A stretch of DNA of 64,000 nucleotides, from contig OZ024743.1 of assembly GCA_964016885.1 (NCBI GenBank), positions 93,930,001-93,994,000 of the forward strand. Direction: 5' to 3'. Made by a program: the position numbers and the translations under genes. Source of the stretch: Eledone cirrhosa. Its lineage: Eukaryota. The notes under the pieces were generated by a model, which did not search any database, was not told the origin of the DNA, and worked only from the letters and a program-made list of their open reading frames with translations. The stretch's first letter is position 1; each line of letters starts with the position of its first letter. This document shows, piece by piece, positions 1 to 64,000 of the stretch.

Positions 1-1059
1 GTCGGCGTCCATCAGGGCTCTGTTCTCAGTCCACTACTATTTATTATTGCCCTTCAGGCTATAACAGAGGAGTTCAAGACAGGCTGCCCATGGGAACTCC
101 TATACGCAGACGACCTGACACTCATAGCGGAATCAATGGCCGAGCTAGAGAAGAAATTCCAAACATGGAAGCACGGCCTAGAGTCAAAAGGACTTAAAAT
201 TAACCTGGCTAAGACCAAAGTACTAGTTTGTAGGAAAGAAAACAAGGCGGCGGTCCCTTCGGGGAAATGGTCGTGCTCGGTGTGTAGGAAAGGCGTAGGT
301 AGAAACTCCATTTTATGTCCTAAATGCAAAGTATGGGTGCATAAAAGATGTAGTGGGATCACAGGTAAGCTAACTAAGAACATAGATTTTACATGTGGCC
401 GGTGCTCTGGTGCAATAAGTAGCAGCAAGTGCCCACAAACTACTAGCTCTTTCAATTGCGCAGAGGGTTCTATAGAAATAGTGGACAGCTTCCGTTACCT
501 GGGCGATAAAATCAGCAGTGGGGGAGGGTGCTCTGAAAGTACTGTAGCTAGAGTCAGAACTGGTTGGAAAAAGTTCAGAGAGCTTATACCACTATTAGCT
601 GCTAAAGGGTTCTCACTAAAAATGAAAGGCAGGTTGTACGATGCCTGCATACGAACAGCAATGCTGCATGGCAGTGAGACCTGGGCATTGTGTGCAGAGG
701 ATATACGCAGACTAGAGAGGAACGAAGCTTGCATGCTCCGCTGGATGTGTAACAGTAATATACGTGAACGGCAAAGCATAAACGAACTAAGGAATAAATT
801 AGAGATAAGAGGGATCAGATGTTGTTTACTCGAGAGAAGGCTACGTTGGTATGGACACGTGATGCGCATGAAAGTCGATAGCTGTATAACAAAGTGCAGG
901 GCAATAAAGATAGACGGTAGTCACGGAATAGGCAGACCTAGAAAAACCTGGGACGAGCTGATAAACTCCGACATCACACACTTACACCTCTCCAAGACAA
1001 TGTCACTGGACCGAGACCTTTGGCGGTACTCAGTAACAGAGAAGACCCGCCTTACCTAA
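1..1059 (+). CDS. LINE reverse transcriptase ORF (5'-partial) with embedded C4HC3 zinc finger
   Basis: Uninterrupted frame of 352 codons plus stop, containing QGSVLSP and YADD motifs upstream of the ORF-track ATG at 136. Confidence 0.9.
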   Translation, partial: VGVHQGSVLSPLLFIIALQAITEEFKTGCPWELLYADDLTLIAESMAELEKKFQTWKHGLESKGLKINLAKTKVLVCRKENKAAVPSGKWSCSVCRKGVGRNSILCPKCKVWVHKRCSGITGKLTKNIDFTCGRCSGAISSSKCPQTTSSFNCAEGSIEIVDSFRYLGDKISSGGGCSESTVARVRTGWKKFRELIPLLAAKGFSLKMKGRLYDACIRTAMLHGSETWALCAEDIRRLERNEACMLRWMCNSNIRERQSINELRNKLEIRGIRCCLLERRLRWYGHVMRMKVDSCITKCRAIKIDGSHGIGRPRKTWDELINSDITHLHLSKTMSLDRDLWRYSVTEKTRLT

Positions 1060-1455
1060 ATATATAGTAAAACCTACTCCAGCCAGTAGGCATCTCTAAC
1101 AAAATACACCCCGTCCCACCACCCCCACCCCCACCCGATCCACACCACCCCGTTCTATGTAAAGTTATGTTGGTGCCGCGCCATCGAGGCCGAAACAAAT
1201 GAGATCGTGTAGGTGTCACGACAAAAAACACACAGTCCACGCTGTAATGTGGCCGTGTAGGCAACACGGTAAAAACCTCCCAGACCCACACTGTAAATGT
1301 GGTTGGTGTTAGGAAGGGCATCCAACTGTAGAAAACCTGCCAGACAGTCCTATGCGAGCAAGACAATCACTCTTGCCTCAAGTGGGACTACCCCCGTCCA
1401 AACCCATGCAAGCGTGGAACACGGACGTTAAACGTTGATGATGATGATGATGATG
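1..1455 (+). mobile_element. RTE-clade non-LTR retrotransposon (LINE), 3' part: RT C-terminal half, 3' UTR and (GAT)n tail; antisense within a LIG4 intron
   Basis: Frame 1 is open from base 1 to the stop at 1059: VGVHQGSVLSPLLF...LLYADDL (RT motifs), GLKINLAKTK, FRYLG, RRLRWYGHVMRM, GRPRKTW, DRDLWR. A 3' UTR follows and ends in (GAT)n at ~1437-1455. Confidence 0.93.
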
Positions 1456-1482
1456 AAAGCCTACATCTGTAGAAGTTCTTAC

Positions 1483-1589
1483 TTTCGAGAGAAGTATCTA
1501 TACTCAATGCCATCTTTGTGAAGCTGCATCCTTTCACCATCAAATTTAGTTTCAATCAAATAGGGTTTCCCCGACATCACTTCAGAAAT
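1483..1589 (-). CDS. LIG4: DNA ligase IV, coding exon 6 (adenylation motif I); gene continues beyond the left edge
   Basis: Translates [35 protein letters not shown] (KxDG catalytic lysine, residue ~275 of the spliced product). Acceptor ttttcttgtAG, donor GTAAGA; 107 nt. Confidence 0.93.
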
Positions 1590-2141
1590 CTACAAGAAAA
1601 TACCAATATTATACAAACACACACATTATTGACATCGTTTAACATCCATTTTCTATGCTAGAATGAGTATATATATATATATTGTCAACTACAGGGTGCC
1701 CCAAAGTTAGCTAAAGTGTATTTAAATGTCATTATCATGTTATGTTTATTGGTAATGTGACTGGGTAATTTTCTTAATGTTAAAAATAGATACAAATCTG
1801 AACAAATAAAACATAAATACATCTACCTATCTACATACCTACCTACCTCTCTCTTTCTATATATATATATATATACATTATATTATTTATTTATTTATGT
1901 TCATACACAGAACAAAAGCTCTAACCAAGATTTCAAGGCCCAATATTGACCACACCTCCAGAATACAATAGGGATCAAAAGTGTGATCTTTCTTCAGGCG
2001 CTTATACGAGTTGAACACTGTTTTCTTTTTTCCTTTTTCATACCTATGGATAATGCTACATATATATATATATAAAAACAAACATAGAAACAACAAACAC
2101 ATCAGTTTATGAAGGAATTGTAAGTTTGTGGGTGAAGTTAC

Positions 2142-2246
2142 CTTGTTTGGGTGAGCAGTTTCTCCTAACATTGGTGAAAATGGTGAAAACAAACAGATAG
2201 CAATCTCATGGAATCTGATGTTAGGATCACATAGTTGAAGACACAC
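2142..2246 (-). CDS. LIG4: DNA ligase IV, coding exon 5
   Basis: VCLQLCDPNIRFHEIAICLFSPFSPMLGETAHPNK; acceptor ttttaaAG, donor AAG|GTAACT; 105 nt, phase 0. Confidence 0.9.
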
Positions 2247-2302
2247 CTTTAAAATATGATAAAAGACAAATATGCTAGGATCAGATAGTTAAAGACAGAC
2301 TT

Positions 2303-2985
2303 TTAACCCTTTAGTTACCAACCTGGGCAAAACCGGCTCTGGTTTTCTATGTAATAAAGTCATCCATTTTAAAGACTCCCAATTTAAATTAAAACAACCT
2401 AGAAAAATTAACAATTTTCCATGCCCCTCCCCCCTATTCCAACTCCCCCATTTATTTCACACACCCCTTCACTTATTCCATCTAATCTAATCTGGCCGCG
2501 TTTACACTCGCAAGTAAGAAGAACTAGGGCCGCCCCTAGGGGCATTGAATTTGGTGTACTTCATATTTGTTTTGGTTGCTGAATACAATCAGGAGTTGCT
2601 GCTTCTCCTGAAGGTCAATAGTTCTCGTCTAACTCGAGTGGGAGTGCCTTTCCATTGTCAATTTGCATTGATCATCTGCAAAGCCGCATTGTTCTCAGAA
2701 CCACTACACCAGTCTTTCGATACATGCAGCTGGAACTACTGCCACCCATTGATTTGGCAGGATCACAACTGATTTCTACAGCTGAGTAAACTGGAGCAAC
2801 GTGAAATAAAGTGTCTTGCTAAAGGACATAACACATCACCCGGTCCAAGAATCGAACTCACAACCTTTCGATTGCAAAAGCCATGTGCTTTCACTTATCC
2901 CAACCCCCTCTATTATTTGTGCCCTGAGAGTAACAATGGTTTTATGGTTGTCAGATTTAAATAGCTTAAATACTAAAGCATAAAA
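2303..2985. mobile_element. Possible degenerate piggyBac-like non-autonomous element enclosing a SINE
   Basis: Starts TTAA-CCCTTTAG; only a decayed inverse end (...aatactaaagcataa) near 2965-2982. Confidence 0.3.
2700..2890 (-). mobile_element. tRNA-derived SINE
   Basis: Reverse complement gives B-box-like GAGTTCGATTCT followed by TGTCCTTTAGCAAGACACTTTATTTCAC, the same core as the + strand copy at ~5385-5410. Confidence 0.7.
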
Positions 2986-3033
2986 TATAATAACATTTAA
3001 TTTATATTAACAACCGACAAAAATTCTACTGAC

Positions 3034-3339
3034 CTTTTCAAGATTATTGTTCACATTAAACATCTCTTCAGCATCAGGATGAAAGATTCCAAATATAGAA
3101 GCCTGACTTAAACCAATTTTTAATTCTTTCATAACCATGCGGATCAGCCATTTCTGTTCAATTGCAGATGTGTTACGCAAAAGGTAAAGCATTCTTTCAT
3201 GTACAACCTCTTTTTTCTTGCTGGTATTGGAGACTGCAATATCATCCAGGCATTTGTTTACATGTGAAACACTCAGGCTACCATCTTTGGGACAGCGATT
3301 CTTCAGCACATAGTAAGCTATATCAGCAAAGTCATTGTT
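3034..3339 (-). CDS. LIG4: DNA ligase IV, coding exon 4 (DNA-binding domain)
   Basis: [16 protein letters not shown]...[45 protein letters not shown]; acceptor ttacttgccAG, donor AAG|GTCAGT; 306 nt. Confidence 0.95.
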
Positions 3340-3390
3340 CTGGCAAGTAATGTTAAAGTTTTATGAATATTTTCTGATCAATAAATCGAA

Positions 3391-3745
3391 CATCACAATC
3401 ATCATCATCGCCATCACCACTACCACCATCATCATTATCATCACCATCATTATCATCATCACAATCACCATCATCATCATGATCACCATCACCACCATCA
3501 TCATCATCACCATCACCGTTTAACGTCCATTTTTCCATGCTAGTATGGGTTAGACAAGTTGTCCCATTATGAGTCAAGTCAGGTCATATGACCGTGTTTT
3601 GTTCACACAGAACTGTTTCTGGTTTGGTTTCTATGGCTGGATCATCATCATTATCATCGTTTAACGTCTATCTTCCACGCTAGCATGGGTTTGCCCTTCC
3701 TAACACCAACCACATTTACAGTGTGGACTGGGTGTTTTTTTCACA
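3391..3745 (-). mobile_element. LINE-3'-end/SINE-like element(s) with expanded (GAT/GGT)n tail, seen as (CAT/CAC)n at 3391-3517
   Basis: Reverse complement of the 3'-end motifs seen at 1290-1455 (GCATGGAAAAATGGACGTTAAACG-(GAT)n; GGTTGGTGTTAGGAAGGGCA). A second tail is nested at ~3641-3690. Confidence 0.75.
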
Positions 3746-3749
3746 TCAC

Positions 3750-3998
3750 CATGATATGACAAAAAGTACCCAGTCTACCCTGCTAGGTGGTCATTTTTGT
3801 GCCATGATAAAAAGCACCCCCGTTCATACTGTAACATGATTGGTGTCAGGAAGGGCATCCAGCTGTAGAAACCAAGCCAAAATACAGATCTGTATGAGCA
3901 TGATGTGGTCTCCAGACCTGGCTTGTCTCATAAAGTGACAACCTGTTTAACCTATGCAAGCATGGAAAATGGATGTTGAATGATAATGATGATGATGA
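3750..3998 (+). mobile_element. LINE-3'-end/SINE-like element
   Basis: TTGGTGTCAGGAAGGGCATCCAGCTGTAGAAACC...GCATGGAAAATGGATGTTGAATGAT-(GAT)n. Confidence 0.75.
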
Positions 3999-4249
3999 AG
4001 ATCATACAAATTTGGTATATTTAAATCAATCCTTCAAAATGGTTTCATGTTAGTTTACACTCCATAGTTTAGTCAGAGGCTGAGGATGTGGAAAGGTTAA
4101 ACTACTAACAATAAAATTTATAGTTATAATAATTACACATCATATAGTAAAGTCAGTAGTCGTATGACTGTGGCTAGTAGGTGGACACTGACTGTGGCAA
4201 GTAGTTAAGAAAATTGCTGGGGGGAAATTTATGATGAAAATCTACTTAC

Positions 4250-4351
4250 AGAACCAGATTCCTTTTTTGTATTATAATTCAGAAGTTTAGAAGCATCTGG
4301 ACTATTCTTTCCAAGACATAACACACTAATCAGAAGTTTTGCAAATGTATG
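4250..4351 (-). CDS. LIG4: DNA ligase IV, coding exon 3
   Basis: HTFAKLLISVLCLGKNSPDASKLLNYNTKKESGS; acceptor tctcttacttgcAG, donor GTAAGT; 102 nt. Not in the ORF track. Confidence 0.9.
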
Positions 4352-4724
4352 CTGCAAGTAAGAGAAAATATAAAAGATTGTAATTAAGTTATTAATGCAA
4401 TTGTTTTCAGGTATGGCGCATGTAAAATATTAAGTCTGGAAAAAACATATATGAAGGAATGTATATATATGAATATATAAACCTATAACTTCTGGTGGAG
4501 TTGTAGGGGTATTGTAGTGTCATACAGCATTTCTTGGGATTTTTTTAAACCTGGCAGAACCCACTCCATTTCCAGGTCTAAACATGGCCTATTTCCTCTT
4601 GAGAAGGAGCTGAACATGGCCTATTTGAGAGAGAGAGAGAATCAATCCCAATTCTGGATTACTACTTTATTTATCGAGAGAGATTGTGAGAGAGAAGTGA
4701 GAAAGAGATATAGAGGAAGAAACA

Positions 4725-4878
4725 ACCAGGTATTAGACTTATACTTTTTTATCAACCTCGAAAGGAAGAAAGGCAAAGTTGACCTCAGTGGGATTTGAAC
4801 TCGGAGTGCAGAGAGCTGGTACAAATACCACAAAGCATTCTATCTGAAGTTCTAATGACTCTGCCAATTCACCACCTG
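4725..4878 (-). mobile_element. SINE (second family)
   Basis: TTTTATCAACC...GAAAGGCAAAGTTGACCTCAGTGGGATTTGAACTC, a reversed B-box core that recurs at ~5720, ~6545, ~7615 and ~18460. Confidence 0.7.
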
Positions 4879-5305
4879 TACCTGAAGCAATATTACAGTT
4901 CAAAGCAATGGGTAGTTATTGATAATTTATTATAGAAATTAGAATAATTATATGGAATGCTTAAGATTGTTGTGATAATTAGTATTTTTATGTTATGAGA
5001 ATTCATGTATCTGAGGGAGAATATATCTCAGAGTTTGAAGGATTTCTTATCCTAACTAGCATGCTTTTAAATCTTTAGCTGACAGAAAAGTCAGATGAAA
5101 GTGAGATGAAAAGACAGTATTTTTATGGTAATTTTTGTGGGAGAGTAAATATTGTTAGATGTAATTCTGTGGCTTTGTCTGGTGAATTAACTGACTTTGA
5201 CTTGTTTAAGACATGCACCAGTTGAACAATGTATAAGGCACAGTTGGAAGGATATTTTAATCACATGACACCCAAGTTTTATCGGGACAACATTTACACT
5301 GTGAA

Positions 5306-5560
5306 GGCGTGTGGTCTGGTGGTAAGGGCGTTGGACTTATGATCCTCATGTCGTGGGTTTGATTCCTGAACTGGGTTATGTGTTCTGTTCTTGAGCAAAA
5401 CACTTCATTTTACGAATATGATTACTAGCAGTAGCTGGGGGTTTAACCCTGCAAGAGACTTGCATCCTGATCAAGTGGGAGTCTTGAACTCTTAGTCACT
5501 TAACACCATGGAAATCGAGATAAGCACCGGCCTGATGAGCCTTTGGGCTTAAGACATTTT
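5306..5560 (+). mobile_element. tRNA-derived SINE
   Basis: A-box-like TGGTCTGGTGG, B-box-like GGTTTGATTCC, then TGTTCTTGAGCAAAACACTTCATTT core. Confidence 0.72.
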
Positions 5561-5609
5561 AGCCATTCAAAATAAACACTCAATTTTGTTTTAGTAGTTG
5601 TAGTATTAG

Positions 5610-5616
<7 letters not shown>

Positions 5617-5656
<40 letters not shown>
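5617..5656. repeat. (GA)n microsatellite
   Basis: About 20 GA units. Confidence 0.95.
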
Positions 5657-5660
<4 letters not shown>

Positions 5661-5674
5661 TCATAGTATAATAA

Positions 5675-5805
5675 TTGTTTCTACTTTTGGCACAAGGCCA
5701 GCAATTATCCCAGTGTATTACTGGTACTTTATTTTATCAACCCCATAAGGATGAAAGGCAAAGTTAACCTCGGCAGGATATGAACTCAGACCATAAAGGG
5801 TTGTA
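5675..5805 (-). mobile_element. SINE (second family), partial
   Basis: CTGGTACTTTATTTTATCAACCCC...GAAAGGCAAAGTTAACCTCGGCAGGATATGAACTCAG. Confidence 0.7.
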
Positions 5806-5904
5806 AGCTCATAGTATAATAATGTGCTAAAGATGGAAAATTTTCATGAGTGTCACTGATACCGCTGCCTCTTTGTTACCACAATAACTGATTGAATGCA
5901 GCAT

Positions 5905-6220
5905 ATCTTCTTCTTTGCCCACTTATTCCTGAGAGGGGTGTGGGGACAAAGTCCAGAAACATTCCTTCCAGCAGAACCTGTCAGAAACAACCATCTACAA
6001 CTGATCTAGCTGAATCCCCAAGCGAGGCCAGCCAAGCTCATGGATTTTATGCAACCATCTTGCTCAGGGTCTACCCCTGCGTCTCTTGCCGGTTGGTTTT
6101 GCCAGTAAAATTTGTCCAGCGATTCTTTCATGAGACATTGAGACATTCTAACCACATGCCCATAGTATTGGAGCTGTAATCTCTTAATTCAGAGAAGTAG
6201 CAGCTCTTGAGTGACTCACT
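5905..6220 (-). mobile_element. Decayed RTE LINE 3' fragment
   Basis: Minus-strand translation LQLQYYGHVVRM...ERIAGQILLAKPTGKRRRGRP*ARWL; nucleotide similarity to 20480-20630. Confidence 0.8.
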
Positions 6221-6504
6221 GATCTTCGATATAAAATTCAATCATAGGTAGAAGGCACCAATTGTTTAGCCTCATGTAAACGATGAGCAAGTAAACTTAT
6301 GATGAAAAGTAATTCACTTTTGACCAACATGTCAAGCCAATAGGATGTGTTTTGGGGGAGATTTTACTTCTATTTTACAGTTTAGGTGTCTGAGTAGAAG
6401 CTCTCTTGTTAACTGGAGATGCATCTAAAATTGGTAAATAATTGATAAATAAAAATATTTACTAGAAGAAAGCATTACAGTGCAGATAACGAGTTCTGAT
6501 TTTG

Positions 6505-6690
6505 TGGGAGGGAAAAGTCGATTAAATCGACCCCAACGCATTACTGGTACTTTATTTTATTGACCCTGTAAGGATGAAAAGTAAAGCTAACCTCAAGAGG
6601 ATTTGAACTCAGAATGTAAAGAACCTTAACTATATGTCACAAAGCATGTTGTCCAACGCTCTACTGATACTGCTAATCCACCGCCCCTTA
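6505..6690 (-). mobile_element. SINE (second family)
   Basis: GTCGATTAAATCGACCCC...CTGGTACTTTATTTTATTGACC...ATTTGAACTCAGAATGTAAAG. Confidence 0.7.
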
Positions 6691-6773
6691 CAGTGCAGAT
6701 AATAAAAAGGATTCAGTTTTGAAATTTTCCACAACAATGTCAAAGAAAAAAGAAGTGTATAAAGAATTAATAC

Positions 6774-6851
6774 CTCTTTGATTCCATATGCAACACGCTC
6801 GTTTTCCAGATGAGGGAGTAAAAGCCGCATTGCTGGGTAAAAAGAATCATT
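6774..6851 (-). CDS. LIG4: DNA ligase IV, coding exon 2
   Basis: [26 protein letters not shown], matching the conserved LIG4 segment [12 protein letters not shown]...AYGIKE; acceptor ttatttcAG, donor GAG|GTATTA; 78 nt. Confidence 0.95.
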
Positions 6852-6932
6852 CTGAAATAAACAATATATAACACCTTAGAGTTACAACAAATCAAGGTTG
6901 AAGGATGTCAGCCAACACCACCACCATGTACG

Positions 6933-7556
6933 TGAGTGTGAGTGTATATATGTGTGTGTCTGTGTGTGTACAGATATATGTGTCTGTGTGTGTACAGATA
7001 TATGTGTCTATGTGTGTACAAATGTGTGTATATGTCAGTAGGCACCTCTTAACCAAAATACACCCCCGTCCCATTAACCCTACCTCCACCGCCATCTACA
7101 CCACCCCTTTCGATGTAAAGCTATGTTGGTACCACAACATCCAGTCCTAAATAAATGAGGTCGTGTAGGTGTCACGACAAAAAAACACACAGTCCACGCT
7201 GTAATGTGGCCGTGTAGGTAACACGGTAAAAACCTCCCAGTCCACACTGTAAATGTGGTTGGTGTTAGGAAGGGCATCCAGCCGTAGAAAACCCGCCAGA
7301 CAGTCCTGAGCAAGACAACCAATCTTGCCTCAAGTGGGACAATTCCCGTACAGACACATGCTAGCGTGGAAAATGGATGTCAAACAATGATGATGATGAT
7401 GGTGATGTGTATAGCTGTGTGTGTGTATGTGTGTACAGATATATGTGTCTGTGTGTGTACAGATATATGTGTGTGTGTACAGATATATGTGTCTATGTGT
7501 GTACAAATGTGTGTATATGTGTATAGCTGTGTGTGTGTATGGGTGTACAGATGTAT
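6933..7556. repeat. Compound (TG/TA) micro/minisatellite (GTGTGTACAGATATATGTGTCT-like units), split by a LINE 3' UTR insertion
   Basis: Units on both sides of the insertion at ~6933-7035 and ~7406-7556. Confidence 0.85.
7036..7406 (+). mobile_element. 5'-truncated copy of the RTE 3' UTR
   Basis: Colinear similarity to 1084-1455 (CAGTAGGCA...CGTGTAGGTGTCACGACAAAAAACACACAGTCCACGCTGTAATGTGGCCG...(GAT)n). Confidence 0.9.
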
Positions 7557-7589
7557 AAGTTGGTTGATTAGACAGAGTCATTAGACCTT

Positions 7590-7695
7590 TCGATATTTGT
7601 TCTGGATCTGCACGTTCTGGGTTCAAATCCTGCCAAGATTTACTTTGCTTTCCATCCTTAAGGGGTAGATAAAGAAAGTACCAACCCAATACCAG
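7590..7695 (+). mobile_element. SINE (second family), partial
   Basis: GTTCTGGGTTCAAATCCTGCC...TTTGCTTTCCATCCTT...AAAGTACCA. Confidence 0.6.
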
Positions 7696-7949
7696 CTGTT
7701 ACATCCTCAATGTTCCTCTGGATGAAGGGGGAGGGAGGAGTAAGAAGATGTTCTACTATTTGGTATTTCTTTATACAACTGTTTTCCTCCATATACATCA
7801 CATACTCAATCCAGTGCAGTGTTCTATCTTGCATATTACATCATTTAAATTTATTAAATATATCAAAAACCATACTTTCCACTCCAATGACCTTTTGCAA
7901 AATAAACCAAAATATAAATACAAAAAAAAATTCTTTTTTTTCAAGTGAA

Positions 7950-9298
7950 CATGGTAAAATTACAAACCCCACCACCACCACAATGGTAAAATTACAAACC
8001 CCACCACCACCACCACCATGGTAAACTTACAAACACCACCACCACCACCTTGGTAAAATTACAAACACCACCAGCACCACAATGGTCAAATTATAAACAC
8101 TACCACCACCACAATGGTAAAATTACAAACACTACCACCACCACAATGGTAAAATTACAAACACTACCACCACCACAATGGTAAAATTACAAACACTACC
8201 ACCACCACAATGGTAAAATTACAAACACTACCACCACCACAATGGTAAAATTACAAACACTACCACCACCACAATGGTAAAATTACAAACACTACCACCA
8301 CCACAATGGTAAAATTACAAACACTACCACCACCACAATGGTAAAATTACAAACACTACCACCACCACAATGGTAAAATTACAAACACTACCACCACCAC
8401 AATGGTAAAATTATAAACACTACCACCACCGCAATGGTAAAATTACAAACACTACCACCACCACAATGGTAAAATTACAAACACTACCACCACCACATTG
8501 GTAAAATTATGAACACTACCACCACCACAATGGTAAAATTACAAACACTACCACCACCACAATGGTAAAATTACAAACACTACCACCACCACAATGGTAA
8601 AATTACAAACACTACCACCACCACAATGGTAAAATTACAAACACTACCACCACCGCAATGGTAAAATTACAAACACTACCACCACCACAATGGTAAAATT
8701 ACAAACACTACCACCACCACAATGGTAAAATTACAAACACTACCACCACCGCAATGGTAAAATTACAAACACTACCACCACCACAATGGTAAAATTACAA
8801 ACACTACCACCACCACAATGGTAAAATTACAAACACTACCACCACCACAATGGTAAAATTACAAACACTACCACCACCACAATGGTAAAATTACAAACAC
8901 TACCAGCACCACAATGGTAAAATTATAAACACTACCACCACCGCAATGGTAAAATTACAAACACTACCACCACCACAATGGTAAAATTACAAACACTACC
9001 ACCACCACATTGGTAAAATTATGAACACTACCACCACCACAATGGTAAAATTACAAACACTACCACCACCACAATGGTAAAATTACAAACACTACCACCA
9101 CCACAATGGTAAAATTATGAACACTACCACCACCATGGTAAAATCTAAACAGCACCACCATGGTAAAATGACAAACACTACCACCACCACCACTACCATG
9201 GTAAAATCCAAACACCATCACCACCACCATGGTAAAATGACAAACACTACCACCACCACCACTACCATGGTAAAATTACAAACACTACCACCACCAAT
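7950..9298. repeat. 32-bp minisatellite (ACAATGGTAAAATTACAAACACTACCACCACC)n, ~42 copies, in the first coding intron of LIG4
   Basis: Period 32 read directly (unit starts at 8111 and 8143); homogeneous centre, degenerate ends. Confidence 0.97.
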
Positions 9299-9353
9299 GA
9301 CAAAGTCAATAATAATATGGTTCAGTGAAAGGTAACTAAATAAAAAAACTCAC

Positions 9354-9542
9354 TGTTTTCTTGTCTTTATGCAGTTTCTCATGTTCCTGTCGCCATCGTT
9401 CAAGAAATAGCTTCAAAATTTGCCTTTTTTTCTCAGTTCCTTGACTTCTCTTAATTTTCTCCAGTAGACCTGTTAATTCTCCAAAATGGACTTTATCAGA
9501 AACTTTAGTTTCAACAGGTAAGCCTGACTGGGCAACATCCAT
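9354..9542 (-). CDS. LIG4: DNA ligase IV, coding exon 1 (start codon); the exon probably extends to 9558
   Basis: MDVAQSGLPVETKVSDKVHFGELTGLLEKIKRS...FLERWRQEHEKLHKDKKT; donor GTGAGT; 189 nt, in phase with exon 2. Pyrimidine tract plus CAG acceptor lies 16 nt upstream of the ATG. Confidence 0.9.
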
Positions 9543-9769
9543 AGTAATATATTGTAATCTGGGTACAGAAAGAAATAGAGATTATTATCAACATTACATT
9601 CACTAACGATTTGTTTTCTCTCTCCCAATACCCCCCCCCCCCCTCACTTCAATTCCGTCTGTCTCAACTATCATAATTGTGCATCCTTTCACCTGTTCAT
9701 TTTATCATTGCTCTCTCTCATCTATTCACCTTCTTAGTCTTGTTGCTTTGACTGACTGCAGATAAATTA

Positions 9770-11736
9770 TGAGAGTTGTTAGGTTGCACTGGTTTGCATG
9801 GATTCCCTTGACTTTCTGTCGCCATCCAATTTTATTGTTCAATAGGGGAATTGTTAGGTCGCTCTGCTAGCATGGATTCCCTTGACTTTCTGTTATCCAA
9901 TTTTATTGTTCAATAGGGGAATTGTTAGGTCGCTCTGCTAGCATGGATTCCCTTGACTTTCTGTTATCCAATTTTATTGTTCAATAGGGGAATTGTTAGG
10001 TCGCTCTGCTAGCATGGATTCCCTTGACTTTCTGTTATCCAATTTTATTGTTCAATAGGGGAATTGTGAGGTCGCTCTGCTAGCATGGATTCCCTTGACT
10101 TTCTGTTATCCAATTTTATTGTTCAATAGGGGAATTGTTAGGTCGCTCTGCTAGCATGGATTCCCTTGACTTTCTGTTATCCAATTTTATTGTTCAATAG
10201 GGGAGTTGTTAGGTTGCTCTGCTAGCATGGATTCCCTTGACTTTCTGTTATCCAATTTTATTGTTCAATAGGGGAATTGTTAGGTCGCTCTGCTAGCATG
10301 GATTCCCTTGACTTTCTGTTATCCAATTTTATTGTTCAATAGGGGAGTTGTTAGGTTGCTCTGCTAGCATGGATTCCCTTGACTTTCTGTTATCCAATTT
10401 TATTGTTCAATAGGGGAATTGTTAGGTCGCTCTGCTAGCATGGATTCCCTTGACTTTCTGTTATCCAATTTTATTGTTCAATAGGGGAATTGTTAGGTCG
10501 CTCTGCTAGCATGGATTCCCTTGACTTTCTGTTATCCAATTTTATTGTTCAATAGGGGAATTGTGAGGTCGCTCTGCTAGCATGGATTCCCTTGACTTTC
10601 TGTTATCCAATTTTATTGTTCAATAGGGGAATTGTTAGGTCGCTCTGCTAGCATGGATTCCCTTGACTTTCTGTTATCCAATTTTATTGTTCAATAGGGG
10701 AGTTGTTAGGTTGCTCTGCTAGCATGGATTCCCTTGACTTTCTGTTATCCAATTTTATTGTTCAATAGGGGAGTTGTTAGGTCACTCTGCTAGCATGGAT
10801 TCCCTTGACTTTCTGTCGCCATCCAATTTTATTGTTCAATAGGGGAATTGTGAGGTCACTCTGCTAGCATGGATTCCCTTGATTTTCTGTTGTCATCCAA
10901 TTTTATTGTTCAATAGGGGAATTGTGAGGTCACTCTGCTAGCATGGATTCCCTTGACTTTCTGTCGCCATCCAATTTTATTGTTCAATAAGGGAGTTGTT
11001 AGGTCACACTGGTTTGCATGGATTCCCTTGACTTTCTGTTGTCATCCAATTTTATTGTTCAATAAGGGAGTTGTTAGGTCACACTGGTTTGCATGGATTC
11101 CCTTGACTTTCTGTTGTCATCCAATTTTATTGTTCAATAAGGGAGTTGTTAGGTCGCACTGGTTTGCATGGATTCCCTTGACTTTCTGTTGTCATCCAAT
11201 TTTATTGTTCAATAAGGGAGTTGTTAGGTCACACTGGTTTGCATGGATTCCCTTGACTTTCTGTTGTCATCCAATTTTATTGTTCAATAGGGGAGTTGTT
11301 AGGTCACACTGGTTTGCATGGATTCCCTTGACTTTCTGTTGTCATCCAATTTTATTGTTCAATAAGGGAGTTGTTAGGTCGCACTGGTTTGCATGGATTC
11401 CCTTGACTCTCTGTTGTCATCCAATTTTATTGTTCAATAAGGGAGTTGTTAGGTCGCACTGGTTTGCATGGATTCCCTTGACTCTCTGTTGTCATCCAAT
11501 TTTATTGTTCAATTAGGGAGTTGTTAGGTCGCACTGGTTTGCATGGATTCCCTTGACTCTCTGTTGTCATCCAATTTTATTGTTCAATAAGGGAGTTGTT
11601 AGGTCGCACTGGTTTGCATGGATTCCCTTGACTCTCTGTTGTCATCCAATTTTATTGTTCAATAGGGGAGTTGTTAGGTTGCACTGCTAGAATGGATTTC
11701 CTTGGCTTTCTGTCGCCATCTAATTTTATTGTTCAT
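9770..11736. repeat. 71/74/75-bp minisatellite, ~27 copies
   Basis: 13 units of 71 bp (9841-10763), 3 of 74 bp, then ~10 of 75 bp, plus a leading 75-type unit; core GCATGGATTCCCTTGACTTTCTGT...ATCCAATTTTATTGTTCAATA. Confidence 0.97.
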
Positions 11737-11789
11737 TATATTCGGCAGGTCAGAGGAACTGCAGTTTATGTTGTCACAAATCTACTTGA

Positions 11790-11928
11790 TGTAGGTCTTG
11801 CAAGATTCAAGGTAAACTCACTAATGTAGGTCTTGCAAGATTCAAGGTAAACTCACTAATGTAGGTCTTCCAAGATTCAAGGTAAACTCACTAATGTAGG
11901 TCTTCCAAGATTCAAGGTAAACTCACTA
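11790..11928. repeat. 35-bp tandem repeat x4 (TGTAGGTCTTSCAAGATTCAAGGTAAACTCACTAA), unrelated to the large satellite
   Basis: GTAGG recurs at 11791, 11826, 11861 and 11896. Confidence 0.95.
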
Positions 11929-12018
11929 TTGCTGGGATCATGATAAAATGCACACAGTACACCCTTCAAAATAACTGTTGAGTGAAGAGGATAAAGCAAC
12001 CTCTCTAGTGTTGGTGCT

Positions 12019-12191
12019 CAGTGCTGGATTTAAGACAAATGAGGCCCAGTGCTAGTTAAGTTATGAGGTCCCTTAACTGGGCCCTGAAGGAAGTAGTTCA
12101 CTGTAAAAACAATTTGGCAGGAAGATGGGCCCCATGGCCAACAGGGCCTTGTGCTTATGTACATCTAAGCACAATGGGAAATCCAGCACTG
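12019..12191. mobile_element. MITE (hAT-like ends), 173 bp
   Basis: Perfect 13-bp terminal inverted repeats CAGTGCTGGATTT / AAATCCAGCACTG; the candidate 8-bp TSD matches only 5/8. Confidence 0.65.
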
Positions 12192-12984
12192 TTTATGATA
12201 AAATGTACCCAGTACATTCTGTAAAATATGTTATGTTGCAGATTGGAGGTCATAACATCCTAGAACATTGAGTATTAGAAGGTCACGTCAAGTCACCCGT
12301 TTTCTGTAAAGGAAACATGAAGCGTTATCTACAAATTCCTCATCAATTATCATTATTATTTTCTTTAAAATGTTTCATTTTATTTTATTGACCTTGGGTG
12401 GATATTTGAACTGTACAAAGTTAGGTTACTTGTATTTAATGTGAATTATAAATGAATTCAGATATTAAAATAATATACAATTAAGAAATTATGTATACAA
12501 ATAAACCTAATTTACATTTTAAAAAAAAAGGGAGTTGAAGTTGAAGACACAATTCAATCACACGCCACAAAGGGCGCTGGAGTGCAACATTGCCGTAAGT
12601 CTATGACGCTGGAATAACCAAGCACATAAGCGTGCATCACCTGATATGTTTGTATGGTGAGCCGCCAATAATGACAAAAACTTAGTTGTCAGCGGCACAT
12701 CTCCCCCAAACATATCGAACACCACTGAATTAAAAAATAGTTTGCATAAATAGGAAGAACTGGCAAGAGCAGGAGAGCGTTGTATTAAATTATTGTTTTA
12801 CATAATTTTGCATTCTAAGCCTGGCTGGATTATCTGTTACCTTTGTTCTTCATAGGTATTAGTAATACACTTAGATCAAATATATCGATTAGAACTCCCT
12901 CCTACCTACAAAAAAGTTTCAAGCAATAAATAGATGAGACATTATTCTTTCACACTTCTATTGGGGTTGAAAATATAAATACTA

Positions 12985-13410
12985 GCGATATATTGAGGAG
13001 CCTGGACACAGCTAGCTTCCCATCACTAGAGCCAGCAGGCCTTGACCGCGGTGACAGCAAGCTCCCCGATGGAATCACCCTCACCTATTCGAAGGAGGTA
13101 GATCCCTCATCTGGGACATCATATGTTGTGACTCGTTCTCCACCTCCAACTTAGTCGCTTCAACCACAAACCCCGGTACTGCGGCTCGCAATGCAGAGTA
13201 AAGGAAGACAAAACATATAGCGGGGATTATCCCACCGCTCGCCATCGAGACCTCAGGCGTACTTGGAGTCCATTCGCAAGATCGGAACATCGGCGGCCCG
13301 TCTGAAGAAGGAGTCCCGCGAGGTGAGGTGATTGTTGCAGCCATAGTCCGCAGGAATGCTTTTGCGGTCTCGTCCGCAGGGCGCAGCCCTATCACCGCTG
13401 TGCCCTAGGC
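12985..13410 (+). mobile_element. Decayed CRE-like non-LTR retrotransposon 3' end (restriction-like endonuclease domain)
   Basis: Frameshifted translation LEPAGLDRGDSKLPDGITL / FEGGRSLIWDIICCDSFS...PGTAARNAE*RK...PLAIETSGVLG...AIVRRNA, matching the RPDG...WD...AE..K..KY...ETxG...QRGNA pattern. GC-rich island followed by a T-rich tract. Confidence 0.75.
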
Positions 13411-13988
13411 CAAATCACCCTCCCCATTCTTCTGTGAACCCCAGAGCCCTTACCTTTCCGTTTTTTTTTATATTTTATTTTACATTCCATTCTTTCTTCT
13501 CAATCTAAAAAAATAAATTTCTTTTTTTTATTAAATTGTTTTTACTATTATAATCACCAATTTACTAGTTTTCTAAATAAATAGAAAGATTTAAAAAAAG
13601 TGTAAATAACTGAAATTATTGTCCCATATTATACAAGGCCACCGAAGAGGCAGGATTAGAACAATTCTTTTATGGAAAAACAAACAAACTACAATTTGAT
13701 ATCAATATTTCATGATAAAAATAATTGCAAAAAAAAAAAAAATAATTGCTACTAATAACTAAACATATTGTACATTTATTTCTCCCGATAATCTTGTATA
13801 AGAACATGACTGCCTCTTATGTACTTCCTTGTTTAATATAGAACATGAAGTTTGATAGTTAAAATAGTGTTTTTATTTAGCTTGAATTTATTCCACAGAA
13901 TAGGCAAATTGATAACAGTTTAAAAAAAAATAGAAATAAATACCTTAAAGTGAACGAACCAATCTGTTGGAACGTCAAGATACAATTT

Positions 13989-14384
13989 TCAGACTTTGCT
14001 GCCGATACATAAACATACACCAAGAACAACAAGTAACATGCCAAGTTGTGATTGGCGTGGAATTTTTTCCCCGAGGAAAAAGCCTGTTAAGACTGTAAAC
14101 ACAAATGTGAGGGAGTTAGTTAAGGGCACAGCAATAGAAAGATCAGCTGAAGCTAGAGTTAAATAAAATATAACAGAGCCGCACTGGTTAATTAGGAAAG
14201 TCGCAACATATTTCCAACGAACTACCAGAAACAATAGCTCTGACTTAAGCTGTAGAACGGGGTTTGTTTCTTGTATATTCTGAATGCCAGCACTCGTTTT
14301 CTTTAGTAAAGGATTAGTACAGCCCCATGTTATTGAAACTAACAATAGCCACAAAGCGCTTATTAAAGTGTCTGAAAAAGTCAT
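13989..14384 (-). CDS. TMEM234: Transmembrane protein 234 (small four-TM, DMT/EamA-like fold), intronless ORF, 131 aa
   Basis: Family motifs WGCTNPLLK, FLINQCGS, DLSIAVPLTNSLTFVFT and LGEK; four hydrophobic segments; intact ATG to TGA. Confidence 0.92.
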   Translation of the reverse strand: MTFSDTLISALWLLLVSITWGCTNPLLKKTSAGIQNIQETNPVLQLKSELLFLVVRWKYVATFLINQCGSVIFYLTLASADLSIAVPLTNSLTFVFTVLTGFFLGEKIPRQSQLGMLLVVLGVCLCIGSKV

Positions 14385-14733
14385 CGGAAATTAACTTGTA
14401 TAAAAGATAATTATAAACATTGGATAAATAAAAGATAATTATAAACTTTGGATAAACATAGTAACCGTCGGCGAAGACTCAGAACATGTCCCTTATACAA
14501 ATTAAATCTTTAACCACGTACCTACACACATTCAAATTAACCCTAAATAGAAACCAATAAAGTTCAACTGATATAAGTTTACTTCTAAATAGATGTTAAT
14601 TTGACAAGTGCAGCGTTGACTAAATTGTATTTATTAATTTTACATTTCAATTAATTATTTTTTTAATTAGATAGCAAAACGGGTAGGATGTGTGAAATAC
14701 AGGGAGACAACTCCTGGAGTATCCGGTCTCACA
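14385..14733. promoter_or_regulatory. Inferred bidirectional promoter / 5' UTR region between TMEM234 (-) and NDUFA6 (+)
   Basis: Divergent start codons are separated by 349 bp. Contains a 28-bp direct duplication (14401-14457) and a minus-strand donor-like AG|GTACGT at 14522/14521. No TSS evidence. Confidence 0.65.
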
Positions 14734-14863
14734 ATGGCTACTTCACGCGCTCCAGTTCAGGGTTTGAAGCTTGTGAAACCCATACTGTCTGTCGATGGCA
14801 CTGAGGCTAGGAGAAGGGTTCTTAATTTATACAAGGCATGGTATAGACATTTACCATACATAG
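14734..14863 (+). CDS. NDUFA6: NADH:ubiquinone oxidoreductase subunit A6 (B14, LYR family), exon 1
   Basis: MATSRAPVQGLKLVKPILSVDGTEARRRVLNLYKAWYRHLPYI; good Kozak context acaATGG; donor AG|GTAAGG; phase 1. Confidence 0.95.
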
Positions 14864-15109
14864 GTAAGGGTTTCTTTCTTCTCTACCTACCTTAAAAATG
14901 ATTTCATTTTGTAGGTTGTTGTATGTCATTGTGAAGGACATGTGAAAATGATTATATCTTCTGTTTATATGGAAAAACATTTATTGAAATTATTTTATTC
15001 TATTTTGATACCCTTATATGAGTAAAACTGCTATTTAATACATAGACATAAACTAAATATGAGATTTGACAATCCTATCAACTTATATTAATTGTTGCCT
15101 TGTCAAGGA

Positions 15110-15435
15110 CATGACAGCCTCCTTAGTGTTTGGTGACCAACATGATAAATGCACCCAGTACACGCTGTAAAGTGGTTGGTGATAAGAAAGGCATCCAACC
15201 GTAGAAATCTTGCCAAACAAAAGGATCAAGAGGAACCTCAGTTGTGCCAAAGACATGACAACCTCTCCTGTGCACTTGATGAAGTGTCAACTGTACATAA
15301 AGCGAGACACAGTTCCCTGGCCTGCCTGGGAGATCAGTGTCACCGCTTCAGTACTGATTTGGTCTGTGTAGGCCTGTCAAACCCTTGCTAGCAGGGAAAG
15401 TGGACATTAAAATGACGGCAATGACGATGATGATG
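15110..15435 (+). mobile_element. LINE-3'-end/SINE-like element
   Basis: CACCCAGTACACGCTGTAAAGTGGTTGGTGATAAGAAAGGCATCC...GCTAGCAGGGAAAGTGGACATTAAAATGA-(GAT)n. Confidence 0.7.
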
Positions 15436-15814
15436 AATTGCATGGCTAAGTGGTTTAGAAGTTTGCTCTCAGTCACAAAGTTTCAGGTATGATCCGACTG
15501 CACTTAGGAAGAGTATCTTTTGGTGTGTCCTATGCCTTGTGAGTGAAATTGAGTTGCTGCTGGGTGGTGTGTAGAAACCAATGACAAAATCATTTGGAGG
15601 ATGGAATGGAATAACAGTCTAGCAACTTGGTGTCCAAACAATACTAATTACTAATTCTGATCTATTAAGAAAATTATTTAAATGGGTAAATTATTATATT
15701 ATTGATGCAATATATTTCATGTTGTCATGGTATTTTTCTCAGTCATTTTGAATCATCACAATCTAAATTTCTACACTCTTTGTTGTTTATACATGAATCT
15801 AAAGTGCTTACACT

Positions 15815-16065
15815 CTTGATAGGAAGGGCATCTAGCCGAAGAAAAACTGCCAACAACATAAAATCCAGAAGACTCTTCAGTTATGCCAAAAACATGTCAA
15901 CTTCCCTAGTGTTGCTCCATGATAAAATCCACTTGGTAGAGTGCAAGATTGTATATTGGGCCTCCAGCCCATCTGGCAGTCAGAGGTTCCACTGCAATAC
16001 TGACTCGTCTGTGACATTTTCAGCCCTTGCTAGCTGGGAAACTGAATGTTAAACAATGATGACGA
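15815..16065 (+). mobile_element. LINE-3'-end/SINE-like element, decayed
   Basis: TAGGAAGGGCATCTAGCCG...CCCTTGCTAGCTGGGAAACTGAATGTTAAACAATGATGA. Confidence 0.6.
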
Positions 16066-16161
16066 ATGAATAATCTCTCCATGCATTTGGGTGCTTGATT
16101 TTTAAAAATGATTATTGCTGTTTAGGACTGTTAATTTCATTTTTGTTTATTTCTGTTTCAG

Positions 16162-16277
16162 TGCGTGACTATGATATCCCTATAACTCTCGGTGATTGTA
16201 AAAGCAAACTTCGGGAATCATTTTGGAAAAATCAACATGTTACAGATCTTCGAACCATAGACCTTCTGGTCATTAAG
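16162..16277 (+). CDS. NDUFA6: NDUFA6 exon 2
   Basis: (V)RDYDIPITLGDCKSKLRESFWKNQHVTDLRTIDLLVIK; acceptor ttctgtttcAG, donor AAG|GTACTT; 116 nt restores the frame. Confidence 0.95.
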
Positions 16278-16699
16278 GTACTTTTGGAAATATTTCTTTC
16301 ATAGAAATTAAGCTAGTACAAATCATCTCATTGTTTTTATGTCTGTTTTTCCACTTATATGTATACAGCTATGTTAAAGCAAACACCTTAATTCTATTTT
16401 CCGGCCAAGCCAGCCGGCAGCTCTATTTGCAAATGAGGCTAATCAACCAAAGTACGTAGGTGTCAAAACTATATGTTTTCGCCTATATTGATTTCCAGCA
16501 GAGAGGAGGGCAAAGGAACGTGTTGATAACTACCAGAATCAGAAACGATTATCATCATCAACAGTTACCCACCCTTGCTTCTGCTGGAATCATCAGTTTC
16601 CAAATTTTATAGCTGAAGGCTTTCAAAATGTTTATTCATAAACATACCATACATCACTAGATATACAAGTACTCATACTTACATGCATACATCTATGTT

Positions 16700-16775
16700 A
16701 GAGTGGAGAGATGCTGTGCTGAATAGGACCTGTCCCACCCTTGCAAGCAGGGAAAAGCGGACGTAAAATGATGAT
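16700..16775 (+). mobile_element. Short RTE 3' end (same family as 21367-21650)
   Basis: GTGGAGAGATGCTG...CCCACCCTTGCAAGCAGGGAAAAGCGGACGTAAAATGATGAT. Confidence 0.8.
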
Positions 16776-16786
16776 ATATATATATA

Positions 16787-16867
16787 TCATCATCATCATC
16801 ATCATCATCAACGTTTAACGTCCGTGTTCCACGCTTGCATGGGTTTGGACGGGGGTAGTCCCACTTA
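16787..16867 (-). mobile_element. ~80-nt RTE 3' end within an (AT)n tract
   Basis: Reverse complement appears identical by eye to 1380-1455. Confidence 0.9.
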
Positions 16868-17595
16868 TATATATATATATATATATATATATTCTTTATT
16901 ATGGCTAAGAAGTGAGTCCTGTTACTCTGGATGGAGAGAGAGTCAAATTTAGAAACAGGTCAATGGTACCTTAGAATTGTCTTCATTTAAAGATGAAAAG
17001 TCAACTCATGCCAGTGTGGAATGTGAAATGAGGATGATTAGATTTTTAAAATTTGATAGATGCATGTATAATGTTTCATTTCCAATTTCTTGCACCAAGC
17101 TGACTATGACATGTAAAATTGGGTCTTTGTTGTGTTTTCTAACCTTCTTCAAACTTGAAGTCTCCCCCCCCCCCCCCCCCCCCGTCTAAATTTAGCACTG
17201 TATCCATCTTTAAGTTATACTTACAAGAAAACTTGTACTCAACACTGTAAGCTATCAAAATACTCATGAATTATAAGGCTCATGTTGCTTACAGCAATGA
17301 CTGGTAGTATTCAATACTATTTATTTGTACTTAAGTCAACTGAATCATTTGAAAGTTTCAGGCTCTGATCCTGGACATAGCACAGCATCAGTGTCAGGAT
17401 ATGAACTGTGGAATTATCTTAAATCATTAGTTGTTGAAGTTGACAATGACCTATTTTTACTTGATACTAGACCACCCGTGACCCGTTGGGTCACGTTCAC
17501 TTCAAAATATAAAAAAAAATCATGTTCACTTAAAAATAATTTTTAAATAATTAAAATATACGCAGACATGTATATAATGTGAAACTGGAAGGCCC

Positions 17596-17760
17596 ATATA
17601 TATACGTGTGTGTATGTATATATATAAATGTGTGTGTGTATATACATATATATATATATATGTGGGCATCTGTGATCTGTATACACTGGTCATAGACACA
17701 CACACACACACACATATATATACATACACACACACACTCACATATATATATACACAACAC
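17596..17760. repeat. Mixed (TA)/(TG)/(CA) microsatellite
   Basis: Direct reading. Confidence 0.9.
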
Positions 17761-18037
17761 CACCACCTATCTCTTTCAATCTACTCTCTCACAACCACTA
17801 CCTCTTTCTCTCTATCCTTTTCCCTCTCTCTGTTTATGAAGGTACCCAGAAAAAACTCCATATCTTGGGAAACCGTCCTCCAATTTACGTGAAACTTGTT
17901 TTATTCTATTTGTATTCACATTTCAGGGTCAACTTCCTTTCAAAGTATTTTCCCATTCTGCGCCCTTTTGGCCGTATTACATTACAGACAAGCAAGCAAG
18001 CAATTGCAGAGTTTTAGTAATATATATATATACAAAG

Positions 18038-18283
18038 GAGACTGAGGTTAGCTGGACATGCTCACCGACATCCAGAGTTGACACTGCACTCAGTGCTCCT
18101 GTGGGAGCCCGTACATGGACACACTGGAAGAGGAAGACCAAGGTTAATGTATGTTGATGCCCTAAGGACAGACACTGGTCTATTGGAGATGCAGGACATG
18201 GCAGCGATAATGAGGGACAGAGACTGCTGGAAAGAACTCGTCCATGGATCTCGGGAATTTTACCCACCCTAGATAGATAGATA
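18038..18283 (+). mobile_element. RTE-like LINE 3' fragment (separate subfamily) with (TAGA)n tail
   Basis: RLRLAGHAHRHPELTLHSVLLWEPVHGHTGRGRPRLMYVDAL...AIMRDRDCWKELV, then TAGATAGATAGATA. Confidence 0.85.
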
Positions 18284-18412
18284 ATATAAAGATTTGTGTG
18301 TAAGGTGTATAATTTTTTGTTCCAGATGTATTAGGAGTGATGTAGTGTAGAGCATTGGAGTGGGATAGAAGTGTAGGGTTTTGGACTATGGTCTTATTAT
18401 TTGGGCAACTAA

Positions 18413-18527
18413 GGGTGGTGGATTGGCAGGTAGAGCATCGGACAACAGGCTTGCAACATGTTCTGAGATGAAATCCCAGTGAGGTTAGCTTTGCCTTTCA
18501 TTCTTACTGGGTTGGTAAAGTACCAGA
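18413..18527 (+). mobile_element. SINE (second family), decayed
   Basis: GTTCTGAGATGAAATCCCAGTGAGGTTAGCTTTGCCTTTCATTC...AAAGTACCAG. Confidence 0.55.
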
Positions 18528-18617
18528 CAAAATGGAACAATGTTTTCTGCTGATAGAAGAATTGATCTTGTGATATTTTAGTCTATAAATCCAGTAATAT
18601 TTTTAATTTCTCAGCTA

Positions 18618-18818
18618 TCATCCTTCATCATCACCATTTAACGTCTACTTTCTATGGTAGCATGGATTAGATGAGTTGTCCTATTTTGAGACAAATCAGA
18701 TCAGGTGACCGTCTCTTGCTTATACAGAACTGTTTCTGACTTGGTTTCTATAGCTGAATGCTCTTCCTAATACCAACCACATTTACAACGTGGGCTGTCT
18801 GCTTTTTATCATGGCACC
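18618..18818 (-). mobile_element. LINE-3'-end/SINE-like element
   Basis: (CAT)n-TTTAACGTCTACTTTCTATGGTAGCATGG...TTCCTAATACCAACCACATTTACA. Confidence 0.75.
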
Positions 18819-19009
18819 AAAGAAAATTAGTTTTCTTAATAAAGCTCAAATTTTGTAAAAGACAGTAACGAAACGTGGTGTTTATACCTTTATCAAAAAC
18901 ATTAACCAACAAAGGAGCCTACATACAATTGCTTGGTTTGCTAGAAATATCAATCAAATCCCTCTCAAATTACACTATGATATTTTAAATAGCAAAATAT
19001 ACATTCAGC

Positions 19010-19187
19010 ATGATATACATACTGTAAATGTGGTTGATGTTAGGAAGGGCATCCAGCCATAGAAACCAAGCCCAAATCAGTTCTGTATGAGCAAGAAGTG
19101 GGCATCTGGCCTGGCTTATTTCACAATGGGAGAACTTGTCTAACTCATGCTAGTGTGGAAAAATGGACATTAAATGGTGATGATGAT
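19010..19187 (+). mobile_element. LINE-3'-end/SINE-like element
   Basis: CTGTAAATGTGGTTGATGTTAGGAAGGGCATCCAGCC...GGAAAAATGGACATTAAATGGTGATGATGAT. Confidence 0.75.
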
Positions 19188-19578
19188 ACAACATACGAGC
19201 TGATTCAATTGAAGTCCTTCTGCCTAATTAGGACTGATCTGCAGCTAAATAACATTAACATTAACATTGTAAGTGAAAATGAATTAACTTCAACTGGGAC
19301 TCAAGTGTGCCTCATGGCAGCTCATCTTTGTTCTATTTAGAATATTGTTATGCAAGTCCACCATGTGAGGTGGTAGTGCAGGTGCTATAATGAAAAGCAG
19401 TTAGTTCACTGTGTAAGGTGGTAGTATTGGAGTCACATTAAAATGCTCCCAGTACATGCTGTAAAGTGGTTGGCATTATGAAGGGCATTCCATTAGGAAG
19501 GGCATTCAGTTGTAGAAACCAAGCCAAAAATAGAATGTTTAACCAAGACATGGTTACCTGACCAGTCTAGCCTCAGTA

Positions 19579-19755
19579 CACCTATGCGACCACTTCACAG
19601 AGTGGGCTGGGTGCTTTTTGTTGTGACACCTACATGACCACTTTACAGTGTGGGCTGTGTGCTTTTTATTATGACACCTACATGACCACTTTACAGTGTG
19701 GGCTGGGTGCTTTTTGTTGTGACACCTACATGACCACTGAACAGTGTGAACTGGG
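19579..19755. repeat. 48-bp tandem repeat, ~3.6 copies, related to the LINE 3' UTR subrepeat
   Basis: CACCTACATGACCACTTTACAGTGTGGGCTGGGTGCTTTTTGTTGTGA units; the reverse complement resembles 1207-1255. Confidence 0.85.
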
Positions 19756-19922
19756 GAATGAGGCAAGGGTGTAAAGACGTGGGAGAAGGGTGGAGTGACC
19801 AGAATATGGATGGGAGTGTTAGGGTGTGGGAGGTGTATGGAAGGGGGAATAGTTTAATAATTAGTAGTTTGTATGTGTCAAAAAATTATAGAAGATAACT
19901 AACTTTCTTTTGTTATTTCCAG

Positions 19923-20051
19923 GGTCAAATGGAATTGGTTGAGACCATGGAAGTTTGGAAACAGAGACATCATGTTATGAAATACTTCAAGGACTCTGAG
20001 AACCCTCGACCTACAGATTTTCTATCCAAATTCTATGATGGCAGTGATTGA
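19923..20051 (+). CDS. NDUFA6: NDUFA6 exon 3 (stop codon); spliced product 124 aa
   Basis: [42 protein letters not shown]; acceptor ttatttccAG. Not in the ORF track. Confidence 0.96.
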
Positions 20052-20101
20052 TTCCACGTCCATAAATATTGCTCTTGTTTTATATATTAATTTTTGTAGA
20101 C

Positions 20102-20152
20102 AATAAAGTTTGTTGGGGCATTGTCTTATGTAACAAACAAATAGGCAATAAA
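20102..20152 (+). terminator. Candidate NDUFA6 polyadenylation signals
   Basis: AATAAA at 20102 and 20147, followed by a GT-rich tract (ttttgttcttgttgtt). Confidence 0.6.
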
Positions 20153-20479
20153 CTTTTATGGTTATGGAACTTTTGTTCTTGTTGTTCAGTTATCTGCATT
20201 GAGGGCTTTTGCTTGATTACAACATTGTTGGTCAGTTGATTGGATCAGCTAACACTGATTTTCATAAGAAATACTTGTGTAAATGTCAAATTTTTTTAGA
20301 CAATTTTTTAAGGTTAAATATTTCTATTTATCTTTTTACGGTTAAAATTATGGACTATTACATGGATACTATTTTTGAGGGGCTTGAAATTCAAGATAGA
20401 ATCCAAAGTAACATATCAGAAGCAGAAGCCCAACTGATCTCTAAACAAATAAAAACAAAAACACAATCAATTACAGTAA

Positions 20480-21280
20480 TATTACCTCAAACGAGGCCAG
20501 CCAAGCTAATGGGTCTCCTGCCTGTAGAATCTGTCCAGTGATTCTTTCTTGAGATATTCTAACCACATGCCCATAGTATCAGAGCTGTGATCTCTCAATT
20601 CGGAACAGTAGCGGCTCTACCTGGAGTGACTCTGATCTCTAAGCCACGCACTCTATCGAGTAATGTTACTCCAAAGACCCTTCAGAGGAACCCCATTTAA
20701 AATGGGGTTCCTCTGAAGGGTCTTTGGAGTAACGCTTGCATTTGTGATCGTATTCTTTCGTTCATTGCCCACGATTTATGACCATGGATAAGGGTTGGCA
20801 GGAATACCGAATTGAAGATAGCGATTTTGGCTTTTACGCCCACCGCCCTTTTTCTGATTACTGAATGCTGAAGCTGGTGCATTATTGTACGAGCTTCTAC
20901 AATTCTTGTACTTAATTCAACCTTCCATCACTTGTGAACACAGTCCAGAGATACTTGAACTTCTCTACCTGCTTCAGTGGAACTCCATTTACATGTAGAG
21001 TGCACTACACAGGCTTCCTTGAGAGCACAAGCGTCTCAGTTTCCACAGCAGTGTCAAGTTAAGTAACACCATTTTGTATGCAAATTCCAGTCGACTGATT
21101 TTAAATCCACCAGTCATGATACCATTTCCAACCTGGCTGCAGATGTCAATGCTGTTCATATAAATAATGAACAGGAGTGGTGACAGTACGCACCCATGGC
21201 AGAGTCTGACACATTGAATGGTTTTTATTTAGCCTTCTACCTAACTCGGCCCATGGACTGAGTGCTCTACCACTACGGAT
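20480..21280 (-). mobile_element. Decayed RTE (BovB-like) LINE fragment
   Basis: Minus-strand translations CHGCVLSPLLFIIY, LHVNGVPLKQVEKFKYL, KAKIAIFNSVFLPTLIHGHKSW, MGFL*RVFGVTLLDRVR and YYGHVVR, with stops and frameshifts. Confidence 0.88.
20665..20733. repeat. Perfect inverted repeat, 34-bp arms, 1-nt spacer
   Basis: GTTACTCCAAAGACCCTTCAGAGGAACCCCATTT-A-AAATGGGGTTCCTCTGAAGGGTCTTTGGAGTAAC. Confidence 0.97.
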
Positions 21281-21366
21281 ATTACCTTCCAGTGTTCTAC
21301 CTCTCTCTCTCTATATATATATATGTATTTATATATGTATATATGTGTGTGCATATATATATATAT

Positions 21367-21650
21367 CTCATCCTCATCATCATTTTACATCCGCTCTTCC
21401 CTGCTTGCAAGGGTGGGACGGGTCTTATTCAGCATCTCTCCACTTGTCACGGTCCCTCGTCATCTCCACCGTGAGCTTCAATGATCTGAGGTCTGTTCTC
21501 ACCACCTCCGCCCATGTTTTTCGTGGTCTACCTCTACCACGTCTTCATTAACTGGCATTTCCTGGCACTTCTTTACCCATCGGTCATCCTCCATGCGCAT
21601 CACATGTCCATACCACCTCAGTCTCCTCTCCCGTACACTACATTCTATCC
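21367..21650 (-). mobile_element. RTE LINE 3' fragment fused to the satellite edge
   Basis: Minus-strand GIECSVRERRLRWYGHVMRMEDDRWVKKC...GRGRPRKTWAEVVRTDL...RDRDKWR, then a (GAT)-type tail next to (AT)n. Confidence 0.9.
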
Positions 21651-24600
21651 CACCACCCCAGTACCAACAATGTGTGACTATATCTCACCACCCCAGTACC
21701 AACAATGTGTGACTGGGATGGTGGGATATAGTCACACATTTTTGGTACTGAGATGGTGGGATATAGTCACACATTGTTGGTACTGAGATGGTGGGATATA
21801 GTCACACATTGTTGGTACTGGTATGGTGGGATATAGTCACACATTGTTGGTACTGGTATGGTGGGATATAGTCACACATTGTTGGTACTGGTATGGTGGG
21901 ATATAGTCACACATTGTTGGTACTGGTATGGTGGGATATAGTCACACATTGTTGGTACTGGGATGGTGGGATATAGTCACACATTGTTGGTACTGGTATG
22001 GTGGGATATAGTCACACATTGTTGGTACTGGGGTGGTGGGATATAGTCACACTTTGTTGGTACTGGGGTGGTGGGATATAGTCACACATTTTGGGTACTG
22101 GTATGGTGGGATATAGTCACACATTGTTGGTACTGGGGTGGTGGGATATAGTCACACTTTGTTGGTACTGGGGTGGTGGGATATAGTCACACATTTTGGG
22201 TACTGGTATGGTGGGATATAGTCACACATTGTTGGTACTGAGATGGTGGGATATAGTCACACATTGTTGGTACTGGTATGGTGGGATATAGTCACACATT
22301 GTTGGTACTGGTATGGTGGGATATAGTCACACATTGTTGGTACTGGTATGGTGGGATATAGTCACACATTGTTGGTACTGGTATGGTGGGATATAGTCAC
22401 ACATTGTTGGTACTGGGGTGGTGGGATATAGTCACACATTGTTGGTACTGGGATGGTGGGATATAGTCACACATTGTTGGTACTGGTATGGTGGGATATA
22501 GTCACACATTGTTGGTACTGGGGTGGTGGGATATAGTCACACTTTGTTGGTACTGGGGTGGTGGGATATAGTCACACATTTTGGGTACTGGTATGGTGGG
22601 ATATAGTCACACATTGTTGGTACTGAGATGGTGGGATATAGTCACACATTGTTGGTACTGGTATGGTGGGATATAGTCACACATTGTTGGTACTGGTATG
22701 GTGGGATATAGTCACACATTGTTGGTACTGAGATGGTGGGATATAGTCACACATTGTTGGTACTGGGGTGGTGGGATATAGTCACACATTGTTGGTACTG
22801 AGATGGTGGGATATAGTCACACATTGTTGGTACTGGTATGGTGGGATATAGTCACACATTGTTGGTACTGGTATGGTGGGATATAGTCACACATTGTTGG
22901 TACTGGGATGGTGGGATATAGTCACACATTGTTGGTACTGGTATGGTGGGATATAGTCACACATTGTTGGTACAGGTATGGTGGGATATAGTCACACATT
23001 TTGGGTACTGGTATGGTGGGATATAGTCACACATTGTTGGTACTGGGATGGTGGGATATAGTCACACATTGTTGGTACTGGTATGGTGGGATATAGTCAC
23101 ACATTGTTGGTACTGGTATGGTGGGATATAGTCACACATTGTTGGTACTGGGATGGTGGGATATAGTCACACATTGTTGGTACTGGTATGGTGGGATATA
23201 GTCACACATTGTTGGTACTGGTATGGTGGGATATAGTCACACATTGTTGGTACTGGGGTGGTGGGATATAGTCACACATTGTTGGTACTGGTATGGTGGG
23301 ATATAGTCACACATTGTTGGTACTGGTATGGTGGGATATAGTCACATTGTTGGTACTGGTATGGTGGGATATAGTCACACATTGTTGGTACTGGGGTGGT
23401 GGGATATAGTCACACTTTGTTGGTACTGGGGTGGTGGGATATAGTCACATATTGTTGGTACTGGTATGGTGGGATATAGTCACACATTGTTGGTACTGGT
23501 ATGGTGGGATATAGTCACACATTGTTGGTACTGGGATGGTGGGATATAGTCACACATTGTTGGTACTGGTATGGTGGGATATAGTCACACATTGTTGGTA
23601 CTGGTATGGTGGGATATAGTCACATTGTTGGTACTGGTATGGTGGGATATAGTCACACATTGTTGGTACTGGGGTGGTGGGATATAGTCACACTTTGTTG
23701 GTACTGGGGTGGTGGGATATAGTCACACATTGTGGGTACAGGGATGGTGGGATATAGTCACACATTGTTGGTACTGGTATGGTGGGATATAGTCACATAT
23801 TGTTGGTACTGGTATGGTGGGATATAGTCACATATTGTTGGTACTGGTATGGTGGGACATAGTCACACATTGTTGGTACTGGGATGGTGGGATATAGTCA
23901 CATATTGTTGGTACTGGTATGGTGGGATATAGTCACATATTGTTGGTACTGGTATGGTGGGATATAGTCACACATTGTTGGTACTGGGATGGTGGGATAT
24001 AGTCACATATTGTTGGTACTGGTATGGTGGGATATAGTCACATATTGTTGGTACTGGTATGGTGGGATATAGTCACACATTGTTGGTACTGGGATGGTGG
24101 GATATAGTCACACATTGTTGGTACTGGGATGGTGGGATATAGTCACACATTGTTGGTACTGGTATGGTGGGATATAGTCACATATTGTTGGTACTGGGTT
24201 GGTGGGATATAGTCACATATTGTTGGTACTGGTATGGTGGGATATAGTCACATATTGTTGGTACTGGTATGGTGGGATTTAGTCACATATTGTTGGTACT
24301 GGGATGGTGGGATATAGTCACATATTGTTGGTACTGGTATGGTGGGATATAGTCACATATTGTTGGTACTGGTATGGTGGGATATAGTCACACATTGTTG
24401 GTACTGGGGTGGTGGGATATAGTCACACATTGTTGGTACTGGGGTGGTGGGATATAGTCAAATATTGTTGGTACTGGTATGGTGGGATATAGTCACACAT
24501 TGTTGGTACTGGGATGGTGGGATATAGTCACACATAGTTGGTACTGGGATGGTGAGATATAGTCACACATTGTGGGTACTGGTATGGTGGGATATAGTCA

Positions 24601-27600
24601 CACATTGTTGGTACTGGTATGGTGGGATATAGTCACACATTGTTGGTACAGGTATGGTGGGATATAGTCACACATTGTTGGTACTGGGGTGGTGGGATAT
24701 AGTCACACATTGTTGGTACTGGGATGGTGAGATATAGTCACACATTGTGGGTACTGGTATGGTGGGATATAGTCACACATTGTTGGTACAGGTATGGTGG
24801 GATATAGTCACATATTGTTGGTACTGGGATGGTGGGATATAGTCACACATTGTTGGTACTGGGATGGTGAGATATAGTCACACATTGTGGGTACTGGTAT
24901 GGTGGGATATAGTCACACATTGTTGGTACAGGTATGGTGGGATATAGTCACACATTGTTGGTACTGGGATGGTGGGATATAGTCACACATTGTTGGTACT
25001 GGTATGGTGGGATATAGTCACACATTGTTGGTACTGGGGTGGTGGGATATAGTCACATATTGTTGGTCCTGGAGTGGTGGGATATAGTCACACATTGTTG
25101 GTACTGGAATGGTGGGATATAGTCACACATTGTTGGTACTGGTATGGTGGGATATAGTCACACATTGTTGGTACTGAAATGGTGGGATATAGTCACACAT
25201 TGTTGGTACTGAGATGGTGGGATATAGTCACACATTGTTGGTACTGGGGTGGTGGGATATAGTCACACATTGTTGGTACTGGTGTGGTGGGATATAGTCA
25301 CACATTGTTGGTACTGGTGTGGTGGGATATAGTCACACATTGTTGGTACTCGTATGGTGGGATATAGTCACATATTGTCGGTACTGGTATGGTGGGATAT
25401 AGTCACATATTGTTGGTACTGGGGTGGTGGGATATAGTCACACTTTGTTGGTACTGGGGTGGTGGGATATAGTCACACATTGTGGGTACAGGGATGGTGG
25501 GATATAGTCACACATTGTTGGTACTGGGGTGGTGGGATATAGTAACACATTGTTGGTACTGGTATGGTGGGATATAGTCATACATTGTTGGTACTGGGAT
25601 GGTGGGATATAGTCACACATTGTTGGTACTGGAATGGTGGGATATAGTCACATATTGTTGATACTGGGGTGGTGGGATATAGTCACACATTGTTGGTACT
25701 GGTATGGTGGGATATAGTCACATATTGTTGGTACTGGTATGGTGGGATATAGTCACACATTGTTGGTACTGGTATGGTGGGATATAGTCACACATTGTTG
25801 GTACTGGGATGGTGGGATATAGTCACACATTGTTGGTACTGGTATGGTGGGATATAGTCACATATTGTTGGTACTGGGGTGGTGGGATATAGTCACATAT
25901 TGTTGGTACTGGTATGGTGGGATATAGTCACAAATTGTTGGTACTGGTATGGTGGGATATAGTCACATATTGTTGGTACTGGGGTGGTGGGATATAGTCA
26001 CACATTGTTGGTACTGGGGTGGTGGGATATAGTCACACATTGTTGGTACTGGTATGGTGGGATATAGTCACATATTGTTGGTACTGGGGTAGTGGGATAT
26101 AGTCACATATTGTTGGTACTGGGATGGTGGGATATAGTCACACATTGTTGGTACTGGGGTGGTGGGATATAGTCACACATTGTTGGTACTGGGGTGGTGG
26201 GATATAATCAAATATTGTTGGTACTGGTATGGTGGGATATATTCACACATTGTTGGTACTGGGGTGGTGGGATATAGTCACACATTGTTGGTACAGGTAT
26301 GGTGGGATATAGTCACATATTGTTGGTACTGGGGTGGTGGGATATAGTCACACATTGTTGGTACTGGGATGGTGAGATATAGTCACACATTGTGGGTACT
26401 GGTATGGTGGGATATAGTCACACATTGTTGGTATTTGGGTGGTGGGATATAGTCACACATTGTTGGTATTGGGGTGGTGGGATATAGTCACACATTGTTG
26501 GTACTGGAATGGTGGGATATAGTCACACATTGTTGGTACTGGGATGGTGGGATATAGTCACATTGTTGGTACTGGGATGGTGGGATTGTTGGTACTGGGA
26601 TGGTGGGATATATTCACACATTGTTGGTACTGGGGTGGTGGGATATAGTCACATATTGTTGGTACTGGGGTGGTGGGATATAGTCACACATTGTTGGTAC
26701 TGGGGTGGTGGGATATAGTCACACTTTGTTGGTACTGGTATGGTGGGATATAGTCACACTTTGTTGGTACTGGTATGGTGGGATATAGTCACACATTGTT
26801 GGTACTGGTATGGTGAGATATAGTCACACATTGTGGGTACTGGTATGGTGGGATATAGTCACACATTGTTGGTACAGGTATGGTGGGATATAGTCACACA
26901 TTGTTGGTACTGGGTTGGTGGGATATAGTCACACATTGTTTGGTACTGGGATGGTGGGATATAGTCACACATTGTTGGTATTTGGGTGGTGGGATATAGT
27001 CACACATTGTTGGTACTGGTATAGTGGGATATAGTCACATATTGTTGGTACTGGGGTGGTGGGATATAGTCACACATTGTTGGTACTGGGGTGGTGGGAT
27101 ATAGTCACATATTGTTGGTACTGGTATGGTGGGATATAGTCACACATTGTTGGTACTGGTATGGTGGAATATAGTCACACATTGTTGGTACTGGGGTGGT
27201 GCGATATAGTCACATATTGTTGGTCCTGGGGTGGTGGGATATAGTCACACATTGTTGGTACTGGAATGGTGGGATATAGTCACACATTGTTGGTACTGGT
27301 ATGGTGGGATATAGTCACACTTTGTTGGTACTGGAATGGTGGGATATAGTCACACATTGTTGGTACTGGTATGGTGGGATATAGTCACACATTGTTGGTA
27401 CTGGAATGGTGGGATATAGTCACACATTGTTGGTACTGAGATGGTGGGATATAGTCACACATTGTTGGTACTGGGGTGGTGGGATATAGTCACATGTTGT
27501 TGGTCCTGGGGTGGTGGGATATAGTGACACATTGTTGGTACTGGAATGGTGGGATATAGTCACACATTGTTGGTACTGGTATGGTGGGATATAGTCACAC

Positions 27601-30600
27601 ATTGTTGGTACTGGAATGGTGGGATATAGTCACACATTGTTGGTACTGAGATGGTGGGATATAGTCACACACTGTTGGTACTGGTGTGGTGGGATATAGT
27701 CACACATTGTTGGTACTGGTATGGTGGGATATAGTCACACATTGTCGGTACTGGTATGGTGGGATATAGTCACATATTGTTGGTACTGGGGTGGTGGGAT
27801 ATAGTCACACTTTGTTGGTACTGGGGTGGTGGGATATAGTCACACATTGTGGGTACAGGGATGGTGGGATATAGTCACACATTGTTGGTACTGGGGTGGT
27901 GGGATATAGTAACACATTGTTGGTACTGGTATGGTGGGATATAGTCACACATTGTTGGTACTGGTGTGGTGGGATATAGTCACACATTGTTGGTACTGGT
28001 ATGGTGGGATATAGTCACACATTGTTGGTACTGGGGTGGTGGGATATAGTCACACATTGTTGGTACTGGTATGGTGGGATATAGTCACACATTGTTGGTA
28101 CTGGTATGGTGGGATATAGTCACACATTGTTGGTACTGGTATGGTGGGATATAGTCACACATTGTTGGTACTGGGATGGTGGGATATAGTCACACATTGT
28201 TGGTACTGGTATGGTGGGATATAGTCACACATTGTTGGTACTGGTATGGTGGGATATAGTCACACATTGTTGGTACTGGTATGGTGGGATATAGTCACAC
28301 ATTGTTGGTACTGGTATGGTGGGATATAGTCACATATTGTTGGTACTGGTATGGTGGGATATAGTCACACATTGTTGGTACTGGGATGGTGGGATATAGT
28401 CACACATTGTTGGTACTGGGGTGGTGGGATATAGTCACATATTGTTGGTACTGGTATGGTGGGATATAGTCACATATTGTTGGTACTGGGGTGGTGGGAT
28501 ATAGTCACATATTGTTGGTACTGGTATGGTGGGATATAGTCACATATTGTTTGTACAGGTATGGTGGGATATAGTCACATATTGTTGGTACTGGGGTGGT
28601 GGAATATAGTCACACATTATTGGTACTGGGGTGGTGGGATATAGTCACACATTGTTGGTACTGGTATGGTGGGATATAGTCACATATTGTTGGTACTAGG
28701 GTGGTGGGATATAGTCACATATTGTTGGTACTGGGATGGTGGGATATAGTCAAACATTGTTGGTACTGAGATGGTGGGATATAGTCACACATTGTTGGTA
28801 CTGGTGTGGTGGGATATAGTCACACATTGTTGGTACTGGTATGGTGGGATATAGTCACACATTGTCGGTACTGGTATGGTGGGATATAGTCACATATTGT
28901 TGGTACTGGGGTGGTGGGATATAGTCACACTTTGTTGGTACTGGGGTGGTGGGATATAGTCACACATTGTGGGTACAGGGATGGTGGGATATAGTCACAC
29001 ATTGTTGGTACTGGTATGGTGGGATATAGTCACACATTGTTGGTACTGGTATGGTGGGACATAGTCACACATTGTTGGTACTGGTATGGTGGGATATAGT
29101 CACATATTGTTGGTACTGGTATGGTGGGATATAGTCACACATTGTTGGTACTGGTATGGTGGGATATAGTCACACATTGTTGGTACTGGGATGGTGGGAT
29201 ATAGTCACACATTTTGGTATTGGGGTGGTGGGATATAGTCACACATTGTTGGTACTGGTATAGTGGGATATAGTCACATATTGTTGGTACTGGGGTGGTG
29301 GGATATAGTCACACATTGTTGGTACTGGGATGGTGAGATATAGTCACACATTGTGGGTACTGGTATGGTGGGATATAGTCACACATTGTTGGTACTGGGG
29401 TGGTGGGATATAGTCACACATTGTTGGTACTGGAATGGTGGGATATAGTCACATATTTTTGATACTGGTATGGTGGGATATAGTCACACATTGTTGGTAC
29501 TGGAATGGTGGGATATAGTCACACATTGTTGGTACTGGTATGGTGGGATATAGTCACACATTGTTGGTACTGGAATAGTGGGATATAGTCACACATTGTT
29601 GGTACTGAGATGGTGGGATATAGTCACACATTGTTGGTACTGGTATGGTGGGATATAGTCACACATTGTTGGTACTGGGGTGGTGGGATATAGTCACATA
29701 TTGTTGGTCCTGGGGTGGTGGGATATAGTCACACATTGTTGGTACTGGAATGGTGGGATATAGTCACACATTGTTGGTACTGGTATGGTGGGATATAGTC
29801 ACACATTGTTGGTACTGGAATGGTGGGATATAGTCACACATTGTTGGTACTGAGATGGTGGGATATAGTCACATATTGTTGGTACTGGTATGGTGGGATA
29901 TAGTCACATATTGTTGGTACTGGTATGGTGGGATATAGTCACACATTGTTGGTACTGGGATGGTGGGATATAGTCACATATTGTTGGTACTGGTATGGTG
30001 GGATATAGTCACATATTGTTGGTACTGGTATGGTGGGATATAGTCACACATTGTTGGTACTGGGATGGTGGGATATAGTCACACATTGTTGGTACTGGGA
30101 TGGTGGGATATAGTCACACATTGTTGGTACTGGTATGGTGGGATATAGTCACATATTGTTGGTACTGGGTTGGTGGGATATAGTCACATATTGTTGGTAC
30201 TGGTATGGTGGGATATAGTCACATATTGTTGGTACTGGTATGGTGGGATTTAGTCACATATTGTTGGTACTGGGATGGTGGGATATAGTCACATATTGTT
30301 GGTACTGGTATGGTGGGATATAGTCACATATTGTTGGTACTGGTATGGTGGGATATAGTCACACATTGTTGGTACTGGGGTGGTGGGATATAGTCACACA
30401 TTGTTGGTACTGGGGTGGTGGGATATAGTCAAATATTGTTGGTACTGGTATGGTGGGATATAGTCACACATTGTTGGTACTGGGATGGTGGGATATAGTC
30501 ACACATAGTTGGTACTGGGATGGTGAGATATAGTCACACATTGTGGGTACTGGTATGGTGGGATATAGTCACACATTGTTGGTACTGGTATGGTGGGATA

Positions 30601-33600
30601 TAGTCACACATTGTTGGTACAGGTATGGTGGGATATAGTCACACATTGTTGGTACTGGGGTGGTGGGATATAGTCACACATTGTTGGTACTGGGATGGTG
30701 AGATATAGTCACACATTGTGGGTACTGGTATGGTGGGATATAGTCACACATTGTTGGTACAGGTATGGTGGGATATAGTCACATATTGTTGGTACTGGGA
30801 TGGTGGGATATAGTCACACATTGTTGGTACTGGGATGGTGAGATATAGTCACACATTGTGGGTACTGGTATGGTGGGATATAGTCACACATTGTTGGTAC
30901 AGGTATGGTGGGATATAGTCACACATTGTTGGTACTGGGATGGTGGGATATAGTCACACATTGTTGGTACTGGTATGGTGGGATATAGTCACACATTGTT
31001 GGTACTGGGGTGGTGGGATATAGTCACATATTGTTGGTCCTGGAGTGGTGGGATATAGTCACACATTGTTGGTACTGGAATGGTGGGATATAGTCACACA
31101 TTGTTGGTACTGGTATGGTGGGATATAGTCACACATTGTTGGTACTGAAATGGTGGGATATAGTCACACATTGTTGGTACTGAGATGGTGGGATATAGTC
31201 ACACATTGTTGGTACTGGGGTGGTGGGATATAGTCACACATTGTTGGTACTGGTGTGGTGGGATATAGTCACACATTGTTGGTACTGGTGTGGTGGGATA
31301 TAGTCACACATTGTTGGTACTCGTATGGTGGGATATAGTCACATATTGTCGGTACTGGTATGGTGGGATATAGTCACATATTGTTGGTACTGGGGTGGTG
31401 GGATATAGTCACACTTTGTTGGTACTGGGGTGGTGGGATATAGTCACACATTGTGGGTACAGGGATGGTGGGATATAGTCACACATTGTTGGTACTGGGG
31501 TGGTGGGATATAGTAACACATTGTTGGTACTGGTATGGTGGGATATAGTCATACATTGTTGGTACTGGGATGGTGGGATATAGTCACACATTGTTGGTAC
31601 TGGAATGGTGGGATATAGTCACATATTGTTGATACTGGGGTGGTGGGATATAGTCACACATTGTTGGTACTGGTATGGTGGGATATAGTCACATATTGTT
31701 GGTACTGGTATGGTGGGATATAGTCACACATTGTTGGTACTGGTATGGTGGGATATAGTCACACATTGTTGGTACTGGGATGGTGGGATATAGTCACACA
31801 TTGTTGGTACTGGTATGGTGGGATATAGTCACATATTGTTGGTACTGGGGTGGTGGGATATAGTCACATATTGTTGGTACTGGTATGGTGGGATATAGTC
31901 ACAAATTGTTGGTACTGGTATGGTGGGATATAGTCACATATTGTTGGTACTGGGGTGGTGGGATATAGTCACACATTGTTGGTACTGGGGTGGTGGGATA
32001 TAGTCACACATTGTTGGTACTGGTATGGTGGGATATAGTCACATATTGTTGGTACTGGGGTAGTGGGATATAGTCACATATTGTTGGTACTGGGATGGTG
32101 GGATATAGTCACACATTGTTGGTACTGGGGTGGTGGGATATAGTCACACATTGTTGGTACTGGGGTGGTGGGATATAATCAAATATTGTTGGTACTGGTA
32201 TGGTGGGATATATTCACACATTGTTGGTACTGGGGTGGTGGGATATAGTCACACATTGTTGGTACAGGTATGGTGGGATATAGTCACATATTGTTGGTAC
32301 TGGGGTGGTGGGATATAGTCACACATTGTTGGTACTGGGATGGTGAGATATAGTCACACATTGTGGGTACTGGTATGGTGGGATATAGTCACACATTGTT
32401 GGTATTTGGGTGGTGGGATATAGTCACACATTGTTGGTATTGGGGTGGTGGGATATAGTCACACATTGTTGGTACTGGAATGGTGGGATATAGTCACACA
32501 TTGTTGGTACTGGGATGGTGGGATATAGTCACATTGTTGGTACTGGGATGGTGGGATTGTTGGTACTGGGATGGTGGGATATATTCACACATTGTTGGTA
32601 CTGGGGTGGTGGGATATAGTCACATATTGTTGGTACTGGGGTGGTGGGATATAGTCACACATTGTTGGTACTGGGGTGGTGGGATATAGTCACACTTTGT
32701 TGGTACTGGTATGGTGGGATATAGTCACACTTTGTTGGTACTGGTATGGTGGGATATAGTCACACATTGTTGGTACTGGTATGGTGAGATATAGTCACAC
32801 ATTGTGGGTACTGGTATGGTGGGATATAGTCACACATTGTTGGTACAGGTATGGTGGGATATAGTCACACATTGTTGGTACTGGGTTGGTGGGATATAGT
32901 CACACATTGTTTGGTACTGGGATGGTGGGATATAGTCACACATTGTTGGTATTTGGGTGGTGGGATATAGTCACACATTGTTGGTACTGGTATAGTGGGA
33001 TATAGTCACATATTGTTGGTACTGGGGTGGTGGGATATAGTCACACATTGTTGGTACTGGGGTGGTGGGATATAGTCACATATTGTTGGTACTGGTATGG
33101 TGGGATATAGTCACACATTGTTGGTACTGGTATGGTGGAATATAGTCACACATTGTTGGTACTGGGGTGGTGCGATATAGTCACATATTGTTGGTCCTGG
33201 GGTGGTGGGATATAGTCACACATTGTTGGTACTGGAATGGTGGGATATAGTCACACATTGTTGGTACTGGTATGGTGGGATATAGTCACACTTTGTTGGT
33301 ACTGGAATGGTGGGATATAGTCACACATTGTTGGTACTGGTATGGTGGGATATAGTCACACATTGTTGGTACTGGAATGGTGGGATATAGTCACACATTG
33401 TTGGTACTGAGATGGTGGGATATAGTCACACATTGTTGGTACTGGGGTGGTGGGATATAGTCACATGTTGTTGGTCCTGGGGTGGTGGGATATAGTGACA
33501 CATTGTTGGTACTGGAATGGTGGGATATAGTCACACATTGTTGGTACTGGTATGGTGGGATATAGTCACACATTGTTGGTACTGGAATGGTGGGATATAG

Positions 33601-36600
33601 TCACACATTGTTGGTACTGAGATGGTGGGATATAGTCACACACTGTTGGTACTGGTGTGGTGGGATATAGTCACACATTGTTGGTACTGGTATGGTGGGA
33701 TATAGTCACACATTGTCGGTACTGGTATGGTGGGATATAGTCACATATTGTTGGTACTGGGGTGGTGGGATATAGTCACACTTTGTTGGTACTGGGGTGG
33801 TGGGATATAGTCACACATTGTGGGTACAGGGATGGTGGGATATAGTCACACATTGTTGGTACTGGGGTGGTGGGATATAGTAACACATTGTTGGTACTGG
33901 TATGGTGGGATATAGTCACACATTGTTGGTACTGGTGTGGTGGGATATAGTCACACATTGTTGGTACTGGTATGGTGGGATATAGTCACACATTGTTGGT
34001 ACTGGGGTGGTGGGATATAGTCACACATTGTTGGTACTGGTATGGTGGGATATAGTCACACATTGTTGGTACTGGTATGGTGGGATATAGTCACACATTG
34101 TTGGTACTGGTATGGTGGGATATAGTCACACATTGTTGGTACTGGGATGGTGGGATATAGTCACACATTGTTGGTACTGGTATGGTGGGATATAGTCACA
34201 CATTGTTGGTACTGGTATGGTGGGATATAGTCACACATTGTTGGTACTGGTATGGTGGGATATAGTCACACATTGTTGGTACTGGTATGGTGGGATATAG
34301 TCACATATTGTTGGTACTGGTATGGTGGGATATAGTCACACATTGTTGGTACTGGGATGGTGGGATATAGTCACACATTGTTGGTACTGGGGTGGTGGGA
34401 TATAGTCACATATTGTTGGTACTGGTATGGTGGGATATAGTCACATATTGTTGGTACTGGGGTGGTGGGATATAGTCACATATTGTTGGTACTGGTATGG
34501 TGGGATATAGTCACATATTGTTTGTACAGGTATGGTGGGATATAGTCACATATTGTTGGTACTGGGGTGGTGGAATATAGTCACACATTATTGGTACTGG
34601 GGTGGTGGGATATAGTCACACATTGTTGGTACTGGTATGGTGGGATATAGTCACATATTGTTGGTACTAGGGTGGTGGGATATAGTCACATATTGTTGGT
34701 ACTGGGATGGTGGGATATAGTCAAACATTGTTGGTACTGAGATGGTGGGATATAGTCACACATTGTTGGTACTGGTGTGGTGGGATATAGTCACACATTG
34801 TTGGTACTGGTATGGTGGGATATAGTCACACATTGTCGGTACTGGTATGGTGGGATATAGTCACATATTGTTGGTACTGGGGTGGTGGGATATAGTCACA
34901 CTTTGTTGGTACTGGGGTGGTGGGATATAGTCACACATTGTGGGTACAGGGATGGTGGGATATAGTCACACATTGTTGGTACTGGTATGGTGGGATATAG
35001 TCACACATTGTTGGTACTGGTATGGTGGGACATAGTCACACATTGTTGGTACTGGTATGGTGGGATATAGTCACATATTGTTGGTACTGGTATGGTGGGA
35101 TATAGTCACACATTGTTGGTACTGGTATGGTGGGATATAGTCACACATTGTTGGTACTGGGATGGTGGGATATAGTCACACATTTTGGTATTGGGGTGGT
35201 GGGATATAGTCACACATTGTTGGTACTGGTATAGTGGGATATAGTCACATATTGTTGGTACTGGGGTGGTGGGATATAGTCACACATTGTTGGTACTGGG
35301 ATGGTGAGATATAGTCACACATTGTGGGTACTGGTATGGTGGGATATAGTCACACATTGTTGGTACTGGGGTGGTGGGATATAGTCACACATTGTTGGTA
35401 CTGGAATGGTGGGATATAGTCACATATTTTTGATACTGGTATGGTGGGATATAGTCACACATTGTTGGTACTGGAATGGTGGGATATAGTCACACATTGT
35501 TGGTACTGGTATGGTGGGATATAGTCACACATTGTTGGTACTGGAATAGTGGGATATAGTCACACATTGTTGGTACTGAGATGGTGGGATATAGTCACAC
35601 ATTGTTGGTACTGGTATGGTGGGATATAGTCACACATTGTTGGTACTGGGGTGGTGGGATATAGTCACATATTGTTGGTCCTGGGGTGGTGGGATATAGT
35701 CACACATTGTTGGTACTGGAATGGTGGGATATAGTCACACATTGTTGGTACTGGTATGGTGGGATATAGTCACACATTGTTGGTACTGGAATGGTGGGAT
35801 ATAGTCACACATTGTTGGTACTGAGATGGTGGGATATAGTCACACATTGTTGGTACTGGGGTGGTGGGATATAGTCACACATTGTTGGTACTGGTGTGGT
35901 GGGATATAGTCACACATTGTTGGTACTGGTGTGGTGGGATATAGTCACACATTGTTGGTACTGGTGTGGTGGGATATAGTCACACATTGTTGGTACTCGT
36001 ATGGTGGGATATAGTCACACATTGTCGGTACTGGTATGGTGGGATATAGTCACATATTGTTGGTACTGGGGTGGTGGGATATAGTCACACTTTGTTGGTA
36101 CTGGGGTGGTGGGATATAGTCACACATTGTGGGTACAGGGATGGTGGGATATAGTCACACATTGTTGGTACTGGGGTGGTGGGATATAGTAACACATTGT
36201 TGGTACTGGTATGGTGGGATATAGTCATACATTGTTGGTACTGGGATGGTGGGATATAGTCACACATTGTTGGTACTGGAATGGTGGGATATAGTCACAT
36301 ATTGTTGGTACTGGGGTGGTGGGATATAGTCACACATTGTTGGTACTGGTATGGTGGGATATAGTCACATATTGTTGGTACTGGTATGGTGGGATATAGT
36401 CACACATTGTTGGTACTGGTATGGTGGGATATAGTCACACATTGTTGGTACTGGGATGGTGGGATATAGTCACACATTGTTGGTACTGGTATGGTGGGAT
36501 ATAGTCACATATTGTTGGTACTGGGGTGGTGGGATATAGTCACATATTGTTGGTACTGGTATGGTGGGATATAGTCACATATTGTTGGTACTGGTATGGT

Positions 36601-39600
36601 GGGATATAGTCACATATTGTTGGTACTGGGGTGGTGGGATATAGTCACACATTGTTGGTACTGGGGTGGTGGGATATAATCACACATTGTTGGTACTGGT
36701 ATGGTGGGATATAGTCACACATTGTTGGTACTGGGGTGGTGGGATATAGTCACATATTGTTGGTCCTGGGGTGGTGGGATATAGTCACACATTGTTGGTA
36801 CTGGAATGGTGGGATATAGTCACACATTGTTGGTACTGGTATGGTGGGATATAGTCACACATTGTTGGTACTGGAATGGTGGGATATAGTCACACATTGT
36901 TGGTACTGAGATGGTGGGATATAGTCACACATTGTCGGTACTGGGGTGGTGGGATATAGTCACACATTGTTGGTACTGGTGTGGTGGGATATAGTCACAC
37001 ATTGTTGGTACTGGGGTGGTGGGATATAGTCACACATTGTTGGTACTGGTGTGGTGGGATATAGTCACACATTGTTGGTACTCGTATGGTGGGATATAGT
37101 CACACATTGTCGGTACTGGTATGGTGGGATATAGTCACATATTGTTGGTACTGGGGTGGTGGGATATAGTCACACTTTGTTGGTACTGGGGTGGTGGGAT
37201 ATAGTCACACATTGTGGGTACAGGGATGGTGGGATATAGTCACACATTGTTGGTACTGGGGTGGTGGGATATAGTAACACATTGTTGGTACTGGTATGGT
37301 GGGATATAGTCATACATTGTTGGTACTGGGATGGTGGGATATAGTCACACATTGTTGGTACTGGAATGGTGGGATATAGTCACATATTGTTGGTACTGGG
37401 GTGGTGGGATATAGTCACACATTGTTGGTACTGGTATGGTGGGATATAGTCACATATTGTTGGTACTGGTATGGTGGGATATAGTCACACATTGTTGGTA
37501 CTGGTATGGTGGGATATAGTCACACATTGTTGGTACTGGGATGGTGGGATATAGTCACACATTGTTGGTACTGGTATGGTGGGATATAGTCACATATTGT
37601 TGGTACTGGGGTGGTGGGATATAGTCACATATTGTTGGTACTGGTATGGTGGGATATAGTCACATATTGTTGGTACTGGTATGGTGGGATATAGTCACAT
37701 ATTGTTGGTACTGGGGTGGTGGGATATAGTCACACATTGTTGGTACTGGGGTGGTGGGATATAATCACACATTGTTGGTACTGGTATGGTGGGATATAGT
37801 CACATATTGTTGGTACTGGGGTGGTGGGATATAGTCACATATTGTTGGTACTGGGATGGTGGGATATAGTCACACATTGTTGGTACTGGGGTGGTGGGAT
37901 ATAGTCACACATTGTTGGTACTGGGATGGTGGGATATAATCAAATATTGTTGGTACTGGTATGGTGGGATATATTCACACATTGTTGGTACTGGGGTGGT
38001 GGGATATAGTCACACATTGTTGGTACAGGTATGGTGGGATATAGTCACATATTGTTGGTACTGGGGTGGTGGGATATAGTCACACATTGTTGGTACTGGG
38101 ATGGTGGGATATAATCAAATATTGTTGGTACTGGTATGGTGGGATATAGTCACACATTGTTGGTACTGGGGTGGTGGTATATAGTCACACATTGTTGGTA
38201 CAGGTATGGTGGGATATAGTCACACATTGTTGGTCATGGAATGGTGGGATATAGTCACACATTTTTGGTACTGGTATGGTGGGATATAGTCACACATTGT
38301 TGGTACTGGGGTGGTGGGATATAGTCACATATTGTTGGTCCTGGGGTGGTGGGATATAGTCACACATTGTTGGTACTGGAATGGTGGGATATAGTCACAC
38401 ATTGTTGGTACTGGTATGGTGGGATATAGTCACACATTTTTGGTACTGAGATGGTGGGATATAGTCACACATTGTTGGTACTGGTGTGGTGGGATATAGT
38501 CACACATTGTTGGTACTGGTATGGTGGGATATAGTCACACATTGTCGGTACTGGTATGGTGGGATATAGTCACATATTGTTGGTACTGGTGTGGTGGGAT
38601 ATAGTCACACTTTGTTGGTACTGGGGTGGTGGGATATAGTCACACATTGTGGGTACAGGGATGGTGGGATATAGTCACACATTGTTGGTACTGGTATGGT
38701 GGGATATAGTCACACATTGTTGGTACTGGTATAGTGGGATATAGTCACATATTGTTGGTACTGGGCTGGTGGGATATAGTCACATATTGTTGGTACTGGG
38801 GTGGTGGGATATAGTCACATATTGTTGGTACTGGGATGGTGGGATATAGTCACACATTGTTGGTACTGAGATGGTGGGATATAGTCACACATTGTTGGTA
38901 CTGGTGTGGTGGGATATAGTCACACATTGTTGGTACTGGTGTGGTGGGATATAGTCACACATTGTTGGTACTGGTATGGTGGGATATAGTCACACTTTGT
39001 TGGTACTGGAATGGTGGGATATAGTCACACATTGTTGGTACTGGTATGGTGGGATATAGTCACACATTGTTGGTACTGGAATGGTGGGATATAGTCACAC
39101 ATTGTTGGTAGTGAGATGGTGGGATATAGTCACACATTGTTGGTACTGGGGTGGTGGGATATAGTCACATGTTGTTGGTCCTGGGGTGGTGGGATATAGT
39201 CACACATTGTTGGTACTGGAATGGTGGGATATAGTCACACATTGTTGGTACTGGTATGGTGGGATATAGTCACACATTGTTGGTCATGGAATGGTGGGAT
39301 ATAGTCACACATTTTTGGTACTGAGATGGTGGGATATAGTCACACATTGTTGGTACTGGGGTGGTGGGATATAGTAACACATTGTTGGTACTGGTATGGT
39401 GGGATATAGTCACACATTGTTGGTACTGGTGTGGTGGGATATAGTCACACATTGTTGGTACTGGTATGGTGGGATATAGTCACATATTGTTGGTACTGGG
39501 GTGGTGGGATATAGTCACACATTGTTGGTACTGGTATGGTGGGATATAGTCACACATTGTTGGTACTGGTATGGTGGGATATAGTCACACATTGTTGGTA

Positions 39601-42600
39601 CTGGTATGGTGGGATATAGTCACACATTGTTGGTACTGGGATGGTGGGATATAGTCACACATTGTTGGTACTGGTATGGTGGGATATAGTCACACATTGT
39701 TGGTACTGGTATGGTGGGATATAGTCACACATTGTTGGTACTGGTATGGTGGGATATAGTCACACATTGTTGGTACTGGTATGGTGGGATATAGTCACAT
39801 ATTGTTGGTACTGGTATGGTGGGATATAGTCACACATTGTTGGTACTGGGATGGTGGGATATAGTCACACATTGTTGGTACTAGGGTGGTGGGATATAGT
39901 CACATATTGTTGGTACTGGTATGGTGGGATATAGTCACATATTGTTGGTACTGGGGTGGTGGGATATAGTCACATATTGTTGGTACTGGTATGGTGGGAT
40001 ATAGTCACATATTGTTGGTACTGGGGTGGTGGAATATAGTCACACATTGTTGGTACTGGGGTGGTGGGATATAGTCACACATTGTTGGTACTGGTATGGT
40101 GGGATATAGTCACATATTGTTGGTACTAGGGTGGTGGGATATAGTCACATATTGTTGGTACTGGGATGGTGGGATATAGTCAAACATTGTTGGTACTGGG
40201 GTGGTGGGATATAGTCACACATTGTTGGTACTGGGGTGGTGGGATATAGTCAAATATTGTTGGTACTGGTATGGTGGGATTTAGTCACACATTGTTGGTA
40301 CTGGGGTGGTGGGATATAGTCACACATTGTTGGTACAGGTATGGTGGGATATAGTCACATATTCTTGGTACTGGGGTGGTGGGATATAGTCACACATTGT
40401 TGGTACTGGAATGGTGGGATATAGTCACACATTGTTGGTACTAGGGTGGTGGGATATAGTCACATATTGTTGGTACTGGTATGGTGGGATATAGTCACAC
40501 ATTGTTGGTACTGGTATGGTGGGATATAGTCACATATTGTTTGTACTGGTATGGTGGGATATAGTCACATATTGTTGGTACTGGTATGGTGGAATATAGT
40601 CACACATTGTTGGTACTGGGGTGGTGGGATATAGTCACACATTGTTGGTACTGGTATGGTGGGATATAGTCACATATTGTTGGTACTAGGGTGGTGGGAT
40701 ATAGTCACATATTGTTGGTATTGGGGTGGTGGGATATAGTCAAACATTGTTGGTACTGGGGTGGTGGGATATAGTCACACATTGTTGGTACTGGGGTGGT
40801 GGGATATAGTCAAATATTGTTGGTACTGGTATGGTGGGATTTAGTCACACATTGTTGGTACTGGGGTGGTGGGATATAGTCACACATTGTTGGTACAGGT
40901 ATGGTGGGATATAGTCACATATTCTTGGTACTGGGGTGGTGGGATATAGTCACACATTGTTGGTACTGGAATGGTGGGATATAGTCACACATTGTTGGTA
41001 CTAGGGTGGTGGGATATAGTCACATATTGTTGGTACTGGTATGGTGGGATATAGTCACACTTTGTTGGTACTGGTATGGTGGGATATAGTCACACATTGT
41101 TGGTACTGGTATGGTGAGATATAGTCACACATTGTGGGTACTGGTATGGTGGGATATAGTCACACATTGTTGGTACAGGTATGGTGGGATATAGTCACAC
41201 ATTGTTGGTACTGGGATGGTGGGATATAGTCACACATTGTTGGTACTGGGATGGTGGGATATAGTCACACATTGTTGGTATTGGGGTGGTGGGATATAGT
41301 CACACATTGTTGGTACTGGTATAGTGGGATATAGTCACATATTGTTGGTACTGGGGTGGTGGGATATAGTCACACATTGTTGGTACTGGGATGGTGAGAT
41401 ATAGTCACACATTGTTGGTACTGGTATGGTGGGATATAGTCACACATTGTTGGTACTGGAATGGTGGGATATAGTCACACATTGTTGGTACTGAGATGGT
41501 GGGATATAGTCACACATTGTTGGTACTGGGGTGGTGGGATATAGTCACATATTGTTGGTCCTGGGGTGGTGGGATATAGTCACACATTGTTGGTACTGGA
41601 ATGGTGGGATATAGTCACACATTGTTGGTACTGGTATGGTGGGATATAGTCACACATTGTTGGTACTGGAATGGTGGGATATAGTCACACATTGTTGGTA
41701 CTGAGATGGTGGGATATAGTCACACATTGTTGGTACTGGGGTGGTGGGATATAGTCACACATTGTTGGTACTGGTATGGTGGGATATAGTCACACATTGT
41801 TGGTACTGGAATGGTGGGATATAGTCACACATTGTTGGTAGTGAGATGGTGGGATATAGTCACACATTGTTGGTACTGGGGTGGTGGGATATAGTCACAT
41901 GTTGTTGGTCCTGGGGTGGTGGGATATAGTCACACATTGTTGGTACTGGAATGGTGGGATATAGTCACACATTGTTGGTACTGGTATGGTGGGATATAGT
42001 CACACATTGTTGGTACTGGAATGGTGGGATATAGTCACACATTTTTGGTACTGAGATGGTGGGATATAGTCACACATTGTTGGTACTGAAATGGTGGGAT
42101 ATAGTCACACATTGTTGGTACTGGTATGGTGGGATATAGTCACACATTGTCGGTACTGGTATGGTGGGATATAGTCACATATTGTTGGTACTGGGGTGGT
42201 GGGATATAGTCAAACATTGTTGGTACTGGGGTGGTGGGATATAGTCACACATTGTTGGTACTGGGGTGGTGGGATATAGTCACACATTGTTGGTACTGGG
42301 ATGGTGGGATATAGTCACACATTGTTTGTACTGGTATGGTGGGATATAGTCACACATTGTTGGTACTGGGATGGTGGGATATAGTCACACATTGTTGGTA
42401 CTGGTATGGTGGGATATAGTCACACATTGTTTGTACTGGTATGGTGGGATATAGTCACACATTGTTGGTACTGGGATGGTGGGATATAGTCACACATTGT
42501 TGGTACTGGTATGGTGGGATATAGTCACACATTGTTGGTACTGGTATGGTGGGATATAGTCACATATTGTTGGTACTGGGGTGGTGGGATATAGTCACAT

Positions 42601-45600
42601 ATTGTTGGTACTGGGATGGTGGGATATAGTCACACATTGTTGGTACTGGGGTGGTGGGATATAGTCACACATTGTTGGTACTGGGGTGGTGGGATATAGT
42701 CAAATATTGTTGGTACTGGTATGGTGGGATATAGTCACACATTGTTGGTACTGGGGTGGTGGGATATAGTCACACATTGTGGGTACTGGGGTGGTGGGAT
42801 ATAGTCACACATTGTTGGTACAGGTATGGTGGGATATAGTCACACATTGTTGGTACTGGTATGGTGAGATATAGTCACACATTGTGGGTACTGGTATGGT
42901 GGGATATAGTCACACATTGTTGGTACAGGTATGGTGGGATATAGTCACACATTGTTGGTACTGGTATGGTGGGATATAGTCACACATTGTTGGTACTGGG
43001 ATGGTGGGATATAGTCACACATTGTTGGTACTGGGATGGTGGGATATAGTCACACATTGTTGGTACTGGGGTGGTGGGATATAGTCACACATTGTTCGTA
43101 CTGGTATAGTTGGATATAATCACATATTGTTGGTATTGGGGTGGTGGGATATAGTCACATATTGTTGGTACTGGGGTGGTGGGATATAGTCACACATTGT
43201 TGGTACTGGGATGGTGGGATATAATCAAATATTGTTGGTACTGGTATGGTGGGATATAGTCACACATTGTTGGTACTGGGGTGGTGGGATATAGTCACAC
43301 ATTGTTGGTACAGGTATGGTGGGATATAGTCACATATTGTTGGTACTGGGGTGGTGGGATATAGTCACACATTGTTGGTACTGGGATGGTGAGATATAGT
43401 CACACATTGTGGGTACTGGTATGGTGGGATATAGTCACACATTGTTGGTATTTGGGTGGTGGGATATAGTCACACATTGTTGGTACTGGTATAGTGGGAT
43501 ATAGTCACATATTGTTGGTACTGGGCTGGTGGGATATAGTCACACATTGTTGGTACTGGGGTGGTGGGATATAGTCACACTTTGTTGGTACTGGTATGGT
43601 GGGATATAGTCACACTTTGTTGGTACTGGTATGGTGGGATATAGTCACACATTGTTGGTACTGGTATGGTGAGATATAGTCACACATTGTGGGTACTGGT
43701 ATGGTGGGATATAGTCACACATTGTTGGTACAGGTATGGTGGGATATAGTCACACATTGTTGGTACTGGGATGGTGGGATATAGTCACACATTGTTGGTA
43801 CTGGGATGGTGGGATATAGTCACACATTGTTGGTACTGGTATAGTGGGATATAGTCACATATTGTTGGTACTGGGGTGGTGGGATATAGTCACACATTGT
43901 TGGTACTGGGGTGGTGGGATATAGTCACATATTGTTGGTACTGGTATGGTGGGATATAGTCACACATTGTTGGTACTGGTATGGTGGAATATAGTCACAC
44001 ATTGTTGGTACTGGGGTGGTGCGATATAGTCACATATTGTTGGTCCTGGGGTGGTGGGATATAGTCACACATTGTTGGTACTGGAATGGTGGGATATAGT
44101 CACACATTGTTGGTACTGGTATGGTGGGATATAGTCACACTTTGTTGGTACTGGAATGGTGGGATATAGTCACACATTGTTGGTACTGGTATGGTGGGAT
44201 ATAGTCACACATTGTTGGTACTGGAATGGTGGGATATAGTCACACATTGTTGGTAGTGAGATGGTGGGATATAGTCACACATTGTTGGTACTGGGGTGGT
44301 GGGATATAGTCACATGTTGTTGGTCCTGGGGTGGTGGGATATAGTCACACATTGTTGGTACTGGAATGGTGGGATATAGTCACACATTGTTGGTACTGGT
44401 ATGGTGGGATATAGTCACACATTGTTGGTACTGGAATGGTGGGATATAGTCACACATTTTTGGTACTGAGATGGTGGGATATAGTCACACATTGTTGGTA
44501 CTGGTGTGGTGGGATATAGTCACACATTGTTGGTACTGGTATGGTGGGATATAGTCACACATTGTTGGTACTGGTATGGTGGGATATAGTCACATATTGT
44601 TGGTACTGGGGTGGTGGGATATAGTCACACTTTGTTGGTACTGGGGTGGTGGGATATAGTCACACATTGTGGGTACAGGGATGGTGGGATATAGTCACAC
44701 ATTGTTGGTACTGGGGTGGTGGGATATAGTAACACATTGTTGGTACTGGTATGGTGGGATATAGTCACACATTGTTGGTACTGGTGTGGTGGGATATAGT
44801 CACACATTGTTGGTACTGGTATGGTGGGATATAGTCACATATTGTTGGTACTGGGGTGGTGGGATATAGTCACACATTGTTGGTACTGGTATGGTGGGAT
44901 ATAGTCACACATTGTTGGTACTGGTATGGTGGGATATAGTCACACATTGTTGGTACTGGTATGGTGGGATATAGTCACACATTGTTGGTACTGGGATGGT
45001 GGGATATAGTCACACATTGTTGGTACTGGTATGGTGGGATATAGTCACACATTGTTGGTACTGGTATGGTGGGATATAGTCACACATTGTTGGTACTGGT
45101 ATGGTGGGATATAGTCACACATTGTTGGTACTGAGATGGTGGGATATAGTCACACATTGTTGGTACTGAGATGGTGGGATATAGTCACACATTGTTGGTA
45201 CTGGGGTGGTGGGATATAGTCACACATTGTTGGTACTGGTATGGTGGGATATAGTCACACATTGTTGGTACTGGAATGGTGGGATATAGTCACACATTGT
45301 TGGTAGTGAGATGGTGGGATATAGTCACACATTGTTGGTACTGGGGTGGTGGGATATAGTCACATGTTGTTGGTCCTGGGGTGGTGGGATATAGTCACAC
45401 ATTGTTGGTACTGGAATGGTGGGATATAGTCACACATTGTTGGTACTGGTATGGTGGGATATAGTCACACATTGTTGGTACTGGAATGGTGGGATATAGT
45501 CACACATTTTTGGTACTGAGATGGTGGGATATAGTCACACATTGTTGGTACTGGAATGGTGGGATATAGTCACACATTGTTGGTACTGGTATGGTGGGAT

Positions 45601-48600
45601 ATAGTCACACATTGTCGGTACTGGTATGGTGGGATATAGTCACATATTGTTGGTACTGGGGTGGTGGGATATAGTCAAACATTGTTGGTACTGGGGTGGT
45701 GGGATATAGTCACACATTGTTGGTACTGGGGTGGTGGGATATAGTCACACATTGTTGGTACTGGGATGGTGGGATATAGTCACACATTGTTTGTACTGGT
45801 ATGGTGGGATATAGTCACACATTGTTGGTACTGGGATGGTGGGATATAGTCACACATTGTTGGTACTGGTATGGTGGGATATAGTCACACATTGTTTGTA
45901 CTGGTATGGTGGGATATAGTCACACATTGTTGGTACTGGGATGGTGGGATATAGTCACACATTGTTGGTACTGGTATGGTGGGATATAGTCACACATTGT
46001 TGGTACTGGTATGGTGGGATATAGTCACATATTGTTGGTACTGGGGTGGTGGGATATAGTCACATATTGTTGGTACTGGGATGGTGGGATATAGTCACAC
46101 ATTGTTGGTACTGGGGTGGTGGGATATAGTCACACATTGTTGGTACTGGGGTGGTGGGATATAGTCAAATATTGTTGGTACTGGTATGGTGGGATATAGT
46201 CACACATTGTTGGTACTGGGGTGGTGGGATATAGTCACACATTGTGGGTACTGGGGTGGTGGGATATAGTCACACATTGTTGGTACAGGTATGGTGGGAT
46301 ATAGTCACACATTGTTGGTACTGGTATGGTGAGATATAGTCACACATTGTGGGTACTGGTATGGTGGGATATAGTCACACATTGTTGGTACAGGTATGGT
46401 GGGATATAGTCACACATTGTTGGTACTGGTATGGTGGGATATAGTCACACATTGTTGGTACTGGGATGGTGGGATATAGTCACACATTGTTGGTACTGGG
46501 ATGGTGGGATATAGTCACACATTGTTGGTACTGGGGTGGTGGGATATAGTCACACATTGTTCGTACTGGTATAGTTGGATATAATCACATATTGTTGGTA
46601 TTGGGGTGGTGGGATATAGTCACATATTGTTGGTACTGGGGTGGTGGGATATAGTCACACATTGTTGGTACTGGGATGGTGGGATATAATCAAATATTGT
46701 TGGTACTGGTATGGTGGGATATAGTCACACATTGTTGGTACTGGGGTGGTGGGATATAGTCACACATTGTTGGTACAGGTATGGTGGGATATAGTCACAT
46801 ATTGTTGGTACTGGGGTGGTGGGATATAGTCACACATTGTTGGTACTGGGATGGTGAGATATAGTCACACATTGTGGGTACTGGTATGGTGGGATATAGT
46901 CACACATTGTTGGTATTTGGGTGGTGGGATATAGTCACACATTGTTGGTACTGGTATAGTGGGATATAGTCACATATTGTTGGTACTGGGCTGGTGGGAT
47001 ATAGTCACACATTGTTGGTACTGGGGTGGTGGGATATAGTCACACTTTGTTGGTACTGGTATGGTGGGATATAGTCACACTTTGTTGGTACTGGTATGGT
47101 GGGATATAGTCACACATTGTTGGTACTGGTATGGTGAGATATAGTCACACATTGTGGGTACTGGTATGGTGGGATATAGTCACACATTGTTGTTACAGGT
47201 ATGGTGGGATATAGTCACACATTGTTGGTACTGGGATGGTGGGATATAGTCACACATTGTTGGTACTGGGATGGTGGGATATAGTCACACATTGTTGGTA
47301 CTGGTATAGTGGGATATAGTCACATATTGTTGGTACTGGGGTGGTGGGATATAGTCACACATTGTTGGTACTGGGGTGGTGGGATATAGTCACATATTGT
47401 TGGTACTGGTATGGTGGGATAGAGTCACACATTGTTGGTACTGGTATGGTGGAATATAGTCACACATTGTTGGTACTGGGGTGGTGCGATATAGTCACAT
47501 ATTGTTGGTCCTGGGGTGGTGGGATATAGTCACACATTGTTGGTACTGGAATGGTGGGATATAGTCACACATTGTTGGTACTGGTATGGTGGGATATAGT
47601 CACACTTTGTTGGTACTGGAATGGTGGGATATAGTCACACATTGTTGGTACTGGTATGGTGGGATATAGTCACACATTGTTGGTACTGGAATGGTGGGAT
47701 ATAGTCACACATTGTTGGTAGTGAGATGGTGGGATATAGTCACACATTGTTGGTACTGGGGTGGTGGGATATAGTCACATGTTGTTGGTCCTGGGGTGGT
47801 GGGATATAGTCACACATTGTTGGTACTGGAATGGTGGGATATAGTCACACATTGTTGGTACTGGTATGGTGGGATATAGTCACACATTGTTGGTACTGGA
47901 ATGGTGGGATATAGTCACACATTTTTGGTACTGAGATGGTGGGATATAGTCACACATTGTTGGTACTGGTGTGGTGGGATATAGTCACACATTGTTGGTA
48001 CTGGTATGGTGGGATATAGTCACACATTGTTGGTACTGGTATGGTGGGATATAGTCACATATTGTTGGTACTGGGGTGGTGGGATATAGTCACACTTTGT
48101 TGGTACTGGGGTGGTGGGATATAGTCACACATTGTGGGTACAGGGATGGTGGGATATAGTCACACATTGTTGGTACTGGGGTGGTGGGATATAGTAACAC
48201 ATTGTTGGTACTGGTATGGTGGGATATAGTCACACATTGTTGGTACTGGTGTGGTGGGATATAGTCACACATTGTTGGTACTGGTATGGTGGGATATAGT
48301 CACATATTGTTGGTACTGGGGTGGTGGGATATAGTCACACATTGTTGGTACTGGTATGGTGGGATATAGTCACACATTGTTGGTACTGGTATGGTGGGAT
48401 ATAGTCACACATTGTTGGTACTGGTATGGTGGGATATAGTCACACATTGTTGGTACTGGGATGGTGGGATATAGTCACACATTGTTGGTACTGGTATGGT
48501 GGGATATAGTCACACATTGTTGGTACTGGTATGGTGGGATATAGTCACACATTGTTGGTACTGGTATGGTGGGATATAGTCACACATTGTTGGTACTGGT

Positions 48601-51600
48601 ATGGTGGGATATAGTCACATATTGTTGGTACTGGTATGGTGGGATATAGTCACACATTGTTGGTACTGGGATGGTGGGATATAGTCACACATTGTTGGTA
48701 CTAGGGTGGTGGGATATAGTCACATATTGTTGGTACTGGTATGGTGGGATATAGTCACATATTGTTGGTACTGGGGTGGTGGGATATAGTCACATATTGT
48801 TGGTACTGGTATGGTGGGATATAGTCACATATTGTTTGTACTGGTATGGTGGGATATAGTCACATATTGTTGGTACTGGGGTGGTGGAATATAGTCACAC
48901 ATTGTTGGTACTGGGGTGGTGGGATATAGTCACACATTGTTGGTACTGGTATGGTGGGATATAGTCACATATTGTTGGTACTAGGGTGGTGGGATATAGT
49001 CACATATTGTTGGTACTGGGATGGTGGGATATAGTCAAACATTGTTGGTACTGGGGTGGTGGGATATAGTCACACATTGTTGGTACTGGGGTGGTGGGAT
49101 ATAGTCAAATATTGTTGGTACTGGTATGGTGGGATTTAGTCACACATTGTTGGTACTGGGGTGGTGGGATATAGTCACACATTGTTGGTACAGGTATGGT
49201 GGGATATAGTCACATATTCTTGGTACTGGGGTGGTGGGATATAGTCACACATTGTTGGTACTGGAATGGTGGGATATAGTCACACATTGTTGGTACTAGG
49301 GTGGTGGGATATAGTCACATATTGTTGGTACTGGTATGGTGGGATATAGTCACACATTGTTGGTACTGTTATGGTGGGATATAGTCACATATTGTTTGTA
49401 CTGGTATGGTGGGATATAGTCACATATTGTTGGTACTGGTATGGTGGAATATAGTCACACATTGTTGGTACTGGGGTGGTGGGATATAGTCACACATTGT
49501 TGGTACTGGTATGGTGGGATATAGTCACATATTGTTGGTACTAGGGTGGTGGGATATAGTCACATATTGTTGGTATTGGGGTGGTGGGATATAGTCAAAC
49601 ATTGTTGGTACTGGGGTGGTGGGATATAGTCACACATTGTTGGTACTGGGGTGGTGGGATATAGTCAAATATTGTTGGTACTGGTATGGTGGGATTTAGT
49701 CACACATTGTTGGTACTGGGGTGGTGGGATATAGTCACACATTGTTGGTACAGGTATGGTGGGATATAGTCACATATTCTTGGTACTGGGGTGGTGGGAT
49801 ATAGTCACACATTGTTGGTACTGGAATGGTGGGATATAGTCACACATTGTTGGTACTAGGGTGGTGGGATATAGTCACATATTGTTGGTACTGGTATGGT
49901 GGGATATAGTCACACTTTGTTGGTACTGGTATGGTGGGATATAGTCACACATTGTTGGTACTGGTATGGTGAGATATAGTCACACATTGTGGGTACTGGT
50001 ATGGTGGGATATAGTCACACATTGTTGGTACTGGGATGGTGGGATATAGTCACACATTGTTGGTACTGGGATGGTGGGATATAGTCACACATTGTTGGTA
50101 TTGGGGTGGTGGGATATAGTCACACATTGTTGGTACTGGTATAGTGGGATATAGTCACATATTGTTGGTACTGGGGTGGTGGGATATAGTCACACATTGT
50201 TGGTACTGGGATGGTGAGATATAGTCACACATTGTTGGTACTGGTATGGTGGGATATAGTCACACATTGTTGGTACTGGAATGGTGGGATATAGTCACAC
50301 ATTGTTGGTACTGAGATGGTGGGATATAGTCACACATTGTTGGTACTGGGGTGGTGGGATATAGTCACATATTGTTGGTCCTGGGGTGGTGGGATATAGT
50401 CACACATTGTTGGTACTGGAATGGTGGGATATAGTCACACATTGTTGGTACTGGTATGGTGGGATATAGTCACACATTGTTGGTACTGGAATGGTGGGAT
50501 ATAGTCACACATTGTTGGTACTGAGATGGTGGGATATAGTCACACATTGTTGGTACTGGGGTGGTGGGATATAGTCACACATTGTTGGTACTGGTGTGGT
50601 GGGATATAGTCACACATTGTTGGTAATGGTGTGTTGGGATATAGTCACACATTGTTGGTACTGGTATGGTGGGATATAGTCACACATTGTTGGTACTGGT
50701 ATGGTGGGATATAGTCACATATTGTTGGTACGGGGGTGGTGGGATATAGTCACACTTTGTTGGTACTGGGGTGGTGGGATATAGTCACACATTGTGGATA
50801 CAGGGATGGTGGGATATAGTCACACATTGTTGGTACTGGGGTGGTGGGATATAGTAACACATTGTTGGTACTGGGATGGTGGGATATAGTCACACATTGT
50901 GGGTACAGGGATGGTGGGATATAGTCACACATTGTTGGTACTGGGGTGGTGGGATATAGTCACACATTGTTGGTACTGGTATGGTGGGATATAGTCACAC
51001 ATTGTTGGTACTGGAATGGTGGGATATAATCACACATTGTTGGTAGTGAGATGGTGGGATATAGTCACACATTGTTGGTACTGGGGTGGTGGGATATAGT
51101 CACATGTTGTTGGTCCTGGGGTGGTGGGATATAGTCACACATTGTTGGTACTGGAATGGTGGGATATAGTCACACATTGTTGGTACTGGTATGGTGGGAT
51201 ATAGTCACACATTGTTGGTACTGGAATGGTGGGATATAGTCACACATTTTTGGTACTGAGATGGTGGGATATAGTCACACATTGTTGGTACTGGAATGGT
51301 GGGATATAGTCACACATTGTTGGTACTGGTATGGTGGGATATAGTCACACATTGTCGGTACTGGTATGGTGGGATATAGTCACATATTGTTGGTACTGGG
51401 GTGGTGGGATATAGTCAAACATTGTTGGTACTGGGGTGGTGGGATATAGTCACACATTGTTGGTACTGGGGTGGTGGGATATAGTCACACATTGTTGGTA
51501 CTGGGATGGTGGGATATAGTCACACATTGTTTGTACTGGTATGGTGGGATATAGTCACACATTGTTGGTACTGGGATGGTGGGATATAGTCACACATTGT

Positions 51601-54600
51601 TGGTACTGGTATGGTGGGATATAGTCACACATTGTTTGTACTGGTATGGTGGGATATAGTCACACATTGTTGGTACTGGGATGGTGGGATATAGTCACAC
51701 ATTGTTGGTACTGGTATGGTGGGATATAGTCACACATTGTTGGTACTGGTATGGTGGGATATAGTCACATATTGTTGGTACTGGGGTGGTGGGATATAGT
51801 CACATATTGTTGGTACTGGGATGGTGGGATATAGTCACACATTGTTGGTACTGGGGTGGTGGGATATAGTCACACATTGTTGGTACTGGGGTGGTGGGAT
51901 ATAGTCAAATATTGTTGGTACTGGTATGGTGGGATATAGTCACACATTGTTGGTACTGGGGTGGTGGGATATAGTCACACATTGTTGGTACTGGGGTGGT
52001 GGGATATAGTCACACATTGTTGGTACAGGTATGGTGGGATATAGTCACACATTGTTGGTACTGGTATGGTGAGATATAGTCACACATTGTGGGTACTGGT
52101 ATGGTGGGATATAGTCACACATTGTTGGTACAGGTATGGTGGGATATAGTCACACATTGTTGGTACTGGTATGGTGGGATATAGTCACACATTGTTGGTA
52201 CTGGGATGGTGGGATATAGTCACACATTGTTGGTACTGGGATGGTGGGATATAGTCACACATTGTTGGTACTGGGGTGGTGGGATATAGTCACACATTGT
52301 TCGTACTGGTATAGTTGGATATAATCACATATTGTTGGTATTGGGGTGGTGGGATATAGTCACATATTGTTGGTACTGGGGTGGTGGGATATAGTCACAT
52401 ATTGTTGGTACTGGTATGTTGGGATATAGTCACACGTTGTTGGTACTGGTATGGAGGGATATAGTCACACGTTGTTGGTACTGGAATGGTGGGATATAGT
52501 CACACATTGTTGGTACTAAGATGGTGGGATATAGTCACACATTGTTGGTACTGGTGTGGTGGGATATAGTCACACATTGTTGGTACTGGGGTGGTGGGAT
52601 ATAGTCACACATTGTTGGTACAGGTATGGAGGGATATAGTCACACATTGTTGGTACTGGAATGGTGGGATATAGTCACACACTGTTGGTACTGGGATGGT
52701 GGGATATAGTCACACATTGTGGGTACTGGCATGGTGGGATATAGTCACACATTGTTGGTACTGAGATGGTGGGATATAGTCACACATTGTTGGTACTGGA
52801 ATGGTGGGATATAGTCACACATTGTTGGTACTGGTATGGTGGGATATAGTGACACATTGTCGGTACTGGTATGGTGGGATATAGTCACATATTGTTGGTA
52901 CTGGGGTGGTGGGATATAGTCACACTTTGTTGGTACTGGGGTGGTGGGATATAGTCACACATTGTGGGTACTGGGATGTTGGGATATAGTCACACATTGT
53001 TGGTACTGGGGTGGTGGGATATAGTAACACATTGTTGGTACTGGTATGGTGGGATATAGTCACACATTGTTGGTACTGGGATGGTTGGATATAGTCACAC
53101 ATTGTTGGTACTGGAATGGTGGGATATAGTCACATATTGTTGGTACTGGAATGGTGGGATATAGTCACATATTGTTGGTACTGGTGTGGTGGGATATAGT
53201 CACACATTTTTGGTACTGGGGTGGTGGGATATAGTCACACATTGTTGGTACAGGTATGGTGGGATATAGTCACACATTGTTGGTACTGGGGTGGTGGGAT
53301 ATAGTAACACATTGTTGGTACTGGGATGGTGGGATATAGTCACACATTGTGGGTACAGGGATGGTGGGATATAGTCACACATTGTTGGTACTGGGGTGGT
53401 GGGATATAGTCACACATTGTTGGTACTGGTATGGTGGGATATAGTCACACATTGTTGGTACTGGAATGGTGGGATATAATCACACATTGTTGGTAGTGAG
53501 ATGGTGGGATATAGTCACACATTGTTGGTACTGGGGTGGTGGGATATAGTCACATGTTGTTGGTCCTGGGGTGGTGGGATATAGTCACACATTGTTGGTA
53601 CTGGAATGGTGGGATATAGTCACACATTGTTGGTACTGGTATGGTGGGATATAGTCACACATTGTTGGTACTGGAATGGTGGGATATAGTCACACATTTT
53701 TGGTACTGAGATGGTGGGATATAGTCACACATTGTTGGTACTGGAATGGTGGGATATAGTCACACATTGTTGGTACTGGTATGGTGGGATATAGTCACAC
53801 ATTGTCGGTACTGGTATGGTGGGATATAGTCACATATTGTTGGTACTGGGGTGGTGGGATATAGTCAAACATTGTTGGTACTGGGGTGGTGGGATATAGT
53901 CACACATTGTTGGTACTGGGGTGGTGGGATATAGTCACACATTGTTGGTACTGGGATGGTGGGATATAGTCACACATTGTTTGTACTGGTATGGTGGGAT
54001 ATAGTCACACATTGTTGGTACTGGGATGGTGGGATATAGTCACACATTGTTGGTACTGGTATGGTGGGATATAGTCACACATTGTTTGTACTGGTATGGT
54101 GGGATATAGTCACACATTGTTGGTACTGGGATGGTGGGATATAGTCACACATTGTTGGTACTGGTATGGTGGGATATAGTCACACATTGTTGGTACTGGT
54201 ATGGTGGGATATAGTCACATATTGTTGGTACTGGGGTGGTGGGATATAGTCACATATTGTTGGTACTGGGATGGTGGGATATAGTCACACATTGTTGGTA
54301 CTGGGGTGGTGGGATATAGTCACACATTGTTGGTACTGGGGTGGTGGGATATAGTCAAATATTGTTGGTACTGGTATGGTGGGATATAGTCACACATTGT
54401 TGGTACTGGGGTGGTGGGATATAGTCACACATTGTTGGTACTGGGGTGGTGGGATATAGTCACACATTGTTGGTACAGGTATGGTGGGATATAGTCACAC
54501 ATTGTTGGTACTGGTATGGTGAGATATAGTCACACATTGTGGGTACTGGTATGGTGGGATATAGTCACACATTGTTGGTACAGGTATGGTGGGATATAGT

Positions 54601-57600
54601 CACACATTGTTGGTACTGGTATGGTGGGATATAGTCACACATTGTTGGTACTGGGATGGTGGGATATAGTCACACATTGTTGGTACTGGGATGGTGGGAT
54701 ATAGTCACACATTGTTGGTACTGGGGTGGTGGGATATAGTCACACATTGTTCGTACTGGTATAGTTGGATATAATCACATATTGTTGGTATTGGGGTGGT
54801 GGGATATAGTCACATATTGTTGGTACTGGGGTGGTGGGATATAGTCACATATTGTTGGTACTGGTATGTTGGGATATAGTCACACGTTGTTGGTACTGGT
54901 ATGGAGGGATATAGTCACACGTTGTTGGTACTGGAATGGTGGGATATAGTCACACATTGTTGGTACTAAGATGGTGGGATATAGTCACACATTGTTGGTA
55001 CTGGTGTGGTGGGATATAGTCACACATTGTTGGTACTGGGGTGGTGGGATATAGTCACACATTGTTGGTACAGGTATGGAGGGATATAGTCACACATTGT
55101 TGGTACTGGAATGGTGGGATATAGTCACACACTGTTGGTACTGGGATGGTGGGATATAGTCACACATTGTGGGTACTGGCATGGTGGGATATAGTCACAC
55201 ATTGTTGGTACTGAGATGGTGGGATATAGTCACACATTGTTGGTACTGGAATGGTGGGATATAGTCACACATTGTTGGTACTGGTATGGTGGGATATAGT
55301 GACACATTGTCGGTACTGGTATGGTGGGATATAGTCACATATTGTTGGTACTGGGGTGGTGGGATATAGTCACACTTTGTTGGTACTGGGGTGGTGGGAT
55401 ATAGTCACACATTGTGGGTACTGGGATGTTGGGATATAGTCACACATTGTTGGTACTGGGGTGGTGGGATATAGTAACACATTGTTGGTACTGGTATGGT
55501 GGGATATAGTCACACATTGTTGGTACTGGGATGGTTGGATATAGTCACACATTGTTGGTACTGGAATGGTGGGATATAGTCACATATTGTTGGTACTGGA
55601 ATGGTGGGATATAGTCACATATTGTTGGTACTGGTGTGGTGGGATATAGTCACACATTTTTGGTACTGGGGTGGTGGGATATAGTCACACATTGTTGGTA
55701 CAGGTATGGTGGGATATAGTCACACATTGTTGGTACTGGTATGGTGAGATATAGTCACACATTGTGGGTACTGGTATGGTGGGATATAGTCACACATTGT
55801 TGGTACAGGTATGGTGGGATATAGTCACACATTGTTGGTACTGGTATGGTGGGATATAGTCACACATTGTTGGTATTGGGATGGTGGGATATAGTCACAC
55901 ATTGTTGGTACTGGGATGGTGGGATATAGTCACACATTGTTGGTACTGGGGTGGTGGGATATAGTCACACATTGTTCGTACTGGTATAGTGGGATATAGT
56001 CACATATTGTTGGTATTGGGGTGGTGGGATATAGTCACACATTGTTGGTACTGGGGTGGTGGGATATAGTCACATATTGTTGGTACTGGTATGGTGGGAT
56101 ATAGTCACACGTTGTTGGTACTGGTATGGAGGGATATAGTCACACGTTGTTGGTACTGGAATGGTGGGATATAGTCACACATTGTTGGTACTAAGATGGT
56201 GGGATATAGTCACACATTGTTGGTACTGGTGTGGTGGGATATAGTCACACATTGTTGGTACTGGTATGGAGGGATATAGTCACACATTGTTGGTACTGGA
56301 ATGGTGGGATATAGTCACACACTGTTGGTACTGAGATGGTGGGATATAGTCACACATTGTTGGTACAGGTATGGTGGGATATAGTCACACACTGTTGGTA
56401 CTGGGATGGTGGGATATAGTCACACATTGTTGGTACTGAGATGGTGGGATATAGTCACACATTGTTGGTACTGGTATGGTGGGATATAGTCACACATTGT
56501 TGGTACTGGGGTGGTGGGATATAGTCACATATTGTTGGTCCTGGGGTGGTGGGATATAGTCACACATTGTTGGTACTGGAATGGTGAGATATAGTCACAT
56601 ATTGTTGGTACTGGTATGGAGGGATATAGTCACACATTGTTGGTACTGGAATGGTGGGATATAGTCACACATTGTTGGTACTGAGATGGTGGGATATAGT
56701 CACACATTGTTGGTACTGGTGTGGTGGGATATAGTCACACATTGTTGGTACTGGTATGGTGGGATATAGTCACACATTGTTGGTACTGGGGTGGTGGGAT
56801 ATAGTCACATATTGTTGGTCCTGGGGTGGTGGGATATAGTCACACATTGTTGGTACTGGAATGGTGGGATATAGTCACACATTGTTGGTACTGAGATGGT
56901 GGGATATAGTCACACATTGTTGGTACTGGTGTGGTGGGATATAGTCACACATTGTTGGTACTGGTATGGTGGGATATAGTCACACATTGTCGGTACTGGT
57001 ATGGTGGGATATAGTCACATATTGTTGGTACTGGGGTGGTGGGATATAGTCACACTTTGTTGGTACTGGGGTGGTGGGATATAGTCACACATTGTGGGTA
57101 CTGGGATGTTGGGATATAGTCACACATTGTTGGTACTGGGGTGGTGGGATATAGTAACACATTGTTGGTACTGGTATGGTGGGATATAGTCACACATTGT
57201 TGGTAATGGGAGGGTTGGATATAGTCACACATTGTTGGTACTGGTATGATGGGATATAGTCACACATTGTTGGTACTGGGATGGTATGATATAGTCACAC
57301 ATAGTTGGTACTGGGATGGTGGGATATAGTCACATATTGTTGGTACTGGTGTGGTGGGATATAGTCACATATTGTTGGTACTGGAATGGTGGGATATAGT
57401 CACATATTGTTGGTATAGGTGTGGTGGGATATAGTCACACATTGTTGGTACTGGGATGGTGGGATATAGTCACACATTGTTGGTACTGGGGTGGTGGGAT
57501 ATAGTCACACATTGTTGGTACTGGGATGGTGGGATATAGTCTCATATTGTTGGTACTGGTATGGTGGGATATAGTCACACATTGTTGGTACTGGGATGGT

Positions 57601-60600
57601 GGGATATTGTCACACATTGTTGGTACTGGGATGGTGGGATATAGTCACACATTGTTGGTACTGGGATGGTGGGATATTGTCACACATTGTTGGTACTGGG
57701 ATGGTGGGATATAGTCACACATTGTTGGTATTGGTATGGTGGGATATAGTCACACATTGTTGGTACAGGTATGGTGGGATATAGTCACACATTGTTGGTA
57801 CTGGGATGGTGGGATATAGTCACATTGTTGGTACTGGGATGGTGGGATATAGTCACACATTGTTGGTACTGGAATGGTGGGATATAGTCACACATTGTTG
57901 GTACTGGTATGGTGGGATATAGTCAAATATTGTTGGTACTGGGGTGGTGGGATATAGTCACACATTGTTGGTACGGGGGTGGTGGGATATAGTCACATTG
58001 TTGGTACTGGGATGGTGGGATATAGTCACACATTGTTGGTACTGGTATGGTGGGATATAGTCACACAATGTTGGTACTGGTATGGTGGGATATAGTCAAA
58101 TATTGTTGGTACTGGGATGGTGGGATATAGTCACACATTGTTGGTACTGGGGTGGTGGGATATAGTCACATTGTTGGTACTGGGATGGTGGGATATAGTC
58201 ACACATTGTTGGTACTGGTATGGTGGGATATAGTCACACATTGTTGGTACTGGTATGGTGGGATATAGTCAAATATTGTTGGTACTGGGGTGGTGGGATA
58301 TAGTCACACATTGTTGGTACGGGGGTGGTGGGATATAGTCACACATTGTTGGTACTGGTATGGTGGGATATAGTCACACATTGTTGGTACTGGGGTGGTG
58401 GGATATAGTCACACATTGTTCGTACTGGTATAGTGGGATATAGTCACATATTGTTGGTATTGGGGTGGTGGGATATAGTCACACATTGTTGGTACTGGGG
58501 TGGTGGGATATAGTCAAATATTGTTGGTACTGGTATGGTGGGATATAGTCACACATTGTTGGTACTAAGATGGTGGGATATAGTCACACATTGTTGGTAC
58601 TGGTGTGGTGGGATATAGTCACACATTGTTGGTACTGGTATGGAGGGATATAGTCACACATTGTTGGTACTGGAATGGTGGGATATAGTCACACATTGTT
58701 GGTACTGAGATGGTGGGATATAGTCACACATTGTTGGTACAGGTATGGTGGGATATAGTCACACACTGTTGGTACTGGGATGGTGGGATATCCTCACACA
58801 TTGTTGGTACTGAGATGGTGGGATATAGTCACACATTGTTGGTACTGGTATGGTGGGATATAGTCACACATTGTTGGTACTGGGGTGGTGGGATATAGTC
58901 ACATATTGTTGGTCCTGGGGTGGTGGGATATAGTCACACATTGTTGGTACTGGAATGGTGGGATATAGTCACATATTGTTGGTACTGGTATGGAGGGATA
59001 TAGTCACACATTGTTGGTACTGGAATGGTGGGATATAGTCACACATTGTTGGTACTGAGATGGTGGGATATAGTCACACATTGTTGGTACTGGTGTGGTG
59101 GGATATAATCACACATTGTTGGTACTGGTATGGTGGGATATAGTCACACATTGTTGGTACTGGGGTGGTGGGATATAGTCACATATTGTTGGTCCTGGGG
59201 TGGTGGGATATAGTCACACATTGTTGGTACTGGAATGGTGGGATATAGTCACACATTGTTGGTACTGAGATGGTGGGATATAGTCACACATTGTTGGTAC
59301 TGGTGTGGTGGGATATAGTCACACATTGTCGGTACTGGTATGGTGGGATATAGTCACATATTGTTGGTACTGGGGTGGTGGGATATAGTCACACTTTGTT
59401 GGTACTGGGGTGGTGGGATATAGTCACACATTGTGGGTACTGGGATGTTGGGATATAGTCACACATTGTTGGTACTGGGGTGATGGGATATAGTAACACA
59501 TTGTTGGTACTGGTATGGTGGGATATAGTCACACATTGTTGGTAATGGGATGGTTGGATATAGTCACACATTGTTGGTACTGGAATGGTGGAATATAGTC
59601 ACATATTGTTGGTACTGGAATGGTGGGATATAGTCACATATTGTTGGTACTGGTGTGGTGGGATATAGTCACACATTGTTGGTACTGGGATGGTGGGATA
59701 TAGTCACACATTGTTGGTACTGGAATGGTGGGATATAGTCACATATTGTTGGTACTGGTGTGGTGGGATATAGTCACACATTGTTGGTACTGGTATGGTG
59801 GGATATGGTCAAATATTGTTGGTACTGGGGTGGTGGGATATAGTCACACATTGTTGGTACTGGGATGGTGGGATATAGTCACACATTGTTGGTACTGGGA
59901 TGGTGGGATATAGTCACACATTGTTGGTACTGGGATGGTGGGATATAGTCACACATTGTTGGTACTGGGGTGGTGGGATATAGTCACATATTGTTGGTAC
60001 TGGTATGGTGGGATATAGTCACACGTTGTTGGTACCGGTATGGAGGGATATAGTCACACGTTGTTGGTACTGGAATGGTGGGATATAGTCACACATTGTT
60101 GGTACTAAGATGGTGGGATATAGTCACACATTGTTAGTACTGGTGTGGTGGGATATAGTCACACATTGTTGGTACTGGTATGGAGGGATATAGTCACACA
60201 TTGTTGGTACTGGAATGGTGGGATATAGTCACACATTGTTGGTACTGAGATGGTGGGATATAGTCACACATTGTTGGTACAGGTATGGTGGGATATAGTC
60301 ACACACTGTTGGTACTGGGATGGTGGGATATAGTCACACATTGTTGGTACTGAGATGGTGGGATATAGTCACACATTGTTGGTACTGGTATGGTGGGATA
60401 TAGTCACACATTGTTGGTACTGGGGTGGTGGGATATAGTCACATATTGTTGGTCCTGGGGTGGTGGGATATAGTCACACATTGTTGGTACTGGAATGGTG
60501 GGATATAGTCACATATTGTTGGTACTGGTATGGAGGGATATAGTCACACATTGTTGGTACTGGAATGGTGGGATATAGTCACACATTGTTGGTACTGAGA

Positions 60601-63600
60601 TGGTGGGATATAGTCACACATTGTTGGTACTGGTGTGGTGGGATATAGTCACACATTGTTGGTACTGGTATGGTGGGATATAGTCACACATTGTTGGTAC
60701 TGGGGTGGTGGGATATAGTCACATATTGTTGGTCCTGGGGTGGTGGGATATAGTCACACATTGTTGGTACTGGAATGGTGGGATATAGTCACACATTGTT
60801 GGTACTGAGATGGTGGGATATAGTCACACATTGTTGGTACTGGTGTGGTGTGATATAGTCACACATTGTTGGTACTGGTATGGTGGGATATAGTCACACA
60901 TTGTCGGTACTGGTATGGTGGGATATAGTCACATATTGTTGGTACTGGGGTGGTGGGATATAGTCACACTTTGTTGGTACTGGGGTGGTGGGATATAGTC
61001 ACACATTGTGGGTACTGGGATGTTGGGATATAGTCACACATTGTTGGTACTGGGGTGATGGGATATAGTAACACATTGTTGGTACTGGTATGTTGGGATA
61101 TAGTCACACATTGTTGGTAATGGGATGGTTGGATATAGTCACACATTGTTGGTACTGGAATGGTGGAATATAGTCACATATTGTTGGTACTGGAATGGTG
61201 GGATATAGTCACATATTGTTGGTACTGGTGTGGTGGGATATAGTCACACATTGTTGGTACTGGGATGGTGGGATATAGTCACACATTGTTGGTACTGGAA
61301 TGGTGGGATATAGTCACATATTGTTGGTACTGGTGTAGTGGGATATAGTCACACATTGTTGGTACTGGTATGGTGGGATATGGTCAAATATTGTTGGTAC
61401 TGGGGTGGTGGGATATAGTCACACATTGTTGGTACTGGGATGGTGGGATATAGTCACACATTGTTGGTACTGGGATGGTGGGATATAGTCACACATTGAT
61501 GGTACTGGTATGGTGGGATATAGTCACACATTGTTGGTACAGGTATGGTGGGATATAGTCACACATTGTTGGTACTGGGATGGTGGGATATAGTCACATT
61601 GTTGGTACTGGGATGGTGGGATATAGTCACACATTGTTGGTACTGGTATGGTGGGATATAGTCAAATATTGTTGGTACTGGGGTGGTGGGATATAGTCAC
61701 ACATTGTTGGTACGGGGGTGGTGGGATATAGTCACACATTGTTGGTACTGGTATGGTGGGATATATTCACACATTGTTGGTACTGGTATGGTGGGATATA
61801 GTCACACATTGTTGGTACTGGTATGGTGGGATATAGTCACACATTGTTGGTACTGGTATGGTGGGATATAGTCACCCATTGTTGGTACTGGAATGGTGGG
61901 ATATAGTGACACATTGTAGGTACTGGAATGGTGGGATATAGTCACCCATTGTTGGTACTGGAATGGTGGGATATAGTCACACATTGTTGGTACTGAGATG
62001 GTGGGATATAGTCACACATTGTTGGTACTGGTATGGTGTGATATAGTCACACATTGTTGGTACTGGAATGGTGGGATATAGTCACCCATTGTTGGTACTG
62101 GTATGGTGGGATATAGTCACATATTGTTGGTACTGGAATGGTGGGATATAGTCACACATTGTTGGTACTGGTATGGTGGAATATAGTCACACATTGTTGG
62201 TACTGAGATGGTGGGATATAGTCACACATTGTTGGTACAGGGATGGTGAGATATAGTCACACATTGTTGGTACTGGTATGGTGGGATATAGTCACCCATT
62301 GTTGGTACTGGAATGGTGGGATATAGTCATACATTGTTGGTACTGGGATGGTGGGATATAGTCACACATTGTTGGTACTGGTATGGTGGGATATAGTCAC
62401 ACATTGTTGGTACTGGAATGGTGGGATATAGTCACCCATTGTTGGTACTGGTATGGTGGGATATAGTCACACATTGTTGGTACTGGTATGGTGGGATATA
62501 GTCACATATTGTTGGTACTGGTATGGTGGGATATAGTCACACATTGTTGGTACTGGGATGGTGGGATATAGTCCCATATTGTTGGTACTGGGATGGTGAG
62601 ATATAGTCACACATTGTTGGTACTGGGATGGTGGGATATAGTCACATATTGTTGGTACTGGTATGGTGGGATGTAGTCACACATTGTTGGTACTGGTATG
62701 GTTGTATATAGTCACCCATTGTTGGTACTGGAATGGTGGGATATAGTCACACATTGTTGGTACTGGAATGGTGGGATATAGTCACACATTGTTGGTACTG
62801 AGATGGTGGGATATAGTCACACATTGTTGGTACTGGTGTGGTGGGATATAGTCACACATTGTTGGTACTGGGGTGGTGGGATATAGTCACACATTGTTCG
62901 TACTGGTATAGTGGGATATAGTCACATATTGTTGGTATTGGGGTGGTGGGATATAGTCACACATAGTTGGTACTGGGGTGGTGGGATATAGTCCCATATT
63001 GTTGGTACTGGTATGGTGGGATATAGTCACACGTTGTTGGTACTGGTATGGAGGGATATAGTCACACGTTGTTGGTACTGGAATGGTGGGATATAGTCAC
63101 ACATTGTGGGTACTGAGATGGTGGGATATAGTCACACATTGTTGGTACTGGTGTGGTGGGATATAGTCACACATTGTTGGTACTGGTATGGAGGGATATA
63201 GTCACACATTGTTGGTACTGGAATGGTGGGATATAGTCACACACTGTTGGTACTGAGATGGTGGGATATAGTCACACATTGTTGGTACAGGTATGGTGGG
63301 ATATAGTCACACACTGTTGGTACTGGGATGGTGGGATATAGTCACACATTGTTGGTACTGGGGTGGTGGGATATAGTCACATATTGTTGGTCCTGGGGTG
63401 GTGGGATATAGTCACACATTGTTGGTACTGGAATGGTGGGATATAGTCACACATTGTTGGTACTGAGATGGTGGGATATAGTCACACATTGTTGGTACTG
63501 GTGTGGTGGGATATAGTCACACATTGTTGGTACTGGTATGGTGGGATATAGTCACACATTGTCGGTACTGGTATGGTGGGATATAGTCACATATTGTTGG

Positions 63601-64000
63601 TACTGGGGTGGTGGGATATAGTCACACTTTGTTGGTACTGGGGTGGTGGGATATAGTCACACATTGTGGGTACTGGGATGTTGGGATATAGTCACACATT
63701 GTTGGTACTGGGGTGGTGGGATATAGTAACACATTGTTGGTACTGGTATGGTGGGATATAGTCACACATTGTTGGTAATGGGATGGTTGGATATAGTCAC
63801 ACATTGTTGGTACTGGTATGGTGGGATATAGTCACACATTGTTGGTACTGGGATGGTGGGATATAGTCACACATAGTTGGTACTGGGATGGTGGGATATA
63901 GTCACATATTGTTGGTACTGGTGTGGTGGGATATAGTCACATATTGTTGGTACTGGAATGGTGGGATATAGTCACATATTGTTGGTACAGGTGTGGTGGG
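21646..64000. repeat. 35-bp satellite array (GGTACTGGTATGGTGGGATATAGTCACACATTGTT)n, ~1,200 copies, >42 kb, runs off the right edge; first ~2 units inverted
   Basis: Continuous 35-bp period with point variants and rare small indels; no spacers or insertions seen. Confidence 0.99.

Follow-up and report, generated by a model that had tools for sequence, protein, structure and literature searches.

TMEM234 and LIG4 form one transcription unit with a probably bicistronic mRNA in the octopod Eledone cirrhosa

Known bicistronic transcripts and the TMEM234-LIG4 locus

Animal bicistronic mRNA is already a known kind of transcript. In the available text of PMC13303939, STREMI-SLC35A4 and 14 human bicistronic transcripts carry two unrelated older genes on one spliced mRNA, and in the STREMI-SLC35A4 type a small membrane protein comes first, one ORF is intronless and many AUGs lie upstream. 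The TMEM234-LIG4 locus of the octopod Eledone cirrhosa, analysed here in a window of 64,000 nt (the whole stretch studied; contig OZ024743.1, positions 93,930,001 to 93,994,000), is alike in these features. It differs in that the intronless ORF is the upstream one and itself encodes a protein of 131 aa that is widespread and annotated, in that 18 coding exons for a DNA-repair enzyme follow downstream, and in that the animal is a mollusc, with translation and any stress response putative; SLC35A4 has 11 uORFs (PMC4705651, accessible part). In the "gene symbiosis" derived from retroposition, one ORF is intronless where linked, and intron-bearing and unlinked in outgroups (PMC13303939). TMEM234 is intronless here without a second genomic copy, and is also intronless in three DNA-like loci (L013, L015 and L017).

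The 159 dicistronic pairs of Drosophila likewise have a mature mRNA with two ORFs, mostly from unrelated genes, and the 61-nt gap between TMEM234 and LIG4 is of a size that occurs among the exclusively polycistronic fly loci, where gaps run from -34 to 319 nt (PMC4528330, available sections). Neither Lig4 nor TMEM234 was found by fly gene name among the 12 supplementary files on the Drosophila loci. SNURF-SNRPN, GDF1/CERS1 and RPP14/HTD2 are conserved across vertebrates. These animal bicistrons consist of different genes, with leaky scanning or reinitiation as the presumed route to their downstream ORF (PMC4705651, accessible part). In KSHV ORF35-ORF36, as at our locus, two short uORFs precede the first cistron and the second could divert ribosomes past its AUG; that the first cistron is bypassed via a short uORF is proven there (PMC3561293) and serves for LIG4 as an analogy only. 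The KSHV pair is viral, and ORF35 has one internal AUG versus five in TMEM234. Its uORF2 overlaps the ORF35 start, whereas uORF2 of TMEM234 stops 6 nt before the AUG. Green-algal polycistronic loci share with ours a short inter-ORF distance, out-of-frame ORFs and a weak upstream start; in the algae the two proteins were demonstrated, along with a promoter mark and a poly(A) tail common to the pair (PMC7896298, available text), whereas TMEM234-LIG4 is known from contigs and sequence. As in a mature bicistronic mRNA, two complete, separately conserved ORFs are joined in spliced RNA at our locus with neither a frame fusion nor a read-through fusion. It is not an operon of the nematode or kinetoplastid type, which is resolved by trans-splicing: the LIG4 acceptor is joined in cis to the TMEM234 exon, with no spliced leader. 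What is unusual is the NHEJ ligase in the downstream position.

Splicing of the TMEM234 exon to LIG4

LIG4 lies on the minus strand, has a single match in the genome (G000) and is intact, encoding 909 aa with 724/907 residues identical to Argonauta and 747/907 to Octopus sinensis. Twelve of its 18 coding exons lie beyond the window start, up to 27 kb away. Within the window are the start exon (9354..9558), coding exon 2 (6774..6851, its junction to 9354 seen in the contig described below), the modelled exons 3 (4250..4351) and 5 (2142..2246), exon 4 (3034..3339, 85% identical to Argonauta LIG4, with a single genome match) and exon 6 (1483..1589), which carries the catalytic KxDG motif. The acceptor proposed in the initial annotation was borne out, with a pyrimidine tract and a CAG ending at 9559 and a 16-nt leader before the ATG at 9542-9540.

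The RNA evidence consists of assembled contigs of one RNA-type run (X4) from one study and one sample, perhaps of the source project itself; as none of the runs is catalogued as RNA, X4 was classed so because its joints are spliced. The 13944>9558 junction is present in one 2913-nt X4 contig with a depth of 22.4, which reads through the complete TMEM234 ORF, donor 13944 and acceptor 9558 into spliced LIG4. Letters 2374-2913 of the contig equal window 13944-14483 (540 letters, 0 mismatches) and letters 2169-2375 equal window 9354-9560 (205 letters on the LIG4 side, 0 mismatches); the loose stretch beyond 9560 is identical to window 13946-13975. With 2373 nt of LIG4, the contig agrees within 2 nt with modelled exons 1 to 15 of that gene (2371 nt), and it ends at LIG4 exon 15, contigs marking neither the start nor the end of a transcript. 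The LIG4 start exon is covered by this one contig among 762,587 in X4. Contigs from DNA runs cross both 13944 and 9558 unspliced. We conclude that TMEM234 and LIG4 form one transcription unit. The donor AAG/GTATTT at 13944/13943 had been predicted and is used, so that the whole TMEM234 ORF falls in the LIG4 leader; of the two junctions envisaged earlier, 13944>9558 joins the genes as proposed, while a 14522>9558 leader skipping TMEM234 was not seen among the X4 contigs, where a rare form may exist undetected.

The first exon of the shared transcript (13944..14483, minus strand, with its 5' end at 14483 or further upstream) comprises 99 nt or more of 5' UTR, the whole TMEM234 ORF (13989..14384; Pfam PF10639, E 1e-39; single match in the genome) and 45 nt past its stop. 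The TMEM234-LIG4 intron (9559..13943, minus strand, 4385 nt, GT-AG) contains a 71-nt tandem array (9773-11735), a 35-nt array (11789-11928) and interspersed repeats. From sequence alone donor 13944 does not rise above chance: outside the 71-nt array, 15 sites in 9560-14740 match the donor consensus at 7/9 or better, two scoring 8 and 13944 scoring 7, and it is singled out among them because X4 RNA uses it. A further donor-like site suspected at ~12905 is not among the 15.

NDUFA6 (14734..20051, plus strand; exons 14734-14863, 16162-16278 and 19924-20051; 124 aa, with PDB matches) stands head to head with the TMEM234-LIG4 unit. Its first intron is removed at GT..AG in X4 and in neither of two DNA runs. 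The intronless state of the TMEM234 ORF and the 349-bp spacing between the two start codons (14385..14733) hold as first described; this gap includes the donor-like 14522/14521, whose use was not seen, and probably contains a divergent promoter shared with NDUFA6.

Translation of LIG4 behind TMEM234

Judged by the general animal Kozak rule, which may not be the octopus's own, the TMEM234 AUG has a weak context (-3 C, +4 A) and the LIG4 AUG a strong one (-3 A, +4 G). In algal bicistrons, a weak upstream and a strong downstream AUG are the pattern associated with leaky scanning (PMC7896298, available text). In the spliced mRNA the LIG4 AUG follows the TMEM234 stop by 61 nt, in the +1 frame relative to TMEM234, and is preceded by eight AUGs, of which four have a purine in position -3. 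Depletion of internal AUGs from the upstream ORF is a feature of leaky-scanning bicistrons. Out-of-frame AUGs are not depleted in the upstream ORF here (4 seen versus 3.6 expected, P 0.75), and the locus accordingly has the start-context feature of the algal type and lacks the depletion. Ahead of TMEM234 lie uORF1 (14439..14459, minus strand, 6 codons, A at -3) and uORF2 (14391..14420, minus strand, 9 codons, weak context). With a limit of 55 codons quoted in the accessible part of PMC4705651, reinitiation past the 131 codons of TMEM234 is predicted to be poor.

We consider it likely on balance that the main LIG4 transcript is bicistronic and that both proteins are translated, LIG4 by leaky scanning and reinitiation. 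A contig over two ORFs differs from a single molecule, and single molecules would carry both ORFs in this case. Transcription would begin in the 349-bp gap common to NDUFA6. Ribosomes would miss the weak TMEM234 AUG, either leaking past it or bypassing it after translating uORF2, would then pass or briefly translate internal ORFs of 4-16 codons, and would initiate at the strong LIG4 AUG, the ninth. As to origin, two unrelated genes may have come to adjoin, TMEM234 replacing the non-coding first exon of LIG4.

An unlikely alternative is that the exon is shared and each mRNA yields one protein, LIG4 being made from shorter transcripts initiated within the TMEM234 ORF, or from ones with a less common leader (e.g. 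14522>9558), and the long form giving mainly TMEM234. The eight upstream AUGs without depletion would fit this, as would the O. vulgaris LIG4 models, which show two different upstream exons apparently at the same acceptor, and the fact that only 45 of the 159 Drosophila dicistronic loci are exclusively dicistronic (PMC4528330, available sections). Contigs drop rare forms, which also leaves room for such mRNAs, but X4 has no second contig for the LIG4 start exon, and the one found continues without a break as far as 14483, which places its end 99 nt ahead of the TMEM234 AUG.

Clearly less probable is a switch in which splicing at 13944 versus polyadenylation selects a bicistronic or a TMEM234-only mRNA; it is compatible with the bicistronic reading as a minor layer. 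The AATAAA hexamers expected near ~13890 and ~13875 are indeed present at 13892 and 13877 (13872..13892, minus strand), inside the intron and 52 and 67 nt past the donor, where they could serve as poly(A) signals of an mRNA with TMEM234 alone. The donor matches the consensus at just 7/9, and in Drosophila it is usually an upstream poly(A) site that terminates the monocistronic forms of the 5' gene (PMC4528330, available sections). In an Octopus-like TMEM234 protein (P0074) the donor-equivalent position is followed by a Glu codon; GT would be lacking there if the sequence is colinear (p 0.017), which also tells against the bicistronic reading, and this relative's TMEM234 appears to continue unspliced. 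Set against the switch, AATAAA is frequent in AT-rich DNA (7 on the minus strand in 11736-14800), the regulation is putative only, and the switch was not seen in the X4 contigs. The bin depth over 13887-14035 is 13.8 versus 13.83 expected from the spliced contig alone, a match that does not imply the absence of a stand-alone TMEM234 mRNA because contigs drop rare forms. Contig cover is missing from 13887-13943, which is no evidence either way, and a contig of depth 2.3 at 13589-13886 is unjoined to the TMEM234 exon.

It is very improbable that LIG4 is reached on a bicistronic mRNA without scanning, by internal entry in the U/A-rich gap or by a late +1 frameshift in TMEM234 that would give a membrane-anchored fusion. 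The LIG4 frame is open for 53 codons upstream of its AUG, to 14086 within TMEM234, and internal entry is thought common in fly dicistrons by the FlyBase authors (PMC4528330, available sections). Plain stop read-through is unable to fuse the ORFs because of the 61-nt spacing and the +1 frame. Against a frameshift, no TMEM234-LIG4 fusion protein was found among 701 longer candidates (1 match, with no ligase domain) or the 7 longer matches of 150 listed representatives (one a BEACH-domain fusion), a weak negative, and octopod LIG4 proteins begin at the same Met. Gap and leader fold only weakly, at -22 and -13 kcal/mol without a shuffle control. Finally, an assembly chimera or rare read-through noise is hardly credible: the contig is a short-read assembly of a single run, but the joint falls at GT..AG on a site predicted beforehand with 0 mismatches on either side, and no upstream partner but TMEM234 was seen for the LIG4 start exon, which requires one.

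Relatives and meaning of the shared mRNA

In O. bimaculoides the accession numbers of LIG4 (XP_014772644.1) and TMEM234 (XP_014772656.1) are 12 apart, which suggests, indirectly, that the two are linked there. The NCBI-derived sets include the LIG4 of O. sinensis, O. vulgaris and Argonauta, whereas no TMEM234 from these three was among the search and cluster matches; this is weak evidence, and is expected if TMEM234 is filed as 5' UTR, a possible blind spot of annotation. An apparent origin of the N-terminal extension of O. vulgaris LIG4 from the TMEM234 3' UTR (best placement ending at 13829) was rejected as evidence, as 240/300 shuffles score as high; that the two other upstream exons of the O. 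vulgaris models have no significant match to the region (240/300 and 216/300 shuffles as high) speaks against the bicistronic reading. Mollusc synteny was also sought via clusters, whose best 10 representatives are deuterostome where named. Acropora LIG4 and TMEM234 sit on contigs of unequal size. Neither LIG4 nor NDUFA6 was found near TMEM234 in 79 metagenomic loci from other eukaryotes, many of them short and none identified as mollusc, a further point against. Among 46 TMEM234 loci with at least 700 nt downstream, 10 have an ORF of at least 100 aa within 400 nt (4 of the 10 being the same locus type; no control), and in locus L016 ELAC1/RNase Z lies 118 nt downstream of TMEM234 with the same weak-then-strong AUG pattern.

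A wider proposal, tentative and itself rather doubtful, is that the one NHEJ ligase of octopods is produced exclusively as a second cistron behind TMEM234, with a uORF-gated bypass raising LIG4 under translational stress, and that TMEM234 is a recurrent "lead cistron" before housekeeping enzymes, placed there independently in different lineages (LIG4 here, ELAC1/RNase Z in L016). The TMEM234-LIG4 pair was not found in the literature searched by titles and the starts of abstracts, a scope outside which subscription journals and bioRxiv supplements lie.

On the bicistronic reading, a single mRNA of this octopod carries a complete conserved gene ahead of a core enzyme of double-strand-break repair. 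Because LIG4 is second on the shared mRNA, its levels are predicted to be low and translation-limited, and its output would be open to translational control. The arrangement offers a natural test case for the way in which ribosomes, faced first with an ORF of 131 codons, arrive at the ninth AUG. It also matters for NHEJ capacity and for CRISPR outcomes in cephalopods: an edit that strikes TMEM234, or the 3' end of that gene, would affect LIG4 as well.

The spliced joint between TMEM234 and LIG4

The window spans positions 93,930,001-93,994,000 of C4 in a genome of 3.0 Gb. NDUFA6 (14734-20051, plus strand) stands head to head with the 396-nt TMEM234 ORF (14384-13989, minus strand), and LIG4 (ATG at 9542) is the next gene after TMEM234 on the same strand. 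TMEM234 is described as an orphan membrane protein of the DMT clan with unknown function (PMC9333335). It shares 81% identity with TMEM234 of Octopus bimaculoides, and for LIG4 the identity to the Argonauta and O. sinensis proteins is 80-82%, which places the animal among the octopods. Among the best candidates, TMEM234 and the LIG4 exon have one genome match each. The coordinates of the initial annotation that were checked are all present in the sequence. Its main prediction was splicing of the TMEM234 exon to LIG4 (13944>9558); sequence alone gives 15 similar sites, the 13944 donor among them, and the claim therefore needed RNA.

Four runs, all from one study and none recorded as RNA, cover the region, and the RNA status of X4 was judged by behaviour: the first NDUFA6 intron is spliced (GT..AG) in X4 and unspliced in the DNA-type runs X1 and X3, so X4 is RNA. 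Out of 762,587 X4 contigs a single one (2913 nt, depth 22.4) lies on the LIG4 start exon. Letters 2374-2913 of this contig lie on 13944-14483, with the genome match ending exactly at 13944, and letters 2169-2375 cover 9354-9560 (9305-9765 examined) at equal length and depth. Beyond 9560 the contig's loose end matches window 13946-13975, its other loose end, ahead of 9354, is the following LIG4 exon, and a shared AG explains the two-letter overlap at the joint. The intron is 4385 nt long and GT..AG; DNA from X1 and X2 crosses the stretch around the LIG4 start exon unspliced, in a single piece. We concluded that the X4 joint 13944/9558 confirms the observation and that RNA bears out the main prediction. 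The RNA basis is one sample, possibly that of the source project; its contigs drop rare forms and show no start site, and a single contig across both ORFs falls short of proving that both are on one molecule. Among these contigs we saw neither the proposed leader that skips TMEM234 (14522>9558), the sole contig on the LIG4 start exon joining 13944, nor the proposed switch between 13944 splicing and polyadenylation of a TMEM234-only mRNA.

The LIG4 model, built from 80 kb of neighbouring DNA, comprises 18 coding exons; the encoded 909-aa protein is intact and contains the catalytic KxDG motif. Exons 1-15 measure 2371 nt in the model and 2373 nt in the X4 contig. The contig stops where exon 15 ends, a point that lies 22.6 kb outside the window, past its start. 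At this point the LIG4 isoforms of O. sinensis and O. bimaculoides switch to short C-termini that lack the final residues of the BRCT region, and the coincidence suggests that an alternative 3' end is shared.

The TMEM234-LIG4 intron carries a multi-copy repeat (12990-13590) with DNA depth in the thousands, of which 13342-13499 is covered by a short X4 contig at depth 3.2. Inside a LIG4 intron, a 307-codon ORF with a PHD finger (136-1059, plus strand) presumably resembles the 3' portion of an RTE-type LINE. At 21712 a 35-nt satellite begins; judging by the composition profile, it probably fills the remaining 42 kb (21712-64000).

Anatomy of the probable shared mRNA and proposed translation of LIG4

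At least 99 nt of 5' UTR precede the TMEM234 AUG; they contain a first uORF of 6 codons and a second, of 9 codons, whose stop is 6 nt ahead of that AUG. The TMEM234 start context is weak (-3 C, +4 A) and that of LIG4 strong (-3 A, +4 G). LIG4 follows TMEM234 after 61 nt (45 + 16) in the +1 frame, and its AUG is the ninth on the mRNA. TMEM234 itself contains five AUGs, with ORFs of 4, 5, 16, 13, and 11 codons; the stops of the last three lie 47-61 nt ahead of LIG4. The LIG4 frame is open for 53 codons 5' of its AUG, across the junction (13946-14086, minus strand) and overlapping the TMEM234 end; this extension contains no AUG.

We infer that LIG4 is most likely reached by bypass, scanning, and reinitiation: ribosomes would leak past the weak TMEM234 AUG or bypass it after the second uORF, scan on while briefly translating short ORFs, and reinitiate at the LIG4 AUG. 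In algal bicistrons the protein ratio is reported to be set by the upstream Kozak context (PMC7896298), and in KSHV a uORF directs linearly scanning ribosomes beyond ORF35 and on to ORF36 (PMC3561293). Reinitiation after short uORFs is described as possible hundreds of nucleotides further 3' (PMC10275272), and SLC35A4 as translated downstream of 11 uORFs, one with 102 codons (PMC4705651). Production of LIG4 from shorter transcripts beginning inside the TMEM234 ORF is still alive as an explanation, because out-of-frame AUGs are not depleted in TMEM234 (4 observed vs 3.6 expected) and a strong-context AUG occurs at 14328, both of which argue against efficient scanning. Poor reinitiation is predicted once the full 131-codon TMEM234 ORF has been translated (PMC4705651), and read-through cannot join the two frames.

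Known systems, origin, and distribution

TMEM234-LIG4 would work like the human mRNAs SNURF-SNRPN and STREMI-SLC35A4 and like Drosophila dicistronic loci. Of the six defining features of this bicistronic mRNA class, two are shown here: complete, separately conserved ORFs spliced together in RNA, and no fusion of these ORFs by frame or read-through. The pair is not a trans-spliced operon. No report of this pair was found in the literature searched, and neither gene was found by name in the searched supplementary files on the Drosophila dicistronic loci. Retroposition of TMEM234 followed by its capture as leader of LIG4 would be in line with the "gene symbiosis" model outlined in PMC13303939, with the ORF roles reversed. 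Rearrangement of an already intronless TMEM234 is equally possible, because the gene is also intronless in three other DNA-like loci (L013, L015, and L017). No functional link between the two proteins is implied.

TMEM234 has other neighbours elsewhere. In L016 (262-1867) its ORF is followed after 118 nt, without AATAAA or ATTAAA, by an ELAC1/RNase Z ORF (361 aa; PDB 3ZWF, E 1e-96), the first AUG being in a weak and the second in a strong context; this is a candidate independent TMEM234-first bicistron of another eukaryote. In L013 (4974-8469) and L015 (520-5204), intronless TMEM234 lies 2.3-3.5 kb 5' of a thioredoxin-like 2Fe-2S-domain ORF on the same strand, which we take to be NDUFV2-like (complex I). 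Neither LIG4 nor NDUFA6 was found near TMEM234 at any of 79 non-octopod TMEM234 loci, and Acropora TMEM234 and LIG4 are on contigs of unequal size.

Octopod LIG4 is present in NCBI sets for four species; the TMEM234 cluster has three members, none from current NCBI. The O. bimaculoides accessions for LIG4 (XP_014772644.1) and TMEM234 (XP_014772656.1) are 12 apart, which suggests the same scaffold and does not imply adjacency. In O. vulgaris the LIG4 models part ways six residues ahead of the start Met, consistent with use of the same acceptor; their upstream exons gave no significant match to the region in the window. In P0074, an Octopus-like TMEM234 protein, a Trp at the stop position, which could be A-to-I recoding, polymorphism, or error, leads into a 21-aa extension (compared with window 13926-13991). 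The extension aligns ungapped with the 45 post-stop bases (13.6 bits, 0 of 5000 shuffles), has Glu at the position of the GT donor, and beyond those bases resembles the unspliced DNA (p 0.017), not LIG4 (p 0.79). Weighing the accession spacing and the acceptor fit against the P0074 Glu, the O. vulgaris exons, Acropora, and the 79 loci, we consider that the TMEM234-LIG4 linkage is probably octopod-level and that the exact 13944 donor may be lineage-specific.
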